From a virus (Duplodnaviria > Caudoviricetes): DNA of 64,000 nt. Under the pieces are notes generated by a model. That model did no database searches and was not told the origin of the DNA. It was given only the letters and a program-made list of their open reading frames with translations. The position numbers and the translations under genes were made by a program. Positions 1 to 64,000 of this stretch are shown piece after piece (positions within the stretch are counted from its first letter, which is position 1; every line of letters begins with the position of its first letter). Location of the stretch: positions 1,162 to 65,161 of IMG/VR virus record IMGVR_UViG_3300047160_004775. One strand, given 5' to 3'.

Positions 1-927
1 CCCGACAAGGCCGATTATCCTGACGCCCTCACCAACGAGGACAGCATCCGGATCGCGTTGCGCCAGGAGGGCATCGCGCTCTCAGGCACGAGCTCGTTCA
101 AGGTCGAGGACTGGCGCGACGCCGCCGAGGTCTACCTGCCCGACCGGCCCGTCTGGGCGAACGTCATGGCGGATTTCGAGCGCCGGTTGATCGGTCGCTC
201 CGCGATCACCGCCGAGGATGACTTCGCCATCCGGGCCATGCGCTCGATCGCCACGATGGACACGCCTGAGAACCAGGAGATGCGGGAGCTCCTGAGCGTG
301 GGCTCGAAGTTCCCGATCCTGTCGGAGGTCAGCGTGATCTACACCGACGACAACGGAATCCGGCACCGCGCGCGCTTCGACAAGCTGCTGCCGATCGTCA
401 CCGCAGACCTGAAGTCCATCCGCGAGTGGGAAGGTCGCACGTTGCAGAGCACGCTGGACGGCCAGATCAAGATGCTCGGCTACGATGTCCAGATGGCCGA
501 TTACCACGTGGCCCGGCAGGCCATGAACAACATGCTCCTTGAGGGCGAGCACAATCTTCACGGGGGCGCCCAGGAGGAACGAACCCACCTTCTCGCGACC
601 GCCGCATGGAACCAGACAAACCGATGGTCATGGGCGTGGGTGTGGTTCCAGAAGCCCACCAGCGCCGGCGCGGCACCGGTGCTGCTTCCCCAGCGCGAGG
701 CCTGGCAGGGCCCCTACCACATGGCGGGCTTCCGAAAGCGCCACGTCGCGCTCGAGCTCTACAAGCGCTGCATGAGGCACTTCGGCCCGGACGTGCCCTG
801 GGGACGCGTCGAGCCCGTGCACTGGCCTGATGAGGGCGCGGAGCACCGGATCCTGCTCGGCGACCGTGATTGGGGGCCGCACGACCCTGTGGCTGGCGAG
901 GCCGAGCACTTCGGCTACGCGCAATGA
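1..927 (+). CDS. PD-(D/E)XK exonuclease, RecE/ExoVIII-like (5' partial)
   Basis: Frame is open from base 1; RARFDKL...DLKS nuclease motif and YDVQMADY helix; lies upstream of a RecT-like gene. Confidence 0.7.
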   Translation, partial: PDKADYPDALTNEDSIRIALRQEGIALSGTSSFKVEDWRDAAEVYLPDRPVWANVMADFERRLIGRSAITAEDDFAIRAMRSIATMDTPENQEMRELLSVGSKFPILSEVSVIYTDDNGIRHRARFDKLLPIVTADLKSIREWEGRTLQSTLDGQIKMLGYDVQMADYHVARQAMNNMLLEGEHNLHGGAQEERTHLLATAAWNQTNRWSWAWVWFQKPTSAGAAPVLLPQREAWQGPYHMAGFRKRHVALELYKRCMRHFGPDVPWGRVEPVHWPDEGAEHRILLGDRDWGPHDPVAGEAEHFGYAQ

Positions 928-1082
928 GCAAGGACGCCGAACAACGCGCGCTGTGGCCGATCACGAGCGCCATGACCTCGTTTGCGCGAGGATCGGCTCT
1001 GTCGATCATCCTTGGCTCCCAGATGCGAGTCCGCCTTTACCCGGACGCCCAAGGCCGGATGCGAGTGCGGCTCGCCGAGTAG
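924..1082 (+). CDS. small hypothetical protein
   Basis: ATGA overlap with the upstream stop; 52 aa. Confidence 0.45.
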   Translation: MSKDAEQRALWPITSAMTSFARGSALSIILGSQMRVRLYPDAQGRMRVRLAE

Positions 1083-1086
1083 GCTC

Positions 1087-1114
1087 TTGCAACCTTCGCG
1101 CTATTCTCTACTGT
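1087..1114 (+). promoter_or_regulatory. putative sigma70 promoter
   Basis: TTGCAA-16nt-TACTGT upstream of the GGAG RBS of the 1144 ORF. Confidence 0.4.
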
Positions 1115-1143
1115 AGCGCTGGCCACGACAATGGAGACCCAGC

Positions 1144-2079
1144 ATGGACAGTGCGAACCCGCGTGAGGTGCTCGGCGGCAATCACCCGCCGCTCGATGCC
1201 CCCGACCAACTGGAGCCGCGCCTGGTCCGCGATTTCGCGCCGCTGGTCAGGGAGGCTGCGCAACTGGAACTTGATCGCTTCTCGCTCCCCGAAGCGCCGG
1301 CGACGGACGCCGAGAACGCCACGCTCAGCGACATGGTGCTGAAGCTCAAGAACCTGTCCAAGCGCATGGATGACCTGCGGATGGAGAGCGGCCGGCCCTA
1401 CCTGGACGGCCAGAAGATCGTGAACGCCTACGCCAAGACCCTGACCGAGCCGCTCGGCGCCGCAGCTGAGGAACTCACGAAGAAGGTCGGGATCTACAAC
1501 CGCGCCAAGGCCGAACGCGAAGCCGCCGAGCGCCGGGAGCAGGAGCGCCTGCAGCGTGAGGAAGCCGATCGCCTGGAGCGCGAGGCCAGGGCCAAACGCG
1601 AGGAAGCCGAAGCCCAGCAGCGCGCAGCGGACGAGGCCGCGCAGCGGATCCGGCAGGCCGCCAGCGCCGAGGAGCGCGCTGCGGCCGAGGCCGAGATGCG
1701 GCAGGCCGAAACCCACGCCGAGCTCGCCCGCGATGCTGCGGAGACGGCCTCCGAGGGCGCGGCCAAGGCCGACCGTCGGGCGGATGCCCACGGGCGGGCC
1801 GCTGACGGCGATGTGGGTAAGCTCTCGCGCGTTTCGGCTGGCGGCTCGACATCCACCATCACGACCGTCTGGGCGCACGCGATCAAGGACGCTGAAGCGC
1901 TGATGAAGAGCCTCGGACCCCTGGGGCCCTACATCTCCAACACCGAGATCAGCGCCGCGCTGAGCCGCGCCACGACCGAGCAGGCCCGCGCGGGTACGAT
2001 CGAGACCTTCGCAATCCCCGGTGTGGGCTTCCACCGCGACACCCGCACCAACATCCGTTCCGCCACGCGCGGCAAGTAG
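1144..2079 (+). CDS. coiled-coil phage protein of the recombination module
   Basis: 311 aa, long E/A/R helical region, RBS, biased codon usage. Confidence 0.75.
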   Translation: MDSANPREVLGGNHPPLDAPDQLEPRLVRDFAPLVREAAQLELDRFSLPEAPATDAENATLSDMVLKLKNLSKRMDDLRMESGRPYLDGQKIVNAYAKTLTEPLGAAAEELTKKVGIYNRAKAEREAAERREQERLQREEADRLEREARAKREEAEAQQRAADEAAQRIRQAASAEERAAAEAEMRQAETHAELARDAAETASEGAAKADRRADAHGRAADGDVGKLSRVSAGGSTSTITTVWAHAIKDAEALMKSLGPLGPYISNTEISAALSRATTEQARAGTIETFAIPGVGFHRDTRTNIRSATRGK

Positions 2080-2087
2080 GAGCCCCC

Positions 2088-3686
2088 ATGTCCGACGACG
2101 CCCATCAGACTTCGACCGCGCTCACGGTTGCGCAGCCGCGGCAGGTTCGCATCCCGGTCGAGGATGTCGTGCCGGTCTATGACACCGCGCGCTTCGAGCA
2201 GTACGGACGCATCGCCGCCGTCATGGCGCGCTCGTCCCTGGTGCCCGCCACCGTGCGCGAAGGCGACGGCGTGGCGAACTGCTTCCAGGTCGTGGAGCTC
2301 GCGGATCGTTGGGGCTACAGCCCCTTCGCCGTGGCGCAGTGCGCGAGCGTCGTGCACGGCAAGTTGATGCTCGAAGGAAAACTCGTAGCCGCAGTGCTGG
2401 AGTCGAAACTCGGCATCGAGCTTAACCACTACTACACCGGCGAGTGGGGCCAAGACGATTATCGGATCTTCGTCACGGACAGCGTTCTGACGCCAGAACA
2501 GATCGACGGCCTGAAGCCGCACATCAAGATCCCCGGCGTGAAGATCATCGACGGATCGGTAGGCGAGTGGAAGACCTGGGAAGGCAAGGGGCCGGAGAAG
2601 AAGGCCAAGGGCAACTGGCTCGCGCAGCCAGACGTGCAGCTCCAGTACCGCGGTGATCGCACCTGGGCCAGGCTGTTCAAGTCGGCCCTGATGCTCGGCG
2701 TGCTCACCGACGACGAGGTGGAGGACTTCGCCGATCGCCAGGAACCCCGGAAGCTCCTCACCGCCGGCCCTGACGTCGCCGCGCTGGACGCCGCCCGCCA
2801 GACGATGGTTCAGCCGATCACCGACCCCGCGCCCCCCAAGAGCCTGCCGGAGCCCGAACCACAGTCCGAGATCGCCGCGCCCAAACCTGCCAAAGAAGAG
2901 GCCCGTGAGGCCGATGCTGAACCTGATCCTCCCGGCGCCGCAGATGCGGAAAAGACGACCGCGCCCGCGGGCGAAGTCTATCTCCTGGCTGGCGAAGAGT
3001 CCGGCGAAGACGGCAAGCGCACCACCTACAAGAACGGCATTCCCTTCAGCCGGGCCTCCGACAAAGCCGCCGGGCGCCTGAAGACCTTCGACCTTCACGC
3101 GCCCGAGGTCGCCGAGGAAGCGCGCCCTACCGAGACGGGTTCTGCCCAAGCTGCGGAACCCCAACCGGCTACGTCGGCCTCTGCGGACCCTGTGTCCGCC
3201 GCTTCGCCGGATCCGGAGGGGTCTGGCCGGGAAGCCTCGGCCCCCGAGCCGCCGGCGCCGGAATCCGTTGAGGACGACGGGTCGGCCATGCTCGGTGGCG
3301 TGGAAGAGGAAGACGCCGTCCATCCGATGATCGCGGCGAAGATGGAGATCGACGGCGCGAACAGCGCACAGGAGATCATGGCCATCATCCAGCGCGTGGC
3401 CGCTAGCCAACCCTTCAGGGATACTGATGAAAAGGGCCGCATTCTGTTCCGCATGGCCGCGTGGGAACGGTACGTGGTGCTCAAGAACAAGGGCATCGAG
3501 GACGGCGTGGTCACGGGCAACGTGATCATCTTCGCCCTATGGGTCGAGTTCGGGGCGAAGACAAAGGCCGAGATCGACAACCTCTGGGCCACTTTCTACG
3601 TGAGCGAGGTCTACAAGGGCCTCAACGACGGCTGGAGGCGGGCTCTTGCTGTGACCATGACCAAGCGAAAGGCGGTGCTATCGTGA
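2088..3686 (+). CDS. RecT-like ssDNA annealing protein with long C-terminal extension
   Basis: ANCFQVVELADRWGYSPFAVAQ...VVHGKLMLEGKLVAAV resembles RecT-family N-termini; follows the exonuclease. Confidence 0.7.
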   Translation: MSDDAHQTSTALTVAQPRQVRIPVEDVVPVYDTARFEQYGRIAAVMARSSLVPATVREGDGVANCFQVVELADRWGYSPFAVAQCASVVHGKLMLEGKLVAAVLESKLGIELNHYYTGEWGQDDYRIFVTDSVLTPEQIDGLKPHIKIPGVKIIDGSVGEWKTWEGKGPEKKAKGNWLAQPDVQLQYRGDRTWARLFKSALMLGVLTDDEVEDFADRQEPRKLLTAGPDVAALDAARQTMVQPITDPAPPKSLPEPEPQSEIAAPKPAKEEAREADAEPDPPGAADAEKTTAPAGEVYLLAGEESGEDGKRTTYKNGIPFSRASDKAAGRLKTFDLHAPEVAEEARPTETGSAQAAEPQPATSASADPVSAASPDPEGSGREASAPEPPAPESVEDDGSAMLGGVEEEDAVHPMIAAKMEIDGANSAQEIMAIIQRVAASQPFRDTDEKGRILFRMAAWERYVVLKNKGIEDGVVTGNVIIFALWVEFGAKTKAEIDNLWATFYVSEVYKGLNDGWRRALAVTMTKRKAVLS

Positions 3687-3856
3687 GTGAAAAACCCGTC
3701 TGCTGGGGGCTCTGGGACGCCACCAACAAGAAGCTGGAGCATAAAATTTACCAACGGCAGGAAACCGCCGAGCGCGGCGCCTTGGAGCGCTCGAACCGCT
3801 GGAAGACCCTCGTTGCAGTGCCACTGTTCATGAAACCCGCGGAGCACGCGTCATGA
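3683..3856 (+). CDS. hypothetical protein
   Basis: GTGA-coupled start; 57 aa. Confidence 0.55.
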   Translation: MSEKPVCWGLWDATNKKLEHKIYQRQETAERGALERSNRWKTLVAVPLFMKPAEHAS

Positions 3857-4224
3857 GCGCCTCAGCAGCACACGCCGATGAAGCCGAGCGCCAAGCCCTG
3901 GCCGCCGCCGGGGCCGCGCTCTACGCCGCGATGGAGCGCATCGTGGATGCCAACCCGTTCTACGCCAACACGCCCCCAATCGAACGCGGGGCCTGCATCG
4001 GGCGCCTCGCGATCCAGGCCCTGGCCGACGCCGTTTGCGCCCACGTCGATGGCGGCCGACCGCAGACCTACGTGCTCGTGTCCAGCATGGGCCGCATCCT
4101 GGGCCAGATCATCTACGGGCAGCCGGGCGTGGATCCGGCTGGCGCCCTGCAGCTCCTGCAGACCGAAATGATGACCGGTCACCGGGATGTGGAAACACTA
4201 CTCAAACCCGTAGGACGGACATGA
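3853..4224 (+). CDS. hypothetical protein
   Basis: ATGA-coupled at both ends. Confidence 0.65.
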   Translation: MSASAAHADEAERQALAAAGAALYAAMERIVDANPFYANTPPIERGACIGRLAIQALADAVCAHVDGGRPQTYVLVSSMGRILGQIIYGQPGVDPAGALQLLQTEMMTGHRDVETLLKPVGRT

Positions 4225-4508
4225 TGGGTTCGACCTTCCACCGAACCTACGAGCGCGACGACCGCGACACTGAAGTCGAGGTCGAATTCTGCGTCGAGAC
4301 GTGGGGTTCGCCACCGAGCGGCGAGTTCGGCCCTCCGGAGGACTACGACCCAGGTGAAGGACCCCTCGTCGAACTCGTCCAGGCCCACACGCTGAGGCCG
4401 GACGGGAGCCACGCCGAGAAGGTCGATCTCACCCCGACCGAGATCAAGCGCATGACCGACCACTTCCTCGAAAACCCTCCGGAGCCTGCGTATCCCGATG
4501 ACGATTAA
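4221..4508 (+). CDS. acidic hypothetical protein
   Basis: ATGA-coupled start; GPPEDYDPGEG motif. Confidence 0.65.
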   Translation: MMGSTFHRTYERDDRDTEVEVEFCVETWGSPPSGEFGPPEDYDPGEGPLVELVQAHTLRPDGSHAEKVDLTPTEIKRMTDHFLENPPEPAYPDDD

Positions 4509-5178
4509 GGCGCGCCCGCTGCTCTTCAGCCGTCCGATGGTCCACGGGCTCCTCGAGGATCGCAAGACCCACACACGCCGCACGGTGAAGCACGCGGCCC
4601 TGGACTGCCTCGACAACTGCGGTTTCACGCCCGCGGACATCGCCGACCAGGCCAACGGCCTTTGCCCCTACGGATACGCCGGCGACCTGCTGTGGGTGCG
4701 CGAGACGGGCCTCCCAGCCTACAAGGCCACGCCGGCGGACTGCGGCTGGGTGTACCTCGCGGACTACGGCTACCAAGTCGGCCTGATCTCCGAGCAGGAG
4801 GCCCGGGGCTCGTGGACGTGGCGTCCGTCGATCCACATGCCGAGGATGGCATCGCGTTTGACGCTAGAGCTCGAGGAGGTCCGCATCGAGCGCCTGCAGG
4901 ACATCAGCGAGGACGACGCCAAGGCCGAAGGCATCAAACTCGACAAGGGCGTGGGGTGGTTCCAGATCCCCGGCACGCACGACTACGTCTCGACGGCGAA
5001 GAAGGCCTACGAGCTCCTATGGAGCAGGATCAACGGCCCCGAGTCATGGGCGGCCAATCCGTGGGTGTGGGTGCTGGTCTTCAAGGTCCACCACGCCAAC
5101 GTCGATACGGTGATCAAGGGGACGGCCGATCTCATCCGCGCGAAGGCCGACGCCCTGGAGGAGTTCGCGAAGCTTTAA
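4498..5178 (+). CDS. ASCH/PUA-like phage protein
   Basis: RPLLFSRPMV...KTHTRR, CPYG..GDLLWVRET, WRPSIHMPR.ASRLTLE, W.ANPWVWV motifs. Confidence 0.7.
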   Translation: MTIKARPLLFSRPMVHGLLEDRKTHTRRTVKHAALDCLDNCGFTPADIADQANGLCPYGYAGDLLWVRETGLPAYKATPADCGWVYLADYGYQVGLISEQEARGSWTWRPSIHMPRMASRLTLELEEVRIERLQDISEDDAKAEGIKLDKGVGWFQIPGTHDYVSTAKKAYELLWSRINGPESWAANPWVWVLVFKVHHANVDTVIKGTADLIRAKADALEEFAKL

Positions 5179-5235
5179 CCCCCCGTCAACCTTTCGCCGC
5201 CATTCTGCGGCCCGGTCAGCAAAGGAGCCACGACC

Positions 5236-5628
5236 ATGACCATCGACGAACAGATCGGCGCGAACCTGCGCCACCTCCGCGAGAGAGCCAAGATGAGCCA
5301 GACGGCGCTCGGCCAAGTGCTCGGCGTCACCTTCCAACAGGTCCAGAAGTACGAGGGCGGTCGCAACCGCCTGTCGCTCGCCAGCGCGCTCAAGATCGCC
5401 GGTGCGCTGGGGATCTCCATCCAGGCCCTGTCCGCCGGCGCCGCGCAGGGTTCGCAGACCTACGACGCCGGCTACCAGGACGGTTCGCGGGACGGGCGTG
5501 CGGAGGGTATCACCGAGGGCATCAGCCGGGCCCTCGCGCGTCTGCGACCTACGATCACGGAACTGGAGAAGTCGGCCTACGAGATCAAACCTGACGACAC
5601 CGTGGTGCCGATCCGGACGCACCGATAA
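5236..5628 (+). CDS. XRE-family HTH transcriptional regulator
   Basis: IGANLRHLRERAKMSQTALGQVLGVTFQQVQKYEGG.NR; AAGGAG RBS. Confidence 0.88.
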   Translation: MTIDEQIGANLRHLRERAKMSQTALGQVLGVTFQQVQKYEGGRNRLSLASALKIAGALGISIQALSAGAAQGSQTYDAGYQDGSRDGRAEGITEGISRALARLRPTITELEKSAYEIKPDDTVVPIRTHR

Positions 5629-5652
5629 TTTCGGTCGAATTTAAATTCCACG

Positions 5653-5687
5653 AAAAAGGGCCCGGAGCGCTCCGGGCCCTTTGCTTT
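5653..5687. terminator. bidirectional intrinsic terminator between the convergent arms
   Basis: Perfect 28-bp palindrome AAAGGGCCCGGAGCGCTCCGGGCCCTTT (5655-5682) flanked by A and T tracts. Confidence 0.8.
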
Positions 5688-5703
5688 GGCGCAGGAGCGG
5701 GGG

Positions 5704-6420
5704 CTACACGCCCGCGCCGCTGCCTCCCGCCCCATCCGCCCCGCCGGCAGGCGCGCCGGGCTCAGCGACCACCGGAGCGGCGGCGGCGACCACGGCGAGC
5801 GAATAGGCGCCCTGCCCCACGGTGTTGTTGGCGTCGTGGGCCTGGATCCCGAACTCGAAATCCCCGGCCGTGGTGGGCGTTCCGGAGATCGCGCCGCCAG
5901 AGCTCAGGCTCAGGCCGTCGGGCAGAGCGCCGGACAGCATCGAGAACGCCAGCGGGGCCACGCCGCCGGCGGCCGAGATCACGGCCGTGTAGGCGTCCCC
6001 GACGGTCGCCGTGGTCGGGGACAGGGCGCCGAGCACGATGGTGGTGGGATCGCCGCCGCTCGAACCACCGGGGTTCGGGTTCAGGACGCCGGCTGCGGAG
6101 TCGTCGGACGTGTTGCGGGTCTCCAGGGCCGTCACGCGGTCGGTCAGCGCCGTGAGGTCGACAGGCGCCGACGGCGCGCCCTCGAGGGCGGTCACGCGAG
6201 CCGTCAGGGAGGTCAGGTCGGACGCAGTGGCGAAGTGGGCGTCACCCTCCTCGATCGCGGTCACGCGGTCGGCCAAGGTCGTGGCGGCCTGTTCGTCGGT
6301 GGCGATCTTAGCCTCGTCGGCCTGGATCTCGGTCTTCAACTGCTGGAGCAGTTGTTGGGTCTCGGCGTCGTCACCGGCGACGCGCTCGAGCAGGTTCACG
6401 ATGATCGTGATGGCAGTCAT
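5704..6420 (-). CDS. coiled-coil plus putative Ig (He_PIG-like) domain protein
   Basis: Repeated L..RVTALE heptads; GGVAPLAFS..SGALPDGLSLSSGGAISGTPT Ig motif. Confidence 0.8.
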   Translation of the reverse strand: MTAITIIVNLLERVAGDDAETQQLLQQLKTEIQADEAKIATDEQAATTLADRVTAIEEGDAHFATASDLTSLTARVTALEGAPSAPVDLTALTDRVTALETRNTSDDSAAGVLNPNPGGSSGGDPTTIVLGALSPTTATVGDAYTAVISAAGGVAPLAFSMLSGALPDGLSLSSGGAISGTPTTAGDFEFGIQAHDANNTVGQGAYSLAVVAAAAPVVAEPGAPAGGADGAGGSGAGV

Positions 6421-6495
6421 GGGGTCTCCTTCGGATAGGCCAGCTTGGCCGGATCGGAGGAGACTACTGTTTCACGACGACAGCAAGACGCCGGA

Positions 6496-6696
6496 TCAGG
6501 AATCCAGTTGCTTCCGCAGCGCGGCGGTCTGGGCGTTCAAGGCATCCCATTCGGCCGCCGTCGGGTCGCGCCCTTCGGCCTGCATGGCCTGGAGTTGCGA
6601 CACCGTGGTGGTGATCAGGCTGCTCACCTCTTCGGTTGCCGTGATCAGCGTCGGGAGGGCCTGGAGCAGTGCGATGGCGAGCGCGAGGGCGTTCAT
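6496..6696 (-). CDS. small lysis-cassette protein with hydrophobic N-terminus
   Basis: MNALALAIALLQALPTL...GRDPTAAEWDAL; 66 aa. Confidence 0.7.
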   Translation of the reverse strand: MNALALAIALLQALPTLITATEEVSSLITTTVSQLQAMQAEGRDPTAAEWDALNAQTAALRKQLDS

Positions 6697-6698
6697 GG

Positions 6699-7073
6699 TC
6701 ACTTCACCTTGAGGGAGTTCGCGATGGTCTGGAAGGCGCTCACGGCGCTCTGCGCGGCCACGACGTCCGCCGCCAGCGTGCCGGCGTTCGTGCCGTTGCG
6801 GACCTGGGCCTGCGCGGCCTGGAGGGCGTCGTTGGCGGCCTGGTCCGCAGCCTGGATGCGCGTCACCGTCGCGGCATCGGAGCAAAGCACCGCGCCAGGG
6901 CACGGCGGCAGCATCTTGTACGCGATGGCGAGCGACAGAGCGGTGTCGTAGTCGCTCTGGATCGCGAAGACCTGCTGCGCCGGCGTGAGGGGTTTGGGCG
7001 CCGGCTGGCCGGGTTGCGTCGCGCAGGCCGCGAGGGCCGCGCAGGCGACGAAGATGAGGGCGTGGCGGATCAT
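6699..7073 (-). CDS. lipoprotein, candidate spanin component
   Basis: Signal peptide with lipobox LAAC; helical body; directly after the endolysin. Confidence 0.75.
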   Translation of the reverse strand: MIRHALIFVACAALAACATQPGQPAPKPLTPAQQVFAIQSDYDTALSLAIAYKMLPPCPGAVLCSDAATVTRIQAADQAANDALQAAQAQVRNGTNAGTLAADVVAAQSAVSAFQTIANSLKVK

Positions 7074-7082
7074 GTGGAGCTC

Positions 7083-7547
7083 CTAGCTCAGTTGGTAGTG
7101 CGGGCCATCGAGCAGCACCGGCGCGGCGTGCCGGGACTTGTAAGCCTGGACAGCAGCTTCGAGCCCCGCGGGATCGCCTGGCAGCGCGCTCATGAGGCGA
7201 TCCCACGAGCCCCCCCAAATGATCTGCACGCTCGCCTCGGCCGCCGCTTGGCGCATCGCCGCCGCGATGGGGTAGATCAGCGGCCAGTCCCAGGTCGCCG
7301 CGCCGTTCTCCCAGGGCACGAGGTCGACCGCGTGGCCGTAGCCGTCGGGCTGGACGAGGTGCTTGGAGTTCAGCGTCTTGCTCCGACCGGCGGCGACCGC
7401 AGCCTCCTCGTCCGCCAGCGTCCGCACCCCGCATGTGACGGTGAAGTCCTGCGTCGTGATCTCGATTGCGCGCTTGACCAGCGCTTCGAGGATCGGGTGG
7501 ACGCCGCCGAGGTTCCGGAGCGAAGTCGGGCCGAGGGCGAAGGTCAC
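7083..7547 (-). CDS. endolysin, M15-family (L-Ala-D-Glu-type) peptidase
   Basis: GVHP.L...GVRT...SKTLNSKHL...GHAVDL and DGPHYQL motifs; GTGA-coupled start. Confidence 0.88.
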   Translation of the reverse strand: MTFALGPTSLRNLGGVHPILEALVKRAIEITTQDFTVTCGVRTLADEEAAVAAGRSKTLNSKHLVQPDGYGHAVDLVPWENGAATWDWPLIYPIAAAMRQAAAEASVQIIWGGSWDRLMSALPGDPAGLEAAVQAYKSRHAAPVLLDGPHYQLS

Positions 7548-7735
7548 TGCGGCGGCGCCTTGCCGACCGGCGACACCAGTTGCCGGGTGATCAAACCCAG
7601 CACCGCGGCGCTGAAGGCCAGGGTCGCGCCAATCTGCTCGACGGTGAGGTGCGCCCCGAAGGCGCAGACCAGCGCGAGGCCGGCTTGGACCACCGCCTGC
7701 GCAGCGACAGGCTCGGAGCGGATGAAGGAGAGCAT
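7544..7735 (-). CDS. holin-like two-TM protein
   Basis: Two hydrophobic segments, GGAGG RBS, overlaps the endolysin start. Confidence 0.7.
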   Translation of the reverse strand: MLSFIRSEPVAAQAVVQAGLALVCAFGAHLTVEQIGATLAFSAAVLGLITRQLVSPVGKAPPQ

Positions 7736-7791
7736 GGACACCTCCGGCTCGGATATAGCCTGAGGTATGCTGCTTCGCCGTGGCGTGGCAA

Positions 7792-8076
7792 CTAGCTTCG
7801 CTGCAAGCGATCCTGCCTGAAGCGCACCGCCGGATCCGTGACGAGGGTCTCAACGAGCCGGGCCACGTCACCCCTCATGTCCCTGACGGCGGAGTCGGTG
7901 TTCCTCGTCCGCTCGTCGATCCTCGCGAGCTGCTCGCCGTAATCGGCGATCTTGGCCGTATCTTTTTCCACTTCCACGAGCCTCTGCTTGAGTTGGCCGT
8001 ATCCAATGGCCGCCCCCACCAAAGCTATAACGCCCGGCGCCGCCGTGAGGGTCATCACGATTTTCGTCCAGTCCAT
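7792..8076 (-). CDS. single-TM coiled-coil protein (holin/antiholin-like)
   Basis: N-terminal TM then LARIDERTRN coil; first gene of the lysis cassette. Confidence 0.6.
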   Translation of the reverse strand: MDWTKIVMTLTAAPGVIALVGAAIGYGQLKQRLVEVEKDTAKIADYGEQLARIDERTRNTDSAVRDMRGDVARLVETLVTDPAVRFRQDRLQRS

Positions 8077-8111
8077 TATTACCCCCGGCAGGATGGAAAA
8101 TGCCTCACGGC

Positions 8112-8291
8112 TCAACCCTCGGTCTTGCCGTAGATCAATGAAACCCGAGCGCGCCTCACGGGTGTGGGCGGCGGCGCGGGAGTGTTGGTGTTCACGATCG
8201 CGTAGATCACGAGTTTCGAGACCCCCACATCCCCCGTGGTTGTCCCCACGGCGACGAAGGGGATCATCTTGGTGACGTTTTCGGTGGCCAT
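8112..8291 (-). CDS. small virion-associated protein
   Basis: TGATG-coupled start; 59 aa. Confidence 0.55.
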   Translation of the reverse strand: MATENVTKMIPFVAVGTTTGDVGVSKLVIYAIVNTNTPAPPPTPVRRARVSLIYGKTEG

Positions 8292-9256
8292 CAGGCGATG
8301 CTCTTCATGCCGGCCTCGATCGTCGCGGCGGATGCGGGGTCCCACGTGGTCCCGGTGAACGGATTGACCGTCCAGCTGGCGCAGCAGGCCTGAAAGCCGA
8401 AATCCAGCGCGATGGTGGGGCTGAAATAGTTCGTCCCGTTGGTCCGAAGGGCGACCTGAAGATTGGCCGACGATCCGGAGGTCTTCTGCGCGCGCGCGCC
8501 GATCATGACGGCACGGACGTTGTAGGTCCCCAGGGATGCGCCGGTCTGGTAATAGGTTCCGACTTGGTTGGCCGCATCCGAAGTCACCGAAGTCGCGTCA
8601 CTGAGCACGATCTCGTTGATGTTCCCGACCGCGCCGAACCAGTCGTCATTGACCGCGCTCACCGCGTTCTCGGCAATCGTGACGAGCGAGTCTCCGATGT
8701 GGGATATCGTGTCGTGGATAATCTGTGACCAGCGCGTCGTAAAGCCCCCGATGGCGCCGAGGTACTGCACCTGGGTGATGCCGCTGAAGTCCGAGTGATC
8801 CAGGCCCGTGACCCGGAAGATGTTGGTGTTGGCCAGATAGCCTTCCGCGATGCCGGACGCGCCGGCCGCGATCCGGAATCCAAAATGGTTGAGCGTCGCG
8901 CTCACGAGGGTGAAGGACCCCACCGTGGTCATGACGCCGCCCTGCAGCGTCTGGAGGGTCCACGTCAGCGGGCCGGAGCTCACGACCTGAGCGACGACCG
9001 TCGCGCCGTTGTAGAAGAGGATCTGGTTCCCGCTGCCCCCGGAGCCGGGAAAGAAGACGCCCTGCTCCCAGAAATCCGGCGCGGCCGCCCAGGTCGGCGA
9101 CTTCATCCCCGCCGAACCCACGGACATCCCGATCGAGCACCGGGAGACCAAGGAATCGAAAGTGCCGCTCGTGGTATCTTCGATGCAGCCGTTGTCCTGC
9201 GGGTCGAAGCTGGAAAGCTCGCCGCCGCCGTGGGGAAGGACTGTATTCGCGCTCAT
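8291..9256 (-). CDS. tail/receptor-binding-associated protein (paralog of 27748-28770)
   Basis: G/S/T-rich beta protein; GGE..F N-terminus and W.VNPFTG..W C-terminus shared with the 27748 ORF. Confidence 0.7.
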   Translation of the reverse strand: MSANTVLPHGGGELSSFDPQDNGCIEDTTSGTFDSLVSRCSIGMSVGSAGMKSPTWAAAPDFWEQGVFFPGSGGSGNQILFYNGATVVAQVVSSGPLTWTLQTLQGGVMTTVGSFTLVSATLNHFGFRIAAGASGIAEGYLANTNIFRVTGLDHSDFSGITQVQYLGAIGGFTTRWSQIIHDTISHIGDSLVTIAENAVSAVNDDWFGAVGNINEIVLSDATSVTSDAANQVGTYYQTGASLGTYNVRAVMIGARAQKTSGSSANLQVALRTNGTNYFSPTIALDFGFQACCASWTVNPFTGTTWDPASAATIEAGMKSIA

Positions 9257-9951
9257 CCGACCACCAGCCCCGTGATGGTCCAGAAGGAGTTGATGAAGGT
9301 CGCGTCGACCGAGCTTTGCGCGGCGAAGACCAGATAGTCGTTGGCCGCCATGTTGATCGCGGCCGAGCCCACCGTGGAGAAGCTGAAGACGCCGGTGGTC
9401 TGCGCCACGGTGAGGGTGCCCACGTGGTCGCTCATGCCGTTCTGGTAGACGGTGATCGTGAAGGCGCCGGCCGTCGGAGCGCCTAGACAGAAGCCGGCCG
9501 CCTTGGCGAAGCCCGAACCCGTGCCGTCAAAGTTCGGGAAGACCTGGAGCGGCCGCACGGTGATGAACGTACCCATCACTTCGTTCGACGCCGGCGCGAC
9601 GCCGCCCAGGAATTCGAAGGGTTCGTCGAAGTAGACCGTGTTGGTGGCGTTCCACGATTCCACGACCGGGTCGGCGGTCCAGATCTCTTGCGGCGGGTTG
9701 ATGCCGTCGTCAGGGCCAGTCAGCACCACCTTGTAGGTGATGTCGGGGTCAAGGAAGATCGGGGGGAAGATGCCGCTGTCCAGGGCCACGACAGGGTTGG
9801 CGTTCGGCGTCGTGAGCCCATAGTCGCTGTAGGTATTCGCCCGGGTGTTCGTGCCGGTGACGTAGAAATTCAGGAGCGCGCCCGGAATGGGAGCGCCCGC
9901 CGCCGTGAACACGCTGGGGTATGGCAGATAGAACCGCGGCCCGCTGGCCAT
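9253..9951 (-). CDS. tail fibre/tailspike with P22-like head-binding N-terminal domain
   Basis: GAPIPGALLNFYVTGT...TYSD...NANPVVALDSG..P.IFL...YKVVL anchor motif. Confidence 0.75.
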   Translation of the reverse strand: MASGPRFYLPYPSVFTAAGAPIPGALLNFYVTGTNTRANTYSDYGLTTPNANPVVALDSGIFPPIFLDPDITYKVVLTGPDDGINPPQEIWTADPVVESWNATNTVYFDEPFEFLGGVAPASNEVMGTFITVRPLQVFPNFDGTGSGFAKAAGFCLGAPTAGAFTITVYQNGMSDHVGTLTVAQTTGVFSFSTVGSAAINMAANDYLVFAAQSSVDATFINSFWTITGLVVG

Positions 9952-9976
9952 CTCGCACTCCGATCAGAGAGAGGGA

Positions 9977-9993
9977 GGCGCGGTTCCTTCGCC
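9977..9993 (-). promoter_or_regulatory. 17-bp intergenic motif, copy 1 (GGCGAAGGAACCGCGCC)
   Basis: Identical to 26186-26202; both lie about 25-28 nt upstream of a tail gene start. Confidence 0.55.
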
Positions 9994-10032
9994 TGAGAGG
10001 GAACCTAATCCGGTTCGCGCTGTTGACGCAAC

Positions 10033-13000
10033 CTACTGCCCGGCACGAGCTGCCGTGGCCGCCCGGTCGCGGGCGAACTGCTGGCGCTGCTCGTCGTTGG
10101 CAAACCGCTCGAAGTCGCGCAACTGGCGCCCCGACATGCGCAGGCCGGGGTTCTGCGCCACCCTGACGTAGTAGTTCTGGAGGCCCGGCGCGATGCCGAG
10201 CTCGGTCATCTTCGCTCGAGCTCCAGCCACGTCCCCGGTCTTGATCTGCCTCTGGATTCCCGACATGGCCTGCTGAACCTGGAAGTCATGCTCGTCCTTG
10301 GCGGCGTAGTAGTCCCCGATCGCAGGGCCGCCGGGCGCGCCCTTGGAGACCGTGATGCCAGCCACCGGCAGGAAGGTCTGGAGCGCCGCAGTCTTGCGGT
10401 CCACGCCAGGGCCGCCGGCCATCATGTCCTTCGCGCCCTGGAGTTGGCCGGTCGGCGCGATGGACTCGAAGGTGTGGCCGATCACGCGCAGGACGTTCTT
10501 CCCGAAGCCCCCGAGCGTGTGGTCATAGGGATCGTAGACCTTGCGACCGAAGCCCTTGTCGTTGGAGATGATCTCGTCGGCGAGCTTCGCATAGGGCGAC
10601 ATCTTCTGCTTGAAGGTGGTGATCGGCTGCGTGACCCAATTCTCCAGATCCTCGATCGTCTTGCCGGTCGGAAGGCGCCCGTAGACCGCCGTGCCATCGG
10701 ACTGGTAGCGGAGCAGGAAGCGGTTCCGGTACTTCTCCTCGTTGTCCCACGGCGCCTGGAACTTCTGCTGTGTCAGCCACGCGACCGCGCCTGCGGCGAG
10801 CAGCCGGCCGGCGATGGAGAAGCCGAAGTCCAGGGCCAGCATCGCGATGGCTTTGCGTCTGGCGACCCCCTGGGCGTTCTGCAGTTGTTGCGCGCCAGCG
10901 TCGCGCTCGATCTGGCTGCGCACGTCCGACGGGAGGCCCTTCGTCAGATCCTTGTAGGCCGCGAGGTTCCCCAGGGTGAAGGACCGGCTGAACATCACAA
11001 TGTTGGCGAGTTGGCGCGCGACCTTGCTCATGCCCTCCATCGGGAGCGAGCCCGCGTAGCGGTTGGCGTAGTGCGCAGCGATGCGCTGGGCGGTCTGGTC
11101 GGTGATCCCGAACTGGTTGGCCTTTCGGCTCAGATCGTCGCGGATCTTGGTGTAGAGGCCCATCTGGAGGTCGCCGATGCGATCCCACAGGAAGGTGTTA
11201 TGCCAGAGGTCGCCGAACTCATCGACCTTGGCCTTGACCGCGTCGCCGGCCGCCTTATCGAACAGCCCCGGGATGTAGCCCAGCACCTGGGAGGTCCACG
11301 AGCGGCCGGGCGTGAAGGTCGCGCCGTTGTTGGCGATCGAGGCGGTGTCGATCTTGTCGAAGTGCCTCGTGATCGGCACCAGGCCGGCGTTGATCGCTTC
11401 GGCCATCGTCTCGGGATCCATCTTCGCCCGGAAGCCGCGGCGATAGGCCTCGAAGGTCGCGACGCCCACCGGATCGGCGGCGAGCGCCCGCCCCCAGATG
11501 ACGGCGTTGTGCATCAGCGGCGAGTACATGATCACGCCGAGGGCCTTGGACTTGAGTTCCATCAGGGGCCGGATGAAGGCTCGGTCGATGGCGCCCGGCG
11601 GCATCGTGAGCACGGCCTTCAGCGGCCCCTCGAACTCCTTCGAGATCCACAACGGGTTGGCCTCGAAGACCACGTCGCCGTTCTGGTCCACGGCGGTGGT
11701 GATCTTGCCCGTCTCGGCATCTTTGACGAATCGCGGGCGCCAGACCTGAAGCGCCGGATGGTCCATCGTGAAGTAGTTGTCCGACGGGCGCTGGCCCTCC
11801 ACGACCAGAGGCTCGCCGGTCTGGCTGGAGAGCTCCTTGATGCGATTGACCAGCGTGCGGCCCGCGATAGCGCGCTCCAGGCGCTGAGTGGCCAGGGGGA
11901 GGGTGCGGATGTTCCGGACCACCGTAGCCTTGTCGCCGAAAGCCTTCTGCGCCGCGGCCTCGGTCTCTGACGTGAGCTCATACTTGCGCTGCCGCAATTG
12001 GCCGGTGGTGGTCGAGAGATTGCCCCCTTGGCGTGTCTGGCGCGGCGTCGTGCGCTCCAGCACCTTGGGCCCGAAGGCCGTCATCTGGACGACCATGCGG
12101 GGCACGTAGGACTCCAACCCATCGCCTTTCACCATCCCCAAGGCCTGCGCTTCCTCGAAGGCGGCATCCGCCCGCCGTTGGAGCTCGAGCACCGCGGCGC
12201 GCTCGGCGTCATCCAGCCGGTTGAGGCCCTGGCCTGGGCCGGACTCTTCGCCGCGTCGGAGGATGACGCCCTCCTCGTCCGCGGCTTCCCACATGCGGCG
12301 CTGCTGCTCGTCGGTGAAGCGTCGGTCGAGCCACTTGTCGAGGCGCTCGTGCTGGAAGTCCGCGTTGCGCAGTGTGTTGGCGAAATCCTTGGCCGCCGCC
12401 TGGGCGCGCCCGGAGCCGGCCGCCATCGGGTTCACCGCCAGATTGACGGCGTCCTTCGTCTCGCTCAGGGCGTCGACCATCGGATCCGGCAGGGCCTTCG
12501 CGGCCGCACGCTGAAGCCGGCGTCCGGTGGCGCCAACGCCGCGCCCCAGGATGTTGTTGATATGGTCGCCTACCGCGCGCGCCTCGGGCGAGCGTTCCTC
12601 GTCGGCCGGCGGACGGGCGAACGCCGGCGTGTCGTGGTCGTCCACCCGGTTCACCGGGTAGGACTCGCGCCCGAGGCGCCGCCCGATCTCGCCGCTCTCC
12701 ATCCGGCTGAAGATGTCGGCCGCCGAGGCTTGTTGGCCGAAGGTCCGCTTGGCCATGTCCCTGATGGCGTCCAGCACCTTGGCGATCCGCTGGAAAATTG
12801 TCTGAACGAGGCCGGAGAGGCCGCGCTCGCCATCCCGGCGCCACTCGCGGAAGCGCTCGGCGATGGACTCCTCGAGCTGCTTGCCGCGCTCAAAGTCGCC
12901 GTAGCGCTCGGGAATCTGATAGCGCGACCGCCAGTCCTCGTCCGAGGCCGCGCGTTCCAGCGCCTCCCACTCTTCCGGACGGATGACGCCCGCACTCCGC

Positions 13001-16000
13001 AGCGCGTGCACGGCCTCATGTCGGCCGATCCCCACCGCATCCGGGCTCTCGATCGACCAGGCCACGAGATGGCGCAGCCCGTCGCGCCAGGAGACACCCA
13101 TTGCCCGCGCGCCGGTCGCGGTTTCGGTGATGCGCCGGGCCGGCACGACTTCGGCGAAGGGGGCGATCTTGTGGATGGCTGCGGCGATCCGATCGGTGAA
13201 GTCATTGTCGCTGCCCTGCTCGATCCTGACGCCGCGAGGCTGTGCGGCCGCTTCTCCGCGCTCGGTGCGCTTGAAGAGCGGCAGGCCGCCGGACGCGGCC
13301 TCGCGCATCGCGGGTGTGATGTCGAAGCCGGGTTGGGACAGGCCTTCCTGCGCCTCCTTGAGGCTTGCCAGATGGCGCACCTCTTCCTCTTTGGCGGCTT
13401 GGGCCACGTGCGGCCTTGTCTCGCGCCAGTTCGGGTCGATGGCATCGCGGCGGCGATTGGCGGCCTCCAAATCCACCAGTCCGCGACGGGCGTTGTATTC
13501 CATGTACTCGCCAGACGGGTTGGCGATCCGCTTCTCTTCGACCTTCGCCCCGTACTTCCTGATCAGGTCGTTTGTGATGTTGACAAGGTTGCGGTCGTAG
13601 AAGGCCTTCATGCCCTCGCCGCCGATCTTCACGTCAAGACCCTCGAGGTGGCGCTCGCGCTGTAGCCAACCGTGGCCACCGCGTCCTTCACGCGGGTCGG
13701 AGGCGAGGAGTCGATCAGCCAGCGGCTGTCCGATCAACTCGCGGAGTTCCTGTTCGCTCGCGAGTTCGCGGCGCATGACCTGATTTCCGGAGGGATCGCG
13801 GACGGTCAGTGTGCCGTGCCGGAACGGGCCCGTCATGTCGGCGCGGCCGATGCCGCCAGCAGCATTGTCCTCCAACGTCAATCGGCCGACGTGGTGCGAA
13901 AGGTCGTATCGCTCCGCTTGTTGATCCCCCGTGGTCCACGCCACCCGGTCGAAGTCGTGGTCGACGGCCCACTTGATCGCACGCTTCATCACGAGCGCGG
14001 GCCAGGAGGATTTGAAGGGGGCGTCGGGGATGCCGCCAGGATCCTTGGCGCGCTGAAGGGCCTGCTGCATTTCGTTTGCGTGCAGTCGTAGAGGCTGAAT
14101 TGGCGCGGCCTCTTGCCGAAGCTGGTCTCTCAACTCCGCGTTCGCGCCATCGCGGAAAGCGGGACTGCCAAATGCCAGGTTGAGGATGCCTAGCGACTCG
14201 TCGGGACTCATCGTGCGCCAGTTGTCGAGCACGTGCTGCACCGTGTTGTTGTTCAAGCTGGCACTGAGCTTCTGCCGCTCTTCCGCGACGACGTTGAGCC
14301 GGTGATATTCTTGGTAAAGGTCGGCGCTACCGCCGGAGCCCCCGCTGGCCCTATAGACGCCTAGGGCAGCGTCGCGCGCCTCCCGAGCCGCTGCGGCTTC
14401 GTTGGCCAGTACGTCGCGGCGCGACTCAATTAGCGGGACCGCGCGCTCGAGGAACGGCATCGCTGCGGCGCGCAATTCGGCTTGGGCCGCATCGTATTGT
14501 TCTTGGCGGAGGTCGATGGTCTTCTGATCGGGCGGCTGCCGATACCCCTGATCCCGTCCCTTCTGGTGCCAATCCGACTGGATCTCCTGCACGAACAGCA
14601 CCTTCTTGCCGTCCGGCGCCGTGCGGGTGTCAAAGCGCACGTGGGCCATGACGCCGGGCGTGTCCCAATGCGTGGCCGGCGGATTGGCCTCCTTGGGGAG
14701 GGTGAGGAGGAGCTCGCGGTAGTCTTCGCCGCCGGGGAGGGTCCAGTCGCCGAATTCCGTCTGGCCGCCGTAGCCCGAGCGCGCAATGGTCTCATCGACC
14801 ATCCGCCGATGTAGGTCGTCCTGCGCGGCGCCAGTGGCTCGGCTCCTTTCCCACGCCTCTTTGCCTTCGGCCGTTGTGCCATCGTAGTCCAGGCGCTCGA
14901 GTTCGGCCTTCGCGGCCTTGTTCTCCTCAACTAGGCGTTCCCACTCGTCGCCGTAATCCTTGATGGCCTCTTCGTCTGGGGGAATCTCCGACATGCGCTT
15001 GTCGCCGAGAATTCGCTCCTCGACCTTCACCCCATTGTCCCGCACAAACGCCTGCAGGGCTTCCTTAGGGACCTTCTCGCCCTTGAAGAGGTCCAGCCAG
15101 TCGTTGACGCCGGTCCACTCGAGCTCCTCCTTCTTCAGGCCGGGCGCGTTGCGGATGGTGGCTTTCCACTGCTCGGGCGTGGCGGCCTTCAGCGTCGAGG
15201 CGTCGATGTGGCGCTCAAGGGCGGAGTAGAACACCGGGGCCTTGGCGAACTTGGCGTCGGAGACGTCGCCCGCGTCGCGCAGGAAGGCGTCGCGCTGGGC
15301 CTCGCTCTTGAACTGGAAACCCGGGATCGCCCCGCGGCCGCGGAAGGACGAATAGTAGCCGCCGTTCTTCTTCGCCAGCCCGTTGAGGGCGTTGTATTCC
15401 TCCGGGCTCACGCGGAGTTTGGCGGTCGCGACATAGACGAGCTCGCCGGTCTTGCCGTGCAGGGTCTGGCCGAGGTCGAAGCCGCCATGCAGAGGCTTGC
15501 CAGGCTCGGCGGCCTGGGCCGCGGCGGGCGCCGGCTGCTGCTGGCGCGCGGTCTCCTCGGCCTCCTGCACCTTGGGCGCCAGGCGCTCCTTGATCGAGGC
15601 GTGCTCGAGCCGGTCGAACAGTTCGTTGATGTTCGAGGCGTCGGCGTAGTCCCGCTGGGTCTCCTGCAGGTGCTTGGCGAGATCCGGGGTGTTCTGGCGT
15701 TCCAGCACCACCACCCGGGCGCGGACCTTGGTCCCCGCGCGCTCGAAGGTCGACGTCGGCAGGTCGATGTCCGCGACCTTGTAGACGCCCTTGGCGGCGT
15801 CGGACTCCATCAGCTTGTCGAACTTGCCGTCGGTCGCCCCGCGAGGGATCAGGGCCACGATCCGGCCGCCGTCCCGCAGATGGTTCATCGCCTTCTCGAG
15901 GTGGTCGATGGCCGTGGCCCCGGCGTGGCCGAACGGCGGGTTCATCACGATGGCGTCGAACTTGTTGACCGGGTGGAGGTCCTCGAAGCGCTCCTGCAGC

Positions 16001-19000
16001 ACCCGCGCGCCCGGCGCGTGCAGGCCGGCTTTGGAGGCGAGTTCGGCCGACGGCTCGATCAGCGTGCGGTCGGCGGTCTCGGGGAAGAACCGCGCGATGG
16101 CGCCGTGGCCCGCGGAGGGCTCGAGCACCCGTTCGCCCGGCCGGATGTCCGCCCACTCGGCCATCTTGAGGCCCAGAGGCTCGGGCGTGGGGAAATAGTC
16201 CAGGCCTTCGCGCTGGTCGCGCCGGCCGGACTTCTTGGCCTCGGCGAAGTAGTACGAGCGCGCCTTCTGATAGGCCGTCACGGCCTTGGCGAGCTCGAAG
16301 TCCGCCTGCTTGCCGCCCTTGCCCTCGCCGGGTTGCGGCGGCAGGTCCGCGCTGTCCAGGAAGGCGTTGATGAAGGATTCCCGCAGGGTGCGGGCCTGCT
16401 CGCCGAGCGCGAGGTTCTCCGCCGTGCCAGCCCGCTCGGCGATTTTGGAGGCGAAGGCGTATCGCTCCCAGGCCGTGCCGGTGTTGAGGTAGCGCAGGAT
16501 CGCGTCGGACTTCTGGCCCAGACGGTAGATCCGCCCTTCCTGCTGGATGGCGGCGGTGGGGCGCACCGGCAGGCCGAGGTTGATCAGCGCCCGCTGATGC
16601 TTGCCGCTGGTGTCGTGCAGGCTGATGCCCGCCTGACCGGCGTCGGACTGCACGATGATGAGGTTGTGCGGCGATCCGTCGGCGTTGAACTGCGCCTTGG
16701 CCCGCTCGCGCATGCCCTTGGACACCGTGCCGTTGTAGATCAGCGCCTTGGGGAAGGCCTGGGTCAGCTGCGCGATCGGCGAGGGCAGGTTGGCCAGGTC
16801 GCGGTCGATCTGCTCCACATAGGGGTTCTTGGCGGCGAACTCCTCGTGCAGCTGCTTCATCTCGCCCGGTCGGCCGCCCCGCATCTCCATCTCGGGGTGG
16901 TAGGCGAACGGCGAGAAGCCCCCGCCTTCGTTGAAGTTGTGGAACACCACCACCTTGCGCCCGAGGGCCATGTGGGCGCGGATGATCGGGATGGCGGCCT
17001 TGGCCTTGATGGCCTCCAGAAGGCGCGCGCGGTTGAGGTAGTTGAAACGGCTGTCGATGGCGTCGGCGAGGTTGCGGTACTTGCCGTCCTCGGCCGAGCG
17101 CAGGAACTGCAGGGCCTGGTCGATCTTCTCGCCCACGCCGGCGTGCACCAGGGCGAACTTGCGGTCGTAGTCCTGGTCGACGTTGAGCACGCGGCCCGAG
17201 AGCGAACCGGAGCGGCGCAGCCACTCGTGGAACTGCCGCTCCATGATCTCGGACTCGACCGCCGCCTCGGGCTTGGTCAGCTTGTTGGACCTCATGCGGT
17301 AGCCGAAGTGCCGCATGAAGAACTGGTCTTTGGCCGAGCCGACGTTGTAGCCGCGGCTCTGCGGCTCCGGCCCCCAGTCGAACAGGTAGCCGTGGGCCCA
17401 CTCGATGGACTTGTCGTAGGCGAACGGGGTGGCGGACAGGAACGCGGCCTTGGGGCGGTCGAGCGCCTTGAGCTCCTCGACGCGGGCCTTGGCCTTCTCG
17501 TTGAACCGCTCGTAGGCCTCGCGCCAGCGCTGGTACATCGGGCCGGAATAGACGCCCTTGGGCGGCTGCAGGGCGTCGACCTTGGCCTTCTCCGCGCGCA
17601 TTTCCATCTCGGCGCGTCGGTAGAGGCGATTGGGGTGCAGCGTCAGGGCGCGGAAGCTCCGCAGGGCTTCGGTCTCCGAGCCCTTCTGGTCCGACGACAG
17701 GGTGTGGGCTTCGTCGGCGATGACGAGGTCCCAGGTGCGGTCCGCGAGGCTCTCGTTGGCCGCCAGGGCGGCGTAGGTCGTGCCCACCGGCCCCTTACCG
17801 GCGCCAGCGGTGTCCTCCAGCACGTGGAAGGGAACGCCGAGCTTCTCCATGGCCTCGGCCCAATGCGACAGGATGCCCTGGCTGGGCGCGATCACGAGGA
17901 TGTCGCGCTTGCCGGCGTCGTGAAACCGCTTCGCCAGTCCCCCTCCCGTGAAGGTCTTGCCGGTGCCGGTGCCGTTGGTGAACAGGACGCCGTGACCCTC
18001 CTTCTCGTCGAACCGCTTCTCCGCGAAGGCCACATCGCCACGCTGTTCCGGGAAGAGAAGCGGAAGGGCGCGCTCGAGCTCCGAGGAAACCGGCGGGGCG
18101 CCGACGCTCTCGGCGAACGGATGGGCGTCCGCAGCGACCGGCTCTACGTGGGCGGAGTCTGTAGAAGCCGCTGCAAGGTCTGCTGCTGGGAGCCGGTTAG
18201 GCTGAATTCCTTCGTCGCGAGCAGGGCCGCTTCCGCCGGGCTCCCCACGTCCGGCAGGCTGTCCTGCAGCCCGGGGTTCTGCCTCGCGTGCGCCTGGAGC
18301 GCCTGGTTCTCCCACAGGAGCGGCGCCACGGTCAGGTACGCCGAAGAGGTCTTGCGATCCACGCCCTGGGCCGACATTGCCCCCTCCCGGGCCTCCAGGG
18401 CCTCGTTGAGCTTGTCCTGGCTCAGCGGGAAGAGGGCCCTCGCCATAGGCGTTTGCAGCGGCTGGCTCGCCGCCACGTCGTTCCAGATCCTCGACGCCAC
18501 CTGATACATCGCTGCGGACTCCCGCCACGACCTGCGGCGTAATCGCCTCGGTCGGGGTCATGCCCTCGGGTTTGACGCCGGGGTAGTGACGGACGGACTC
18601 ATACCACATCTTCAGGTACGGTCGCGCGGCTTCGCCAAGGTCTTCGAGCATAGCCTTCGCGTAGTCGCCGAACAGGCGCGCGCCGGCTTCGATGTGGTAG
18701 CCCGCGAGCTCGACCCCGTCACGGATCAGGTCGGGATCGAGGCCAGCGTTCAGCTGGTTGCGCAGCTTGTCGCGCAGGCGCCGCCGGGCCTCGTCGGCTC
18801 GCTCCTTGGTGAAGATCGTGTTGTTCTCGCCGTAGCCTTTGGGCTGCGCCTCCGCGGTCGCCTGCTTGGCCTCCGGGGTGGGCGCGGTAGGCTTGAGGTC
18901 GAACAGGCCAGCCTCGGGCGGTGGTGCGAAGAGGCCCTCGTCCGCTTCCTTCTGCCGCATCTTGGCGCGGATCGGACCTTCGCCGCGGGCCTCGGCGGCC

Positions 19001-21804
19001 TGCTTGGCTGAGCGTTCGCCGCCGGGGATGAGAAGCTGGTCCGCAGGACCGTTGGCGAGATCGACGCGCTCGGATGGCGCTTGTCTGCCGTAACCCACCT
19101 CCGCTATGGCCGCTCTGATCTTGTCGATCACGGCGTTCATCCAGGGCGGCCGCGAGCCGTCACGAGTTTCGGCCTGCTCGGCTCTCCTCAGAATGTACGC
19201 AGCTACATCGGGGCGCCCATGTCGGATCGCAGTGCGAGCGTCGTCCGGCGCGTCGTCCACCGCAAAGCCGTGCCCGAGCGCTCGGCGCATAACTTCGCGC
19301 ATGGGATCATCAGGATCGGCGTGGTCGATGTCCCGATAGTCCGCCATCTCCTCGTCCGTCGCCGGACGCGGCAGTTCCCCTAGTTGATCCGGCCGAGGTA
19401 CTTCTTGCGGATTTCCACCACGGCCTGCTGCGCCCGGACCATGTTGTCCAAGATCTTCTTCCTCTCGGGCGATACGCCACTCATCTCCGCCAGGCGGCTC
19501 AAAAGGGAAAGGCGGGTCTGGCTCGCCTTCAGAGCGTCGGCCGGCTTCAGCGAGCCACTCGTGCTCTTCGGGGGTGAGGACATGGTCGATCCGATCTTCG
19601 TAGTGGTCGGCGGTCCAGCCGTCGGCTTCGCCTTGGATCGCTTCACGTTCTAGCACATCGGCGAGCAACTCGTCATGGGTCGCATCGGCGCGCGGTTGCA
19701 CTCCGAGTTCCTGCGCTCTGGCGCGCAAGGCCTCGGTCTCTACGGTGTGGCTCAATACCTCCTGACCGCGCCACGCCGCGAGCTTCGCCGCCGCAGTCTC
19801 AAGCGCATCGCGCGGTTGGATGCCCGCAGCTCCGAACTGCTCTTCAAGGTCCGCACGACGGGCGAGGACTTCTGGCAATTGAGATGTCGGATGGTAGACC
19901 CGCTGGCTTCGGTCGCCGCCGGCTGCGCGCTCGCGATCCATCAGGGCATAGAGGTCGTTGATGCTGTCGCCGGGGTTGGTTCCCGCGAGATCATCCGCGG
20001 CGCCGGCGCGTTCACCGAACCAGCCGCGCTGCTGCAGAAGTTCGCGCATCCCATCAGGCGACAGGCCGGACTTGTTGTTGCGCAGGCCGGGCAGGCGATA
20101 GCCCTCCAGCGCACGCTGGACCTCGCCGATCGGCGAACCGTCCGCCTCCTCGGTGCGAATGCCGCCGAGGTCCCGCATGGCCTGAAAGAGGCTGTAGTCC
20201 CTGGGCGCGGCGCTCCGGAACTCCTGCACGTCCGCGATAGCCTGCGGCATCTGCTCCAGGGACGCGCCGTGGGCCACTCGCTCGCCTTCGAAGGTCTTTG
20301 GCAGCGTGACCGTCTGATCGTTCGGCGTGACCACATCGCCCGCGGGGGTCTGCACCACGGCGTGGGAGCCGCTGGTGTCGATCACGACGCCCTTGGCGAG
20401 GCCCTCGGGGGTCTGGAACAGCACCGAGTCGCCCTCGGCCGGCGCCGCGCCGGGCGCACCCTGGCCCGCGTAGGCCCGGATGGCGTCGGTGCCCGGCATG
20501 GCCTCGGGCGACGGCGCTGACGCCGCCGGTTGCTCGCGCGGCCGCAGGAGGCCCTTGCCGACATTCCACGCCGCGCCGCCGACGTCGTGTCCCCCTCGGA
20601 TCAGCACATCCCCCACCGCGCCCTGCGCCATCGCCTGGGGCACTTGGTCCGCCCAGTCGCGGTCGGGGTCGTAGGTCTGCCGCGCGACCACGTTGCCTCC
20701 GACCCGCATGGCCCCCATCAGGGTGGCGTTGCCGGCCGCGCCGGCGGCGTAGCGCGCGCCCACCCGCACCGCAGTGTTCTCCACGCCCTTGACCAGGGCC
20801 CCCGCGGCATGGCCGACCGGAACCAGCCCGAGACCGCCCTGGATCTCGGCGTTGGCCGCCGCGGCCTGGCGGGCCACTTCCGGGGGGGCCCCGTGGGCGA
20901 TGGCGTCGTCATAGGCCTCGCCGTAGCCCTGAAGTGCGAACACGCCGGCTCCCGCCGCCGGGTTGACCATCGCGGCGCCGAACGCCGGCATCATCTCGCC
21001 GGCGCCGTGGGCGATGGACTCCGCGACGTTGCGGTTCTTGGGCGCGATCTCCTCGCCTGCGACCTGCCAGGCCTTGGCGGTCGGCTCGACCTGCGGGCCG
21101 ACGGTCTTGGAGTTGGTCGCGACCTCCTGCTGCGCCTCAGCGCGCTGCTCGGGGGTGAGTTTGATGATCGACTGCCCGAGGACGATGTAGCCGGTGTCCG
21201 CGCCCTGCTTGGCCGCCGCCTGCCCGGCCGCGTCGCCCCACACGCCAAAGTCGTGGATCAGGTCGCCGATGGTCTTGACCGCGCCGCCGGCGGTGGACAT
21301 GCCGAGGCGGATCACCGCCTGCTGGAAGCCGAGGTTGCCGGTGGGCTTGGCCGACGGTGTCGCCGCGCTACCGTCGCTGACGACGCCCCACGGATCGTCC
21401 GCGCCCTGCTGCGTCACCGCCCACGGATCATCGCCGGGCGTCATCCCCACGTGGACATGCGGCCCCTGGGTCCCACTGGCGCCCTCGGCGAACACGTGGC
21501 CGGTGGGCAGTCCGGCGCTCTGGAGCTTGGCCACGGCGGCGTCTTGGCTCATGCCCTTGACGGTGATGTCCCGGGCGCCCGGCGCTTCGATGTCGCCGGC
21601 GTTGTGCGGCGAATTCTGGCCGGGGGGAACCGTCTGCGCGCCCTGTGCGCGGAGCGCGTTCTCGCGGCTCTGCGAACGCCAGCCACCGGTCTGCGACCAG
21701 TTGCCGGGGCCGAAGGTCTGGTCCATCGCGGCGCCGAAGTCCGCGTCGTTCAGGTAGCCCGAACTCGCGCCGGGCCCGGCGACGACATCCCACCCATCGG
21801 CCAT
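10033..21804 (-). CDS. giant DarB-like polyvalent ejection protein (M15-like peptidase, SF2 helicase, N6-adenine MTase, zincin motif)
   Basis: 3923 aa; NGTGTGKT and DEAH; QQEGRIYRLGQ; VLEPSAGHG and NPPF; HEAVH; follows the gp7/gp20-like genes. Confidence 0.9.
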   Translation of the reverse strand: MADGWDVVAGPGASSGYLNDADFGAAMDQTFGPGNWSQTGGWRSQSRENALRAQGAQTVPPGQNSPHNAGDIEAPGARDITVKGMSQDAAVAKLQSAGLPTGHVFAEGASGTQGPHVHVGMTPGDDPWAVTQQGADDPWGVVSDGSAATPSAKPTGNLGFQQAVIRLGMSTAGGAVKTIGDLIHDFGVWGDAAGQAAAKQGADTGYIVLGQSIIKLTPEQRAEAQQEVATNSKTVGPQVEPTAKAWQVAGEEIAPKNRNVAESIAHGAGEMMPAFGAAMVNPAAGAGVFALQGYGEAYDDAIAHGAPPEVARQAAAANAEIQGGLGLVPVGHAAGALVKGVENTAVRVGARYAAGAAGNATLMGAMRVGGNVVARQTYDPDRDWADQVPQAMAQGAVGDVLIRGGHDVGGAAWNVGKGLLRPREQPAASAPSPEAMPGTDAIRAYAGQGAPGAAPAEGDSVLFQTPEGLAKGVVIDTSGSHAVVQTPAGDVVTPNDQTVTLPKTFEGERVAHGASLEQMPQAIADVQEFRSAAPRDYSLFQAMRDLGGIRTEEADGSPIGEVQRALEGYRLPGLRNNKSGLSPDGMRELLQQRGWFGERAGAADDLAGTNPGDSINDLYALMDRERAAGGDRSQRVYHPTSQLPEVLARRADLEEQFGAAGIQPRDALETAAAKLAAWRGQEVLSHTVETEALRARAQELGVQPRADATHDELLADVLEREAIQGEADGWTADHYEDRIDHVLTPEEHEWLAEAGRRSEGEPDPPFPFEPPGGDEWRIAREEEDLGQHGPGAAGRGGNPQEVPRPDQLGELPRPATDEEMADYRDIDHADPDDPMREVMRRALGHGFAVDDAPDDARTAIRHGRPDVAAYILRRAEQAETRDGSRPPWMNAVIDKIRAAIAEVGYGRQAPSERVDLANGPADQLLIPGGERSAKQAAEARGEGPIRAKMRQKEADEGLFAPPPEAGLFDLKPTAPTPEAKQATAEAQPKGYGENNTIFTKERADEARRRLRDKLRNQLNAGLDPDLIRDGVELAGYHIEAGARLFGDYAKAMLEDLGEAARPYLKMWYESVRHYPGVKPEGMTPTEAITPQVVAGVRSDVSGGVEDLERRGGEPAAANAYGEGPLPAEPGQAQRGPGGPGGGNVGPGRGSQDLFGVPDRGAAPVGEPGAPGAREAEPRAAGQPAGRGEPGGSGPARDEGIQPNRLPAADLAAASTDSAHVEPVAADAHPFAESVGAPPVSSELERALPLLFPEQRGDVAFAEKRFDEKEGHGVLFTNGTGTGKTFTGGGLAKRFHDAGKRDILVIAPSQGILSHWAEAMEKLGVPFHVLEDTAGAGKGPVGTTYAALAANESLADRTWDLVIADEAHTLSSDQKGSETEALRSFRALTLHPNRLYRRAEMEMRAEKAKVDALQPPKGVYSGPMYQRWREAYERFNEKAKARVEELKALDRPKAAFLSATPFAYDKSIEWAHGYLFDWGPEPQSRGYNVGSAKDQFFMRHFGYRMRSNKLTKPEAAVESEIMERQFHEWLRRSGSLSGRVLNVDQDYDRKFALVHAGVGEKIDQALQFLRSAEDGKYRNLADAIDSRFNYLNRARLLEAIKAKAAIPIIRAHMALGRKVVVFHNFNEGGGFSPFAYHPEMEMRGGRPGEMKQLHEEFAAKNPYVEQIDRDLANLPSPIAQLTQAFPKALIYNGTVSKGMRERAKAQFNADGSPHNLIIVQSDAGQAGISLHDTSGKHQRALINLGLPVRPTAAIQQEGRIYRLGQKSDAILRYLNTGTAWERYAFASKIAERAGTAENLALGEQARTLRESFINAFLDSADLPPQPGEGKGGKQADFELAKAVTAYQKARSYYFAEAKKSGRRDQREGLDYFPTPEPLGLKMAEWADIRPGERVLEPSAGHGAIARFFPETADRTLIEPSAELASKAGLHAPGARVLQERFEDLHPVNKFDAIVMNPPFGHAGATAIDHLEKAMNHLRDGGRIVALIPRGATDGKFDKLMESDAAKGVYKVADIDLPTSTFERAGTKVRARVVVLERQNTPDLAKHLQETQRDYADASNINELFDRLEHASIKERLAPKVQEAEETARQQQPAPAAAQAAEPGKPLHGGFDLGQTLHGKTGELVYVATAKLRVSPEEYNALNGLAKKNGGYYSSFRGRGAIPGFQFKSEAQRDAFLRDAGDVSDAKFAKAPVFYSALERHIDASTLKAATPEQWKATIRNAPGLKKEELEWTGVNDWLDLFKGEKVPKEALQAFVRDNGVKVEERILGDKRMSEIPPDEEAIKDYGDEWERLVEENKAAKAELERLDYDGTTAEGKEAWERSRATGAAQDDLHRRMVDETIARSGYGGQTEFGDWTLPGGEDYRELLLTLPKEANPPATHWDTPGVMAHVRFDTRTAPDGKKVLFVQEIQSDWHQKGRDQGYRQPPDQKTIDLRQEQYDAAQAELRAAAMPFLERAVPLIESRRDVLANEAAAAREARDAALGVYRASGGSGGSADLYQEYHRLNVVAEERQKLSASLNNNTVQHVLDNWRTMSPDESLGILNLAFGSPAFRDGANAELRDQLRQEAAPIQPLRLHANEMQQALQRAKDPGGIPDAPFKSSWPALVMKRAIKWAVDHDFDRVAWTTGDQQAERYDLSHHVGRLTLEDNAAGGIGRADMTGPFRHGTLTVRDPSGNQVMRRELASEQELRELIGQPLADRLLASDPREGRGGHGWLQRERHLEGLDVKIGGEGMKAFYDRNLVNITNDLIRKYGAKVEEKRIANPSGEYMEYNARRGLVDLEAANRRRDAIDPNWRETRPHVAQAAKEEEVRHLASLKEAQEGLSQPGFDITPAMREAASGGLPLFKRTERGEAAAQPRGVRIEQGSDNDFTDRIAAAIHKIAPFAEVVPARRITETATGARAMGVSWRDGLRHLVAWSIESPDAVGIGRHEAVHALRSAGVIRPEEWEALERAASDEDWRSRYQIPERYGDFERGKQLEESIAERFREWRRDGERGLSGLVQTIFQRIAKVLDAIRDMAKRTFGQQASAADIFSRMESGEIGRRLGRESYPVNRVDDHDTPAFARPPADEERSPEARAVGDHINNILGRGVGATGRRLQRAAAKALPDPMVDALSETKDAVNLAVNPMAAGSGRAQAAAKDFANTLRNADFQHERLDKWLDRRFTDEQQRRMWEAADEEGVILRRGEESGPGQGLNRLDDAERAAVLELQRRADAAFEEAQALGMVKGDGLESYVPRMVVQMTAFGPKVLERTTPRQTRQGGNLSTTTGQLRQRKYELTSETEAAAQKAFGDKATVVRNIRTLPLATQRLERAIAGRTLVNRIKELSSQTGEPLVVEGQRPSDNYFTMDHPALQVWRPRFVKDAETGKITTAVDQNGDVVFEANPLWISKEFEGPLKAVLTMPPGAIDRAFIRPLMELKSKALGVIMYSPLMHNAVIWGRALAADPVGVATFEAYRRGFRAKMDPETMAEAINAGLVPITRHFDKIDTASIANNGATFTPGRSWTSQVLGYIPGLFDKAAGDAVKAKVDEFGDLWHNTFLWDRIGDLQMGLYTKIRDDLSRKANQFGITDQTAQRIAAHYANRYAGSLPMEGMSKVARQLANIVMFSRSFTLGNLAAYKDLTKGLPSDVRSQIERDAGAQQLQNAQGVARRKAIAMLALDFGFSIAGRLLAAGAVAWLTQQKFQAPWDNEEKYRNRFLLRYQSDGTAVYGRLPTGKTIEDLENWVTQPITTFKQKMSPYAKLADEIISNDKGFGRKVYDPYDHTLGGFGKNVLRVIGHTFESIAPTGQLQGAKDMMAGGPGVDRKTAALQTFLPVAGITVSKGAPGGPAIGDYYAAKDEHDFQVQQAMSGIQRQIKTGDVAGARAKMTELGIAPGLQNYYVRVAQNPGLRMSGRQLRDFERFANDEQRQQFARDRAATAARAGQ
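18144..18509 (-). CDS. overprinted gene in the +1 frame of the giant protein (121 aa)
   Basis: GGGAG RBS 9 nt before ATG; third positions mostly G/C in this frame; helical protein-like sequence. Confidence 0.75.
   Translation of the reverse strand: MYQVASRIWNDVAASQPLQTPMARALFPLSQDKLNEALEAREGAMSAQGVDRKTSSAYLTVAPLLWENQALQAHARQNPGLQDSLPDVGSPAEAALLATKEFSLTGSQQQTLQRLLQTPPT
19380..19583 (-). CDS. second overprinted ORF in the +1 frame of the giant protein
   Basis: 31 of the last 34 codons end in G/C; amphipathic basic helix; start uncertain (19646, 19583 or 19484). Confidence 0.55.
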   Translation of the reverse strand: MSSPPKSTSGSLKPADALKASQTRLSLLSRLAEMSGVSPERKKILDNMVRAQQAVVEIRKKYLGRIN

Positions 21805-23268
21805 CTACGATACCCTGACGGGCTTGCCGTTCTTCCTGGTCCAGACCTGCCCGTTGCGGAAGGTGGTGTTGACCCCTTCCTTGAGGTTGCTCAGGGCGCG
21901 GGCGGGCGGCTGGGCGTTTGCGCCACCTGCGCCACCTTGCGCCACCCCACCTTGCGGTGGTGACGCAGAGTTGGCCGCAGTGAGCTCGCCCGCGATCTCG
22001 GTCTTGCGCTGCTGGATCCAGGCCTGCGCGGGCACAGGCTTGCCGTCCGGCCCCGCGGGCGGTCCGGAGAGGCTGACGGCGTTGTACTCGGTGGTCGCCT
22101 GCTTCTCGGCCGCGAGGTCGATCTGCGCCGCCGTCATGGTCTTGGATCCCGCGCCGCCCGCGTAGGCCAGGGCGCCGGAGTCGTCGCCAGGGTGCGTGGC
22201 GAGCCACGCCTGGCGCTTCTGCTCATAGACCGAACCCCGACCCGTACCCGGTCGCTGGAGGCCCTGCGGACCACCCTGCTGCATATCCCACTGGCCGGTC
22301 TTGGTGTTGAAGGACCACGCCTGCCCCTGGTTGTCCGTGTAGGTCTGGTAGCGCCCCGAACCCTGGGCAATCTCGGTCGCCTGAGGGGACGCCGGGTTGG
22401 ACTGGTTGACGGCGTAGAGATTGCCGCCCACGTCCCTGAGCTCGGCGGGGATCTGAGGGCTAGGGATTCCGGCCTGCGTGCGCCCGATGCGCGCCGTGAG
22501 GTAGTTTTCCACGGGCCCGTAGGTGGCCTTCACCTTCGCCAGGAGGTTCGGCACGTCCGAGGCCTGCACGCCGGCGACCTGCAACTGGCTGTAGCCGAGG
22601 TTCACGGCCTCCTGCTGGAGGGTCTGGAGGGGGTTGCTCGAGCTCTCCACACGCCGCGCCGCAGCCAGGTGCGCCGAGGCGTTGTTGAGGGCGTTCTGGA
22701 GCTGCTGCGGATTGGCCTGGGCGAAGAGGCGGTCGTACTGGCTGGCCTGCGCTCCGTCGCTCACGCCGGCGAAGTCCCCGTTGACGCCGGCGAGGCCGCT
22801 GCTCGGGGCGTTGCCGCCGTTGGCCATGTCGGTCATCGCCGCGCCTGGGGACTGCGCAGCGTAGGTGAGCGCCCACCGCTTGGCCATCTGCGGGTTGTAG
22901 CGGCCCTTGTACTGCGCGGCCTGTGGAGCACCGTTGTCCACCAACTGGTCGATCATCTTGTCCCAACGCCCGTGTGGATCCGGCGCGTCGGGATCGAAGG
23001 TCGCGAAGTCGTTGGCCATCATGGACTGTTGCGCGGCGGTGATGCGGCTGCGCTGCTGCGCCTGCTGGACTTGGAGGTCGAGGGCCGACCGGGTGTTGGA
23101 CAGGTTCAGTTGCTGAAGTTGGGACTGAAGCACCCCGATCCGCGCGGGGAGGGCCTCGCGATCGTACTCCGCGTTCGTCTGGTCCTGCTGCACGCGCGCG
23201 AGATCCGAGGCCACCTGAGTGGGCGTTTCGACCCCGAGTTGGGGAATGGAGGCCTCGAAGATCGCCAC
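21805..23268 (-). CDS. DNA ejection (pilot) protein, P22 gp20-like position
   Basis: Q/G/A-rich 487 aa; C-terminal NGQVWTRKNGKPVRV; lies between the gp7-like and giant genes. Confidence 0.7.
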   Translation of the reverse strand: MAIFEASIPQLGVETPTQVASDLARVQQDQTNAEYDREALPARIGVLQSQLQQLNLSNTRSALDLQVQQAQQRSRITAAQQSMMANDFATFDPDAPDPHGRWDKMIDQLVDNGAPQAAQYKGRYNPQMAKRWALTYAAQSPGAAMTDMANGGNAPSSGLAGVNGDFAGVSDGAQASQYDRLFAQANPQQLQNALNNASAHLAAARRVESSSNPLQTLQQEAVNLGYSQLQVAGVQASDVPNLLAKVKATYGPVENYLTARIGRTQAGIPSPQIPAELRDVGGNLYAVNQSNPASPQATEIAQGSGRYQTYTDNQGQAWSFNTKTGQWDMQQGGPQGLQRPGTGRGSVYEQKRQAWLATHPGDDSGALAYAGGAGSKTMTAAQIDLAAEKQATTEYNAVSLSGPPAGPDGKPVPAQAWIQQRKTEIAGELTAANSASPPQGGVAQGGAGGANAQPPARALSNLKEGVNTTFRNGQVWTRKNGKPVRVS

Positions 23269-23271
23269 GGC

Positions 23272-23505
23272 TTACTCTCCCATGTCACCGGGCGCAGCGC
23301 CGGTCGGCATACCCCCGGGCGGCGCCGACATGGCTTGGCCAGGGTCGTCCATCGGGCCGCCGCCGGGCGGGAAGGCCATCGGAGACTGCGGGAAGGCCCC
23401 GGCGGGCGCGGGCTTGAGGTGTCGCATCCTGATGTGAGGCTTGTCGGTCGAGCGACCGCCGACCTTCGGAATGGGAGTGGCCTTGCGGGCAGAGGGCTTC
23501 ATCAT
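23272..23505 (-). CDS. small P/G/M-rich protein
   Basis: AGGAG RBS; fills the gap in the operon. Confidence 0.6.
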   Translation of the reverse strand: MMKPSARKATPIPKVGGRSTDKPHIRMRHLKPAPAGAFPQSPMAFPPGGGPMDDPGQAMSAPPGGMPTGAAPGDMGE

Positions 23506-23511
23506 CTTCTC

Positions 23512-24237
23512 CTAGTAGAGACCGTCCCATGCGGCCTGAATATCCGCCGGCGCGTTGGCCATCGTCATGGTCGTGCCGGAACTTCCTCCGCCGGGCCACC
23601 ACTTGTTGGCCAGCGATCCCAGCTGCGAGAGGCCGGAGTTCAGAATGTTGCCCTGGGAGACGGCGTTCGCGGCGTTGACCGCGCCGGCGCTCGCGGTGGT
23701 CTGGGCGATGCCCTGCCCCGCCGAGACGCCGTTGTTGCCGAGGCCTGCGGCGGCGTTCTCCCCGAGGTTCGCGAAGCTCTGGAGCGTCGAGATGTAGGGT
23801 TGCCAGCCCTGCTGGAGCGCGTAGTTCGTGCCGTACTGCTGGGCGGCCTTGAGTTGCGCGCCGGAAAGAAGCAGCCCGGAGCTCGCCGCCGAGCGGTCCA
23901 GGGCCTGCTGCCCTTGCTGCAGGCCGAATTGGTAGCCCGGAAACTGCGTGAGCGCCGAAGTGATCGCCGAGGAGTTGGGAGCGCCGGAGCCGCCGGAGCC
24001 GAAGCCAAACAGGTTGGCGAGTTGCGACATGGCGCTGCCGCCGGTCGAGATGAACGGCGAGAGATCCGACCGGGTCTGGTTATACATCGCCATCTGGGTC
24101 GCGTTGGCCTGGTTGGCGGCATTCTGCGTCGCCTGCGCGGCGTTGCTGGACGCGTTGGAGGAGATCAGGGCGCTTCCGATGGAACCCGCCGCGCCGAGGC
24201 CCCCGGCAATGAGGGCCGGACCAGAAATCGACGGCAT
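23512..24237 (-). CDS. DNA transfer/ejection protein, P22 gp7-like
   Basis: GAAGSIGSALISS.A...PGYQFGLQQGQQALDRSAA..G.LLSG..LKA..QYG motif. Confidence 0.85.
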   Translation of the reverse strand: MPSISGPALIAGGLGAAGSIGSALISSNASSNAAQATQNAANQANATQMAMYNQTRSDLSPFISTGGSAMSQLANLFGFGSGGSGAPNSSAITSALTQFPGYQFGLQQGQQALDRSAASSGLLLSGAQLKAAQQYGTNYALQQGWQPYISTLQSFANLGENAAAGLGNNGVSAGQGIAQTTASAGAVNAANAVSQGNILNSGLSQLGSLANKWWPGGGSSGTTMTMANAPADIQAAWDGLY

Positions 24238-24710
24238 CAGCCCGCCTCCCCGATGAACAAGCTGTAGGTGACCTGCGTGGCCTCCGCGCCGCGGCGCTTG
24301 AAGAACCGCCCGATGTTCCAGCCGCGGCCGCGCAGGCGGTGATGCGGGAAGATCCACGAGACGCCGTAGTTGCGCAGCATCTCCACGCTGGCGTCAAACA
24401 TCTTGGCCGCGACGAGGGGGTGCTTGGGCAGCACGTACCACGCGCCCTGCTCGGCGATCTTGAGCCCCTTGGATTCCACGTCTGGGCCGGTCTGCCACGA
24501 CAGGTAGCCGATCACGTCGCCGCCCTTCCTGGCGATGATGACGTGCAGATGGCTCGACACCGCTGCTTGGCGCATGAGTTCGAGGTCGAGCTCAAAGGGG
24601 CGTCTCGGATCCGGGCCGTCCACTTCCGCCGAGTGGGCTTCGGCCAGAGCCTTGACCTCGCGCCACAGATGGGCCGTCCAGGGCTCTTCGCCGACGGTGA
24701 GCTCACGCAT
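24237..24710 (-). CDS. GNAT-like acetyltransferase-fold protein
   Basis: HVIIAR.GG.VIGYL...AEQGAWYV..KH; typical position upstream of gp7-like genes. Confidence 0.7.
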   Translation of the reverse strand: MRELTVGEEPWTAHLWREVKALAEAHSAEVDGPDPRRPFELDLELMRQAAVSSHLHVIIARKGGDVIGYLSWQTGPDVESKGLKIAEQGAWYVLPKHPLVAAKMFDASVEMLRNYGVSWIFPHHRLRGRGWNIGRFFKRRGAEATQVTYSLFIGEAG

Positions 24711-25326
24711 CTTGGAGCTCCTTCGCGACGATGGCCTTCAGCCCCTGGATCTGGCTCGCTCGGGCCTGGAGGAGCTTGAGTTGCTGAACCATATCGACCT
24801 GGATGTTGAGGCGGTGCATCGCCTCCCACCAGGCCGCGTCCATGTGCTCGCCGGTGCAGAACCGGTAGAGGCGCTCGCAGGAGCCCTGGAAGCGTAGCGC
24901 GCCCCACTCCAGGGTCATGGTTCCCGGTTGCCGGCTGATCTGGCGCAGGAGCTCATAGCGGAGCTGCATCTCGCTCTCGACGCCCGTCAGACCGAAGCGC
25001 GCGAGGCTGGCGCACACCTCATCGACCGGCCGCAGGATGACGGCGAACTTGGCCTCAGGCATCATCCGGCGTATCAGCCGCCACGCGAAGGCCGCGCCGG
25101 TTTCGCACGTGCCGGCGAGCTCGAGGTTCAGCCGCCACGCGAAATCCGCCGGTGTGTCACACGTGACACCGATATCGTGACCCACCACGCGGCCGGGCGC
25201 GCCCAGGAAGGCGCTGAGCCACGCCGAGCGAGAACGGGGCAGCGAAAACACCAAAAACGGCGGTTGCTCTGCGAGCCTATCGCGGCAAGATGCGACTACG
25301 TTTCTCACAAGAGATACCCATGGCAA
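24703..25326 (-). CDS. sulfotransferase-like P-loop protein (start uncertain)
   Basis: FLVFSLPRSRSAWLS PAPS-loop-like motif; AKFAVILRPVDEVCASL. Confidence 0.75.
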   Translation of the reverse strand: MPWVSLVRNVVASCRDRLAEQPPFLVFSLPRSRSAWLSAFLGAPGRVVGHDIGVTCDTPADFAWRLNLELAGTCETGAAFAWRLIRRMMPEAKFAVILRPVDEVCASLARFGLTGVESEMQLRYELLRQISRQPGTMTLEWGALRFQGSCERLYRFCTGEHMDAAWWEAMHRLNIQVDMVQQLKLLQARASQIQGLKAIVAKELQDA

Positions 25327-25820
25327 ACATTCCGACCGCAGACCGCTTTTGGGCTAAGGTCAAAAAAGGCGATCCAGGTGAGTACTGGCCGTTTATCGGG
25401 CACGTAGGACCTGGCGGCTACGGTGCCTTTTCGCTCAGCAGCAAACCGAAGAGGGCGCATCGGGTCGCGTGGCTGCTGACCTATGGCCCGATTCCCCAGG
25501 GCGAGGGCTACCATGGGATGTGCGTTCTGCACCGCTGCGATTTTCGTGCCTGCTGCAATCCAACTCATCTTTTTCTTGGTACGCAGGCACAAAACAACGC
25601 CGACAGATCGGCAAAAGGCAGAAGCAGCCGAGGACACCCCACGAGCGGCCCGCGCGCCAGGGCTAACTTGACCGAAGATCAAGTGCGAGCAGCCTTTGCG
25701 ATGAGGGCCAGCGGGATTTTGTGCCCAACGGTCGCAAGGCACTTTAGCATTACCGTCCACCAGATGCGGGACATCTGGCGCGGACGCTGCTGGGCACATC
25801 TGGGCCTGACGTCTAAATAG
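25320..25820 (+). CDS. HNH homing endonuclease, antisense to the virion operon
   Basis: RFWAKV, AHRVAW, VLHRCD..ACCNPTHLFLGT..QNNAD. Confidence 0.9.
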   Translation: MANIPTADRFWAKVKKGDPGEYWPFIGHVGPGGYGAFSLSSKPKRAHRVAWLLTYGPIPQGEGYHGMCVLHRCDFRACCNPTHLFLGTQAQNNADRSAKGRSSRGHPTSGPRARANLTEDQVRAAFAMRASGILCPTVARHFSITVHQMRDIWRGRCWAHLGLTSK

Positions 25821-25822
25821 TT

Positions 25823-26158
25823 TCATGGCGTCATCAGCCTTCCGGAGCCGAAAAACGCCAGCACGCCGTCGACAGACGCTGCGGCCTGGATGGTGTCGCC
25901 CACCCCCAGGGTGTGGCCGATCAGTTGCCAGACGTCCCACGACTCCAAAGGCTGCAACTGGCGGGTCGGGCTGATGTTGTTCGAGGGGCCGTCAGAGCCG
26001 CTCGCGGGCACCCACCAGATCTGCACCGAGTAGGGCGTTCCGGCCTGCGGATTGGAGACCGTGATCTTGTCGATCTGCGTTCTTGAGGTCGCGGTGTAGT
26101 AGACGACCGCGACCGCGGTGAGGAATTGGGGCGCCCAAAGAGGTTGGATTGTGACCAA
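25823..26158 (-). CDS. small virion protein
   Basis: 111-aa beta-rich ORF; TTG start with GGAG RBS. Confidence 0.7.
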   Translation of the reverse strand: MVTIQPLWAPQFLTAVAVVYYTATSRTQIDKITVSNPQAGTPYSVQIWWVPASGSDGPSNNISPTRQLQPLESWDVWQLIGHTLGVGDTIQAAASVDGVLAFFGSGRLMTP

Positions 26159-26185
26159 GGAACCAGGCTCCGAGAGTTCTCAGGC

Positions 26186-26202
26186 GGCGCGGTTCCTTCG
26201 CC
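26186..26202 (-). promoter_or_regulatory. 17-bp intergenic motif, copy 2
   Basis: Identical to 9977-9993. Confidence 0.55.
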
Positions 26203-26252
26203 GATGTCGCATCGCTATCACGGTTCGGTCGCGCAAGTCACGCCCAAGGCCA

Positions 26253-27068
26253 CTAGCCCCAGATGTAGCTCACGATCACGTCGTCCACGCCGACGAGGAA
26301 CGTGAGGGGATAGGTGTGGTCCATGTACTGCCGCGGCACGGTGAGGTAGCGATCGACGTAAGATCGCGCGCCCTGGGGCTCCTGATAGACCGGAAGGATG
26401 TTGGCAGGGTGGGCGAAGTCCTGCACGAAATGCGGCCGGCGCGTGAGACGCTCGGGAAAGACCTGCGCGCCGAACGGATGGTAGGGCGTCGTCTGCAGCG
26501 GAAGCGGTGGGCCGGAGTACCACTCCCGCAACTTCTGCCAGCGGCCGTCAGGGATCGGGAGCGGGTTCTCGTAGTGTCGGCGGACGTTGAAGGGCTGCGG
26601 GACGATGACCGCGTAGGCAATGAACTTCGATGTCGCGGAATAGCCCCCCACGGCGTAGATGCGGCTCGGCGTCTGCCAGATCCAACCGGTGCGCACGCCC
26701 ACTTCCCATCGCCAGGGCTGCGGGTTCGGGAAGTCGTAGTTGTACGCCGGCAGCGCGATGACGTTCGACGTACCGGAGACCGTGGCTGTCTGGGGCGTCG
26801 GCGACGTCGAGTCCGTCGCGGTCACGGACCAGTTGTACGTTCCGACCGTCGTGCAAGTGCCAGATACAACGCCCGTCGAAGTATTAAGTGACAGGCCGGT
26901 GGGTAAGCCTGTCGCGGAATACGTGTAGGGGGCAACTCCACCGAAGGCGACGAAGATAATATTTACGACTTCGCTTAATCGGAACGTGGCGGGCAGCGAA
27001 CCGCCCAGCGACATCCCCGTCGGGATGGCGGCGACCGGAGCCGATGCTACTGGACCAAAGACGGGCAT
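26253..27068 (-). CDS. virion protein with putative Ig (He_PIG-like) domain
   Basis: GGVAPYTYSATGLPTGLSLNTSTGVVSGT motif. Confidence 0.8.
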   Translation of the reverse strand: MPVFGPVASAPVAAIPTGMSLGGSLPATFRLSEVVNIIFVAFGGVAPYTYSATGLPTGLSLNTSTGVVSGTCTTVGTYNWSVTATDSTSPTPQTATVSGTSNVIALPAYNYDFPNPQPWRWEVGVRTGWIWQTPSRIYAVGGYSATSKFIAYAVIVPQPFNVRRHYENPLPIPDGRWQKLREWYSGPPLPLQTTPYHPFGAQVFPERLTRRPHFVQDFAHPANILPVYQEPQGARSYVDRYLTVPRQYMDHTYPLTFLVGVDDVIVSYIWG

Positions 27069-27069
27069 T

Positions 27070-27747
27070 TCAGGTCGATGATCTGACTACTAGGGTGCGG
27101 TATTGGAAATGCACAGTTGCAGAGCTGTCGTTCTTATACTTGGCGGTGAACGTATTTGAGCCCGGAGTAAGTCCGGTCATGATGATACACCGGGATAGCG
27201 GGGCGTAGGCATTGGCCAGGGCGTAGGCATAGGCCGAAGCGTTGACGTCGGCGGCGGCAATCGTCGTCGCGCCCGACACTGCTATCGTCATATAGGAAGT
27301 GGTGCCTGTCGAGTTCCGATAGGTTAGCGCGCTAAACCAAATCTCAGCCGTCGTACCAGTGACAAGGGTTACGCTTGGGCCAAAAGTCGCCAAGTCGGTA
27401 TATGATGAGCTCGCGGTAGTTTCATCTGGATTGGTCACCGCGCCTGCTGAGCAAAGACCGTCCGACGATCCCTGCTCAACCGCAATGGTGGCGCTTCCTG
27501 ACAGGTTCAAAAGGCTTCCCGTCGAACTCTGGCGAAGCGTGCGGGTCATCGTCCCGCCGCCGCTCGAATAGGTGCCGTAGCCGGTCTCCCAGGCCGAGCC
27601 GTCCTCGATCAGGTAGGGATAGACCGTGCCGTTGATCGCCCCGGCCGCCGACCACGTCTGGTAGGGCAGCACGGCGAGACCGAGCGTCACCGTCCCGGTC
27701 CCTGGGGTGCTGGTGAAGACCTTCGCGCGGTCGACCGTCTGCGTCAT
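27070..27747 (-). CDS. tail fibre-like protein
   Basis: DRAKVFTSTPGTGTVTLG...YLIEDG.AWETG.GTY N-terminal adaptor; S/T-rich C-terminus. Confidence 0.75.
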   Translation of the reverse strand: MTQTVDRAKVFTSTPGTGTVTLGLAVLPYQTWSAAGAINGTVYPYLIEDGSAWETGYGTYSSGGGTMTRTLRQSSTGSLLNLSGSATIAVEQGSSDGLCSAGAVTNPDETTASSSYTDLATFGPSVTLVTGTTAEIWFSALTYRNSTGTTSYMTIAVSGATTIAAADVNASAYAYALANAYAPLSRCIIMTGLTPGSNTFTAKYKNDSSATVHFQYRTLVVRSST

Positions 27748-28770
27748 TTATGCCGCCTTCAGACCGATGTTCACCGGGAGGTCCGACCAGGGCGCGCCGG
27801 TAGTGGGGTCGACTTCCCAGCTCTGGAAGTTGTTGTTCTGCCAGGTGTAGCCCATCGCGAAGGACGAGCCCCAGAAGTCCGTCGAGCCAGAACGCACCCC
27901 AGGCTGGAACAGCGGACCACCAAAGGCTGCGATCTCTGCCCTCGCGCGGATGCCCAGAGAAGTGATCTGCCAGGACCCGGCCGGAAGCGAACCGATGGTG
28001 TACTGGTCGATCAGGCCAGAGGCCGAGGCGCCGTCGTAGGTCGAGTCGTCGATGCTGATCTTGTTGACGTGCGAAGCGGCCGGCGAGCCCACGTCGAAAT
28101 TGTGGGTGTTGCCGTTGGCGACTGGAGCGAGGGTGACGAGGCCGGCCATCCCGCGCGTGTCGGAGTCACTGACGATCACCTCGGACCAATAGATGTTGAA
28201 GGAAGAATTAAGGTAGGAATTGGAGCCAAGCTGCAGCCCGTTAACGCCGACGGTCGTTCCATCTGTCGTCACGTCCCCGACGTAGGAGAAAATCAGGGTG
28301 TTATTCTGGTAGATGTTAAGCATTCCGGTCGTAGAGTAGATTAGCTGAACGTCCATTTTCGTAACAGCGTTAGCTGGAATCCACTCCTGTCCGATGGTCC
28401 CGAGCGACGTCGCGGCCCCGGCGGCGTTTTGCTTGTAAACCGTACAGAAGGCCGCGCCGGTAGAACTGGATTCCACGCGAATTCGCGGCACCGCGCCATC
28501 GCAGATGCGCAGGATGTCGTTGGCATTGTTGTGTCCCAGGAACTGCGTCCAACACTCTGCACTGAGCCACAAGCTGGACGCGTAGGACGTGAAACTGTCC
28601 AGGGCTGACCAGAAAGCGCCGTTATGCACGCCAGGGTCCGCGTAGCCCACCAGTGCGCAGCGCGCGACACCAGAGCGAAAGGTTCCCGCAGCGGTGCTGA
28701 CGAACGAGCCGCCAGACGCTGTGAAGTCCACATCCTCGCCGCCGTAGAAGTAGAAGACCGGCGTGCTCAC
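27748..28770 (-). CDS. tail/receptor-binding-associated protein (paralog of 8291-9256)
   Basis: GGEDVDF N-terminus; WEVDPTTGAPW C-terminus; lower-GC middle. Confidence 0.75.
   Translation of the reverse strand: MSTPVFYFYGGEDVDFTASGGSFVSTAAGTFRSGVARCALVGYADPGVHNGAFWSALDSFTSYASSLWLSAECWTQFLGHNNANDILRICDGAVPRIRVESSSTGAAFCTVYKQNAAGAATSLGTIGQEWIPANAVTKMDVQLIYSTTGMLNIYQNNTLIFSYVGDVTTDGTTVGVNGLQLGSNSYLNSSFNIYWSEVIVSDSDTRGMAGLVTLAPVANGNTHNFDVGSPAASHVNKISIDDSTYDGASASGLIDQYTIGSLPAGSWQITSLGIRARAEIAAFGGPLFQPGVRSGSTDFWGSSFAMGYTWQNNNFQSWEVDPTTGAPWSDLPVNIGLKAA
27961..28174. repeat. 214-bp segment with a diverged copy at 29321-29534
   Basis: 27 mismatches by manual alignment; first 57 bp identical. Confidence 0.95.
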
Positions 28771-28783
28771 GGAGCGCGAGCTC

Positions 28784-29287
28784 CTATAGTTGTTCGTAGA
28801 TCAGGTGGGAGCCGATCGCGCCGGGCGTCCCGCCAGTGTAGGCCGACAGGCTGATCTCGCCGAGCGACGCCGCGTTGCCGTACATCCAGATCTCCTCGTC
28901 CGGCGCCGAGACCCATCGGATGATGCCCCCGAAGGCGTTGAAACTCAGGGCGAGGAGCTTCGCCGAGGAGGAGCGCTGGGGAACGGTGGTGGCGCTGATG
29001 AACGGCTGCGGCGGGCTCGAGAAGGCCGATGCGTTGTCGGTCAAGGGCGCGTCGTTCGCTGAGCCCGAGAGCGCGCTCAGAGTCGCGCCCACGGTGGAGT
29101 CCCGGGCGACGGCCATGTTGCACGGCGTTGAGCTCGAGGCCTGGCCGCCGCAGTAGATTTCCATCAGGCGGATGCGCGCGGTCGAGGAGCCGCCCTGAAG
29201 CGCCATGTAGCCCGAGTTGGTCATGTTGGTGGTGTCGGCGACGCCGACGGGCGTCCACGTCTGGTTGGAGAACGCGCGCTTAGACAT
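28784..29287 (-). CDS. virion structural protein
   Basis: 167 aa; GAAGGAGG RBS. Confidence 0.8.
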   Translation of the reverse strand: MSKRAFSNQTWTPVGVADTTNMTNSGYMALQGGSSTARIRLMEIYCGGQASSSTPCNMAVARDSTVGATLSALSGSANDAPLTDNASAFSSPPQPFISATTVPQRSSSAKLLALSFNAFGGIIRWVSAPDEEIWMYGNAASLGEISLSAYTGGTPGAIGSHLIYEQL

Positions 29288-29322
29288 GGTCGACCTCCTT
29301 CAGCCGCGTCTCGGCATACCAG
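29246..29322. repeat. 77-bp perfect direct repeat, copy 1
   Basis: Identical to 29531-29607; contains the RBS and first 14 codons of the 28784 gene. Confidence 0.97.
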
Positions 29323-29572
29323 TGATCTGCCAGGACCCGGCCGGAAGCGAACCGATGGTGTACTGGTCGATCAGGCCCGGCGTCGTAGCGCCGTCGAACG
29401 TCGAATCGTTGATGATGATCTTATTCACGTTCGACGCGGCCGGTGTCCCTACGTCGAAGTTGTGGGTGTTGCCATTGGCGACCGGAGGGAGGGTGACGAG
29501 ACCTGCCATTCCGCGCGTGTCGGAGTCGCTGACGGGCGTCCACGTCTGGTTGGAGAACGCGCGCTTAGACAT
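29300..29572 (-). CDS. chimeric 90-aa ORF (duplicated start fused to a tail gene fragment)
   Basis: MSKRAFSNQTWTPV fused in frame to a 70-aa allele of the 27748 protein; has its own RBS. Confidence 0.7.
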   Translation of the reverse strand: MSKRAFSNQTWTPVSDSDTRGMAGLVTLPPVANGNTHNFDVGTPAASNVNKIIINDSTFDGATTPGLIDQYTIGSLPAGSWQITGMPRRG

Positions 29573-29607
29573 GGTCGACCTCCTTCAGCCGCGTCTCGGC
29601 ATACCAG
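29531..29607. repeat. 77-bp perfect direct repeat, copy 2
   Basis: Identical to 29246-29322. Confidence 0.97.
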
Positions 29608-29837
29608 CGCTTGTCGATCGCCTTGGAGGCTGTGAGGTCGCCCTGGCCTTCGAGGTGATCCTCGTCCAGCGCCAGGAGGCCGATGTCCTGATCCTTGTAG
29701 ACCAGGATCTGCGGCGCGCCGGCCGGCGGCTCGGGCGCCGAGTAGTCGATCTCCCGCACGCCGGACTTCACGTCCATGCAGGTCCCGACGACGCCGTGCA
29801 CTCCACAGCGGTACTTCGTGCCGATCTTCAGCGGCAT
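29565..29837 (-). CDS. hypothetical virion-module protein
   Basis: 90 aa from MPLKIGTKY; stop overlaps the next start. Confidence 0.65.
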   Translation of the reverse strand: MPLKIGTKYRCGVHGVVGTCMDVKSGVREIDYSAPEPPAGAPQILVYKDQDIGLLALDEDHLEGQGDLTASKAIDKRWYAETRLKEVDHV

Positions 29838-30157
29838 GGGATCGTCTCCAATGCTGGAAGCCCCTTCACGACGCGCTCGTGGGCATCGTCGATCAGTTGG
29901 GCAAAGGTCCGGCACGCGCCGCCGGAAGCGACCCGGATGGCCTCGCATCCGTCACAGATCAGGTGGTCGCACGTCGGGCAGTAGGCTCTGGCCCGGGTTC
30001 TCGCGGGGTTCATCACCACCACGCCATTGCAGTGCGAGCACGTGAAGGTCGGGCACTCGGCGACGGGCGCGCAGAACAGCGGGGCCGCGTCGGCCGGCGG
30101 CGGCGCGTGTCTGTTCTCGATGAACAGCCAGCCTTCCTTGGCGCGCTGCGTCTTCAC
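29828..30157 (-). CDS. Cys-rich zinc-finger protein
   Basis: FTCSHCN...YCPTCDHLICDGC; GTGA-coupled. Confidence 0.7.
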   Translation of the reverse strand: MKTQRAKEGWLFIENRHAPPPADAAPLFCAPVAECPTFTCSHCNGVVVMNPARTRARAYCPTCDHLICDGCEAIRVASGGACRTFAQLIDDAHERVVKGLPALETIPCR

Positions 30158-30789
30158 CAGGACCGATCTCCCACAACCGCGAGGCCGAAGGGCCCCTTCA
30201 TGCCGTTCAAGTTCGTCGGCGCCACGAGATCCAGGTAGTCGACCTGTCCGCGCAGGTAGGTGTTCGCCGTCATCGCGCACACTGCTGTGGTTTGCCCCGT
30301 GTGCCAAGTCGCCGTACCGACGGGGTTTCCGTCGATGGCCAGAGTGAAGACGGTATCGGCCCCCGGCGCGGTGCCGACGACGCCCCAGCTGCGGCCCGCG
30401 GTGATCGGGATACGCCAGTTCACCGGCGACGGCGCCCGCCCCATCGTCGCGCCGAGCGTCATGGTCGAGATGTCGCCCTTGGAGAACAGAACCCCAAAGG
30501 TGTGGTCCGGGGCCTGCCGCGGCGTCGTGTAGGCCCGCATGAGCGCCTGGTCGGCGGCGTCCTGGGCGATGGATTCCGCGCCCCCCGGACCGATGGTCGC
30601 GCCGCCCGGTTGCTCTTGGACGATGATGTCGATGATGCCGCCGCCGCCCTGGATAGCCGCCCACATCAACTGCAGGAATTCCATCGCCGCCGGCGTCAGC
30701 ATCCCGTTCGCGCCGGTGAAGGGGAAGTTGAAGACCGGCGGCGGGACTGGAAACGATGCGATGACGGGGTTCTGCGGGTTCTGAGGCAT
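30154..30789 (-). CDS. tail-associated protein
   Basis: TGATG-coupled to the gp10-like gene; C-terminal beta domain resembles that of the 9253 ORF. Confidence 0.7.
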   Translation of the reverse strand: MPQNPQNPVIASFPVPPPVFNFPFTGANGMLTPAAMEFLQLMWAAIQGGGGIIDIIVQEQPGGATIGPGGAESIAQDAADQALMRAYTTPRQAPDHTFGVLFSKGDISTMTLGATMGRAPSPVNWRIPITAGRSWGVVGTAPGADTVFTLAIDGNPVGTATWHTGQTTAVCAMTANTYLRGQVDYLDLVAPTNLNGMKGPFGLAVVGDRSW

Positions 30790-32198
30790 CAGGGAAGGCC
30801 CGAGATGTCGGCGTGCGCCGCGATGATCGTCCGCGGGACCGGGTCGGAGACGTTCAGCATCCACGACATCTGGAAACCCTGGCCCTGGCTCATCCACCGC
30901 AGCCGCCGCTGGTATTCGCCGATCTTGCCCATCGACCGCCAGGGCTGCTGCATCGACCACGTCATGCCGCCGTCCTTCGATCGCTGGAGCATGATCTGCG
31001 GATCCGACCCCTGGCCGTTCGGGAGGCCGACGCCGGCCTGCACATCGAGCTCGAAGCGCGAGCAGAAGATCCGCTTGCGGTCGTGGTGCTGATTGACGGT
31101 CTGGATCTGCCCGATGATCTGGTTGCCGTACTCAGTGTAGGTGGTCCAGTCCACCACTCCGATGTCGCCGCCCTGGGTATCGCCCACCAGGAGGGTGTTG
31201 TAGGCGGCCAGCGGATAGGCGCCGCGCCAGCCGCCCAGGCTCGCGAACCCGGCGTCGAAGCTGTCGCGCTCGTGCCACTTGCCCGTCGCGATGTCATAGC
31301 AGAACGTCGCCTGCGCGGTCGGCAGGTACATGAAGATGAGCTTGTGGCCCTGGATCGTCAGGTGCGTACACACGATCGCGCTGAGGTCTGTCTCGCCGGC
31401 CAGGATCGTCTCGATGGGATGGGTGGAGACCCGGATAGGCACGTTGGCCTGCAGGCGGTAGAAAATCCGGTCGTTGGCCAGGAAAAACAGGGCGGAGTCG
31501 GCGAGCAGGATGGTGTGCGGCGAAGAGCACCCGTAGGGGATCACGCCGCCGGCGTAGCGCTGGAAGGGGAAATTCGGTGTGCCGGCGTCGTACCAGAGCT
31601 CGATGTGCGAGGTCGTGAAGACGTAGAGCAGTTGCAGGTTCTGCGCGGTGGCGACCACCTCGCCAGGCATCGCTTCGGCGCTGGCGAAGTCCAAGGCATC
31701 GTAGGTGAGGCCATCGTATAGCGCCGACAGGAACCACTCGTTCGTGCCCTTGCGGTCGAAGATGAAGTACCCGTCCATGAACGTGACGGTGTTGCAGGGG
31801 TAGAAGGCCGAACTCGTAATCGGCTGGAGGCCCGAGCCGCTCGTGTAGATCCACCCGCCAATGCCGTTCACGATGCACATCTGCTGCCCGTTGTCGGACA
31901 TCGACACCGGACCCGCGCCGGTGATCCCCGTACCGACGCGCACCGCCGTGCCGCTCGCCGAGACGCTGTAAACCTCCGAACCCTGGACGTAGTACGCCAC
32001 GTCGTTGAAGAGCCGGGATCCGCGGCTTGGCGCGGAGCCCGCCGTTCCCAGCGCTCGGATGCCCGGCGTCGAGAAGAGGGGGGCCTGCGATTTGGCGTCG
32101 GGCGGCTGGCGCTCCGTCATGAAGTTGAGCAGCCGAGAGTTGATCAACTGCGGCGCCCGGCTGCGCGCGCTCTCGATCGCCAGGAGGATTTCCGCCAC
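30789..32198 (-). CDS. packaged DNA stabilization/tail hub protein, P22 gp10-like
   Basis: 469 aa; DGYFIF, FASAE..PG, FELDVQAGVG...DPQIML..S.DGG.TWS motifs. Confidence 0.88.
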   Translation of the reverse strand: MAEILLAIESARSRAPQLINSRLLNFMTERQPPDAKSQAPLFSTPGIRALGTAGSAPSRGSRLFNDVAYYVQGSEVYSVSASGTAVRVGTGITGAGPVSMSDNGQQMCIVNGIGGWIYTSGSGLQPITSSAFYPCNTVTFMDGYFIFDRKGTNEWFLSALYDGLTYDALDFASAEAMPGEVVATAQNLQLLYVFTTSHIELWYDAGTPNFPFQRYAGGVIPYGCSSPHTILLADSALFFLANDRIFYRLQANVPIRVSTHPIETILAGETDLSAIVCTHLTIQGHKLIFMYLPTAQATFCYDIATGKWHERDSFDAGFASLGGWRGAYPLAAYNTLLVGDTQGGDIGVVDWTTYTEYGNQIIGQIQTVNQHHDRKRIFCSRFELDVQAGVGLPNGQGSDPQIMLQRSKDGGMTWSMQQPWRSMGKIGEYQRRLRWMSQGQGFQMSWMLNVSDPVPRTIIAAHADISGLP

Positions 32199-32201
32199 GC
32201 C

Positions 32202-33173
32202 CTACTCCGTGTCGTACATCCACGAGTCCATGCCGAACTGAATCGGCTCGCTCTCGCGGTCGTAGGAGGTCAGGAGGTCGAAGTAGAAGCCGGCGCGTTC
32301 CTTGATCCGGTTGTACGTGGGCTCGGGCACCGATTTGCCCGGCGTGAGCTCGAGCGCTAGGTTCCAGAGGATCGCCGAGGCCCATTCCTGCGGGAAGTCC
32401 GAGGTGTTGGTGGGGTCCACGTAGTCTTGGATCGAGCGATAGCCCGTGAAGCGCACCGCCCACGCGCTGGTGTTGGCGACCGCCCACACGTAGAGCAGCC
32501 CGGTGTCGCGCCGCGGCGAGTAGAAGAACTGCGTGGGCGTCCCCGGTGCGGTGTTCTTCTGGGGCAGATCCTCATACTCCTGACGCGACATCACCGTCAT
32601 GGGGATCTCGGTCATGCTCGACAGCGTGAGCAGCCTGGCCTTCGGGAGCTTCAGCACCCGCGGGGCGATGGACGACGGCGGATAGGCCAGCACATAGGCG
32701 CCCGACACCGCCGCGCTCGGCAGATCGGCGGCGAGCGTCACGACGTTGCCGGCCGGCGCGCCGTTGGCGGTCGTCCAGAAGGTCGCGCCGTTGGATAGGA
32801 TGACGCCGAGGTTGATGCCGCTGGTCACGAAGGCGGCGTTCTCGAGCGTGATCGTGCCTGCGCCGGCGGCCGCCGGCTGCGCAAGCGTGAGCCGGGCCCA
32901 AGAATCCGCAAGGGAGCTCTGATCGAGGGTCGTGCCACCCAACTGGTACTCGGCCTGGAGCGGCTGGAGGAACTGGATGTACTCCTCTTCCGTCCAGACG
33001 TGCAGGCCGGTCGCCTCCCAGGCCTTCACCATCGCGTTGACGGTGAACTGGCCCTCCTCGTACATCGCGGCGGTGGGCTCTTCGTCCTCGGCGATTATGT
33101 CCATCTTGATCCACGCCATGCGGATCAAGGTGGTGATCGGGGGAGTGAAGTTCGCGACGCCGCTCGTGGCCAT
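32202..33173 (-). CDS. head-tail adaptor, P22 gp4-like
   Basis: GQFTVNAMVKAW, GTPTQFFY, DFPQEWASAILWNLALEL motifs. Confidence 0.8.
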   Translation of the reverse strand: MATSGVANFTPPITTLIRMAWIKMDIIAEDEEPTAAMYEEGQFTVNAMVKAWEATGLHVWTEEEYIQFLQPLQAEYQLGGTTLDQSSLADSWARLTLAQPAAAGAGTITLENAAFVTSGINLGVILSNGATFWTTANGAPAGNVVTLAADLPSAAVSGAYVLAYPPSSIAPRVLKLPKARLLTLSSMTEIPMTVMSRQEYEDLPQKNTAPGTPTQFFYSPRRDTGLLYVWAVANTSAWAVRFTGYRSIQDYVDPTNTSDFPQEWASAILWNLALELTPGKSVPEPTYNRIKERAGFYFDLLTSYDRESEPIQFGMDSWMYDTE

Positions 33174-33644
33174 CTAGGGCTCCTGCGAGGCGGGCACGTT
33201 CATCGTGTCACGCGTGACAATGTTGCCTGCGGCCGCCGAATAGGGCAGCGGAGACGCGAGGGTAATGGCCGTCGAACTCGGCGCGCCGGAGACGGTGGTG
33301 AAGAAGTTCACCCCGTTGTCCATCATGATGCTGATCTTCACGCCGGCGTAGAACGGCGACGTGTCCTCGAGTTCCAGCATCGTGGCCCGCGCCGCCGCAG
33401 CCTCGGAGGTCTGGACGAAGACCGGCCCGATAAACTGATTGGGGGCGAGCGGCCGGGGCTCGGGCACGGACTGCTTGTCCTGCACGCCCCTGACGAGATC
33501 CTGCGGCTGGCGGGGTTCCCAGCGGGCTTCGTCGACGATGAGCCCGGTCCATTCCTTCTTCGTCCGCTCGGCGCGCGTCGGGAAGCCCGTGCGGTCGTCC
33601 GTGCGGTAGAAGGAACCCGGTCGGTAGTGAAGGTCGCGGCCCAC
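33174..33644 (-). CDS. conserved podophage virion protein
   Basis: DDRTGF...WEPRQPQDLVRGV.D.QSVPEPRP; GGGGAG RBS. Confidence 0.7.
   Translation of the reverse strand: MGRDLHYRPGSFYRTDDRTGFPTRAERTKKEWTGLIVDEARWEPRQPQDLVRGVQDKQSVPEPRPLAPNQFIGPVFVQTSEAAAARATMLELEDTSPFYAGVKISIMMDNGVNFFTTVSGAPSSTAITLASPLPYSAAAGNIVTRDTMNVPASQEP
33207..33218. repeat. palindrome GTCACGCGTGAC
   Basis: Exact copy; extends to TGTCACGCGTGACA. Confidence 0.95.
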
Positions 33645-33652
33645 AGGCTCCC

Positions 33653-34081
33653 CTAGCTCTGCGGGACGTTCTTCCGCAGGTACAGCACCAGCGACATCGT
33701 GGCGTTCGCCACGGCGCCGACCGTGGTGAGCAGGATCGAGCCTGTCGCCCCGGCCAGTCCCGCCGGCACCCGCAGACCGCCCATCCGGGCCCACAGGAAG
33801 TCCTCGGGCGCGTTGCCGAGCACGAGGATGTCCTGGTTGGCCGTCGCCTCCCATTGGACGCGGACCTTCATGTCCTGGACGTCGTAGTCGATGTTCACCA
33901 GGGTGGTGTGGATCCCCGGGTAGAACATCTGATTGCCCTGGCTGACCCCGTAGTTGCCCGAGCTCGTGGCGTCGTAGACCTTGAACCCCGACAGGCCGGA
34001 GCCGTCGGAGACCAGCGTGACCGACAGAACGACGTTGCGGTAGCCGTTGTTCTGGACGGTGATCGTCGGCGTATCGACCAT
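33653..34081 (-). CDS. virion structural protein
   Basis: 142-aa beta-rich ORF in the head/tail block. Confidence 0.75.
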   Translation of the reverse strand: MVDTPTITVQNNGYRNVVLSVTLVSDGSGLSGFKVYDATSSGNYGVSQGNQMFYPGIHTTLVNIDYDVQDMKVRVQWEATANQDILVLGNAPEDFLWARMGGLRVPAGLAGATGSILLTTVGAVANATMSLVLYLRKNVPQS

Positions 34082-34114
34082 GTGGCCTCTCCCCGGTTAT
34101 CCCGGATCCAAGGG

Positions 34115-35059
34115 TTAAACCTGCGGCTGTCCGAAGAGGCCGGTGGTCGGGTTGGTGAGGAGGGCGCTCAGCGTCGGCGCGACGCTGATGATCAGGCGCT
34201 TGGTTCCGTCGGAGGCTGACTGCACCGCATAGGTCCCGCGCACGTCCCCGGTGGTGGTGGTCGCGGGGGTGGTGGTGTCAGCGGCGGTGAACCCCGTGTT
34301 GGCCGTGATCGCGGCGCTGTCCCAGTTGACGCTCACGTCCCCGAAGTAGGTCGCCAGGATCCCGAACCCGAAGATGTCCGCCGTGCCGACCGAATAGTTG
34401 TGCGCGTCGGAGAACTGCGGCGTCACCGAGGTGATGATCTTGAAGGCCTTGGTGGAATTCACCGTATTCGCGCCGGCCGCGACGGTGATCAGCTGCGACA
34501 TCGCGAAGCCGTAGCAGTCGTAGCCCTTCACGAGGAAGTTGCCGCCGGCGCCCCCGGACACGCCGGAGATCGAGACGCAGCGGCCCACGTTGGTCGACCG
34601 GCTGTAGAAGCCCGTCCAGAAGCCCTGCGAGGTGCTCGGGGGCCCGAACATATGCACCGAGGGCCGCCCCTCGATGCAGCACCCAGCAGAGAGGCTCAGG
34701 CCTGGCACAGGGAAGAACGCCGGCGCCGAGGTGCTCAGCACCGTGATACCCGAGCCCGTCGCGCTCACGAGGGTCATGGGCGTGCCGCTCACCGCGTTCG
34801 CCAGCGCGGCGATATTCGCGGTGGCCGCGGTGGAGGGCACGAAGTTGCAGACCATCGGGTCGGCGGCGCCGTACCAGCCGATGATGCCCGGCATCGTGGG
34901 GCTCGAGCCGCGCTTGTTGTAGGGCAGACGGTGGTCTTGGATGCCCGAGGCCAGGAAGTCGAGGCTCGGCGCGGCGTTCAGCGGGAAGCCCGACTCCGAA
35001 GAGGCGAGACGTTGCAGGGCGCGGTGCATTGGCGCCCAGAGAGTCGAAACAGCGCCCAT
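34115..35059 (-). CDS. virion structural (decoration-like) protein
   Basis: 314 aa, T/S/G-rich; first gene after the capsid terminator; AAGGAG RBS. Confidence 0.75.
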   Translation of the reverse strand: MGAVSTLWAPMHRALQRLASSESGFPLNAAPSLDFLASGIQDHRLPYNKRGSSPTMPGIIGWYGAADPMVCNFVPSTAATANIAALANAVSGTPMTLVSATGSGITVLSTSAPAFFPVPGLSLSAGCCIEGRPSVHMFGPPSTSQGFWTGFYSRSTNVGRCVSISGVSGGAGGNFLVKGYDCYGFAMSQLITVAAGANTVNSTKAFKIITSVTPQFSDAHNYSVGTADIFGFGILATYFGDVSVNWDSAAITANTGFTAADTTTPATTTTGDVRGTYAVQSASDGTKRLIISVAPTLSALLTNPTTGLFGQPQV

Positions 35060-35257
35060 GGCGCATCTCCTTCAGCTACACCAACTCGACGCGCGGCGCG
35101 CGCCCGGGTGGACCCAATGTCAGGAAATGCCGCGCCCTCTGCCTCGCGCGACTGGCGACGCCTGTTATGGGGCTGAACCGGGCTGGCTGGCAAGGGGGGG
35201 TTCCGACCTGATCCCGAGCCGCCGGCTCGATGCCTCGCGCGTAGGCGACGGTCAAGC

Positions 35258-35285
35258 AAAAGGGCCCTGGGTTGCCCCAAGGCCC
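35258..35285 (-). terminator. intrinsic terminator after the major capsid gene
   Basis: GGGCCTTGGG-GCAA-CCCAGGGCCC-TTTT on the - strand. Confidence 0.8.
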
Positions 35286-35335
35286 TCCTGCCAGAACCTG
35301 CGTGCGTTCGAAGCCCGCAGGATCAGCCTATCAGC

Positions 35336-36256
35336 TCAGACGCCGGGCGTCCCAAAATACGAGCGCCAGTCGGTCACACCGCAGCTGAAGCGCATGTATT
35401 GCGCGGCCTTGGCGTTCTTCGTGTCGAAGTCATTGTCGGTGTCGAACATCGGCTTGTCCCGCCACAGGAACCGCGCCCCGTAGGGGCAGTTCGTGTGGAT
35501 GAACCAGGCCGTCGCCGACAGCAGGTAGTGGTTGGTCACGATCCCCTTGGGGAACATGCCCGAGGCCTTGATGACGTTGATCGCGTTCGTCGAGGTGTCG
35601 TTCTGGAGCACCGAGTTGACGATCCGCTGGGCGTCGTACCAGAGGGCCGGAGGGATGTTCAGGGACTGCGGGATCAGGGCGATCTTGTTGCCCCGGTAAT
35701 CCTGGGCCTGCATGATCTGGATCCCGAGATCTTCGATCGCGGTTTCCGACAGGTCGGCCGAGCTGGTCAGGACGTTGGACTGGTTCCCCACCATGGTCGG
35801 GTGCGAGTTCGAGATGAGCGCGGCGCCGTCGCCGATGGGATAGGAGGTGTTGAAGGCCTGGTTGAAGACGTTCGCGCCCACGATCTCCTCGGTTTGCCGG
35901 CCGGCGAAGGCCAGGGCCGACGAACGACGCTTCGAGACGGCTTCGTAGAGATCGTCGCGGAGCTCTTCGTAGGTGACGATGTAGCCGCCGGCGTAGGCCA
36001 CGTGGGTGTACCGCGTGACGGAGCCCTGGACTTCGGTGTCGTAGTTCACCGAAGCGCCCTGGTCCTTCTCGCGAAGCACCGAGAAGCCGCTGATTTCCAC
36101 GTCCTCCTCGTAGGCCTTGTCGGAGGTCTCGATGTCGAACCACTCGGGGTATTCCTGAACGTGTTCGGCGTACTGACGCCCCCACCAAGTCTTGATGCCC
36201 GGCCACAGAGCCTTTGGGTGTGCGCCGGTAGTGATAACGCCGCCGAGAGCAGCCAT
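35336..36256 (-). CDS. major capsid protein
   Basis: TSDKAYEEDVEISGF, RYTHVAYAGG, DLYE...ALAFAGRQTEE, TDNDFDTKNAK; follows the scaffold/decoration genes. Confidence 0.9.
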   Translation of the reverse strand: MAALGGVITTGAHPKALWPGIKTWWGRQYAEHVQEYPEWFDIETSDKAYEEDVEISGFSVLREKDQGASVNYDTEVQGSVTRYTHVAYAGGYIVTYEELRDDLYEAVSKRRSSALAFAGRQTEEIVGANVFNQAFNTSYPIGDGAALISNSHPTMVGNQSNVLTSSADLSETAIEDLGIQIMQAQDYRGNKIALIPQSLNIPPALWYDAQRIVNSVLQNDTSTNAINVIKASGMFPKGIVTNHYLLSATAWFIHTNCPYGARFLWRDKPMFDTDNDFDTKNAKAAQYMRFSCGVTDWRSYFGTPGV

Positions 36257-36283
36257 TTGAGTGTTTCCCTTCTGCTCTGAGCC

Positions 36284-36898
36284 TTAGACGCCCGAGAGGC
36301 CCCAGATCTGCGGCAGGTTGAGGCGCACGACCCACACGGCGTAGTTCCCGATGGCGTTTTGCGCCCCACGCAGCAGACCCATGAGACGGACCTGATAGGT
36401 GGTGTTGGCGGATGAGGAGACGCTGGAGCTCTGAAGCTGCCAGGACGAGTAGCCCGTGACAGTCGAGCCGCCGCCTCCGGCGACGAGGTTGCCGTTCGCC
36501 CCAGGGCCCGTCCCGGCGGCGATGGCGCCCCCGCTGGAGTCCTCCTGGATGGCGAAAAGCTGGTTCGGGTCATCGGCGATCAGGCCGTAGGCCAGGACGC
36601 CGCTCTGCACGTAGACCGGGAGGTCGCGCGTGACCGTGAAGACCGCGTTGCCGTTCCCCTGCGGACCGTTGGTCAGCCCGATGAATGGCCCGGCGACCAC
36701 GTGGGTGGCGCCGGCGGTGGCGAGCCCGACGTTCGGGACACCGTTGGCGTCGCCGCCGCCGGTGTAGACGAGGGGATCACCCAGGAAGACGTTGGCGGCG
36801 ATCGCGGCGGGGAAGCACACCATGCGGCCTTGACCGCTGAATGGCGTCCCGTTGTCATTGATCGGCCGCAAGCCAAATGGAGCATTATTGTTCGACAT
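36284..36898 (-). CDS. capsid-associated (cement/decoration-like) protein
   Basis: NAPFGLRP, VFLGDPL, DDPNQLFAIQ; directly upstream of the MCP. Confidence 0.75.
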   Translation of the reverse strand: MSNNNAPFGLRPINDNGTPFSGQGRMVCFPAAIAANVFLGDPLVYTGGGDANGVPNVGLATAGATHVVAGPFIGLTNGPQGNGNAVFTVTRDLPVYVQSGVLAYGLIADDPNQLFAIQEDSSGGAIAAGTGPGANGNLVAGGGGSTVTGYSSWQLQSSSVSSSANTTYQVRLMGLLRGAQNAIGNYAVWVVRLNLPQIWGLSGV

Positions 36899-36900
36899 GC

Positions 36901-37425
36901 TCAGATCCTTGCGAAATCGCCGAAGTGCTCATGCGCGGCTTTAGAGTAGGCCGCATGCGCCTCGTCGGCTGTTGCGTAGTAGCCGAGGCTTTTCAGGTCG
37001 CCATCCACGCGGATCATCGCCCGGTAGGGCTTCGTGCGACGCGGATTGCTGCTGAGAAAGACGCCCTTGACGGCGAGTGCCTTGTTCCTATGCACGGCCC
37101 GGTTCCGCGAGTTTTCCTTGAAAGTCGCGGCGCGCAGGTTGCCCCAACGGTTGTTCGCCTTGTTGAGGTCTTCGTGGTCGATGCGGTCGGTCGGCCACTG
37201 GCCGGCCATGTAGAGCCACGCGAGGCGCGCGGCCTGATAGCGCTTACCGTTGATCTTGATCAGCCAGTAGCCAGTGCTGAGGCTCAGCGAGCCAGCCACG
37301 TCCCCGATCCTGACGCCATTCGGACGCGCCACGCGCCAACGGAACACTACGGTCTCCGGCTCGTAGACCAGGAGACGACGAAGTTCCTCGGCAGTGAGCG
37401 CTGTATGGCGATCTCGGGGCTGCAA
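36901..37425 (-). CDS. HNH-AP2 homing endonuclease
   Basis: ARLAWLYMAGQWP..RIDHEDLNKANNRWGNLR plus AP2-like C-terminus (YRAMIR...LGYY.TA.EAH.AY...HFGDFA). Confidence 0.9.
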   Translation of the reverse strand: MQPRDRHTALTAEELRRLLVYEPETVVFRWRVARPNGVRIGDVAGSLSLSTGYWLIKINGKRYQAARLAWLYMAGQWPTDRIDHEDLNKANNRWGNLRAATFKENSRNRAVHRNKALAVKGVFLSSNPRRTKPYRAMIRVDGDLKSLGYYATADEAHAAYSKAAHEHFGDFARI

Positions 37426-37508
37426 ACGCAGGCCTCCATCAAGGATTTGCGGGGATGCGCGGGTGCTGGCCGCGTGACTGCAAAGCCCTGACGGAATCGA
37501 AGTGCGGG

Positions 37509-38282
37509 TTAGCGCTCGGCGATCCGAAGCGGAGTGCCCGCCTCAGTGGGGTCGTAGAACTTCCCCGCGTCCGCGCGTTTCATCGCGCCCTTTTCGGCAT
37601 CGAAGGCTCGGTTCTTCAGGCCGTCCATGACGGCGTAGGCGGCGTCGTGCTTCGCATTCTGGTCTTCCTTCCAGAACACGAGCGGAAGCTCCATCGCGTA
37701 GGCCCAGAGAGCGTTCCTGTCTCTTCCGGTGCCGACGCAGCGCTTGATGGGTTTGCCGTCTGTGCCTCTGACGAACGCCCACCCAGCAGCCGTTGCTTCC
37801 TGAATACGGCCAGCCACGTTGTTGAACCAGTGCCTGTGATACCCGCGTCGGGTCGGAAGCGCAAGCTTCTGGCTCATCGCGCCGAGCGGCTTGCGGGTCT
37901 CGCGGATCCTGCGGATCTCTTCGGGGCTCGGGCCCTCGCCGTCGTCCTCGGCCGCTGCGGCCTCGGTGATGTCGTGGTCCGCCGACAGATCGACGCCCTC
38001 GAACTCGTCGGCCTCGTCGTGCAGGCCCTCGGTGAAGTCGACGTCGCCGAGTTGGGAGACGCGGGCGATGTGCTCCTCGAGCTCTGCGTCCAGCGCGCCG
38101 TCGTCGATGATGTCGTCGCCCGGATCGTACATCAGCGGCGGCGCGCTGCGGGACGCGGCGCTGTCGGGCACGCGCGGCCCCGTTCCGCGGGACTGGTTCT
38201 GCGGGCCAGCGGCGGCGCGCGGCGCGGCCTTCTTCGCAGCGGGCTTGGCGGCAGCGGGCGCCTTGCGATTACGCGTGACCAT
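37509..38282 (-). CDS. head-module protein
   Basis: Acidic N-terminus; RRGYHRHWFNN..GRI..A..AGWAFV motif. Confidence 0.75.
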   Translation of the reverse strand: MVTRNRKAPAAAKPAAKKAAPRAAAGPQNQSRGTGPRVPDSAASRSAPPLMYDPGDDIIDDGALDAELEEHIARVSQLGDVDFTEGLHDEADEFEGVDLSADHDITEAAAAEDDGEGPSPEEIRRIRETRKPLGAMSQKLALPTRRGYHRHWFNNVAGRIQEATAAGWAFVRGTDGKPIKRCVGTGRDRNALWAYAMELPLVFWKEDQNAKHDAAYAVMDGLKNRAFDAEKGAMKRADAGKFYDPTEAGTPLRIAER

Positions 38283-39307
38283 CAGGGCTTCCTCCGGCGA
38301 CGGAGCTCGAGGGCGTCCGCCTTGGGGTTGGTGTAGATCTCCATGTACTCCGCCGCCGTGAGGCCGGGATCCTGGCCGCGCAGGCGCTGATAGGTGGAGT
38401 GCGCCTCGGCGCGTTCCGCCGGATCCTCGATCACATCGAAGGGCGAGCGCTGGCGAGCTCCGCCAGGCGCGATCGGCGCGCGGGACGGGGCGGCGACAGA
38501 AGCGGCGCGCCTCGGCGCCGGCACGGCAGGGCGGCGTTCGGGCACTGGCGGTTCCTCTTCGAATTCATCATCCATCCCGGGCGCGGGCTGGAAGTCCTGG
38601 GGGTACATCTCGACGAGCCGACGCTTGGCCTCTTCGAGTTGCTCGGCGACATCAGTGAGCTCCCGCTCGGCGATCACCGCGCTGTGGAAGTTGATGATGC
38701 CCTGCTTGAGGTGCGGCCGCTTGGCGTCGAAGAACCAACGGTTGATGGGATCCCGCGTGAAGGCCAGGACCGCCGGGTCGATGCCGCCTTGCGCTGGTGC
38801 GGGGGTTGGGGGGGCGGCTGCGGGCGTCTCGGGCGCCTCCTCCGCAGCGGCCTGGGTGCGCTCTACTTCCATCGCGTCGATCTCGGCGCCGAGTTGGTCG
38901 AACGCCACCATGTCGCCCTGCTCGGCGGCCAGACGCTGCTTGCCCTTGAGTTCGCGCTTGGCGCGTTCGTAGCCCGCCTTCGAGGCGCCGCGGGCCAGTC
39001 GGAGGGCTTCCTTGACGGCCTGCGCCTGCTCGGCGCTGGTGCGGCGCATCGTCTCGAGCTGCTCGCTCATCCGCGTCACCTTGGTGCTCAGGCGGAAGTT
39101 CTGATCGCGCAGCACCGGGAGCTCCTCCATGCCCTTCTTGACGAAGTCCTCGGCGCTCATCTGGTGCCGCGGGTCGCCGCGGAACTCGCCGGGAGGCTTC
39201 CACCCCATCGCGCGGGCCTGGTCCTCGATGCTGATCGGCGGACCCTCGAGGTACTCGTCCGTCGGATCCATCTCGGAACCGATCTCGGAGTCGTGGATCG
39301 CGCTCAT
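38282..39307 (-). CDS. capsid scaffolding protein
   Basis: ARAMGWKP..EFRGD...SAEDFVKKG plus long coiled coil. Confidence 0.8.
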   Translation of the reverse strand: MSAIHDSEIGSEMDPTDEYLEGPPISIEDQARAMGWKPPGEFRGDPRHQMSAEDFVKKGMEELPVLRDQNFRLSTKVTRMSEQLETMRRTSAEQAQAVKEALRLARGASKAGYERAKRELKGKQRLAAEQGDMVAFDQLGAEIDAMEVERTQAAAEEAPETPAAAPPTPAPAQGGIDPAVLAFTRDPINRWFFDAKRPHLKQGIINFHSAVIAERELTDVAEQLEEAKRRLVEMYPQDFQPAPGMDDEFEEEPPVPERRPAVPAPRRAASVAAPSRAPIAPGGARQRSPFDVIEDPAERAEAHSTYQRLRGQDPGLTAAEYMEIYTNPKADALELRRRRKP

Positions 39308-39777
39308 GCGGCGTCTCCCTGCAAGTCGGCGAACTGCTCGTCGTCCGCGTAGCCGAAGTCCATCCGGGCGCCGATCATGTCGCACTCGATGAGGCGGTAG
39401 ACCATGTCGTCACGTCCTCGGCACTGGATGCCGGCGTACTTCTCGATGTAGATTCGATCACCGACCCTGAGGGCTTCGCCGGTCCACGCGCGTCCGTCGC
39501 GGTAGCTTTTGAAGGCGCCGGGCCCGAGGGCGTAGATGCACGCCGTCTCCGAGGCCTCGTTCATCGCGTCGATCTTGGCGTCCGGCAGGATCACCCCGCC
39601 CGCCGTCATGTTGGCCATCATGTCCATGCGGACGAGGATGTTGCGGCCGATGGGCGTGTAGCCGGACGTGTTCACCCCGGTCCAACGCGCCGGGATGAAG
39701 GTCCCCTGCATGTTCTGCAGGAGCCGTTGCGGCAGGCTCGACACTTCAGCGTCGGCCCCGCGGGGAGCTTTGGTCAC
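39304..39777 (-). CDS. GroES/Cpn10-like co-chaperonin
   Basis: PIGRNILVR...TAGGVILPD...ALGPG...VGDRI..EKYAG...YRLI. Confidence 0.85.
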   Translation of the reverse strand: MTKAPRGADAEVSSLPQRLLQNMQGTFIPARWTGVNTSGYTPIGRNILVRMDMMANMTAGGVILPDAKIDAMNEASETACIYALGPGAFKSYRDGRAWTGEALRVGDRIYIEKYAGIQCRGRDDMVYRLIECDMIGARMDFGYADDEQFADLQGDAA

Positions 39778-40100
39778 GTGCCTGGTTCCTCGTTTTCCTC
39801 AACGGCAGGCTCCTCGTGGAGCACGCCGTAGAACCTTTGGATGTCACTCAGACTGATTCCCCGCAACAGCCTTAGCGTTGCGAGCTTGCCGCGGACCACG
39901 TCGATGTTCTGGTCCTCGTGCTCCGCGCCGGGCTTCAGATGGCCATATTCCACGAGGTCGGCGGCGATCTCGCGCCAGTTCTCGTGCTGGTGGGACAGGA
40001 AGTCGAAAAAGGCCTTCGTGATGGGGCTGTGCATCCACTGCGCCCAGGACTCCTGGCCCATCTCTTCGAACAATTGTCTTGGGTCGAAGTCCACGCTCAA
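39774..40100 (-). CDS. hypothetical protein downstream of the portal
   Basis: Overlap-coupled at both ends; W..SPITKAFF motif. Confidence 0.7.
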   Translation of the reverse strand: MSVDFDPRQLFEEMGQESWAQWMHSPITKAFFDFLSHQHENWREIAADLVEYGHLKPGAEHEDQNIDVVRGKLATLRLLRGISLSDIQRFYGVLHEEPAVEENEEPGT

Positions 40101-42532
40101 CCCTCCATTGTCGGTCCGGCCGCGTCCGGCAACCCGCCACCGAGCGCATCAGCGCCCGGTGGTCCACCGGGCGCGGGCTTGGTGACTGCGGGCCCTGGGG
40201 TAGTGACGGGAGCCTGCGGGAACGGTCCTGTGGGCCCTGGCGTCGGCTGCGCGCCCGGTCCGGCGCTCGCGGTTTCCAGCGCGTTGAGCGCCATGTCGTG
40301 GGCGCGGTCCAGGGCGTTCTCGCGGGCCTCGTGCTGCCGGTCCATGTGGTCGCCGATCATGTCGGCCATGCCGGAGCGCCGCTGATGGTCGAGCGCCTGC
40401 GAACGGGTGTCGGCGTTCAGGGACTCGATGCTCAGGCGCAGGAAGTCAAGTTGGGCCTGGATAAAGGCCTCCTCGCCGGCGGTGGCGTTCTTGCGAGCGA
40501 GGGCCATGTTGAGGAAGGCCTGCGTCTGGTCCTTCATCTCCGCAGCCCGCATCTTGCCGAGTTCGGCTTGCTGCATGGCCATCGCGAACTGCGCCTGCTG
40601 GGCGTTCGGCTTGGAAAAGAGGTCGTCGATCCGGTCCATGCCAGCTGCGTCGAAAAGCCGGCGCCGGATCTCCACTTGGTCGATCAACGGGTCGCCGTTG
40701 AACTCCATGAGGATCTGCGCCCGCCCGAGCTTCTGCATGTCGGTGAGCATGGTCGGGTCGGCGATGGGCTCGACGCCGCCGCCCTTCTTGTAGTCGTCGG
40801 GCTCGATCTCCCGGTACTCGTCGCCGATGGTGTAGCCCTCGGCGGCCTGCACGTGGCGGCGGTTCAGGCGATAGAGCTTATCGAGCTCCGACTTCTCCGC
40901 GAGGAACACGCGCTTGTGGATCGCGGTGTAGATCTTCATGCCCTGTTCGATCAGGGCGAGCACGGTGGTGGGCGGTGCGTTGGCGATCGAGGCGTCGCCG
41001 GCCAGGATGTTGCCCGTGGAGGCGAGCTTCTCCGCAGCCTGGAGCAGCGTACCGAGGAGTTGGAACAGGACCGTCGAGGGGCCGGGGAACGGAATCGGGA
41101 ACACCGACGCCCGGATGTCCACGCCCTTGGTCGTTACCCTGGTGTAGCGACCGACCTGGAACAGCGTCTGTCCCGACGGAAGCCCTAGCTGGTCGGAGAC
41201 GAAGCCGCCCCCGGCGTTCTGCAGCGTGGCGGCGTCGAACATCTGGTTGACGGCCGTGTTGACGGCGGCGTTGAGGGGCTTGAGCAGGGTGCCGAAGCCG
41301 ACTGGATAACAGCCGTCGTCCATCGCCGGCAGGAAGCTGTAGAGCGTGTACTTCGGATCGGGCTCGATCCGCAGGATGGTTTCGCCGTCCTCGGAGGCAT
41401 GGACCCCGTCCTCGGCGTAGTTCGCGACAATGCGGACCGTCTTGGCCGACCGGAGGTGCACCGTGACGATGTAGGGCTCGGCGTAGCCATCGCCGTCGAG
41501 GTCCAGGCGGCGGTGTTGCTCGAGGTAGACGTGGGGCGAGTCCTCGTCTCCCTGGTCGGCCGACACCACGCTCTGGTTCCAACCCCAGGTTTCACCTTCT
41601 CCGCCGCCGCCCGGGCCATAGGTCTGCGGCAGGAACTCGTCCGCGCGTTCAGCCTCGACGATCTCATGCGGATACTTGAGGAGCTTCTCCGTGTGCCGCG
41701 GCGCGGCGTTGAACGAAGGCGCATGGTAGTTCCACACGATATTGGCCAGCGAAACGAGTTCGGAGCGGTTGCGGCCCTCCTTGCCGTCGTACCACGTCTT
41801 GCGCACCACCCCGCCGACGATGGGCAACTGGATCAGCAGCTGATCGGTCTGGTCCTGCCACTCCGGCATCTGGTGGAGCAACTGCCAGCTCATGTGCTCG
41901 CCGATGCGGTCGGCGCGCTTCCGCTTCGCGCCTGGCGGGACGAGCCAGTTTGGGATGGGCTGCCCGTCCGGCCCCGGGATCATCGGGAGCGGCCTGCCAT
42001 CGGGCTTGCCGTCCACGGTCGCCGGCTGGCCGTCGTCCGATCCCCAAACGATGCCTTTGACCACCTTGCGGTTCTGGATGATCGCGGGGAACAGGCGGGC
42101 GTTGAACTCGACGGCGCTCTGGGCGATCAGCGGGTAGATGACGTTCGAGGCTTTGGGCCACGGAAACTGCTTCTGCTCCGCGACCTGGGTGGCGAACTTC
42201 ACGGCCTTCTCGGCGCGGTCCCACCAGTCCTTCCGGCTGTTCTCGTCGATCTGAAAGTCCTCGACGATCGTAGCGCCGATCTGGTCGAGGATCTCGCCGT
42301 CAAGGTAGCGGGCGATGTTGGAATCGTCGATCTGCTCAACGAGCACTTCGTAGAGGCTGCCCTTGGGCCGCTTCAGCGCCGGTGAGCGGTCTTCAGGCTC
42401 GACCTCTGGGTCTTCCCCTTCGGGATCGAACTCCTCCTGATGCTCAGGCGCTTCCAGGCCGGTGGCGTTCTCGTAGTCGTCCTCGGGCCGGCTCACCATC
42501 GCGACCCGCGACAGGGAAGACTCGATTGCCAT
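40097..42532 (-). CDS. portal protein (podovirus type)
   Basis: 811 aa; FPWPKASNV.YPL, YPVGFGTLL.P.N.AVN..VNQM.DA, IHKR....EL motifs. Confidence 0.9.
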   Translation of the reverse strand: MAIESSLSRVAMVSRPEDDYENATGLEAPEHQEEFDPEGEDPEVEPEDRSPALKRPKGSLYEVLVEQIDDSNIARYLDGEILDQIGATIVEDFQIDENSRKDWWDRAEKAVKFATQVAEQKQFPWPKASNVIYPLIAQSAVEFNARLFPAIIQNRKVVKGIVWGSDDGQPATVDGKPDGRPLPMIPGPDGQPIPNWLVPPGAKRKRADRIGEHMSWQLLHQMPEWQDQTDQLLIQLPIVGGVVRKTWYDGKEGRNRSELVSLANIVWNYHAPSFNAAPRHTEKLLKYPHEIVEAERADEFLPQTYGPGGGGEGETWGWNQSVVSADQGDEDSPHVYLEQHRRLDLDGDGYAEPYIVTVHLRSAKTVRIVANYAEDGVHASEDGETILRIEPDPKYTLYSFLPAMDDGCYPVGFGTLLKPLNAAVNTAVNQMFDAATLQNAGGGFVSDQLGLPSGQTLFQVGRYTRVTTKGVDIRASVFPIPFPGPSTVLFQLLGTLLQAAEKLASTGNILAGDASIANAPPTTVLALIEQGMKIYTAIHKRVFLAEKSELDKLYRLNRRHVQAAEGYTIGDEYREIEPDDYKKGGGVEPIADPTMLTDMQKLGRAQILMEFNGDPLIDQVEIRRRLFDAAGMDRIDDLFSKPNAQQAQFAMAMQQAELGKMRAAEMKDQTQAFLNMALARKNATAGEEAFIQAQLDFLRLSIESLNADTRSQALDHQRRSGMADMIGDHMDRQHEARENALDRAHDMALNALETASAGPGAQPTPGPTGPFPQAPVTTPGPAVTKPAPGGPPGADALGGGLPDAAGPTMEG

Positions 42533-42669
42533 AGCGCGCTCCCAGCGAAGGCTGTTGTCCTGACTTGCGCGCGCTCGTGCGCCGTGTCAAACCAGCTACG
42601 CCGTGGTTCGGAGGCGAGCGCTCCGGTCTGCCCCCCATGCCTCGCCGGAGGCCTCGGGCCACGGCAACC

Positions 42670-42840
42670 CTACTTCCTGCGCTTGCGCCTCTTCACCACC
42701 GCGTTCGCTTCGCGGATGGCGCGGCCTTCATTCCCTGTCTTAGCCAGCACGCCGTTGGCGACATCGCGCCACTGCCTTCGTGCCTTCGCGCCTTTGGCCT
42801 TTTTGGTTTTCTTGGGGGCATCAGCCGGCGTCCAGGGCAT
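42670..42840 (-). CDS. small basic protein (ChaB-like)
   Basis: MPWTPADA.K.TKKA...RQW..VAN..L...G.EGRAIREANAVV. Confidence 0.65.
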   Translation of the reverse strand: MPWTPADAPKKTKKAKGAKARRQWRDVANGVLAKTGNEGRAIREANAVVKRRKRRK

Positions 42841-42917
42841 TGGGCGCTCCTGCTCCAAGTCGGCCGGGGCGACCCACCCTTGTGAAAACCCCGACCGACC
42901 CGGTTAGCGAAGCGAAG

Positions 42918-43139
42918 CTAGACGATCCGGCGCGCCTTGTGAACCGACTTGATCTTCGAGGTGAAGTAGCCGCCGACGGACTGCGCGCCCTTCATGGCTT
43001 CGACCTTCTCGATGGGCACGTCGCTGTAGGCGTGCACGGCTCCTCCGGGGAACTGGATGTGGAGCTCCCGCTTGTCCGGGTCGTAGGCATAGCCGGTCAT
43101 CGCCGAGGATTTGATGGGGGTGAGCTCGGGGTGCTTCAT
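42918..43139 (-). CDS. KTSC-domain protein
   Basis: SSAMTGYAYDPDKRELHIQF..G.V..Y.DVP......A.SVGGYF. Confidence 0.88.
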   Translation of the reverse strand: MKHPELTPIKSSAMTGYAYDPDKRELHIQFPGGAVHAYSDVPIEKVEAMKGAQSVGGYFTSKIKSVHKARRIV

Positions 43140-43142
43140 GGG

Positions 43143-43418
43143 TCAGTCCTTCCTGGAGCCGTCGGCGATCCCGTGCGTCGCGATGGCGAGGAGCCCGAGC
43201 GCCCGGCTCGATTCCTTGCTGGCGTTCCAGAAGCCGAAGTCGGTCCCGTCGTGCCAACAGACCACCACGTCCTGCAGCACGCAGCGGCCGGCGTCGTGCT
43301 CGCGCAGCATGTGGATCAGCAGATCACGAGGCGACCACTTGTCAGCGGCCTCAGCCTTGAGCGCGCGGCGTTCGCCTGGCGTCAGCGGCTCTTTACTGAA
43401 GTCGTGGTCATCGGCCAT
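43143..43418 (-). CDS. hypothetical protein
   Basis: 91 aa; GGGAGG RBS. Confidence 0.65.
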   Translation of the reverse strand: MADDHDFSKEPLTPGERRALKAEAADKWSPRDLLIHMLREHDAGRCVLQDVVVCWHDGTDFGFWNASKESSRALGLLAIATHGIADGSRKD

Positions 43419-43698
43419 TGAAGATCTCCTCCCAGGGTTTGTCGCCGTGGGCCTCGAGGCGCGCGCATTCCGCATCGAACCACTTCTTCATGCCCGGCCA
43501 GAGCATGTCAGGGTGGATCGACTGGGTGATGACCTTCGTCATGACGATCCCGGATTCGTCGGCGAGCGCGACGGCGGTAAAGTCCTCTCCCCCCGCGACG
43601 TCGACGGCCAGGACCATGGGCGAGCGCGACAGCGTGATCGCCGCAGGCGCGGCGGCGGCGGCGGCCAGCAGCCCCAGGAATCCACGGCGAGTCGTCAT
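43408..43698 (-). CDS. twin-arginine-signal protein with capsid N-arm-like segment
   Basis: TRRGFL plus hydrophobic h-region; VITQSIHPDMLWPGMKKWF matches the MCP N-terminus. Confidence 0.75.
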   Translation of the reverse strand: MTTRRGFLGLLAAAAAAPAAITLSRSPMVLAVDVAGGEDFTAVALADESGIVMTKVITQSIHPDMLWPGMKKWFDAECARLEAHGDKPWEEIFNGR

Positions 43699-44060
43699 GA
43701 GAACCTCCGTCGTCTGTGCGGCAGCCGGCGCGGGCCGTCGCCTTCATGCCCGAACCGCTCGGCGTACCAGGCGCGGAAGGTGCGGATCAGGAAGGCCTCG
43801 TCCTCGTGCTCGATGAGGAGGTCCAGCCAGACCACCGCGTTGATCTGGCGTTCCCATGTGACGATCAGCATCCGGCTGGCGGTCGGCACTTGGTCCAGGG
43901 CCAGGAGATCCGCCCGTTGGCCGCTGGGCTCCATGCGAAGGAGCGCCTCGAGCTGCAAGACGTGCAGATGCCGGCGCGGCTGGTTCTCGGGCGCGTAGTC
44001 GCTGGCCTTGCGCCCGCGCAGGGCTGCGATCCGGGCGATGTCGGCCTCAAGCGCGCTCAT
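43695..44060 (-). CDS. hypothetical protein
   Basis: Overlap-coupled ORF. Confidence 0.6.
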   Translation of the reverse strand: MSALEADIARIAALRGRKASDYAPENQPRRHLHVLQLEALLRMEPSGQRADLLALDQVPTASRMLIVTWERQINAVVWLDLLIEHEDEAFLIRTFRAWYAERFGHEGDGPRRLPHRRRRFS

Positions 44061-44265
44061 CAGCCCATCGGATTTGCATGGCTGGAAAATGCCAGCTGAT
44101 CGCGTTCCAGTTTCCCCATGTGATCCACGCTGTCGCCGGCGTATCATCCGTCGCTATCTGCCGGGCGAGCGCGAGGATTCGCACCTTTCCTTCTTCGTGG
44201 GTGAACCCGACGAAGTCGAAGGTGCGCCCGTCGGCCGTCTCGACGTAATAGCGGGCGGCGCTCAT
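44047..44265 (-). CDS. hypothetical protein
   Basis: ATGA-coupled; 72 aa. Confidence 0.6.
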   Translation of the reverse strand: MSAARYYVETADGRTFDFVGFTHEEGKVRILALARQIATDDTPATAWITWGNWNAISWHFPAMQIRWADERA

Positions 44266-44504
44266 GTGAACTCCGGCCCGACGACGCTGAAGGTCCCCTC
44301 GATCGTGACGGGGCGCACCAGGCGGTAACGCACCGCGCCGCACTCAGGGTCACGCGTGACATGGAGTTCGCACGAAGCCATCGCGTGCTTGTGCTGGTTG
44401 CCGATGACGAGCTCCTTCGTGCCGGTCGCCAGCATCGCCTCGATCAAAGCTCCCAGCCTGATGCGCTCGCGTTCATCGTTCCGGATCTCGTGCTGCGCGG
44501 TCAT
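44262..44504 (-). CDS. hypothetical protein
   Basis: 80 aa; GGGGG RBS. Confidence 0.6.
   Translation of the reverse strand: MTAQHEIRNDERERIRLGALIEAMLATGTKELVIGNQHKHAMASCELHVTRDPECGAVRYRLVRPVTIEGTFSVVGPEFT
44349..44360. repeat. palindrome GTCACGCGTGAC
   Basis: Exact copy inside a CDS. Confidence 0.95.
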
Positions 44505-44555
44505 GTCGCCCCCTGAGACGGCTACGCTAGCGTGAGCCGAGGCGACGGGAAAGCC

Positions 44556-44789
44556 CTACTCCAAAGCTTCTTCGATGCACTTCGCGACCCCCGAGAGCTT
44601 TTCGAGGCTGTCGTACTCGGTGGTGACGACGGCGCCGAGCAAGTGGAGCTCGAGTGAGTACCTGTCGGCTGATTTCCAGGTCTGCAGGGCGACGAACTTC
44701 GCCGGGTCGAAGATCAGGTGCGGTGCGCCGGCCAGTTCGATCACCACGCGCCCGTAGGCGATGCGGCGGCTAACTGTCACGCGTGACAT
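44556..44789 (-). CDS. hypothetical protein
   Basis: 77 aa from MSRVTV. Confidence 0.6.
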   Translation of the reverse strand: MSRVTVSRRIAYGRVVIELAGAPHLIFDPAKFVALQTWKSADRYSLELHLLGAVVTTEYDSLEKLSGVAKCIEEALE

Positions 44790-44991
44790 CGCGTGGTCCA
44801 AGCCCGAGCGCCCAAGCGCGCATGTCGAGCGCGGTGGCGAAGGTCTGCTGTTCGAACACTTCGCCGGATCCACGGCAGGTCGGGCACTCCCTGGCGACCA
44901 TCAGCACCATCGCGAAGTGGCCAGAGCCGTTGCACCAGGGACATGGCACAACGCGCAGGATAGGCTCTTCCAACAGCAGAGGACTGGCCAT
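44770..44991 (-). CDS. DnaJ-type zinc-finger small protein
   Basis: CPWCNGSG...CPTCRGSG. Confidence 0.7.
   Translation of the reverse strand: MASPLLLEEPILRVVPCPWCNGSGHFAMVLMVARECPTCRGSGEVFEQQTFATALDMRAWALGLGPRDVTRDS
44776..44787. repeat. palindrome GTCACGCGTGAC
   Basis: Exact copy overlapping the ATG at 44789. Confidence 0.95.
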
Positions 44992-44992
44992 C

Positions 44993-45241
44993 CTATCGCT
45001 CCCCGTCCTTCTTGGTGGTGGGGGCGTGCAGGACGCAGCCGAAGTCCGGGCCCACGATCATCCCCCAATCCTCGTCGTTCTCGACCAGCACCTCGTTTAG
45101 GGCCAGTTCATTCTGCTCCGCATAGGCTGGCCCATATCCGCGCTCCCATCGGGTGCAGGAGCCGTATGGCGGCCGGCGGTGGGGAGGTGAGCCGTCGCCC
45201 AGACGAAAGTGGCCGCAAGTGCTGCAGGTGGACGCCATCAC
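44993..45241 (-). CDS. small Cys-containing protein
   Basis: CSTCGHF...GSC...FGCVLH; ATGA-coupled. Confidence 0.6.
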   Translation of the reverse strand: MMASTCSTCGHFRLGDGSPPHRRPPYGSCTRWERGYGPAYAEQNELALNEVLVENDEDWGMIVGPDFGCVLHAPTTKKDGER

Positions 45242-45780
45242 CCCGCCTCCCCTTCACCCGTCTTGGCGCGGTAGGAGGCGAGGGCTTGGCGAAGGGCATC
45301 GTCGGCCTTGTGCAGAGCATCCGCTGCCAGCAGTTCGTCCCTGCCAGCGTAAATGAGCAGCTTCATGGCGGGAGGAATTGCAGCACGCGCCTTTTCAGCC
45401 GCCTCAACCAGCCCGGTCACGTCGGGTTGAGGTTGGGCCAGGGCGGCGAGGATACGGTCGATGCGGGCGTTCGTCTCCGCTGCGAGGTCAATCTGCTGTT
45501 CGGTGTGACAGTCTCCCTCGTCTGGACGCGCCTCTCCCAATTGCGTCGCCAGCCACGCCGCATCCTCCCCGCTCAACCCTCCCGCTGGAGAGGGGGTGCG
45601 GCGGTTCCAGAGACGCGCTGCACCTTCTGGCGTTGTATGTGTTGGGCCGCACGCCGCGCAGTCCTCGCACTCAACGAAGCGATGGCTGATGACGTTTTCC
45701 AAGTTGGTCGAATAGGAGAGACTTACATTGTCGCTCTCGCAATGAGGGCACGCCTCCAGCTTTTCGCCTTGGTCAGTCAT
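45238..45780 (-). CDS. Lar-like restriction alleviation domain protein
   Basis: LEACPHCES...FVECEDC.A.GP...AARLWNRR. Confidence 0.75.
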   Translation of the reverse strand: MTDQGEKLEACPHCESDNVSLSYSTNLENVISHRFVECEDCAACGPTHTTPEGAARLWNRRTPSPAGGLSGEDAAWLATQLGEARPDEGDCHTEQQIDLAAETNARIDRILAALAQPQPDVTGLVEAAEKARAAIPPAMKLLIYAGRDELLAADALHKADDALRQALASYRAKTGEGEAG

Positions 45781-46067
45781 TGATCAGTCTCGGAATTCAG
45801 GCGGATATGCCGAGTAATACCCGGCTCCTTCATCCGCTCAGGATGGTTGGCGCGAAACTCGGCGAACTCCTCTATCCGGTCTTGAACGGCCCGCCAGTGG
45901 TGGTCGTCTTTCACCAAGCTCTGGTAGTAGTTCAGCAGAGCTTGGGTATGCCGGTCGCGTGCTCGGAATAGGATCACGGGTTCATCGTCTGGGATCGCCT
46001 CACCGGACACGCGGTTGACAAAGGCCTTGCGCTCTTCGTCCCAGCGGAACTTACGGTCCTCGCTCAC
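45777..46067 (-). CDS. hypothetical protein
   Basis: IPDDEPVILFRARD motif; GTGA-coupled. Confidence 0.7.
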   Translation of the reverse strand: MSEDRKFRWDEERKAFVNRVSGEAIPDDEPVILFRARDRHTQALLNYYQSLVKDDHHWRAVQDRIEEFAEFRANHPERMKEPGITRHIRLNSETDQ

Positions 46068-46702
46068 GGCTTCGTCTCCTGTTGGGGCGGGGCGGGAAGG
46101 GGTTGCCAGTATTTCGGTCGTGCATAAACAGGAAATCTACTTTCCGCGCCACTAGGCACCGCGTTACCTAGGAGGTTGAGCAGTTGCCACGACTGCTCAA
46201 CATGATCGTAATATAGCACTTCCGGTATTTGGTGGAGACGGTCATAAAAACTACCGCCGTCACGCACCCAAAGTAGCCACCCCAATTGCTGCGAGCGCGA
46301 GCCGTGATCATTGTATTGATCAGCGTCGATATTTACTCGTGTACAAAGATACCACCCGCTTTTGCGCGGCAGCTTATGCGCCACACTTACCCAACCGTCA
46401 TTGCGAATTTGGTCTGCGTGGTAAGCATTAACTTGAGTTGGTGGGTGATAATGGGGTTGATCGAGTCCGCAGATTGGGCACTCAAACGTGCCTTGAGGCT
46501 CAGATTGAGCTAGCCCCTCGGCGCCCGCTGGTTTGGGCTTCGGCGCGCCCCCGAAAGCTTTCCGGTAAGCCTCCATGAAGTCGTCAGAGCCGGGCGCTCC
46601 GGGGAGCGGTATCCTTGGCCCCTTGCAGCGCCGGAAGTAGTATCGGACCTGGCCGTGCCGGTCGATGAAGCGGTCAACGTACTTCAAGCGGATCGTGGCC
46701 AT
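46064..46702 (-). CDS. integrase N-terminal arm fused to a DUF551-like domain (no catalytic domain)
   Basis: LKYVDRFIDRHGQVRYYFRR...RIPLPGAPGSDDFMEAY, then WVSV..KLP...WQPLPAPP; no R-H-R-Y residues. Confidence 0.7.
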   Translation of the reverse strand: MATIRLKYVDRFIDRHGQVRYYFRRCKGPRIPLPGAPGSDDFMEAYRKAFGGAPKPKPAGAEGLAQSEPQGTFECPICGLDQPHYHPPTQVNAYHADQIRNDGWVSVAHKLPRKSGWYLCTRVNIDADQYNDHGSRSQQLGWLLWVRDGGSFYDRLHQIPEVLYYDHVEQSWQLLNLLGNAVPSGAESRFPVYARPKYWQPLPAPPQQETKP

Positions 46703-46941
46703 TCCAGGGCTGCGTCCCAATCGCTTTCGCCGGGCGACTCTTGTCCCTGGCCGGCGAGGCTATCGAACGCCGCATCAAGTTGATAGCGGTCCCAGATCAC
46801 GAGGCGGTCAATGCGCTTGGGCTTGGGCATGACGCCACGGCTCACAAGCTCATCGAATTTGGATGGGGACACGCCGACATAGGCCGCCGCCATCTCACGG
46901 CGCAATCCGCGCGGCTCGACCTGGCGACCATGAGCGCTCAC
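46684..46941 (-). CDS. excisionase/AlpA-like HTH protein
   Basis: RGLRREMAAAYVGVSPSKFDELV..G.MPKPKRID..VIWDRYQLDAAF; overlaps the integrase-like start. Confidence 0.8.
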   Translation of the reverse strand: MSAHGRQVEPRGLRREMAAAYVGVSPSKFDELVSRGVMPKPKRIDRLVIWDRYQLDAAFDSLAGQGQESPGESDWDAALEWPRSA

Positions 46942-47342
46942 GGCTTCTCGGGCTCCCCGGTAGTGGGGTTGGCGAGGTCGAGGAGGACGTCGGCGTGACA
47001 TGGCGAGCCGGGCTTGCACCAGCAGGCGAGCGACTTGCCTTGGAGGAACGACGGGCTTGGCGGCGCACCAGGGCACAGGACCGCCTCAAACAGCGGGTGT
47101 CTGACGTGCTGGCCGATCTGATAGCCGAGTTCGCCACGCATCCAGCGACGGTAGCGGTCCACAGCGCCTTCGGCGGTGATCTCCGGGCCGATCTCCACAA
47201 CGTCGCCGCTGTGCAACTTCACGCGGCCAGGACCGACGAACCACGGATTGCCCCAGCCCGTCGCGCGATCCACCTTCACGGTGTTCGGCGGCATCTTCCA
47301 GCCGCGCTTTCGGCTGAGCTGTATCCTGACCGGCCTATCCAC
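46938..47342 (-). CDS. DUF4326-like protein
   Basis: VKVDRATGWGNP...LQGKSLACWC.PGSPCHADVL. Confidence 0.85.
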   Translation of the reverse strand: MDRPVRIQLSRKRGWKMPPNTVKVDRATGWGNPWFVGPGRVKLHSGDVVEIGPEITAEGAVDRYRRWMRGELGYQIGQHVRHPLFEAVLCPGAPPSPSFLQGKSLACWCKPGSPCHADVLLDLANPTTGEPEKP

Positions 47343-47931
47343 GATCTTCCTCCACTGAAGGAGGGGCGGGGAGGAGCGTCTTGCCGGGCTTGTTAGTGGG
47401 GCGCCAGCCGGCGAACTCGCCAGCGATCCCGTGCCACGTCCAGCCGCCGCCATTGTGGTCGATCCACTGGGCCAGCACCACCTCGACCCACCGCAATTTG
47501 TCGTCGCCCTTGGCGTAGCTGTAGTTTTGATGGACGCAGCGAGCCCAGATCGGCGTCCCGTCTCGCGGCGCTTCTGACATGGGCCGCCATCCCCCTTCCT
47601 TACAGACAGCCCGCGTGATTGTGTCTGTATTGGCCGACGTGAGAAGGGCGATGATGGCGAGCTTGGCGTAGTCTTGGCCGGTGAGGATCGCCCAATCGGA
47701 CGCATCGTCCCAAGGCTGACGACGCAGGCCGTCCATGAAGCCGTCGTGCCACGCTTGGGCCAGCGCCAGCGCTTCCTTCAGCATCGGGTCCTCAGGCTTC
47801 CAGCCTTCACGGGCCAAGCGAGCAGCTTCAGCGGCGATTTCCCTAATGACCTGCCGGTCCATCATACGGGCGCCCAGCTTGATCCGAGCGGCCTCGTCAG
47901 CTCGGGCTAGGTCCAGTTCGTCGTCGGTCAT
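47335..47931 (-). CDS. hypothetical protein with DUF551-like C-terminus
   Basis: WRPMSEAPRDGTPI...WRP; GAGGAGG RBS. Confidence 0.7.
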   Translation of the reverse strand: MTDDELDLARADEAARIKLGARMMDRQVIREIAAEAARLAREGWKPEDPMLKEALALAQAWHDGFMDGLRRQPWDDASDWAILTGQDYAKLAIIALLTSANTDTITRAVCKEGGWRPMSEAPRDGTPIWARCVHQNYSYAKGDDKLRWVEVVLAQWIDHNGGGWTWHGIAGEFAGWRPTNKPGKTLLPAPPSVEEDRG

Positions 47932-48572
47932 GGTTTCCTCCTCTTCGAAAACGGCCGGCTCTGCATGGGCCGGTGGCCCTGGTCGAAGCCTCGGGACGGG
48001 ATCTTGCGCCGCGGCTCCTTGCGCTCGGCGCCGACCCGCATGGTGGCCTGGCGCTTCTCCTTGGCGCGCTGGCCTGCTTCTCGGCGCGTCTTCGGCCCGT
48101 GACAGTCGGAGCATCGCAGGCGGAGGTTCGAGGGCCCGAAGTAGGCGCGGCGCTCAACCCAGGGCAAGTGCGTGGTGCGCCAGAGCGGGACGGTGTGCTC
48201 GAGCTCTACGCTCAGGCTGATCTCGACTTCGCACCAAGGGCCCACGCACTCGCCCACGATCGGGCCGCCCTTCGTGAACCAATCCCGCCAGGGATAGGTC
48301 TGGCACCGGCGGTTCATGACGTGCTGATTGCCGCGCACGTGGAGCGGCTGCTCCCTGCAGTCCCAGCACCAGGGCCCGTCGCGATCGAGCACGAAGGCGT
48401 ACTGCACCTCGCGGCGCGAGTGGAGCAGGATCTCAAAGGCGCAGTCGGGTTCGGCGCCGCGGCCATCGTGCTTGGTGCGGTCCTTGCGGCCCTCGGTGAT
48501 CGGGTTCGCGCACCAGCGGCAATGGCGGTCAGGGACAGCCGGAAGGCGGAAGGAGCGAATGTTGGTCGTCAT
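47928..48572 (-). CDS. HNH endonuclease
   Basis: CRWC, CWDC, ELEHTVPLW...NLRLRCSDCHGPKT. Confidence 0.8.
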   Translation of the reverse strand: MTTNIRSFRLPAVPDRHCRWCANPITEGRKDRTKHDGRGAEPDCAFEILLHSRREVQYAFVLDRDGPWCWDCREQPLHVRGNQHVMNRRCQTYPWRDWFTKGGPIVGECVGPWCEVEISLSVELEHTVPLWRTTHLPWVERRAYFGPSNLRLRCSDCHGPKTRREAGQRAKEKRQATMRVGAERKEPRRKIPSRGFDQGHRPMQSRPFSKRRKP

Positions 48573-48589
48573 GAAGGTCCGTGGCTGAC

Positions 48590-50953
48590 CTAGTAGCCAG
48601 TGTGATCGTCCCGGCTTTCAACTCCACCGTAGTCGGGGCGCTCCCAGAAGTCATCTTCGTTCTGCTGGATGTCGACCAGCGCAGGCGCGAAGTACTCCAC
48701 CATGCCGTATTGAAGGGCGTCGTGAATGTGGCTGTACTCGTTCTTCTCGGGCTTTTCGCTGTAGCGCTCGGGGCCCGCCACCTGGAGCCGCCGGCGGTGA
48801 TAGCCGCCCATGAAGCCCTTGCGGAGCATCCTGCAGCGCGGGTGCAGGATGAAGCTCGGTTCGCCGCCTGGTGCGAGGCGCAGCGGGCGGCGCACCGATT
48901 CCTGGCGCAGCGTGGGCTCTTGTGAGCGCGCGGCCTGGATGTTGATCCCCTTGGCCTGGAGGATGTCGAAGGCGCTGCGCTTGTCGGTCTCGTGGCGGTT
49001 CTCGCCCGCCGGATCGCCCCAATCCTCGATCTGAACCTGTCCCTTGAAGGCCCGGGCACAGTGATCCAGCACCACGTCCCCGAATTCGTCGACGCTCATG
49101 TTGTCGGAGGTGAGCTCGTCGAAAGTCAGCCATTGCCCTGTCGGAAGAATCTGGCTGAAGGCGCAGGCAGGGGTGAGACCGAAATCCCATGAGCGGATCA
49201 CCGGACGTCCCGGCACCGGGTCGGCCTTCCGGCAATGGAACGCGTCGTTGTACTCGGGGTAGACGAGCTTGCCCTCGACGATGAAGCCATACTTCCCGTC
49301 GACGTAGATCTTGTTCCACTCGGCCGCCTTGCCGGTCGAGAGGTTGGTGTAGTAGCGCCGGCCGCCAGGAAGGTTGCTCAGGTTCTCAGCGCCCGCCTCC
49401 AGGCCCCCTGGCTGCTTGAACAGCCGCGCGAAGCCCTTGGGGTGCTTCATCTCCTCGAAGAATTTGTACCACTTCGAGTCCGCATCCGGCGGGTTGGTGT
49501 CCATCCACAGGCCGTACCAGAAGGGCATGACGCAATCGCGCTTGGCGGGGTAGCGCCCCACGCGGCCCTGGAAGGCGTCGATCACCGCCCAGGGCACCTC
49601 GCGGGCCTCGTTGATCCAGCCGCCGGTGAGCTCGAGCGACAGGAGCTTCTTCACGTCGTCGGGCCGGTCCAGGGCCAGGAAGACGAGTTCGATCTCGGTC
49701 TTGTCGAAGGCCTTGATGACGTAGCTGTGCTTGTTCTCGACGTAGCGGCCGAAGTACTGCGGCGGGAACCATTGGAAGATGGTCTTGATCGTGGTGTCGC
49801 GGAGTTCCGGGTAGGTGTTCCGCACGACGCCCCAGCGGGATCTGCGCCAGCCATCGACGCCCACCGGATGGGCGAGCCCGCGGTTCACGATCTCGACGAC
49901 GCAGCCCGACGACTTGCCGCTGTTGCCGGTGATGAAGATCGTGTCCGCGCATCGGGCGACAAAGAACCCCGTCGGCACGATGAAGCAGTACTTCAGGCCG
50001 TCGTAGGCGCCGAAGCGGCTGATCTTGGTGGTATCGACACGCACTTGAGCGCGGTTCTTCGGGTTGTCCGAGGTCCGGATGTTGACCGAATAGCTGTCGC
50101 GCCACTCCTCGTTCTCATATTCCGTCCGGTGGATCGCTGCGCGGCGGCCGGTGGCGTGCGCCGCGTACTGGATGAAATCCGCATCGGCCTTGTGAGTGGT
50201 GAAGTAGCGAACCTCCTCGTGGTCAGCCAGGCCGTCCCAATGGGACATCTCGTCGAGCACGACGCTCAATTCTCGGCGAGAAGCGGTCCACCAGCGTTCG
50301 TCGAAACGTTTGCCTCGGTAGGGCGGATAGAACACGAACAGCGTCTCGTCTGGCCGGCGGGGATAGACGCGCTCGGCGAATTCGATCCCGAGGCGTCGGA
50401 GAAGAGCGCGGCCGCGCTCCTTCTTTCGCTCTTTCCGCAACGTCACCACCGCCTGATTGCCCTGGCGCGTGTAGTGCCCATCCGCGTGCATCATGACGGC
50501 GAAGCGGATCAGGTCGTCGCTCATGCCCAGCCCGTGCCCATCCGGTCCGACGAAGGTGGTGGGAATCGTCCGCTTAGAAGGGTGGCGCGCGATCTCAGCA
50601 GCCGTGCTCACGCTGAAGCGACCGGTCCAGTTGTAGTGGGGCACGCGATGCTCACCTGACAACTGCATGACGAGCGAGCCGCTGTCGAACTCGATGAACT
50701 CGGTGCAGGGGAGCACGATGTGTTTTGTCGGTTCGACGAACTCGATACGTCCGTCCTCGTGCCACTGCGCAACACGGTCGCCAGACTGGTAGTCGCACAT
50801 GCGCTTCCACCCCGCCGGCGTCAGGAACTCGGTGTCGAACGGCAGGCATCCAAAGGGGCCCATCAGCCCGCGGATGAAGCTGTCGTCCTCGCTGAACCGC
50901 TCGATGGTCGGGCAGTCGCGGTAGTCGTAGCGGACGTAGTGCGGTTCGGTCAT
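48590..50953 (-). CDS. terL: terminase large subunit (intein-containing)
   Basis: GPFG|SGKS Walker A, VVRNTYPEL, LSLELTGGWINEARE, WDFGLTPAC, HIHDALQY. Confidence 0.95.
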   Translation of the reverse strand: MTEPHYVRYDYRDCPTIERFSEDDSFIRGLMGPFGCLPFDTEFLTPAGWKRMCDYQSGDRVAQWHEDGRIEFVEPTKHIVLPCTEFIEFDSGSLVMQLSGEHRVPHYNWTGRFSVSTAAEIARHPSKRTIPTTFVGPDGHGLGMSDDLIRFAVMMHADGHYTRQGNQAVVTLRKERKKERGRALLRRLGIEFAERVYPRRPDETLFVFYPPYRGKRFDERWWTASRRELSVVLDEMSHWDGLADHEEVRYFTTHKADADFIQYAAHATGRRAAIHRTEYENEEWRDSYSVNIRTSDNPKNRAQVRVDTTKISRFGAYDGLKYCFIVPTGFFVARCADTIFITGNSGKSSGCVVEIVNRGLAHPVGVDGWRRSRWGVVRNTYPELRDTTIKTIFQWFPPQYFGRYVENKHSYVIKAFDKTEIELVFLALDRPDDVKKLLSLELTGGWINEAREVPWAVIDAFQGRVGRYPAKRDCVMPFWYGLWMDTNPPDADSKWYKFFEEMKHPKGFARLFKQPGGLEAGAENLSNLPGGRRYYTNLSTGKAAEWNKIYVDGKYGFIVEGKLVYPEYNDAFHCRKADPVPGRPVIRSWDFGLTPACAFSQILPTGQWLTFDELTSDNMSVDEFGDVVLDHCARAFKGQVQIEDWGDPAGENRHETDKRSAFDILQAKGINIQAARSQEPTLRQESVRRPLRLAPGGEPSFILHPRCRMLRKGFMGGYHRRRLQVAGPERYSEKPEKNEYSHIHDALQYGMVEYFAPALVDIQQNEDDFWERPDYGGVESRDDHTGY
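49922..50848 (-). mobile_element. 309-aa intein with LAGLIDADG-like endonuclease in the terL Walker A
   Basis: Begins CLPFDTEFLT; ends YCFIVPTGFFVAR...ITGN followed by Ser; internal MMHADG and HWDG blocks. Confidence 0.93.
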
Positions 50954-51345
50954 GAGCGCCGCGCCCAGCGCCGCGCCTTGCGCTTGCCGTTGCGGCTCAG
51001 TGGGGCCCCGGGTTTGGCGTAGATCGACGCGAGATAGATCACCTCGCAGGGGTACGGCCAGCGGTCGCCCTTGAGGTTGTTGCAGCTCTTGTGCGCCAGC
51101 AGGATGTTGGCGTCCGCGCGGCCGCCCTGGACACGGGGGAAGACGTGGTCGCGTGATGGCGCGCCCGAGTTGGAACCGTGGAGCTCCAGCGCGCCGCGCG
51201 CGAAGCGATCATCGCACAGGTAGCACCCATGGTCCTGGCGGTGGAAGATCTGGCTCTTGGACAGATTGACCGCCATTCCGATCATGTCACACGTGACAAT
51301 GCGCCAGGCGTCGAGCGCCCGTTGCGCAGCCGTGTTGAAGGTCAT
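50950..51345 (-). CDS. HNH endonuclease adjacent to terL
   Basis: CYLC...SRDHVFPRVQGG...NILLAHKSCNNLKG. Confidence 0.88.
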   Translation of the reverse strand: MTFNTAAQRALDAWRIVTCDMIGMAVNLSKSQIFHRQDHGCYLCDDRFARGALELHGSNSGAPSRDHVFPRVQGGRADANILLAHKSCNNLKGDRWPYPCEVIYLASIYAKPGAPLSRNGKRKARRWARRS

Positions 51346-51388
51346 GCGGACAGTCAGGGGAAGGGCTCCAGATCTTCCACCGGTGGGC

Positions 51389-51820
51389 TCAGAGCGCCTC
51401 GGTCAACAGAGGCTCGAAACACAGGCGCATGTATAGCGTGCCGTCCTCCTCGAAGGCCGGCGTGCAGCGCCAGATGAGCGCAGCTGGTCCATTGATCTCC
51501 GCGCGCATGCGTCTGGCGAACCGGATGCTGTCAGCCACCATGTCGAGCGGGGCGACAGGGGGCCAGCCCTTTTCGCCTTCGACTTTCGGCACGCCGTTTC
51601 TGATCACCGTGAAGGCGGTATGGTTCGGCGTGAAGGCCGTCAAGGAATAGAGGGGAGGCCCTTCGACCAACTCTTCGATCGCCTCTTGGCACCACTTCGC
51701 CAAGCTGGCGAGCTTGGCGTGGCGAACCTGATTGCTCTCCCCGTATGCGGTATTAGCCGACCGATGAGCAGTACCGTCGCGATCTCGGTAGTCCCGAGTG
51801 GGCGGAAATCCTTGGCTCAT
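51389..51820 (-). CDS. hypothetical protein
   Basis: 143-aa ORF in the operon. Confidence 0.65.
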   Translation of the reverse strand: MSQGFPPTRDYRDRDGTAHRSANTAYGESNQVRHAKLASLAKWCQEAIEELVEGPPLYSLTAFTPNHTAFTVIRNGVPKVEGEKGWPPVAPLDMVADSIRFARRMRAEINGPAALIWRCTPAFEEDGTLYMRLCFEPLLTEAL

Positions 51821-51823
51821 GGA

Positions 51824-52093
51824 TCACCCGTTGATGATGGTGGGCTTCTTGCGGTGCAGGGCGCAGCCGGCCTCGGAGCGGGGCAGCCGCGGGCGCAGGA
51901 CCGCAATGGCGGGGCCATTCGGTCCCATGCCGACGATGGCGGGCGTGGGGGGCAGGCCCCGGCACTCGATGACCTTGAAGTCCTCCGGGACCATGTGGGC
52001 GAACTCGCAGTTGCCGCAGGCGACCGCCGGGATGGGCGCCTCGGGCTTGCCGGCGAGGGAGGAGTGGTTCAGCGCGGTGGTCTTGGTGTTCAT
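51824..52093 (-). CDS. small Cys-containing protein
   Basis: CGNCEF...CRGLPP...GCALH. Confidence 0.65.
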   Translation of the reverse strand: MNTKTTALNHSSLAGKPEAPIPAVACGNCEFAHMVPEDFKVIECRGLPPTPAIVGMGPNGPAIAVLRPRLPRSEAGCALHRKKPTIING

Positions 52094-52104
52094 CGGATCT
52101 CCGA

Positions 52105-52326
52105 TCAGAAGGGGCGCCGCTTTTCCCGGCGCCGCGGCGGGTTCTCGGTGTCACGCGTGACAGGGTGTGACGCGCGCCAGAGTTCGTGACGGACGATGCC
52201 CTCCATCGCGAAGGCGAGGGCGATGGTGGCCAGGGCGACGCACGCGCCGATCCCAACGCTGTTCCAGAACTGCGCGGTGCCGCTGAAGGCCGCAAGGCCA
52301 TAGAGGACGCCGGCGACGTATCTCAT
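52105..52326 (-). CDS. small membrane protein
   Basis: Two hydrophobic segments; ATGA-coupled. Confidence 0.6.
   Translation of the reverse strand: MRYVAGVLYGLAAFSGTAQFWNSVGIGACVALATIALAFAMEGIVRHELWRASHPVTRDTENPPRRREKRRPF
52150..52161. repeat. palindrome GTCACGCGTGAC
   Basis: Exact copy; extends to TGTCACGCGTGACA. Confidence 0.95.
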
Positions 52327-52547
52327 AGCCGCACCACCGTGTCGTAGAGCGCCCAGGACGCGTCCAGAGCCGCGCGCCATTTGCTCGCGAGCGCTTGGTC
52401 GCCCTTTTCCAGCGCTCGGGCATAGAAGGTCGCCGCGCCCTCGATCTGGGTTCGTGACATGGGGAGATCCGCCTTGATCGGCTCGAGCGCCGCGATGGCG
52501 CGCCGGCGGCGAGTTCGATAGGCGGCTTGGCGCTCTGCGTTCGTCAT
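52323..52547 (-). CDS. hypothetical protein
   Basis: MTNAERQAAYR motif; ATGA-coupled. Confidence 0.7.
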   Translation of the reverse strand: MTNAERQAAYRTRRRRAIAALEPIKADLPMSRTQIEGAATFYARALEKGDQALASKWRAALDASWALYDTVVRL

Positions 52548-53074
52548 CCTGCGCCCCTCTTCGTACCGGATCTGATGACCTGAAACACCACCGGCTGCGT
52601 GGGATCGCCCGCGTGCTCGATACGGTCCTGCCAGGGGAGCGAACCCTTGGCCTGCCCGCGGCGCCGATTGGTGAGCCAGATCTTCGACGCGCCCGGTTCA
52701 GGAGGATAGTGCTCGGTGAAGCGGGCGCGGATGATCTTGCCCTCGTGCTGGAAGATCTTCTCGGCCGAGTGTGAGTAGCCGATCGCGCGCTGATAGAGGC
52801 CGTGGGCGACATCAGCGTCCGCCTCGGTCTTCCCGCGCGCGAGTTCCCGGCCAAAATGCGGGTGCTCGCTCTTCCATCCGTTGAGCGTCGCCTCGTCGAT
52901 GCCGATGACCTCGGCCATCTCGGACTCGGTGCATCCGAGGAGGGCCATCTTGAACACGGCGAAGGGGAGGCCGTCGTGATAGAGGGGCGGACGGCCTGGT
53001 CCTGAGGGACCGCCGGTGCCGGGCGTTTTGGGTCGCAGTAGTCCCGGGCCTGAGGTTTTACGCTTCGTGACCAT
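52544..53074 (-). CDS. terS: terminase small subunit (start could be 53140)
   Basis: GRPPLY...LLGCTESEMAEVIGIDEATLNGWK...ADADVAHGLYQRAIGY...HYPP...KIWLTNR. Confidence 0.88.
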   Translation of the reverse strand: MVTKRKTSGPGLLRPKTPGTGGPSGPGRPPLYHDGLPFAVFKMALLGCTESEMAEVIGIDEATLNGWKSEHPHFGRELARGKTEADADVAHGLYQRAIGYSHSAEKIFQHEGKIIRARFTEHYPPEPGASKIWLTNRRRGQAKGSLPWQDRIEHAGDPTQPVVFQVIRSGTKRGAG

Positions 53075-53208
53075 GTTCCTGCGTGCCTGGTTCCTGGGCG
53101 CGATGGAGCCGTGGTGACATAGTTCGCCGAGATCGTCCACGGCGGAGGCTGTTGATCTTTACAGCTAAGCCGCTCATGGTGGGCGCGCCATGCTAGAGGA
53201 GACGCTCC

Positions 53209-53355
53209 ATGGGTCGGTCTGGACACAATGCGCTGGTCGGGATGGTCGGCGCCGCGGTGTTGCTGGTCTTCGTGCCGATCGCCGGCGCGGTGGGCGCCCT
53301 GATCAAGGCCGAGGCCGTTCACATGGCCCGGAGCATCGCGGCGGCGCACCGCTGA
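53209..53355 (+). CDS. 48-aa single-TM protein (antisense cassette)
   Basis: GAGGAG RBS, ATG, hydrophobic core LVGMVGAAVLLVFVPIAGAVGAL; not in the supplied ORF track. Confidence 0.6.
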   Translation: MGRSGHNALVGMVGAAVLLVFVPIAGAVGALIKAEAVHMARSIAAAHR

Positions 53356-53549
53356 TGGCCGTCGAGGAACGGCTCGATCTGACGCTGCGTATCTACCAGG
53401 AGGGCGTGATGGTGGCGCACCGCCTCGTCAGCCGGGAGACCGCCGCCGAGCAATTGCTCGCGCTGGTGAAGGAGCAGATCAGTGGTGACCTGTTCGTGCC
53501 GCTCGTGATCCGGGTGGATCCGGTCCAGCGCGTCACGATCCAGGACTGA
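53355..53549 (+). CDS. 64-aa protein coupled to the TM peptide
   Basis: TGATG overlap. Confidence 0.6.
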   Translation: MAVEERLDLTLRIYQEGVMVAHRLVSRETAAEQLLALVKEQISGDLFVPLVIRVDPVQRVTIQD

Positions 53550-53551
53550 CG

Positions 53552-53563
53552 GTCACGCGTGAC
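53552..53563. repeat. palindrome GTCACGCGTGAC (intergenic)
   Basis: Exact copy between convergent stop codons. Confidence 0.95.
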
Positions 53564-53568
53564 GGGGC

Positions 53569-53769
53569 CTAATTCAGCCCACCCCGGACCACGAAGTCAC
53601 GCGTGACATCCGACATCCACGTGCCATCGGGGAGGGGGCCGGCGACGAACCGCGCGGCGTCTTCCCAGCGGTGCACCGCGTTGCCGAACTCATCGAAGAG
53701 GTTGGTGACGGAGACGGTGACGTCGTCGAGCACGATCTTGTAGTGCGCAGCGAGATCCGGATCCGTCAC
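53569..53769 (-). CDS. hypothetical protein
   Basis: GTGA-coupled; 66 aa. Confidence 0.6.
   Translation of the reverse strand: MTDPDLAAHYKIVLDDVTVSVTNLFDEFGNAVHRWEDAARFVAGPLPDGTWMSDVTRDFVVRGGLN
53596..53607. repeat. palindrome GTCACGCGTGAC
   Basis: Exact copy 44 bp from the previous one. Confidence 0.95.
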
Positions 53770-53975
53770 GACGCGCGCTTCTTGCGCTTGCCCTTCCGGA
53801 GCTTCGCGCGGGCTGCGGCCTTGATCTTGTCTTCGACGCCCTTGGAGATGTTGCCGGCGCGGAAGCTGCGTGTCGCCCCGCCGATCGCGAGGCGCGCGTG
53901 CTTCTTGTCGCCGATCGGGAAGGACTTGTTGGGCCCGGCTTTCTTGCCCGGCACCTTGGACGGACGGAGGGCCAT
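53766..53975 (-). CDS. small basic protein
   Basis: K/R-rich; SFPIGDKKHARLA motif. Confidence 0.75.
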   Translation of the reverse strand: MALRPSKVPGKKAGPNKSFPIGDKKHARLAIGGATRSFRAGNISKGVEDKIKAAARAKLRKGKRKKRAS

Positions 53976-54158
53976 CTACTTCCCCTTTTTCTTCCGCTTC
54001 TTGCCCTTGCGGTCGAGGGCGCGCTGGCCGGCGACATCGGCCTTTCTGTCCTGCGGCGAGCGCTCGTACTGCTTGAGCGACATGCCGAGGCGCTTCGAGT
54101 TCTTGCGGTCCTCGCGCTGGTCAGCCTTGGACCCCTCGAAGCGCCTGGCTTTCGCCAT
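53976..54158 (-). CDS. small basic protein
   Basis: FEGSKAD..ED...YERSPQDRKAD; K-rich tail. Confidence 0.75.
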   Translation of the reverse strand: MAKARRFEGSKADQREDRKNSKRLGMSLKQYERSPQDRKADVAGQRALDRKGKKRKKKGK

Positions 54159-54436
54159 CAGAGCTTGCCTTCCCGGCGGTGGTGGTCGTGGCCTCTCGGG
54201 CCGTGGTCGGGGGCGGCCTGGCGGGCGTGGGAGCCCTTTCCGCCGCCCATGCCCGGCGGGATCCCCCGGGCGCTGTCCTCGAGCTCCGGCTTGCGCCCCG
54301 TGTGCGCCACGGCGTCGGGGTGCATGGCGTCGCGGGTGGGATACGGATCCACGCCGAAGTTGCCCTTCTCCCCGGCGCCGGCCATCTGCTTGTGCTGGCG
54401 GATCGCCGGCTGCTCCACCTTCTTGCCACCGAACAT
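54158..54436 (-). CDS. small G/H-rich protein, first gene of the late transcript
   Basis: AGGAGG RBS; TGATG-coupled to the next gene. Confidence 0.7.
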   Translation of the reverse strand: MFGGKKVEQPAIRQHKQMAGAGEKGNFGVDPYPTRDAMHPDAVAHTGRKPELEDSARGIPPGMGGGKGSHARQAAPDHGPRGHDHHRREGKL

Positions 54437-54561
54437 AGCTTGACCTCCTGAAGTGAGCGTGAGCGCTCGGTCCGCTGGCGATTCGATAGCACGATTTGCG
54501 GGTTTCCTCGCCTGCCGGTGCGCGCTAGCGTAGCCGTGCTGGCTAGCCACGGAGGAACAGC

Positions 54562-54915
54562 ATGGCCCAGGTGATCAGGAACGAAGACCTCGAAGCTCTG
54601 GAGGCGGCGGGCAAGGAGCTCTTCGACCTCGCGATGTCGATGGCGGAGCGCTACACGCTGCTGGACGTGTCGGTGGCGCCTGAGGCCAACGAGGTCGCCG
54701 TGAAGGTCCAGGCGCTGGTGCTGGCCGCGAACGGGCTGCTCACCGGCGCGGCCCAGTCCGAGGGCATCACCATTGTGGGCCTCGGAGCCGCCTGTGGCTG
54801 CGCACTCGGCAAGTGCATCGGCGACCGCCGCGTGCTCTTCGCCGGCTTTCAGGATCAGTTCAAGCGGGCGTTGGACGAGGTGCGGGAGGCCGACAGGCCC
54901 AAAGGCACGGCTTGA
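54562..54915 (+). CDS. hypothetical protein
   Basis: GGAGGA RBS; 117 aa. Confidence 0.7.
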
Positions 54916-54939
54916 CCTCCGGTTGTGGCGTGCTACGGT
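54912..54939 (+). promoter_or_regulatory. putative sigma70 promoter
   Basis: TTGACC-16nt-TACGGT with extended TG; upstream of the HNH gene. Confidence 0.5.
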
Positions 54940-55048
54940 CAAGCTGCCACGACGACTCTGGTGCCTATGCTTAGCAATGCGACGCGGCGGCCGGACTGTC
55001 TCCATACCTCGGCGACGATGGCCGCGTGTATTTGAAGGGGGCGGCTCA

Positions 55049-55516
55049 ATGAAACGTTGGCCACGCTATGCGCGGTGGATCGCTCAGGCAAAGTTGGAAC
55101 GCCTTTATGACCTATGGGCAGCTATGCGCGGCCGCTGCCAAAGGCCAACTGACGCAGCTTTTCACAATTACGGGGGTCGCGGTATTCGCATATGCGAGGC
55201 GTGGTCTGATTTTCGCCAGTTTTCGGTGTGGGCGCTCGCCCATGGTTACGCGAGAGGGCTTACGCTGGAGAGAGAAGACAACAGCGGCAATTACGAACCG
55301 GAAAACTGCCGTTGGGCAAGTCGACGAGACCAAGCCAGAAACCGTCGCAACAACCATCGCCAGCTCGACGGAAGCCTTTGGATTGATGTCGCTTCCGCCA
55401 ACGGAATCATACCCGAAACCTTTCATTCTCGCGTATCGCGGGGATGGACGGCAGAGCGTGCGGCAACCGCGCCATTGCGGCCAGTAGGCGCGGCCCTAAA
55501 GCGGGAGGGCGCGTGA
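55049..55516 (+). CDS. HNH homing endonuclease
   Basis: RLYDLW.AMRGRC...[13 protein letters not shown]...[18 protein letters not shown]...QARNRR. Confidence 0.88.
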
Positions 55517-55746
55517 TGGCCCATGGGCGTCGAACCGGCCGAGGCACCACGTTCTCCGACGTGCGCCGGGGCAACGTCACGCGTGACGATCCGCAGATCG
55601 GCTATTCGCGTTCGGCCGGCGCTAGCTCGCGCCTGACGCAAGCCGAGTTGATCGCGCTGCAGATGCGGGGTGACCGAAAGCGCGACGCAACACCCGAGCG
55701 CAAGCCGACGCTTCGGCGCTTTTCGTGGGAGGACAGTGATGCGTGA
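55516..55746 (+). CDS. hypothetical protein
   Basis: TGATG-coupled. Confidence 0.6.
   Translation: MAHGRRTGRGTTFSDVRRGNVTRDDPQIGYSRSAGASSRLTQAELIALQMRGDRKRDATPERKPTLRRFSWEDSDA
55576..55587. repeat. palindrome GTCACGCGTGAC
   Basis: Exact copy; extends to CGTCACGCGTGACG. Confidence 0.95.
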
Positions 55747-55861
55747 GCCTCGGTGGTTGCGACAGACTCGGGCTATGCTTTCGGCAGAGGGATGGGCGCT
55801 CGTCGCCGTCGCCCTCGGCGTGGTCTCGGTCGTTCTGGCTCTGTGGAGGTCCTACGGATGA
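55739..55861 (+). CDS. 40-aa single-TM peptide
   Basis: Hydrophobic WALVAVALGVVSVVLALW; overlap-coupled. Confidence 0.55.
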   Translation: MREPRWLRQTRAMLSAEGWALVAVALGVVSVVLALWRSYG

Positions 55862-56154
55862 GGGAAGACGATCCTCTGTGGTGGACGGCCGGCGCGTGGA
55901 AGCACACGGGCCGGATCCTGATGTGCTTCGCGCCGGACATCTTCGTGGCGTGCCAGCGCCTTCGGGCAGCTCCCTGCTACGTGCACCAATGCTCGACGCC
56001 CTACCTCCTCAAGCTGGCCGGCGAGCGCGGCGACGATGAGGTGTGGGAGCAGCACGTCGAGACCTTCCCGAGCGTCTACGACCAGTTCCGTCGTCCCGGC
56101 TTCACGGGGTGGGACTATCAAGCGATGGAAGACATGGGGTTCGACGTAAGCTAA
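55858..56154 (+). CDS. hypothetical protein
   Basis: ATGA-coupled; 98 aa; followed by a terminator. Confidence 0.65.
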   Translation: MREDDPLWWTAGAWKHTGRILMCFAPDIFVACQRLRAAPCYVHQCSTPYLLKLAGERGDDEVWEQHVETFPSVYDQFRRPGFTGWDYQAMEDMGFDVS

Positions 56155-56187
56155 GTTGCTCGCGCACCACCTCCTGGGACACCCCTT

Positions 56188-56218
56188 AGCCCGACCTCAA
56201 CGGTCGGGCTTTTCTTTT
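56188..56218 (+). terminator. intrinsic terminator
   Basis: AGCCCGACC-TCAAC-GGTCGGGCT-TTTCTTTT. Confidence 0.85.
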
Positions 56219-56256
56219 GATCCGCAGGCGCCGGCAGCTTGGCGTCGCGCAGCGCT

Positions 56257-56877
56257 TCACGCGCGCTTCGGGGCGAAGAGATCTGGTTGGCGGCGCCAGC
56301 GCTCTAAGCGCGGGATGGTGTCCGCGAACCTAGAGGCGCTGGATCCGTCGATGCTCGTGGCGCCGGCCGCGTGCGCCATCCGGAACCGCCGGCGGGTGTT
56401 GACTCGGGCGACGTGATACCAGCAGCCAACCTCCGCGCAGAACGCGCCCCAATCGCTCATGCGGCCCTCTTTCCAGGCCGTCGAGCCACCAAGGAAGATG
56501 CCGACGTTGCCGCCGACGTAGGGTCGCAAATCCTCTGGCTCCATGCCGTCCTGCACGGCGATCAGCACCAGATCGCAGATTGAACGCACGCGGTTGGCCC
56601 AGCGCAGCGAGAGTTCGAGGCTCGCGCGGCCGCCGGCGACGATATCAGGGAGGACGATCCAGTCCGCGCCGGCGCCGAGGCGCTCGATCAAGCGCTCATA
56701 GGCCTGGTCGTCGAAGCGCTCGCCTTTCTGGAAATCGCTCCACGCCCCGGAGTCCAGGCAGTACCTGAAGCCCTCGGTGCGCCATTCGCCGGCGCGGCTC
56801 ACCAGCAGTCGCCAGCCGGCGGCGCGGAGGGCGGCGAGGTTACGCCGCGTGCCTGTGCGGCTGGCATAGCAGATCAT
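56257..56877 (-). CDS. queuine tRNA-ribosyltransferase/DpdA-like TIM-barrel protein
   Basis: CLDSGAWS, DWIVLPDIV, AVQDG, IFLGGST.WK, YHVARVNT, SIDGS; ATGA-coupled. Confidence 0.65.
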   Translation of the reverse strand: MICYASRTGTRRNLAALRAAGWRLLVSRAGEWRTEGFRYCLDSGAWSDFQKGERFDDQAYERLIERLGAGADWIVLPDIVAGGRASLELSLRWANRVRSICDLVLIAVQDGMEPEDLRPYVGGNVGIFLGGSTAWKEGRMSDWGAFCAEVGCWYHVARVNTRRRFRMAHAAGATSIDGSSASRFADTIPRLERWRRQPDLFAPKRA

Positions 56878-57182
56878 CGCCAGAACTCGGCGCCCATTCC
56901 CTCGGCTGCCCGCTCGAGCACGATCCCGATGCACTGCGGGCCCAGGGCGGTGAGGAAGGCCTTGGCCATGTTCTCCGAGGACCAGAGCTCCGGCGGCAGG
57001 TCGTAGCCACGGTGCGGCTCCAGTACGTGCCACAAGCGCTTCTTCAGGTCACGAGCGTCAACGAAGGCCGCGGCGCTGAAGTAGGCCGTCACCTTCCAAA
57101 CGTGGGAATGGCGACCTTCCTGCCCGGCCGGATCGGTGTGGAAGGCGAACAAGCTATCCGTGACGAAGACCCGGGGCGTCAT
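56874..57182 (-). CDS. short QueD/PTPS-like protein
   Basis: F.F.H...RHSHVWKVT His triad as in QueD; S.ENMAK; 102 aa. Confidence 0.6.
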   Translation of the reverse strand: MTPRVFVTDSLFAFHTDPAGQEGRHSHVWKVTAYFSAAAFVDARDLKKRLWHVLEPHRGYDLPPELWSSENMAKAFLTALGPQCIGIVLERAAEGMGAEFWR

Positions 57183-57412
57183 TCGAAGAGCTCCAGTTGG
57201 GGCCGGGCGCCAACGGTGCGCAGTCGGGGCAGGCGACCGACGAGGTGCTCGATCGCGGCTTCGATCTCGAGCATCTCGAGATCCAGGCGGTCGAGCAGAG
57301 TCTGGGCCATGCCGACTGGCACGCGCTCATTGGAGAGTTCCTTCACGGCGTTGTACCGCGCGGCCTCGAGCCAGCTGAGTTCCTCGCGGAGGATGCGGAG
57401 GGCGCTGTTCAT
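57179..57412 (-). CDS. small helical protein
   Basis: ATGA-coupled at both ends. Confidence 0.65.
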   Translation of the reverse strand: MNSALRILREELSWLEAARYNAVKELSNERVPVGMAQTLLDRLDLEMLEIEAAIEHLVGRLPRLRTVGARPQLELFE

Positions 57413-58266
57413 GCCACGTCACCCGCGCACCAGAGGCCGCATTCGGCGTCGTGCTCGTCGTCGTTGAGTTCATCGAACAGGTGGGGCTGCTGGGCGACCT
57501 CGCGCGCCAGATCGGCGTAGCTGTATTCGGTGACGAAGCGGGAGCCGGTGGCCGTGGCCTTACCTAGCGCGCCGATTGCGCCCTCTTGTTGCTCCCACCA
57601 CTCGGACATTCCCGGGTTTTCGCGGATCAACGCTGAGCGTTTGGCGCGAGACTTGAGGAAGCAAAGGTCGCAATTGCCCTCATAGGATCGCAGGTCCAGG
57701 TCGAAGGGCTGCTCGCGCCAAAAGGCCAGAACGTCGCGCTCGGTCGCCCCCGCTTTCGCGAGCGGCATGGCCGTCCTCCAACGCTCTTTTCCGGTATCGT
57801 TAGCGGCGAGCGCTTTCCACACGCGCCACATCTCGTCGGCTCGCAATCCAACGGCGCTGATCCAGTGATCCCAGCCCAATGAGCGCGCGAAGTCCCGCAT
57901 CACACGCACCTTCAATTCCAGGGTGCAGAAGCGAGTTACGGCGTTCGGCAGGTAGCCCTTTTTGGCGATCAGGCCCGCGAAGGGCTCGCCGGATCGCGCT
58001 GCGGAGTTGAAGCCGACTTCCTCGAAACAAGGCCTGGCGTCGCGCCACTCCAGCCAGTGGACCTTGACGCCCCAGCGGCTCCCGCACTCATGCACGAACC
58101 GCAGCGTTTCCTCGCGCTCCTTGCCGGTGTTGGCGAAGGCCACGACCACGTCGGGCGGAAGCTCGCCGCCATGCGCCTGGAGGATGCGCCAGAGCATGTA
58201 GGCTGAGGTCCGGCCGCCGCTGAAGCTGATCAGCGCCGGGCCTTCGATCAGGAACGGATCGCTCAC
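57409..58266 (-). CDS. PAPS-reductase-family PP-loop protein
   Basis: ISFSGGRTSAYML, FANTGKE.EETL.FV, RFCT.ELK, GLRADE, GNCDLCFLK. Confidence 0.88.
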   Translation of the reverse strand: MSDPFLIEGPALISFSGGRTSAYMLWRILQAHGGELPPDVVVAFANTGKEREETLRFVHECGSRWGVKVHWLEWRDARPCFEEVGFNSAARSGEPFAGLIAKKGYLPNAVTRFCTLELKVRVMRDFARSLGWDHWISAVGLRADEMWRVWKALAANDTGKERWRTAMPLAKAGATERDVLAFWREQPFDLDLRSYEGNCDLCFLKSRAKRSALIRENPGMSEWWEQQEGAIGALGKATATGSRFVTEYSYADLAREVAQQPHLFDELNDDEHDAECGLWCAGDVA

Positions 58267-59066
58267 GAAAACGCCTCCGGGTCGATCTCGCCTTCCTCGG
58301 CCGGCCAGATCGTCGGCCCCCCCTTGTCGCGCGCATCGAAGTCCGGATTCTGGCGGCGCAGATGGTCGACCATCGTCGCAGTGATGTGCAGACCAGGCGC
58401 GAAGGTCACAGGGTTCGGCGGGAGCGCCGCGCGCTCGGGCTTCGAGGCCTGCACGTGCTCGGCGAACTGCGCGGCCATGTTGCGGACGCTTTGGCGGGAC
58501 GCTTCGGACGGAATCGCGCGGGCCGCGATCTGCGGCAGAGCGAGGATCTCGTGCCTCGCAAGCTGCGGGCGAGCGTCGATGAGGGCGCGCTCCTCGGCGG
58601 CGCGGATCGCCTTCATGGCGATGTAGTAGGCCGTCACCGCCGGGTTGGCCACGGTGCGGGCGAGTTCGCGGAGCTTCCCGGGTTTGGGCAGGAATTCGCT
58701 ATCCGGCATCGCGGCCCACACTCGCATACCCATCTCCAGCGCCGGCAGCGGCACGTCGGCCAGGGACTCGACGTAGGGCGCCCAGAACATCGCCCACTGG
58801 CCCTGGCTGCGCTCGGGCTGCGGATAGACCTCGGTGTAGGCCAGGATCACGCGCCGGATGCCCTCCTCGCCGGCCGGCTCGCTCGCCTCCCGCTTCAGGC
58901 GCTCAAGATGGCCCTGAACCTGTTCGACCATCAGCGGGTTTGCGGCGATCTCGGCGATTGCCGAGTCCTCGTCACGTGGGGCGGCGGACAGAAGCGAGTG
59001 TAGGCGCGGCGACAGCGCGCCGGAGGTTGTCAAGGCGGCTGTCGGACTTAGGGGTTGGTCGTCCAT
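58263..59066 (-). CDS. replication protein P-like helicase loader
   Basis: Follows the O-like gene; YVESLADVP..AL..GMR.W....DSEFLPKPGKLRE. Confidence 0.6.
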   Translation of the reverse strand: MDDQPLSPTAALTTSGALSPRLHSLLSAAPRDEDSAIAEIAANPLMVEQVQGHLERLKREASEPAGEEGIRRVILAYTEVYPQPERSQGQWAMFWAPYVESLADVPLPALEMGMRVWAAMPDSEFLPKPGKLRELARTVANPAVTAYYIAMKAIRAAEERALIDARPQLARHEILALPQIAARAIPSEASRQSVRNMAAQFAEHVQASKPERAALPPNPVTFAPGLHITATMVDHLRRQNPDFDARDKGGPTIWPAEEGEIDPEAFS

Positions 59067-59904
59067 CGCGGGTCTCCGTCGTGGCAAGGTGCGTGTAGTG
59101 GCCTTCGAGAAGGCGCTGATAGGATTTCGGCTGCAGCATGAAGTCCAGGTCCGCCCGCCACCGGCGGTCGTTGTAGCCGTGGCACCAGGGCGAAGCCCGC
59201 AACCGGTCGAGCGCCCTGTACCAGCGGTCCGGCGTCCCGTTCAGCCGCAGCTTGAGCTTCCGGCGCCGCTCGTCCGTCAGCGCATTGGCGATCGGGAGGC
59301 CGAGCTCGGCGGCGAGTTTGTTGTACGCCTCGAAGGCGTCGCGGACAGGATCTGGCGTCGGCAGAAGCGCCGTGAGCTCCAAGGGCGTTCGTTCGGGTTC
59401 CTCGGCCCCAGGGTCGCCGTACATCGCATAGGCCAACGCGCTGTCGTCGGCGAACGCCGAGGACTGAGCAGACTCCGAAGGAGGCTGCGATAAATCTTCC
59501 GGAGGAAGAGGTGAAGGTGAAGGTGAAGACGCGCCCGCGTGTGTTTCGTTTTGCTTTCCATTTGGTTTTTTCGGACGACCGCCTTTTGCACCAGCAGCGG
59601 TCCGCGTCGCGCTAAGGCTACGGGCCTTTTCCAATTCAGAAACAACGCGCTGGTGATAGAGGCCCGCCTCATCCTGGCGGAAGAACGGGAGGATCAATGG
59701 CCCGATTTTTCGACGCCAAATCGTGCGAGAAACTTTCGCTGTCCGCGCAAGAAAATCTTCATCGGCGGGAAGCCTTCCGCCTCTTATCCAGCAGGCCATG
59801 ATCAGCAGGAGGTAAGCCCCGTGTTCCGCTGCTTCGAGGTGCATGGTGTCCCGCAGGTAGTCCGCGACGTAGAACGGCATCCACATGTCCGAGCGGCGCG
59901 CCAT
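58972..59904 (-). CDS. replication initiator (DUF1376/YdaU-type, lambda O-like)
   Basis: WMPFYVADYLRDT.HL.AAEHGAYLLLIMACW..GG.LP; C-terminal W.ADLDFML.PK....LLEG.Y. Confidence 0.85.
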   Translation of the reverse strand: MARRSDMWMPFYVADYLRDTMHLEAAEHGAYLLLIMACWIRGGRLPADEDFLARTAKVSRTIWRRKIGPLILPFFRQDEAGLYHQRVVSELEKARSLSATRTAAGAKGGRPKKPNGKQNETHAGASSPSPSPLPPEDLSQPPSESAQSSAFADDSALAYAMYGDPGAEEPERTPLELTALLPTPDPVRDAFEAYNKLAAELGLPIANALTDERRRKLKLRLNGTPDRWYRALDRLRASPWCHGYNDRRWRADLDFMLQPKSYQRLLEGHYTHLATTETRDGRPTPKSDSRLDNLRRAVAAPTLASVRRPT

Positions 59905-60109
59905 CAGGCCACAAGCCTGTGGGCAACGTCGCTTCGGAAATCAAATGTCTTGGAACCGCAACGGTGGCGGATTACTTTACCCACAGATGTCCCCTCTGCA
60001 TCAGGGTGATGTCGTGGACCTCCGCGTGTTTCGACGCTTCGGTCATGGCGGGTTGGGGATGGCTGTTCCCGACCCGCCAACCTACTAATCCTCCCGACCC
60101 GAGTCACCG

Positions 60110-60745
60110 TCAAGCCTGTTCGGCTCCTTGGACTTTCCGGCGCGCGATGGTAGGGGTTGGCCGTCGGTTGGGCGCGGGTCTCCCCCCACCGGCCGGGCCC
60201 GCGGGGGTGTCGTGGCAGACGCCCGCGGGCCCACCTTCGGCCGGGAAATTCAGCCTCGCGAACTCTCCGAAATGCATCTTCGCCGCTTCGTCATACGCAA
60301 CTCCAGCTTCAGCCTCCGTTGCGAACAGCCCGAGTCCGATGCGGCGTCCATCGACCGTGATCCGCGCTCGCCATCCCGAGCCGTGCTTGCCGACGCCCTT
60401 CATGGGCACCTTGGGGCGCACGTTCTGTGAATTTTGGCGAGCGGTGGCGACCCGGATATTTGCCCGGCGATTGTTGAGCCCGTCACCGTCACGATGGTCA
60501 TGGAAAACACCGGGGGCGGCACCGGTGAGGAACTGGTGAAGACGCTTCTTCACGTTCCCGCCGTTGTAAGCGTACACCAGGCCCGAGTCCGCTTTGACGG
60601 CGCACCAGTTCAGACCTTCGACTAGCGGAACGTCTGCCGCGTCAATCACCGCCGAATAGCCCTGGGTCAGTGGGCTATACGCCACGTCGCCGTCGATCCT
60701 GATGGGGCGGATTTTCTTGGTCCACGTCCGCTTTTTGAGCTTCAT
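60110..60745 (-). CDS. HNH-AP2 homing endonuclease
   Basis: PLTQGY.AVID..D...V...W, DHRDGDGLNNRRANIR, WRARI.V.G....LGLF.TE.EA..AYDEAA..HFGEFARLNF. Confidence 0.9.
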   Translation of the reverse strand: MKLKKRTWTKKIRPIRIDGDVAYSPLTQGYSAVIDAADVPLVEGLNWCAVKADSGLVYAYNGGNVKKRLHQFLTGAAPGVFHDHRDGDGLNNRRANIRVATARQNSQNVRPKVPMKGVGKHGSGWRARITVDGRRIGLGLFATEAEAGVAYDEAAKMHFGEFARLNFPAEGGPAGVCHDTPAGPAGGGRPAPNRRPTPTIARRKVQGAEQA

Positions 60746-61292
60746 TGAACTTCTCCACTTCGTCGCCCCAGGAATCCCAACCGGACCGCTTCTGGCGAGC
60801 AAAAAGTTCCAGCCGCGGAGCGGCCGCGAGGCGCTCGATCATCTCGACGACGCAATCGGGCTTTCTGGAGTGCTCGCGGATCGGCGCGAGCCAGACGTTC
60901 CGCTCCGAGCGGCTCAACCAGGCCGGATGGCCGCGCGTGCCCACCAGGAGGATCTCGGCCGCGCCGCGGAAAATGTAGCCGGGCCCGAAGGCGAGCTTGC
61001 GGCCGGTGCTGGACTGCTTCGCCCAGGCGCCGCCGGTCTTGTACTCGAACCCCCACGCGGCCATGAGCTCGAGGGCCTCGGGCAGCATGGGGAAGGTCGC
61101 CCACATGAAGATGGCGCTATTCGCGCCGGCCAGCTGCGCCACCGGCATGGCCTTCAACTCCGCCAGGGTCATGCAGGGGTAGTGCGCCACGGGGTTCTTG
61201 GCCTCGCCCTTGGCGCTGTAGTTCATGAACCGCCAGGGCGGGTCGGCGTAGAGCGTCGCCCAGCCGCCGAGGGGGCGCTCGGGAAGGCTCAC
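60675..61292 (-). CDS. MT-A70-family N6-adenine DNA methyltransferase
   Basis: YADPPW, IFMWATFPMLPEALELM.AWGFEYKT, GYIFRG.AE.LLVGTRG, REHSRKP, RLELFARQ. Confidence 0.92.
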   Translation of the reverse strand: MSLPERPLGGWATLYADPPWRFMNYSAKGEAKNPVAHYPCMTLAELKAMPVAQLAGANSAIFMWATFPMLPEALELMAAWGFEYKTGGAWAKQSSTGRKLAFGPGYIFRGAAEILLVGTRGHPAWLSRSERNVWLAPIREHSRKPDCVVEMIERLAAAPRLELFARQKRSGWDSWGDEVEKFNEAQKADVDQENPPHQDRRRRGV

Positions 61293-62938
61293 AGGGCATC
61301 CACGATGGCGATCATCTCGCCGATGTCCTCGACCACCGGCACAGCCATGGAGTTGCCGAGCGCCTTGTAGCGGGGTCCGTCCGGAGCCATGCCGCTGCGC
61401 CAGGGGATCAGGGTGTAGGACCGTGGGAACCCTTGAAGGGCCTCACATTCCTCGACGGTCAGTCGACGGACCGCGCTACCGCCCGATGCTGATTGAGCTT
61501 CACCGCAAGTGGATCGCCGTGCTTCTTGAAGCGCTGATAGTGCTTCTCGCAGAAGCCGAGCCCCTTCGCTGGCGCCCCACAGATCGTGCAGAAACCTTTC
61601 GGCCGGTGATGGCGAATATGGCAACTCCGACAGATACGCTCCAAGTTGCCGAGCGAGTTGTTCGTGTGGTTGCCATCCCTGTGGTGAACGTCCGTCGCTC
61701 CCGGCTTCCCACAGGTCTTGCACGGACCAGGAGGAACCAGCTTGCGAGCGTGATAGTGCGACGTTGACCAGCCCTCGCTGCGGGAAGGCCGCGCATCGAA
61801 TGCGGCGGCCATGCACTTCTGATCGCAGAACTTCCGTCGGCCAAAATGCAGCAAGGATTCCAAAACCCCACTCGCAAAACGCTTCCTCTCCAGAAGCTTG
61901 GAGCAGTGCTCGCAGTGCTTTATGGGGTCCGGCTTGCGAAGAATTGGCATGGTTCACACCATATACTGATTTGCCGGTTCCAGTGATTAAATCCCCGCCG
62001 CGCGCGCTCGGGCGATTGCCGCCAGCCGTGACAGCCTGCGCGCGGTCACTCTCGCGGGCGTTGTAGTCCTTGTTGCTGTTCGACGGCGTGATGTTGAAAG
62101 CGACCGCCTGGTCATTCACGCCGGCGACGCCATGGCCGCGCGTGGTCGCGCCGGATTGGAGCGCGCCGACCACGAAAGTTTCGCTTGCAAAGTCGGTGCG
62201 GCCGTGCGGTCCACCATGCGCAGCGAGCGCAGCGGCCACGTCCACCGGCCCCGAGGTGCGGTTGCCGCCGAAAGCTTCGATCAGTCCTCCGTCGCAGTCG
62301 AAGTCGGTTCCGAGCCCGCCGCCTGCAGAGCTGCGGCTAGGGAGGGTGGGAGCGCTTTTCCCCGCTTCTCGGCGCGGCGCAGGATGCCCCTGCAGGCTGT
62401 GGCGCTCAAAAAGAACCGCTGCGGCACGTCGCCAGTCTCCAAGGTGTCCGACAACGAACACACGGCGGCGTCGCTGGGCCACTCCAAAGAACTGAGCGTC
62501 AAGCACTCGGTAGGCGAACCCATACCCGAGTTCGACCATGCCCCCGAGAATGGCTCCAAAGTCCCGTCCTCCGTTCGACGACAGGACGCCGGGGACGTTC
62601 TCCCAAACCAGCCAGCGGGGCCGCAGGCGGTCAGCCAGGAGAATATACTCGAGGGCCAAGTTGCCACGGTGATCAGCCAGTCCTTTTCGGAGGCCGGCGA
62701 CGCTGAAGGACTGGCAGGGGGTTCCCCCAACGAGAAGGTCGATTGGCTCATAGTCCCCCGCTTGAATGGTGGTGAAGTCGCCGTGGAGCGGCACGTGCGC
62801 GTAGTGGTGGGTCAGCACCGCCCGCGGAAAGGCGTCGATCTCGGACATGAAGGCGCAGCGCCAGTTGCGCTTGCGAAAGGCGTACTCGGGCGCGCCAATG
62901 CCCGAGCACACGGTCCCGTAGGTGAACGGTCGATCCAT
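61289..62938 (-). CDS. C5-cytosine DNA methyltransferase with expanded variable region
   Basis: Motifs I (VCSGIG), IV (GGTPCQSFS), VI (WENVPG), VIII (QRRRRVF), IX-X (RRLT.EECEALQGFP, KALGNSMAV). Confidence 0.93.
   Translation of the reverse strand: MDRPFTYGTVCSGIGAPEYAFRKRNWRCAFMSEIDAFPRAVLTHHYAHVPLHGDFTTIQAGDYEPIDLLVGGTPCQSFSVAGLRKGLADHRGNLALEYILLADRLRPRWLVWENVPGVLSSNGGRDFGAILGGMVELGYGFAYRVLDAQFFGVAQRRRRVFVVGHLGDWRRAAAVLFERHSLQGHPAPRREAGKSAPTLPSRSSAGGGLGTDFDCDGGLIEAFGGNRTSGPVDVAAALAAHGGPHGRTDFASETFVVGALQSGATTRGHGVAGVNDQAVAFNITPSNSNKDYNARESDRAQAVTAGGNRPSARGGDLITGTGKSVYGVNHANSSQAGPHKALRALLQASGEEAFCEWGFGILAAFWPTEVLRSEVHGRRIRCAAFPQRGLVNVALSRSQAGSSWSVQDLWEAGSDGRSPQGWQPHEQLARQLGAYLSELPYSPSPAERFLHDLWGASEGARLLREALSALQEARRSTCGEAQSASGGSAVRRLTVEECEALQGFPRSYTLIPWRSGMAPDGPRYKALGNSMAVPVVEDIGEMIAIVDAL
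61459..61950 (-). CDS. HNH endonuclease nested in the +1 frame of the C5 MTase
   Basis: CEHC, FCDQKC, CKTC, VHHRDGNHTNNSLGNLERICRSCHIRHH, CTIC. Confidence 0.9.
   Translation of the reverse strand: MPILRKPDPIKHCEHCSKLLERKRFASGVLESLLHFGRRKFCDQKCMAAAFDARPSRSEGWSTSHYHARKLVPPGPCKTCGKPGATDVHHRDGNHTNNSLGNLERICRSCHIRHHRPKGFCTICGAPAKGLGFCEKHYQRFKKHGDPLAVKLNQHRAVARSVD
62281..62751 (-). CDS. alternative-frame ORF inside the C5 MTase (M.EcoHK31I beta-like)
   Basis: WSNSGM...SLSDTLET...FLS...GILRRAEKRGKALP; similarity is from recall. Confidence 0.55.
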   Translation of the reverse strand: MSQSTFSLGEPPASPSASPASEKDWLITVATWPSSIFSWLTACGPAGWFGRTSPASCRRTEDGTLEPFSGAWSNSGMGSPTECLTLSSLEWPSDAAVCSLSDTLETGDVPQRFFLSATACRGILRRAEKRGKALPPSLAAALQAAGSEPTSTATED

Positions 62939-62953
62939 CCGGCGTGGCTCCGG

Positions 62954-63232
62954 CTAAATGAGGACCGACGCCTTGGCCCCCCAGAGGGCAGCGTCGTAGC
63001 GTGAAGCTATAGCGGGCGACCTTTGTCGTAGCAAGCACATCCAGACGCCCACGCCGTCGGCCGCATCCTTCCTGCCGTCCGCGTCGGTGGTCGGCAATGC
63101 GACACCGAGCCGCTCGCCGTCATAAACGGCGACGGAGAACTTGTGGCCCCGCGGCGGCTTGTTGTGCCGGTGGTGCTGGGCGATGAAGGCCGCGGCCGCG
63201 CGGAGGGTGATGGGGCGGATCTCGAGGCTCAC
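62954..63232 (-). CDS. XF1762-like protein, apparently truncated
   Basis: RPITLRAAAAFIAQHHRHNKPPRGHKFSV N-terminus; the expected downstream motifs are absent. Confidence 0.55.
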   Translation of the reverse strand: MSLEIRPITLRAAAAFIAQHHRHNKPPRGHKFSVAVYDGERLGVALPTTDADGRKDAADGVGVWMCLLRQRSPAIASRYDAALWGAKASVLI

Positions 63233-63910
63233 GCGACCTCAGCGACGGGCTTGTAGACGCGGGCGACGTGACTGCTGAGCACGAACGGGATTTTGGCGAT
63301 AGCGGCACTGGCGGCCTTGCGCTTCGGCCCGCGTGACGAACACGACGCCACCGGATCGCGCGACCAGTTGCGGCCATCGGGGTTCTGGTTCGTGACCTTC
63401 TGACCGGGCGACCCGATCTTGAACCATGAACCGCCCGCGCTCTTGCGGCCCTCCAAGACGTGGCGTTCGACGCTCTCGCTCTGGAACGAGCGGCCCGAAC
63501 CGTCGAACCGGAAGCCGGGGTTCTTGCGTGCCCGCTTGATGATCTGCGGCATCAGCGCGGGGACATCACCCCAGAGATAGAACGAGCCGTAGGACCACGC
63601 CGCCGGCCCGACCCACGGCTGGGCGCCGCGGACGTTCTCGACTACCATGGGAATGCGCTTCCCCTTGGCGGCGCTGGCTTCCCGCTGGATGCGGAATTGC
63701 GCGTCGAACAGGGCGTTGAGCGTGCGCAGCGCCTCGCCGGTCTCGTCTGCCCGGATCGCCGCCGCCTTGGCCTTCGCCCGCGTCCACGGCATCGCCATGT
63801 AGCTGTATTCGGTGCAGGGCGAGCTGCTGACGATCAGGTCGGCGTCCTTGAGCTCGGCGCCGTCGATCGTGAGCACGTCGCGCAGAAGCAGGCTATAGTG
63901 CTCGGGAAGC
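63229..63910 (-). pseudogene. C5-MTase-like protein lacking motif I (5' truncated)
   Basis: SSPCTEYSYMAMPW, VVENVRGAQ, YLWGDVPALMP, IAKIPF; no FxGxGG motif in the open frame up to base 64000. Confidence 0.55.
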
Positions 63911-63926
63911 CCAAGGAGTTTCCGCA

Positions 63927-64000
63927 GTGGACGAGTCCGAACCCAGCGAAATCGAAGTGACGCCCGGGATGATTGCGGCGGGGATAGAGGCCTACTACGC
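63927..64000 (+). CDS. small protein (3' partial)
   Basis: AAGGAG RBS, GTG, EIEVTPGMIAAGIEAYY. Confidence 0.5.
   Translation, partial: MDESEPSEIEVTPGMIAAGIEAYY

Follow-up and report, generated by a model that had tools for sequence, protein, structure and literature searches.

An HNH endonuclease gene nested out of frame within a phage C5 cytosine methyltransferase gene whose reading frame is kept open across it

Results and Discussion

Organization of the locus

The window, that is, the whole 64,000-nt stretch of Caudoviricetes DNA analyzed here, encodes a C5 cytosine DNA methyltransferase (methylase) within which a second, shorter ORF is nested. The features of the locus are as follows.

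61289..62938, minus strand: C5 cytosine DNA methyltransferase ORF, 549 aa (ORF listing; PF00145, E=5.6e-51)
61459..61950, minus strand: nested HNH endonuclease ORF in the methylase +1 frame, 163 aa (ORF listing)
61478..61984, minus strand: inserted segment, methylase residues 319-487, 169 aa (HNH-free allele L086, alignment and GC dip)
61951..61984, minus strand: AT-rich leader of the insert, with a weak Shine-Dalgarno-like GGTG at about 61957-61960
61415..61477, minus strand: motif IX flank with SAVRRLT and the variant VEECEALQGFPRSY, linked to the insert (homologue comparison)
61289..61414, minus strand: C-terminal end of the methylase, with the end of motif IX and motif X (codon-position diversity and frame identity)

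The HNH ORF starts 988 nt past the methylase start (329 codons plus one nucleotide, hence the +1 frame) and lies wholly inside the methylase ORF, as a first-pass annotation of this DNA had described. The same annotation held that the methylase frame is free of stops over the HNH ORF and that the HNH stop codon falls within the codons of motif IX (RRLT). Both points were borne out: the window has 0 methylase-frame stops there, and the TGA (61461-61459) consists of the last two bases of Leu493 (CTG) and the first base of Thr494 (ACC) in VRRLT, the SAVRRLT flank providing the final HNH codons together with the stop. Comparison with HNH-free alleles, which had been put forward as a means to define the insertion ends, was carried out with allele L086 as reference and delimits the insert to residues 319-487 (61478-61984); the 169 residues so measured agree with the earlier estimate of about 165 extra residues. 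GC content is 52-61% across the insert versus about 69% in the flanks, and about 66-69% for the methylase gene. A second conserved ORF in the +1 frame of the methylase gene, with a dual-coding signature, occupies positions 62281-62751.

The nested ORF and its host protein

The nested ORF encodes three Cys/His zinc-knuckle modules and an HH..N..N..CxxCH core. It matches the HNH endonuclease family phrog_1271 (E=4.4e-14) in PHROGs, a collection that has no curated cut-offs and whose HNH families match strongly, and scores 19.0 bits against Pfam HNH_3, under the cut-off of 24.8. Alignment of 39 HNH sequences revealed 19 invariant Cys, His, Asn, Arg or Leu columns, with H89, H90, N102, C107, C110, H111 and H115 invariant and D87 and N98 conserved in at least 90% of the sequences; the catalytic His, Asn and His and the metal/zinc CxxC pairs stand in the canonical order of the beta-beta-alpha-metal fold. 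The AlphaFold2 model (mean pLDDT 89.4) aligns over residues 56-118 to the McrA and Gme HNH structures (Z 5.5), and also to IscB and GVE2, and the model aligns to I-HmuI (PDB 1u3e) with Z 3.8. These nuclease matches (Z up to 5.5) come from an aligner independent of Foldseek; a Foldseek search of the model against the PDB gave none at E<=0.001, because the model resembles three beads on a string.

In the methylase, motifs I (SGIG), IV (TPCQSFS), VI (ENVPG) and VIII (QRRRRVF) occur in order in a single frame, and motifs IX (VRRLT..LQGFP) and X (GNSMAVPV) are intact in that same frame, the PF00145 match falling in two stretches. Presence of motifs IX-X on the same chain is only possible if ribosomes traverse the insert in the methylase frame. 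The predicted core (residues 1-180 and 490-549) has pLDDT values of 80-98; the variable region (residues 185-335) stays below 35, so that the fold provides no independent support for an active enzyme. Read in the methylase frame, the insert is predicted to be partly helical, with pLDDT values of 36-83 by 10-residue block, and a Pfam search with this passenger reading gave no match.

The methylase frame is held open by selection

Synonymous shuffling (n=1000) that preserved both the HNH protein and its codon usage produced a mean of 7.2 methylase-frame stops per shuffle in the window, and not one shuffle was free of stops; when the codon usage of the upstream part of the methylase was applied instead, the probability of zero stops was 0.004. 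The analysis was extended to 56 related loci, fetched exclusively by HNH-frame tblastn with the HNH protein as query. Both frames are open in all 56, versus 2-17 stops in the third (control) frame. Shuffling predicts 2-12 methylase-frame stops and none is observed, the per-locus probability of zero stops being 0.000-0.048 and mostly below 0.005. Even loci with 33-38% GC (L004, L055-L057 and L081), for which 9-20 stops are expected, are stop-free. The open methylase frame over the HNH gene is thus not due to chance, and is held free of stops by selection across the family. To our knowledge, this is the first quantitative evidence for active upkeep of an open host frame.

Distribution, empty alleles and signs of mobility

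Across the 56 loci, the HNH proteins share 37-85% identity with that of the window, and the GC content of the overlap spans 33-64%. Carriers of this HNH lineage are phages and prophages of Proteobacteria, Acidobacteria, Actinomycetes, Planctomycetota and Staphylococcus, and include the cultured Staphylococcus phage CUB-EPI_14, in which the same arrangement lies in the annotated gp45 DNA-cytosine methyltransferase. Prophages of Methylorubrum populi and Phenylobacterium are also among the carriers. All enclosing ORFs tested belong to PF00145, those of the most distant loci included, and every HNH relative with at least 125 aligned residues is located inside a C5 methylase. In three distant loci (L006, L058 and L060), no motifs IX-X were detected past the HNH ORF, and the arrangement may be different there.

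Occupied alleles account for 64 of the 120 best methylase homologues and empty ones for the other 56. The insertion site is bounded by ARGGD(L/V)I, with which the variable region ends, and by SAVRRLT of motif IX; in the empty allele L086 the two are separated by 3 residues. Within these same 120 homologues, 43 of 64 occupied alleles are of the QGFPR / RRLT-VEEC type and 54 of 56 empty ones of the QGFPD / RRLT-PREC type, and the flank variant and occupancy are tightly linked, which suggests co-conversion. The two flank types read RRLT-PRECERLQGFPD in the empty allele and VEECEALQGFPR in the occupied allele. The methylases of phage TC7 and of Caulobacter phage DMCA, considered as full-length matches, were discarded: they have long variable regions and the site is empty.

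On a FastTree phylogeny of the N-terminal core, which is weakly supported, occupancy needs at least 15 changes of state, of which the starred branches force only 2. In pairs such as L017/L018 the HNH proteins are 93% identical and the C-terminal flanks 89%, versus just 64% for the N-terminal cores. Within-gene recombination could generate this discordance between HNH and N-terminal core, as could homing.

Selection on the two overlapping frames

Inside the insert the most variable nucleotide is the first position of the methylase codon, which is the wobble position of the HNH codon, and outside the insert it is the third position of the methylase codon. Amino acid identity within the insert is 0.65-0.78 in the HNH frame versus 0.51-0.58 in the methylase frame of the same DNA. 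Past the insert (61289..61414) a single-frame pattern occurs, with variability of 0.57-0.64 at position 3 and 0.25-0.43 at positions 1-2, and amino acid identity in the methylase frame is 0.73 versus 0.29-0.57 in the other five frames. Motifs IX-X vary chiefly at the third methylase position, which indicates purifying selection in the methylase frame. These patterns show that the HNH frame is under purifying selection inside the insert, where the methylase frame is only kept open, and that the methylase frame is normally selected on both sides of it.

These data bear on the possibility that the element has been domesticated, either with nuclease and protective methylase acting as a single-gene module or with the passenger peptide serving the methylase. 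The HNH relatives mentioned above (at least 125 aligned residues) all reside within a C5 methylase, so that the pair is always co-inherited and co-transcribed, and the passenger reading is predicted to be partly helical, with pLDDT up to 83. However, four-fold-degenerate HNH wobble sites show similar variability inside the overlap and in the methylase-only core (0.57 versus 0.63; Mann-Whitney P=0.37), so that no amino acid constraint on the passenger is detectable by this test. Moreover, the passenger reading is blank in Pfam, and the patchy occupancy among close methylase relatives (64 occupied, 56 empty) fits a dispensable selfish element. Domestication is therefore considered unlikely. Wobble identity above a permutation null in divergent pairs was also examined as a sign of passenger constraint, and was set aside as uninformative because the methylase-only core gives an equal excess.

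A slightly smaller chance still is given to an obligate one-gene pair, in which the methylase would shield its own genome from the HNH endonuclease and the latter would cut unmodified DNA of competitor phages or of the host. If this were true, nesting would serve addiction or exclusion and not simply the avoidance of damage and, together with the 62281-62751 ORF, one gene would give rise to three interacting products.

Absence of intron and intein signatures

Homing endonuclease genes usually travel in introns or inteins, and divergent introns can escape Rfam models; removal of the insert by an unrecognized intron-like RNA splicing or by an atypical protein splicing, the open frame being incidental, was thus weighed. 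No Rfam family, the group I and group II intron models included, gave a match at E<=1 over 60800-63200 on both strands. The HNH ORF takes up all but 34 nt of the insert, these being in its 5' part, and extends past the 3' end of the insert, so that a ribozyme core could not be accommodated. Read in the methylase frame, the insert begins with TGTGK and finishes with SASGG, lacking the N-terminal Cys/Ser and the C-terminal His-Asn of inteins; no Hint/intein Pfam domain was found in this reading, and the HNH ORF, being out of frame, cannot be an intein endonuclease domain. A spliced element needs no open host frame, so that stop avoidance in 56 of 56 loci also counts against it. Taken together, these observations make splicing very unlikely. 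The splicing-free strategy put forward in the first-pass annotation, with the methylase translated through the HNH gene, is supported by the stop-free loci, by the selection pattern of motifs IX-X and by the lack of intron matches and intein features.

Among public sequencing runs, the best one holds at most 31% of the sampled words of the sequence, and the contigs assembled from such runs are either relatives with 85-95% identity or unitigs that are identical but short and stem from runs of soil DNA. A joint of 61381 to 62360 in a contig from an RNA library was rejected as a spliced form, the contig being a divergent relative with a different variable region.

Translation start of the nested gene

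The HNH ATG and the N-terminus MP..(R/K)KP are conserved across the family. In the window the GGTG motif sits 6-9 nt upstream of the ATG and is weak; a GGAG, GAGG or AGGA core occurs 4-17 nt upstream in 25 of 46 loci, versus a rate of 14% at control positions (binomial P=1.3e-10). In about 31 of the 46 loci, the Leu-Thr (or Leu-Val/Ile) codons that immediately follow RR in motif IX form the HNH stop.

Both ORFs share one mRNA in adjacent frames and the Shine-Dalgarno-like motif of the window is weak, as would suit a +1 ribosomal frameshift from the methylase frame yielding a fusion of the methylase N-terminus to an HNH domain devoid of its own start. Yet the conserved ATG and N-terminus and the enrichment of Shine-Dalgarno cores speak against it, slippery-site conservation was not seen and roughly half of the loci have an HNH-frame stop 0-7 codons ahead of the ATG, leaving nearly no window for a shift. 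All this makes a frameshift extremely unlikely. Equally so is the view that the methylase is a decaying gene broken by the insertion: the gene is GC-rich (about 66-69%), a composition in which spurious long open frames are common, and its variable region models poorly, but zero stops have a probability of at most 0.004 in the window even with the region's own codon usage, loci of low GC are just as stop-free and motifs IX-X past the insert show a normal pattern of purifying selection.

A model for a nested homing-type gene

The most probable explanation, in which we place high confidence, is that a mobile homing-type HNH gene is nested in the methylase gene and that the host frame is read straight through it without splicing. 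According to this model, the mobile gene would have inserted in the variable region of the methylase, three codons upstream of motif IX, with an insert length that is a multiple of three and the nuclease in the +1 frame. The endonuclease is probably translated independently from its own ATG, by internal initiation helped by the Shine-Dalgarno-like signal ahead of it, and its translation would end at the out-of-frame stop supplied by the host Leu-Thr codons of RRLT. Ribosomes translating the methylase would cross the same DNA in frame 0, adding, after the target-recognition region and before motif IX, a passenger loop of 169 residues that is largely unconstrained and partly helical and on which selection would act only against stop codons. 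The enlarged methylase presumably stays active, and the endonuclease may cut empty alleles and thereby home, its 3' flank being co-converted. That both proteins are translated, that the methylase is active and that the endonuclease cleaves DNA are predictions from sequence.

Relation to known systems

Hidden out-of-frame HNH genes have been reported in methylase genes of actinobacteriophages, namely the ShiLan domain and the insertion in Pacc40 gp60 (Gosselin et al. 2023, PMC9957025; PMC11855218), and the nested-HNH design itself was already published in 2025 for actinophage methylases (Arsenault, Gosselin & Gogarten; PMC11855218). A tblastn search of the window's HNH protein against 50,697 phage records (E<=10) recovered no Mycobacterium-phage methylase gene, its matches being short, C-terminal and confined to HNH regions that stand free or lack annotation; the ShiLan element is compared here by its description. 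The HNH gene of the window appears to represent a new and widespread lineage of this hidden design.

Both types are inserted at a conserved site of some homologous methylases and are absent from others, keep the methylase frame free of stops, and encode, on the same strand but in a different frame, a nuclease flanked by zinc fingers. In both, the nuclease terminates right at the end of the element, there is no intron or intein signature and the passenger reading has poor or just partial structure. A Pro just past the site occurs only in uninvaded alleles of the ShiLan type, much as RRLT-P compares with RRLT-V/A/C/T in the window family. They differ in the size and frame of the nuclease (195 aa in the 'third frame' for ShiLan versus 163 aa in the +1 frame), in its start (GTG at 18 nt versus ATG 34 nt into the insert) and in the position of its stop, which in the window lies outside the insert, in the host motif IX codons. 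Shine-Dalgarno cores are common in the window family, whereas the ShiLan paper reports no ribosome binding site and proposes leaderless initiation (PMC11855218). Finally, the window family spans hosts of several phyla and 33-64% GC, unlike the ShiLan type of mycobacteriophages, and its stop avoidance has been quantified statistically.

Other systems share part of this design. Friedrich et al. reportedly described in 2007 the insertion of mobE in nrdA of Aeromonas phage Aeh1, giving rise to a 'genes in pieces' ribonucleotide reductase. There too, an endonuclease gene devoid of intron or intein occupies a conserved phage gene whose function is kept without splicing; however, the host gene is there divided between two ORFs and the enzyme reassembles from their products, whereas in the window the host frame is continuous and would be read through. 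The intron- and intein-borne HNH endonucleases such as I-HmuI share the beta-beta-alpha-metal core and DNA-binding zinc modules, as well as the highly conserved coding site, patchy distribution and linked flank variant, but spare their host by splicing; the window element lacks a ribozyme or Hint domain and relies instead on frame-compatible read-through. Overlapping same-strand coding in a C5 methyltransferase gene is also known from M.EcoHK31I, whose gene specifies a second polypeptide in an alternative frame (PMC2836561); the 62281-62751 ORF of the window's methylase gene is a further point in common. In M.EcoHK31I the nested product is an enzyme subunit bearing motif IX, whereas the nested HNH of the window is a nuclease with no relation to it, and the main frame retains motifs IX-X.

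Implications

The existence of an apparently separate HNH lineage in C5 methyltransferases means that the splicing-free hidden-HNH strategy is not limited to a few mycobacteriophages. Gene callers miss the nuclease or fragment the methylase, as in loci L088 and L089, and REBASE-type methylase annotations will include about 170 meaningless residues. From the alleles compared, the site ahead of motif IX would appear to be a position of the C5 methyltransferases at which large insertions are tolerated.

The HNH gene and its host methylase

The window spans nearly all of the 65,161-bp IMG/VR record, whose completeness is 99% by CheckV. The ORFs of the locus are as follows.

61289-62938, minus strand: C5 cytosine methyltransferase (methylase), 549 aa, PF00145, E=5.6e-51
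61459-61950, minus strand: nested HNH ORF, 163 aa, wholly within the methylase ORF
62281-62751, minus strand: second +1-frame ORF inside the methylase, 156 aa, strongest over about 62341-62470 (drop in position-3 diversity)
60110-60802 and 60675-61292, minus strand: overlapping pair of ORFs, one an MT-A70 adenine methyltransferase (E=1.8e-26), the other of 230 aa with an HNH_3 match (E=1.1e-5)
63229-63999, minus strand: ORF of divergent, apparently C5-methyltransferase-like type, with PC..ENV-like motifs (SSSPCTEYS, VVENVRGA)

The first-pass annotation, all of whose coordinates and statements proved correct, had placed a complete HNH gene out of frame within an intact methylase. The HNH start lies 988 nt into the methylase ORF, that is, in the +1 frame, and no methylase-frame stop occurs across it. 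The HNH stop, TGA, straddles two codons of motif IX (VRRLT), taking TG from Leu493 (CTG) and A from Thr494 (ACC). The PF00145 match falls in two parts, one N-terminal and one C-terminal, and GC content is 52-61% over the insert versus about 69% beside it.

The nested ORF is matched by PHROG HNH endonuclease families (top phrog_1271, E=4.4e-14), its Pfam HNH_3 score lying under the family cut-off. An alignment of 39 relatives, translated from the fetched loci, has 19 invariant columns, including C13/C16, C42/C46, C77/C80, H89, H90, N102, C107/C110, H111, H115 and C121/C124/C134. AlphaFold2, run with this alignment, gave a mean pLDDT of 89.4. Residues 56-118 of the predicted model superpose on EcoKMcrA and Gme HNH (both Z 5.5), followed by IscB, GVE2 HNH, ZRANB3, Cap5 and I-HmuI; Foldseek on its own returned no significant match to the model. 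In two of the related genomes the nested protein already carries the NCBI name 'HNH endonuclease signature motif containing protein'.

Distribution of the nested arrangement

Because the HNH protein was the sole query against IMG/VR and a prokaryotic set with one genome per species, the loci were retrieved independently of the methylase frame. This yielded 55 loci with at least 125 aligned HNH residues (37-85% identity to the window), and GenBank phages added a 56th, Staphylococcus phage CUB-EPI_14, whose HNH sits inside gp45, annotated 'DNA-cytosine methyltransferase'. Across the HNH match, 56/56 loci have two open frames, that of the HNH and the one lying a base behind, whereas the remaining same-strand frame carries 2-17 stops per locus. 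Each enclosing ORF that was tested proved to be a PF00145 methylase, even around the most distant HNH relatives. Among the named records are Phenylobacterium, Dokdonella, Acidobacteriia, Methylococcaceae, Actinomycetes and Sedimentisphaerales; a Methylorubrum populi chromosome is another carrier.

In the most distant HNH relatives (L006:1166-1776, L058:2989-3671 and L060:2980-3593; 37-45% HNH identity) the enclosing PF00145 ORF is free of stops across the HNH. Motifs IX-X were not detected after the HNH in these loci, and in L006 the methylase-frame ORF terminates just past it; their methylases may be split or may have a different C-terminus. Gene calls for L088:2300-4200 (Methylorubrum populi chromosome) and L089:250-1800 omit the intact full-length methylase ORF and list instead the +1 alternative-frame ORF, the HNH (L088) and a C-terminal PF00145 fragment. 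Protein databases therefore contain genes of this architecture in fragmented or mis-annotated form.

Selection on the two frames

Synonymous codons in the window were permuted 1000 times, leaving the HNH protein and codon composition unchanged; the permutations had on average 7.2 methylase-frame stops, and none (0/1000) was stop-free; with codons drawn from upstream-methylase usage instead, the probability of zero stops was 0.004. The open methylase frame in the window is thus not due to chance. Every related locus is improbable on its own under the same shuffling, and loci with a GC content of only 33-38% are also stop-free, though 9-20 stops are expected. These results demonstrate statistically that the host frame is held open by selection.

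For diversity by codon position, 24 full-length GC-rich genes were codon-aligned. In methylase-only parts it is highest at methylase position 3 (0.53-0.65, versus 0.2-0.5 at positions 1-2), while in the insert methylase position 1 (the wobble position of the HNH) is the most diverse (0.27-0.58) and positions 2-3 are low; the position-3-dominated pattern resumes exactly at SAVRRLT. Read from the same insert DNA, the HNH frame has an amino-acid identity of 0.65-0.78 and the methylase frame one of 0.51-0.58; in motifs VI and IX-X it is the methylase frame that is most conserved (0.70-0.73). This pattern indicates purifying selection on the nuclease and, in their own frame, on the methylase parts flanking the insert on both sides.

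Diversity at four-fold HNH wobble positions was 0.57 in the overlap versus 0.63 in the methylase core (P=0.37). Amino-acid constraint on the passenger peptide, the methylase-frame translation of the insert, is thus undetectable in these alignments, which is evidence that this peptide is otherwise unconstrained. An earlier wobble-identity test for such constraint was dropped as uninformative because a control region had an equal excess. In the full methylase model the catalytic core is confident and the insert forms moderate-confidence helices (pLDDT about 40-83). The variable region, residues 185-335 (window about 61940-62380), has a pLDDT of 23-34; it is Gly/Ala/Ser-rich, is the expected place of the target-recognition domain, and in homologues contains blocks like EGFDASEDGTGRGTP and GGLGTDFDCDGGLI that vary in number.

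Anatomy, splicing and mobility

Comparison with the HNH-free allele L086, whose methylase is 73-76% identical, set the insertion ends at methylase residues 319-487 (window 61478-61984), bounded by ARGGD(L/V)I and SAVRRLT. The HNH ATG lies 34 nt into the insert, behind an AT-rich stretch with a weak GGTG, and the ATG and the N-terminus MP..(R/K)KP..(H/F/Y)CE.CG are kept across the family. A GGAG/GAGG/AGGA core occurs 4-17 nt upstream of the ATG in 25/46 non-redundant loci, versus 14% of control positions (P=1.3e-10), suggesting that an internal Shine-Dalgarno signal is common across the family. The final HNH codons and the stop are drawn from host sequence: in about 31/46 loci the stop is assembled from the RRL Leu codon plus the base that follows it, and in 3/4 empty alleles this Leu is CTC or CTT, which gives no stop.

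Removal of the insert by splicing, as an intron or intein, is poorly compatible with these features. The HNH ORF takes up all but 34 nt of the insert, an Rfam search of 60800-63200 on both strands returned no family at E<=1, and the passenger reading has neither intein termini nor a Hint-domain match. The strongest point is that a spliced element gains nothing from avoiding stops in the host frame. Public read sets, searched for this locus, yielded no RNA evidence that could be used. At the comparative level, stop avoidance and the lack of an intron or intein signature support the splicing-free read-through proposed initially.

Among the 120 best methylase homologues the insert is present in 64 and absent in 56. 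The sequence after the insertion site reads RRLT-PREC..QGFPD in 54/56 empty alleles and RRLT-VEEC..QGFPR in 43/64 occupied ones, a linked flank variant of the kind expected from co-conversion or target-site immunity. Occupancy requires at least 15 changes versus 39 with shuffled labels (FastTree, N-terminal 185 residues), only 2 of them forced by well-supported branches. In pairs of loci such as L017/L018 (HNH 93%, C-flank 89% and N-core 64%) and L035/L043 (79%, 84% and 45%) the HNH and C-flank are more alike than the N-core. This shows the nuclease travelling, 3' flank included, from one divergent methylase body to another, though recombination within the gene would look no different.

Further ORFs around the insert

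At methylase residues about 157-199, position-3 diversity falls to 0.22-0.33 versus 0.53-0.65 elsewhere, and the peptide of the second +1-frame ORF (..CSLSD.LE.G.VP.R(Y/F)FLS...AC.GILRRAEKRGK.LP) is better conserved than the methylase reading: 0.69 versus 0.51 over residues 160-172 (20 sequences), and 0.87 versus 0.75 over residues 172-196, in only 4 ungapped sequences. This ORF is matched by 1,896 database proteins and by phrog_16143, occurs also in HNH-free methylases (phages DMCA and TC7, L086), and is reminiscent of M.EcoHK31I, whose methylase gene is two-frame. An in-phase antisense ORF (62132-63004, plus strand) has the same wobble position and could conceivably still underlie the low position-3 diversity, but it is less conserved. 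Contigs from three soil DNA runs and one root-metagenome RNA-library run cover 62360-62540 (180 nt; motifs VI-VIII and the dual-coded segment) by far most heavily at >=85% likeness; it is therefore the gene's most conserved DNA across environmental relatives.

The MT-A70 and HNH_3 ORFs directly downstream of the methylase overlap by up to 128 nt, the start of the HNH ORF being tentative, and give this phage another neighbourhood of methylase and HNH. The ORF at 63229-63999, with no Pfam match at E<=0.01, looks like a further divergent C5-methyltransferase-like gene.

Relation to known hidden HNH genes

The 'ShiLan domain' was described in mycobacteriophage methylases (Gosselin et al. 2023, PMC9957025) and in later work proved to be an HNH encoded out of frame (Arsenault, Gosselin & Gogarten 2025, PMC11855218). 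That HNH has 195 aa, lies in the third frame, starts with GTG 18 nt into the insert and stops with TAA in its last four bases; it lacks a detectable RBS and any intron or intein signature. Pacc40 gp60 is a second published case (PMC11855218). The present HNH is set apart by its frame, start, stop placement and RBS, as well as by a far broader host range. A tblastn search against 50,697 phage records hit no mycobacteriophage methylase gene at E<=10, so that, as far as tblastn can see, it would belong to another lineage.

The arrangement is a new, widespread case of a design first described in 2025. Added here are a statistical demonstration of selection for the open host frame, evidence for an otherwise unconstrained passenger peptide, a frequent internal Shine-Dalgarno signal, a nuclease stop made from host motif IX codons, and a flank variant linked to occupancy.
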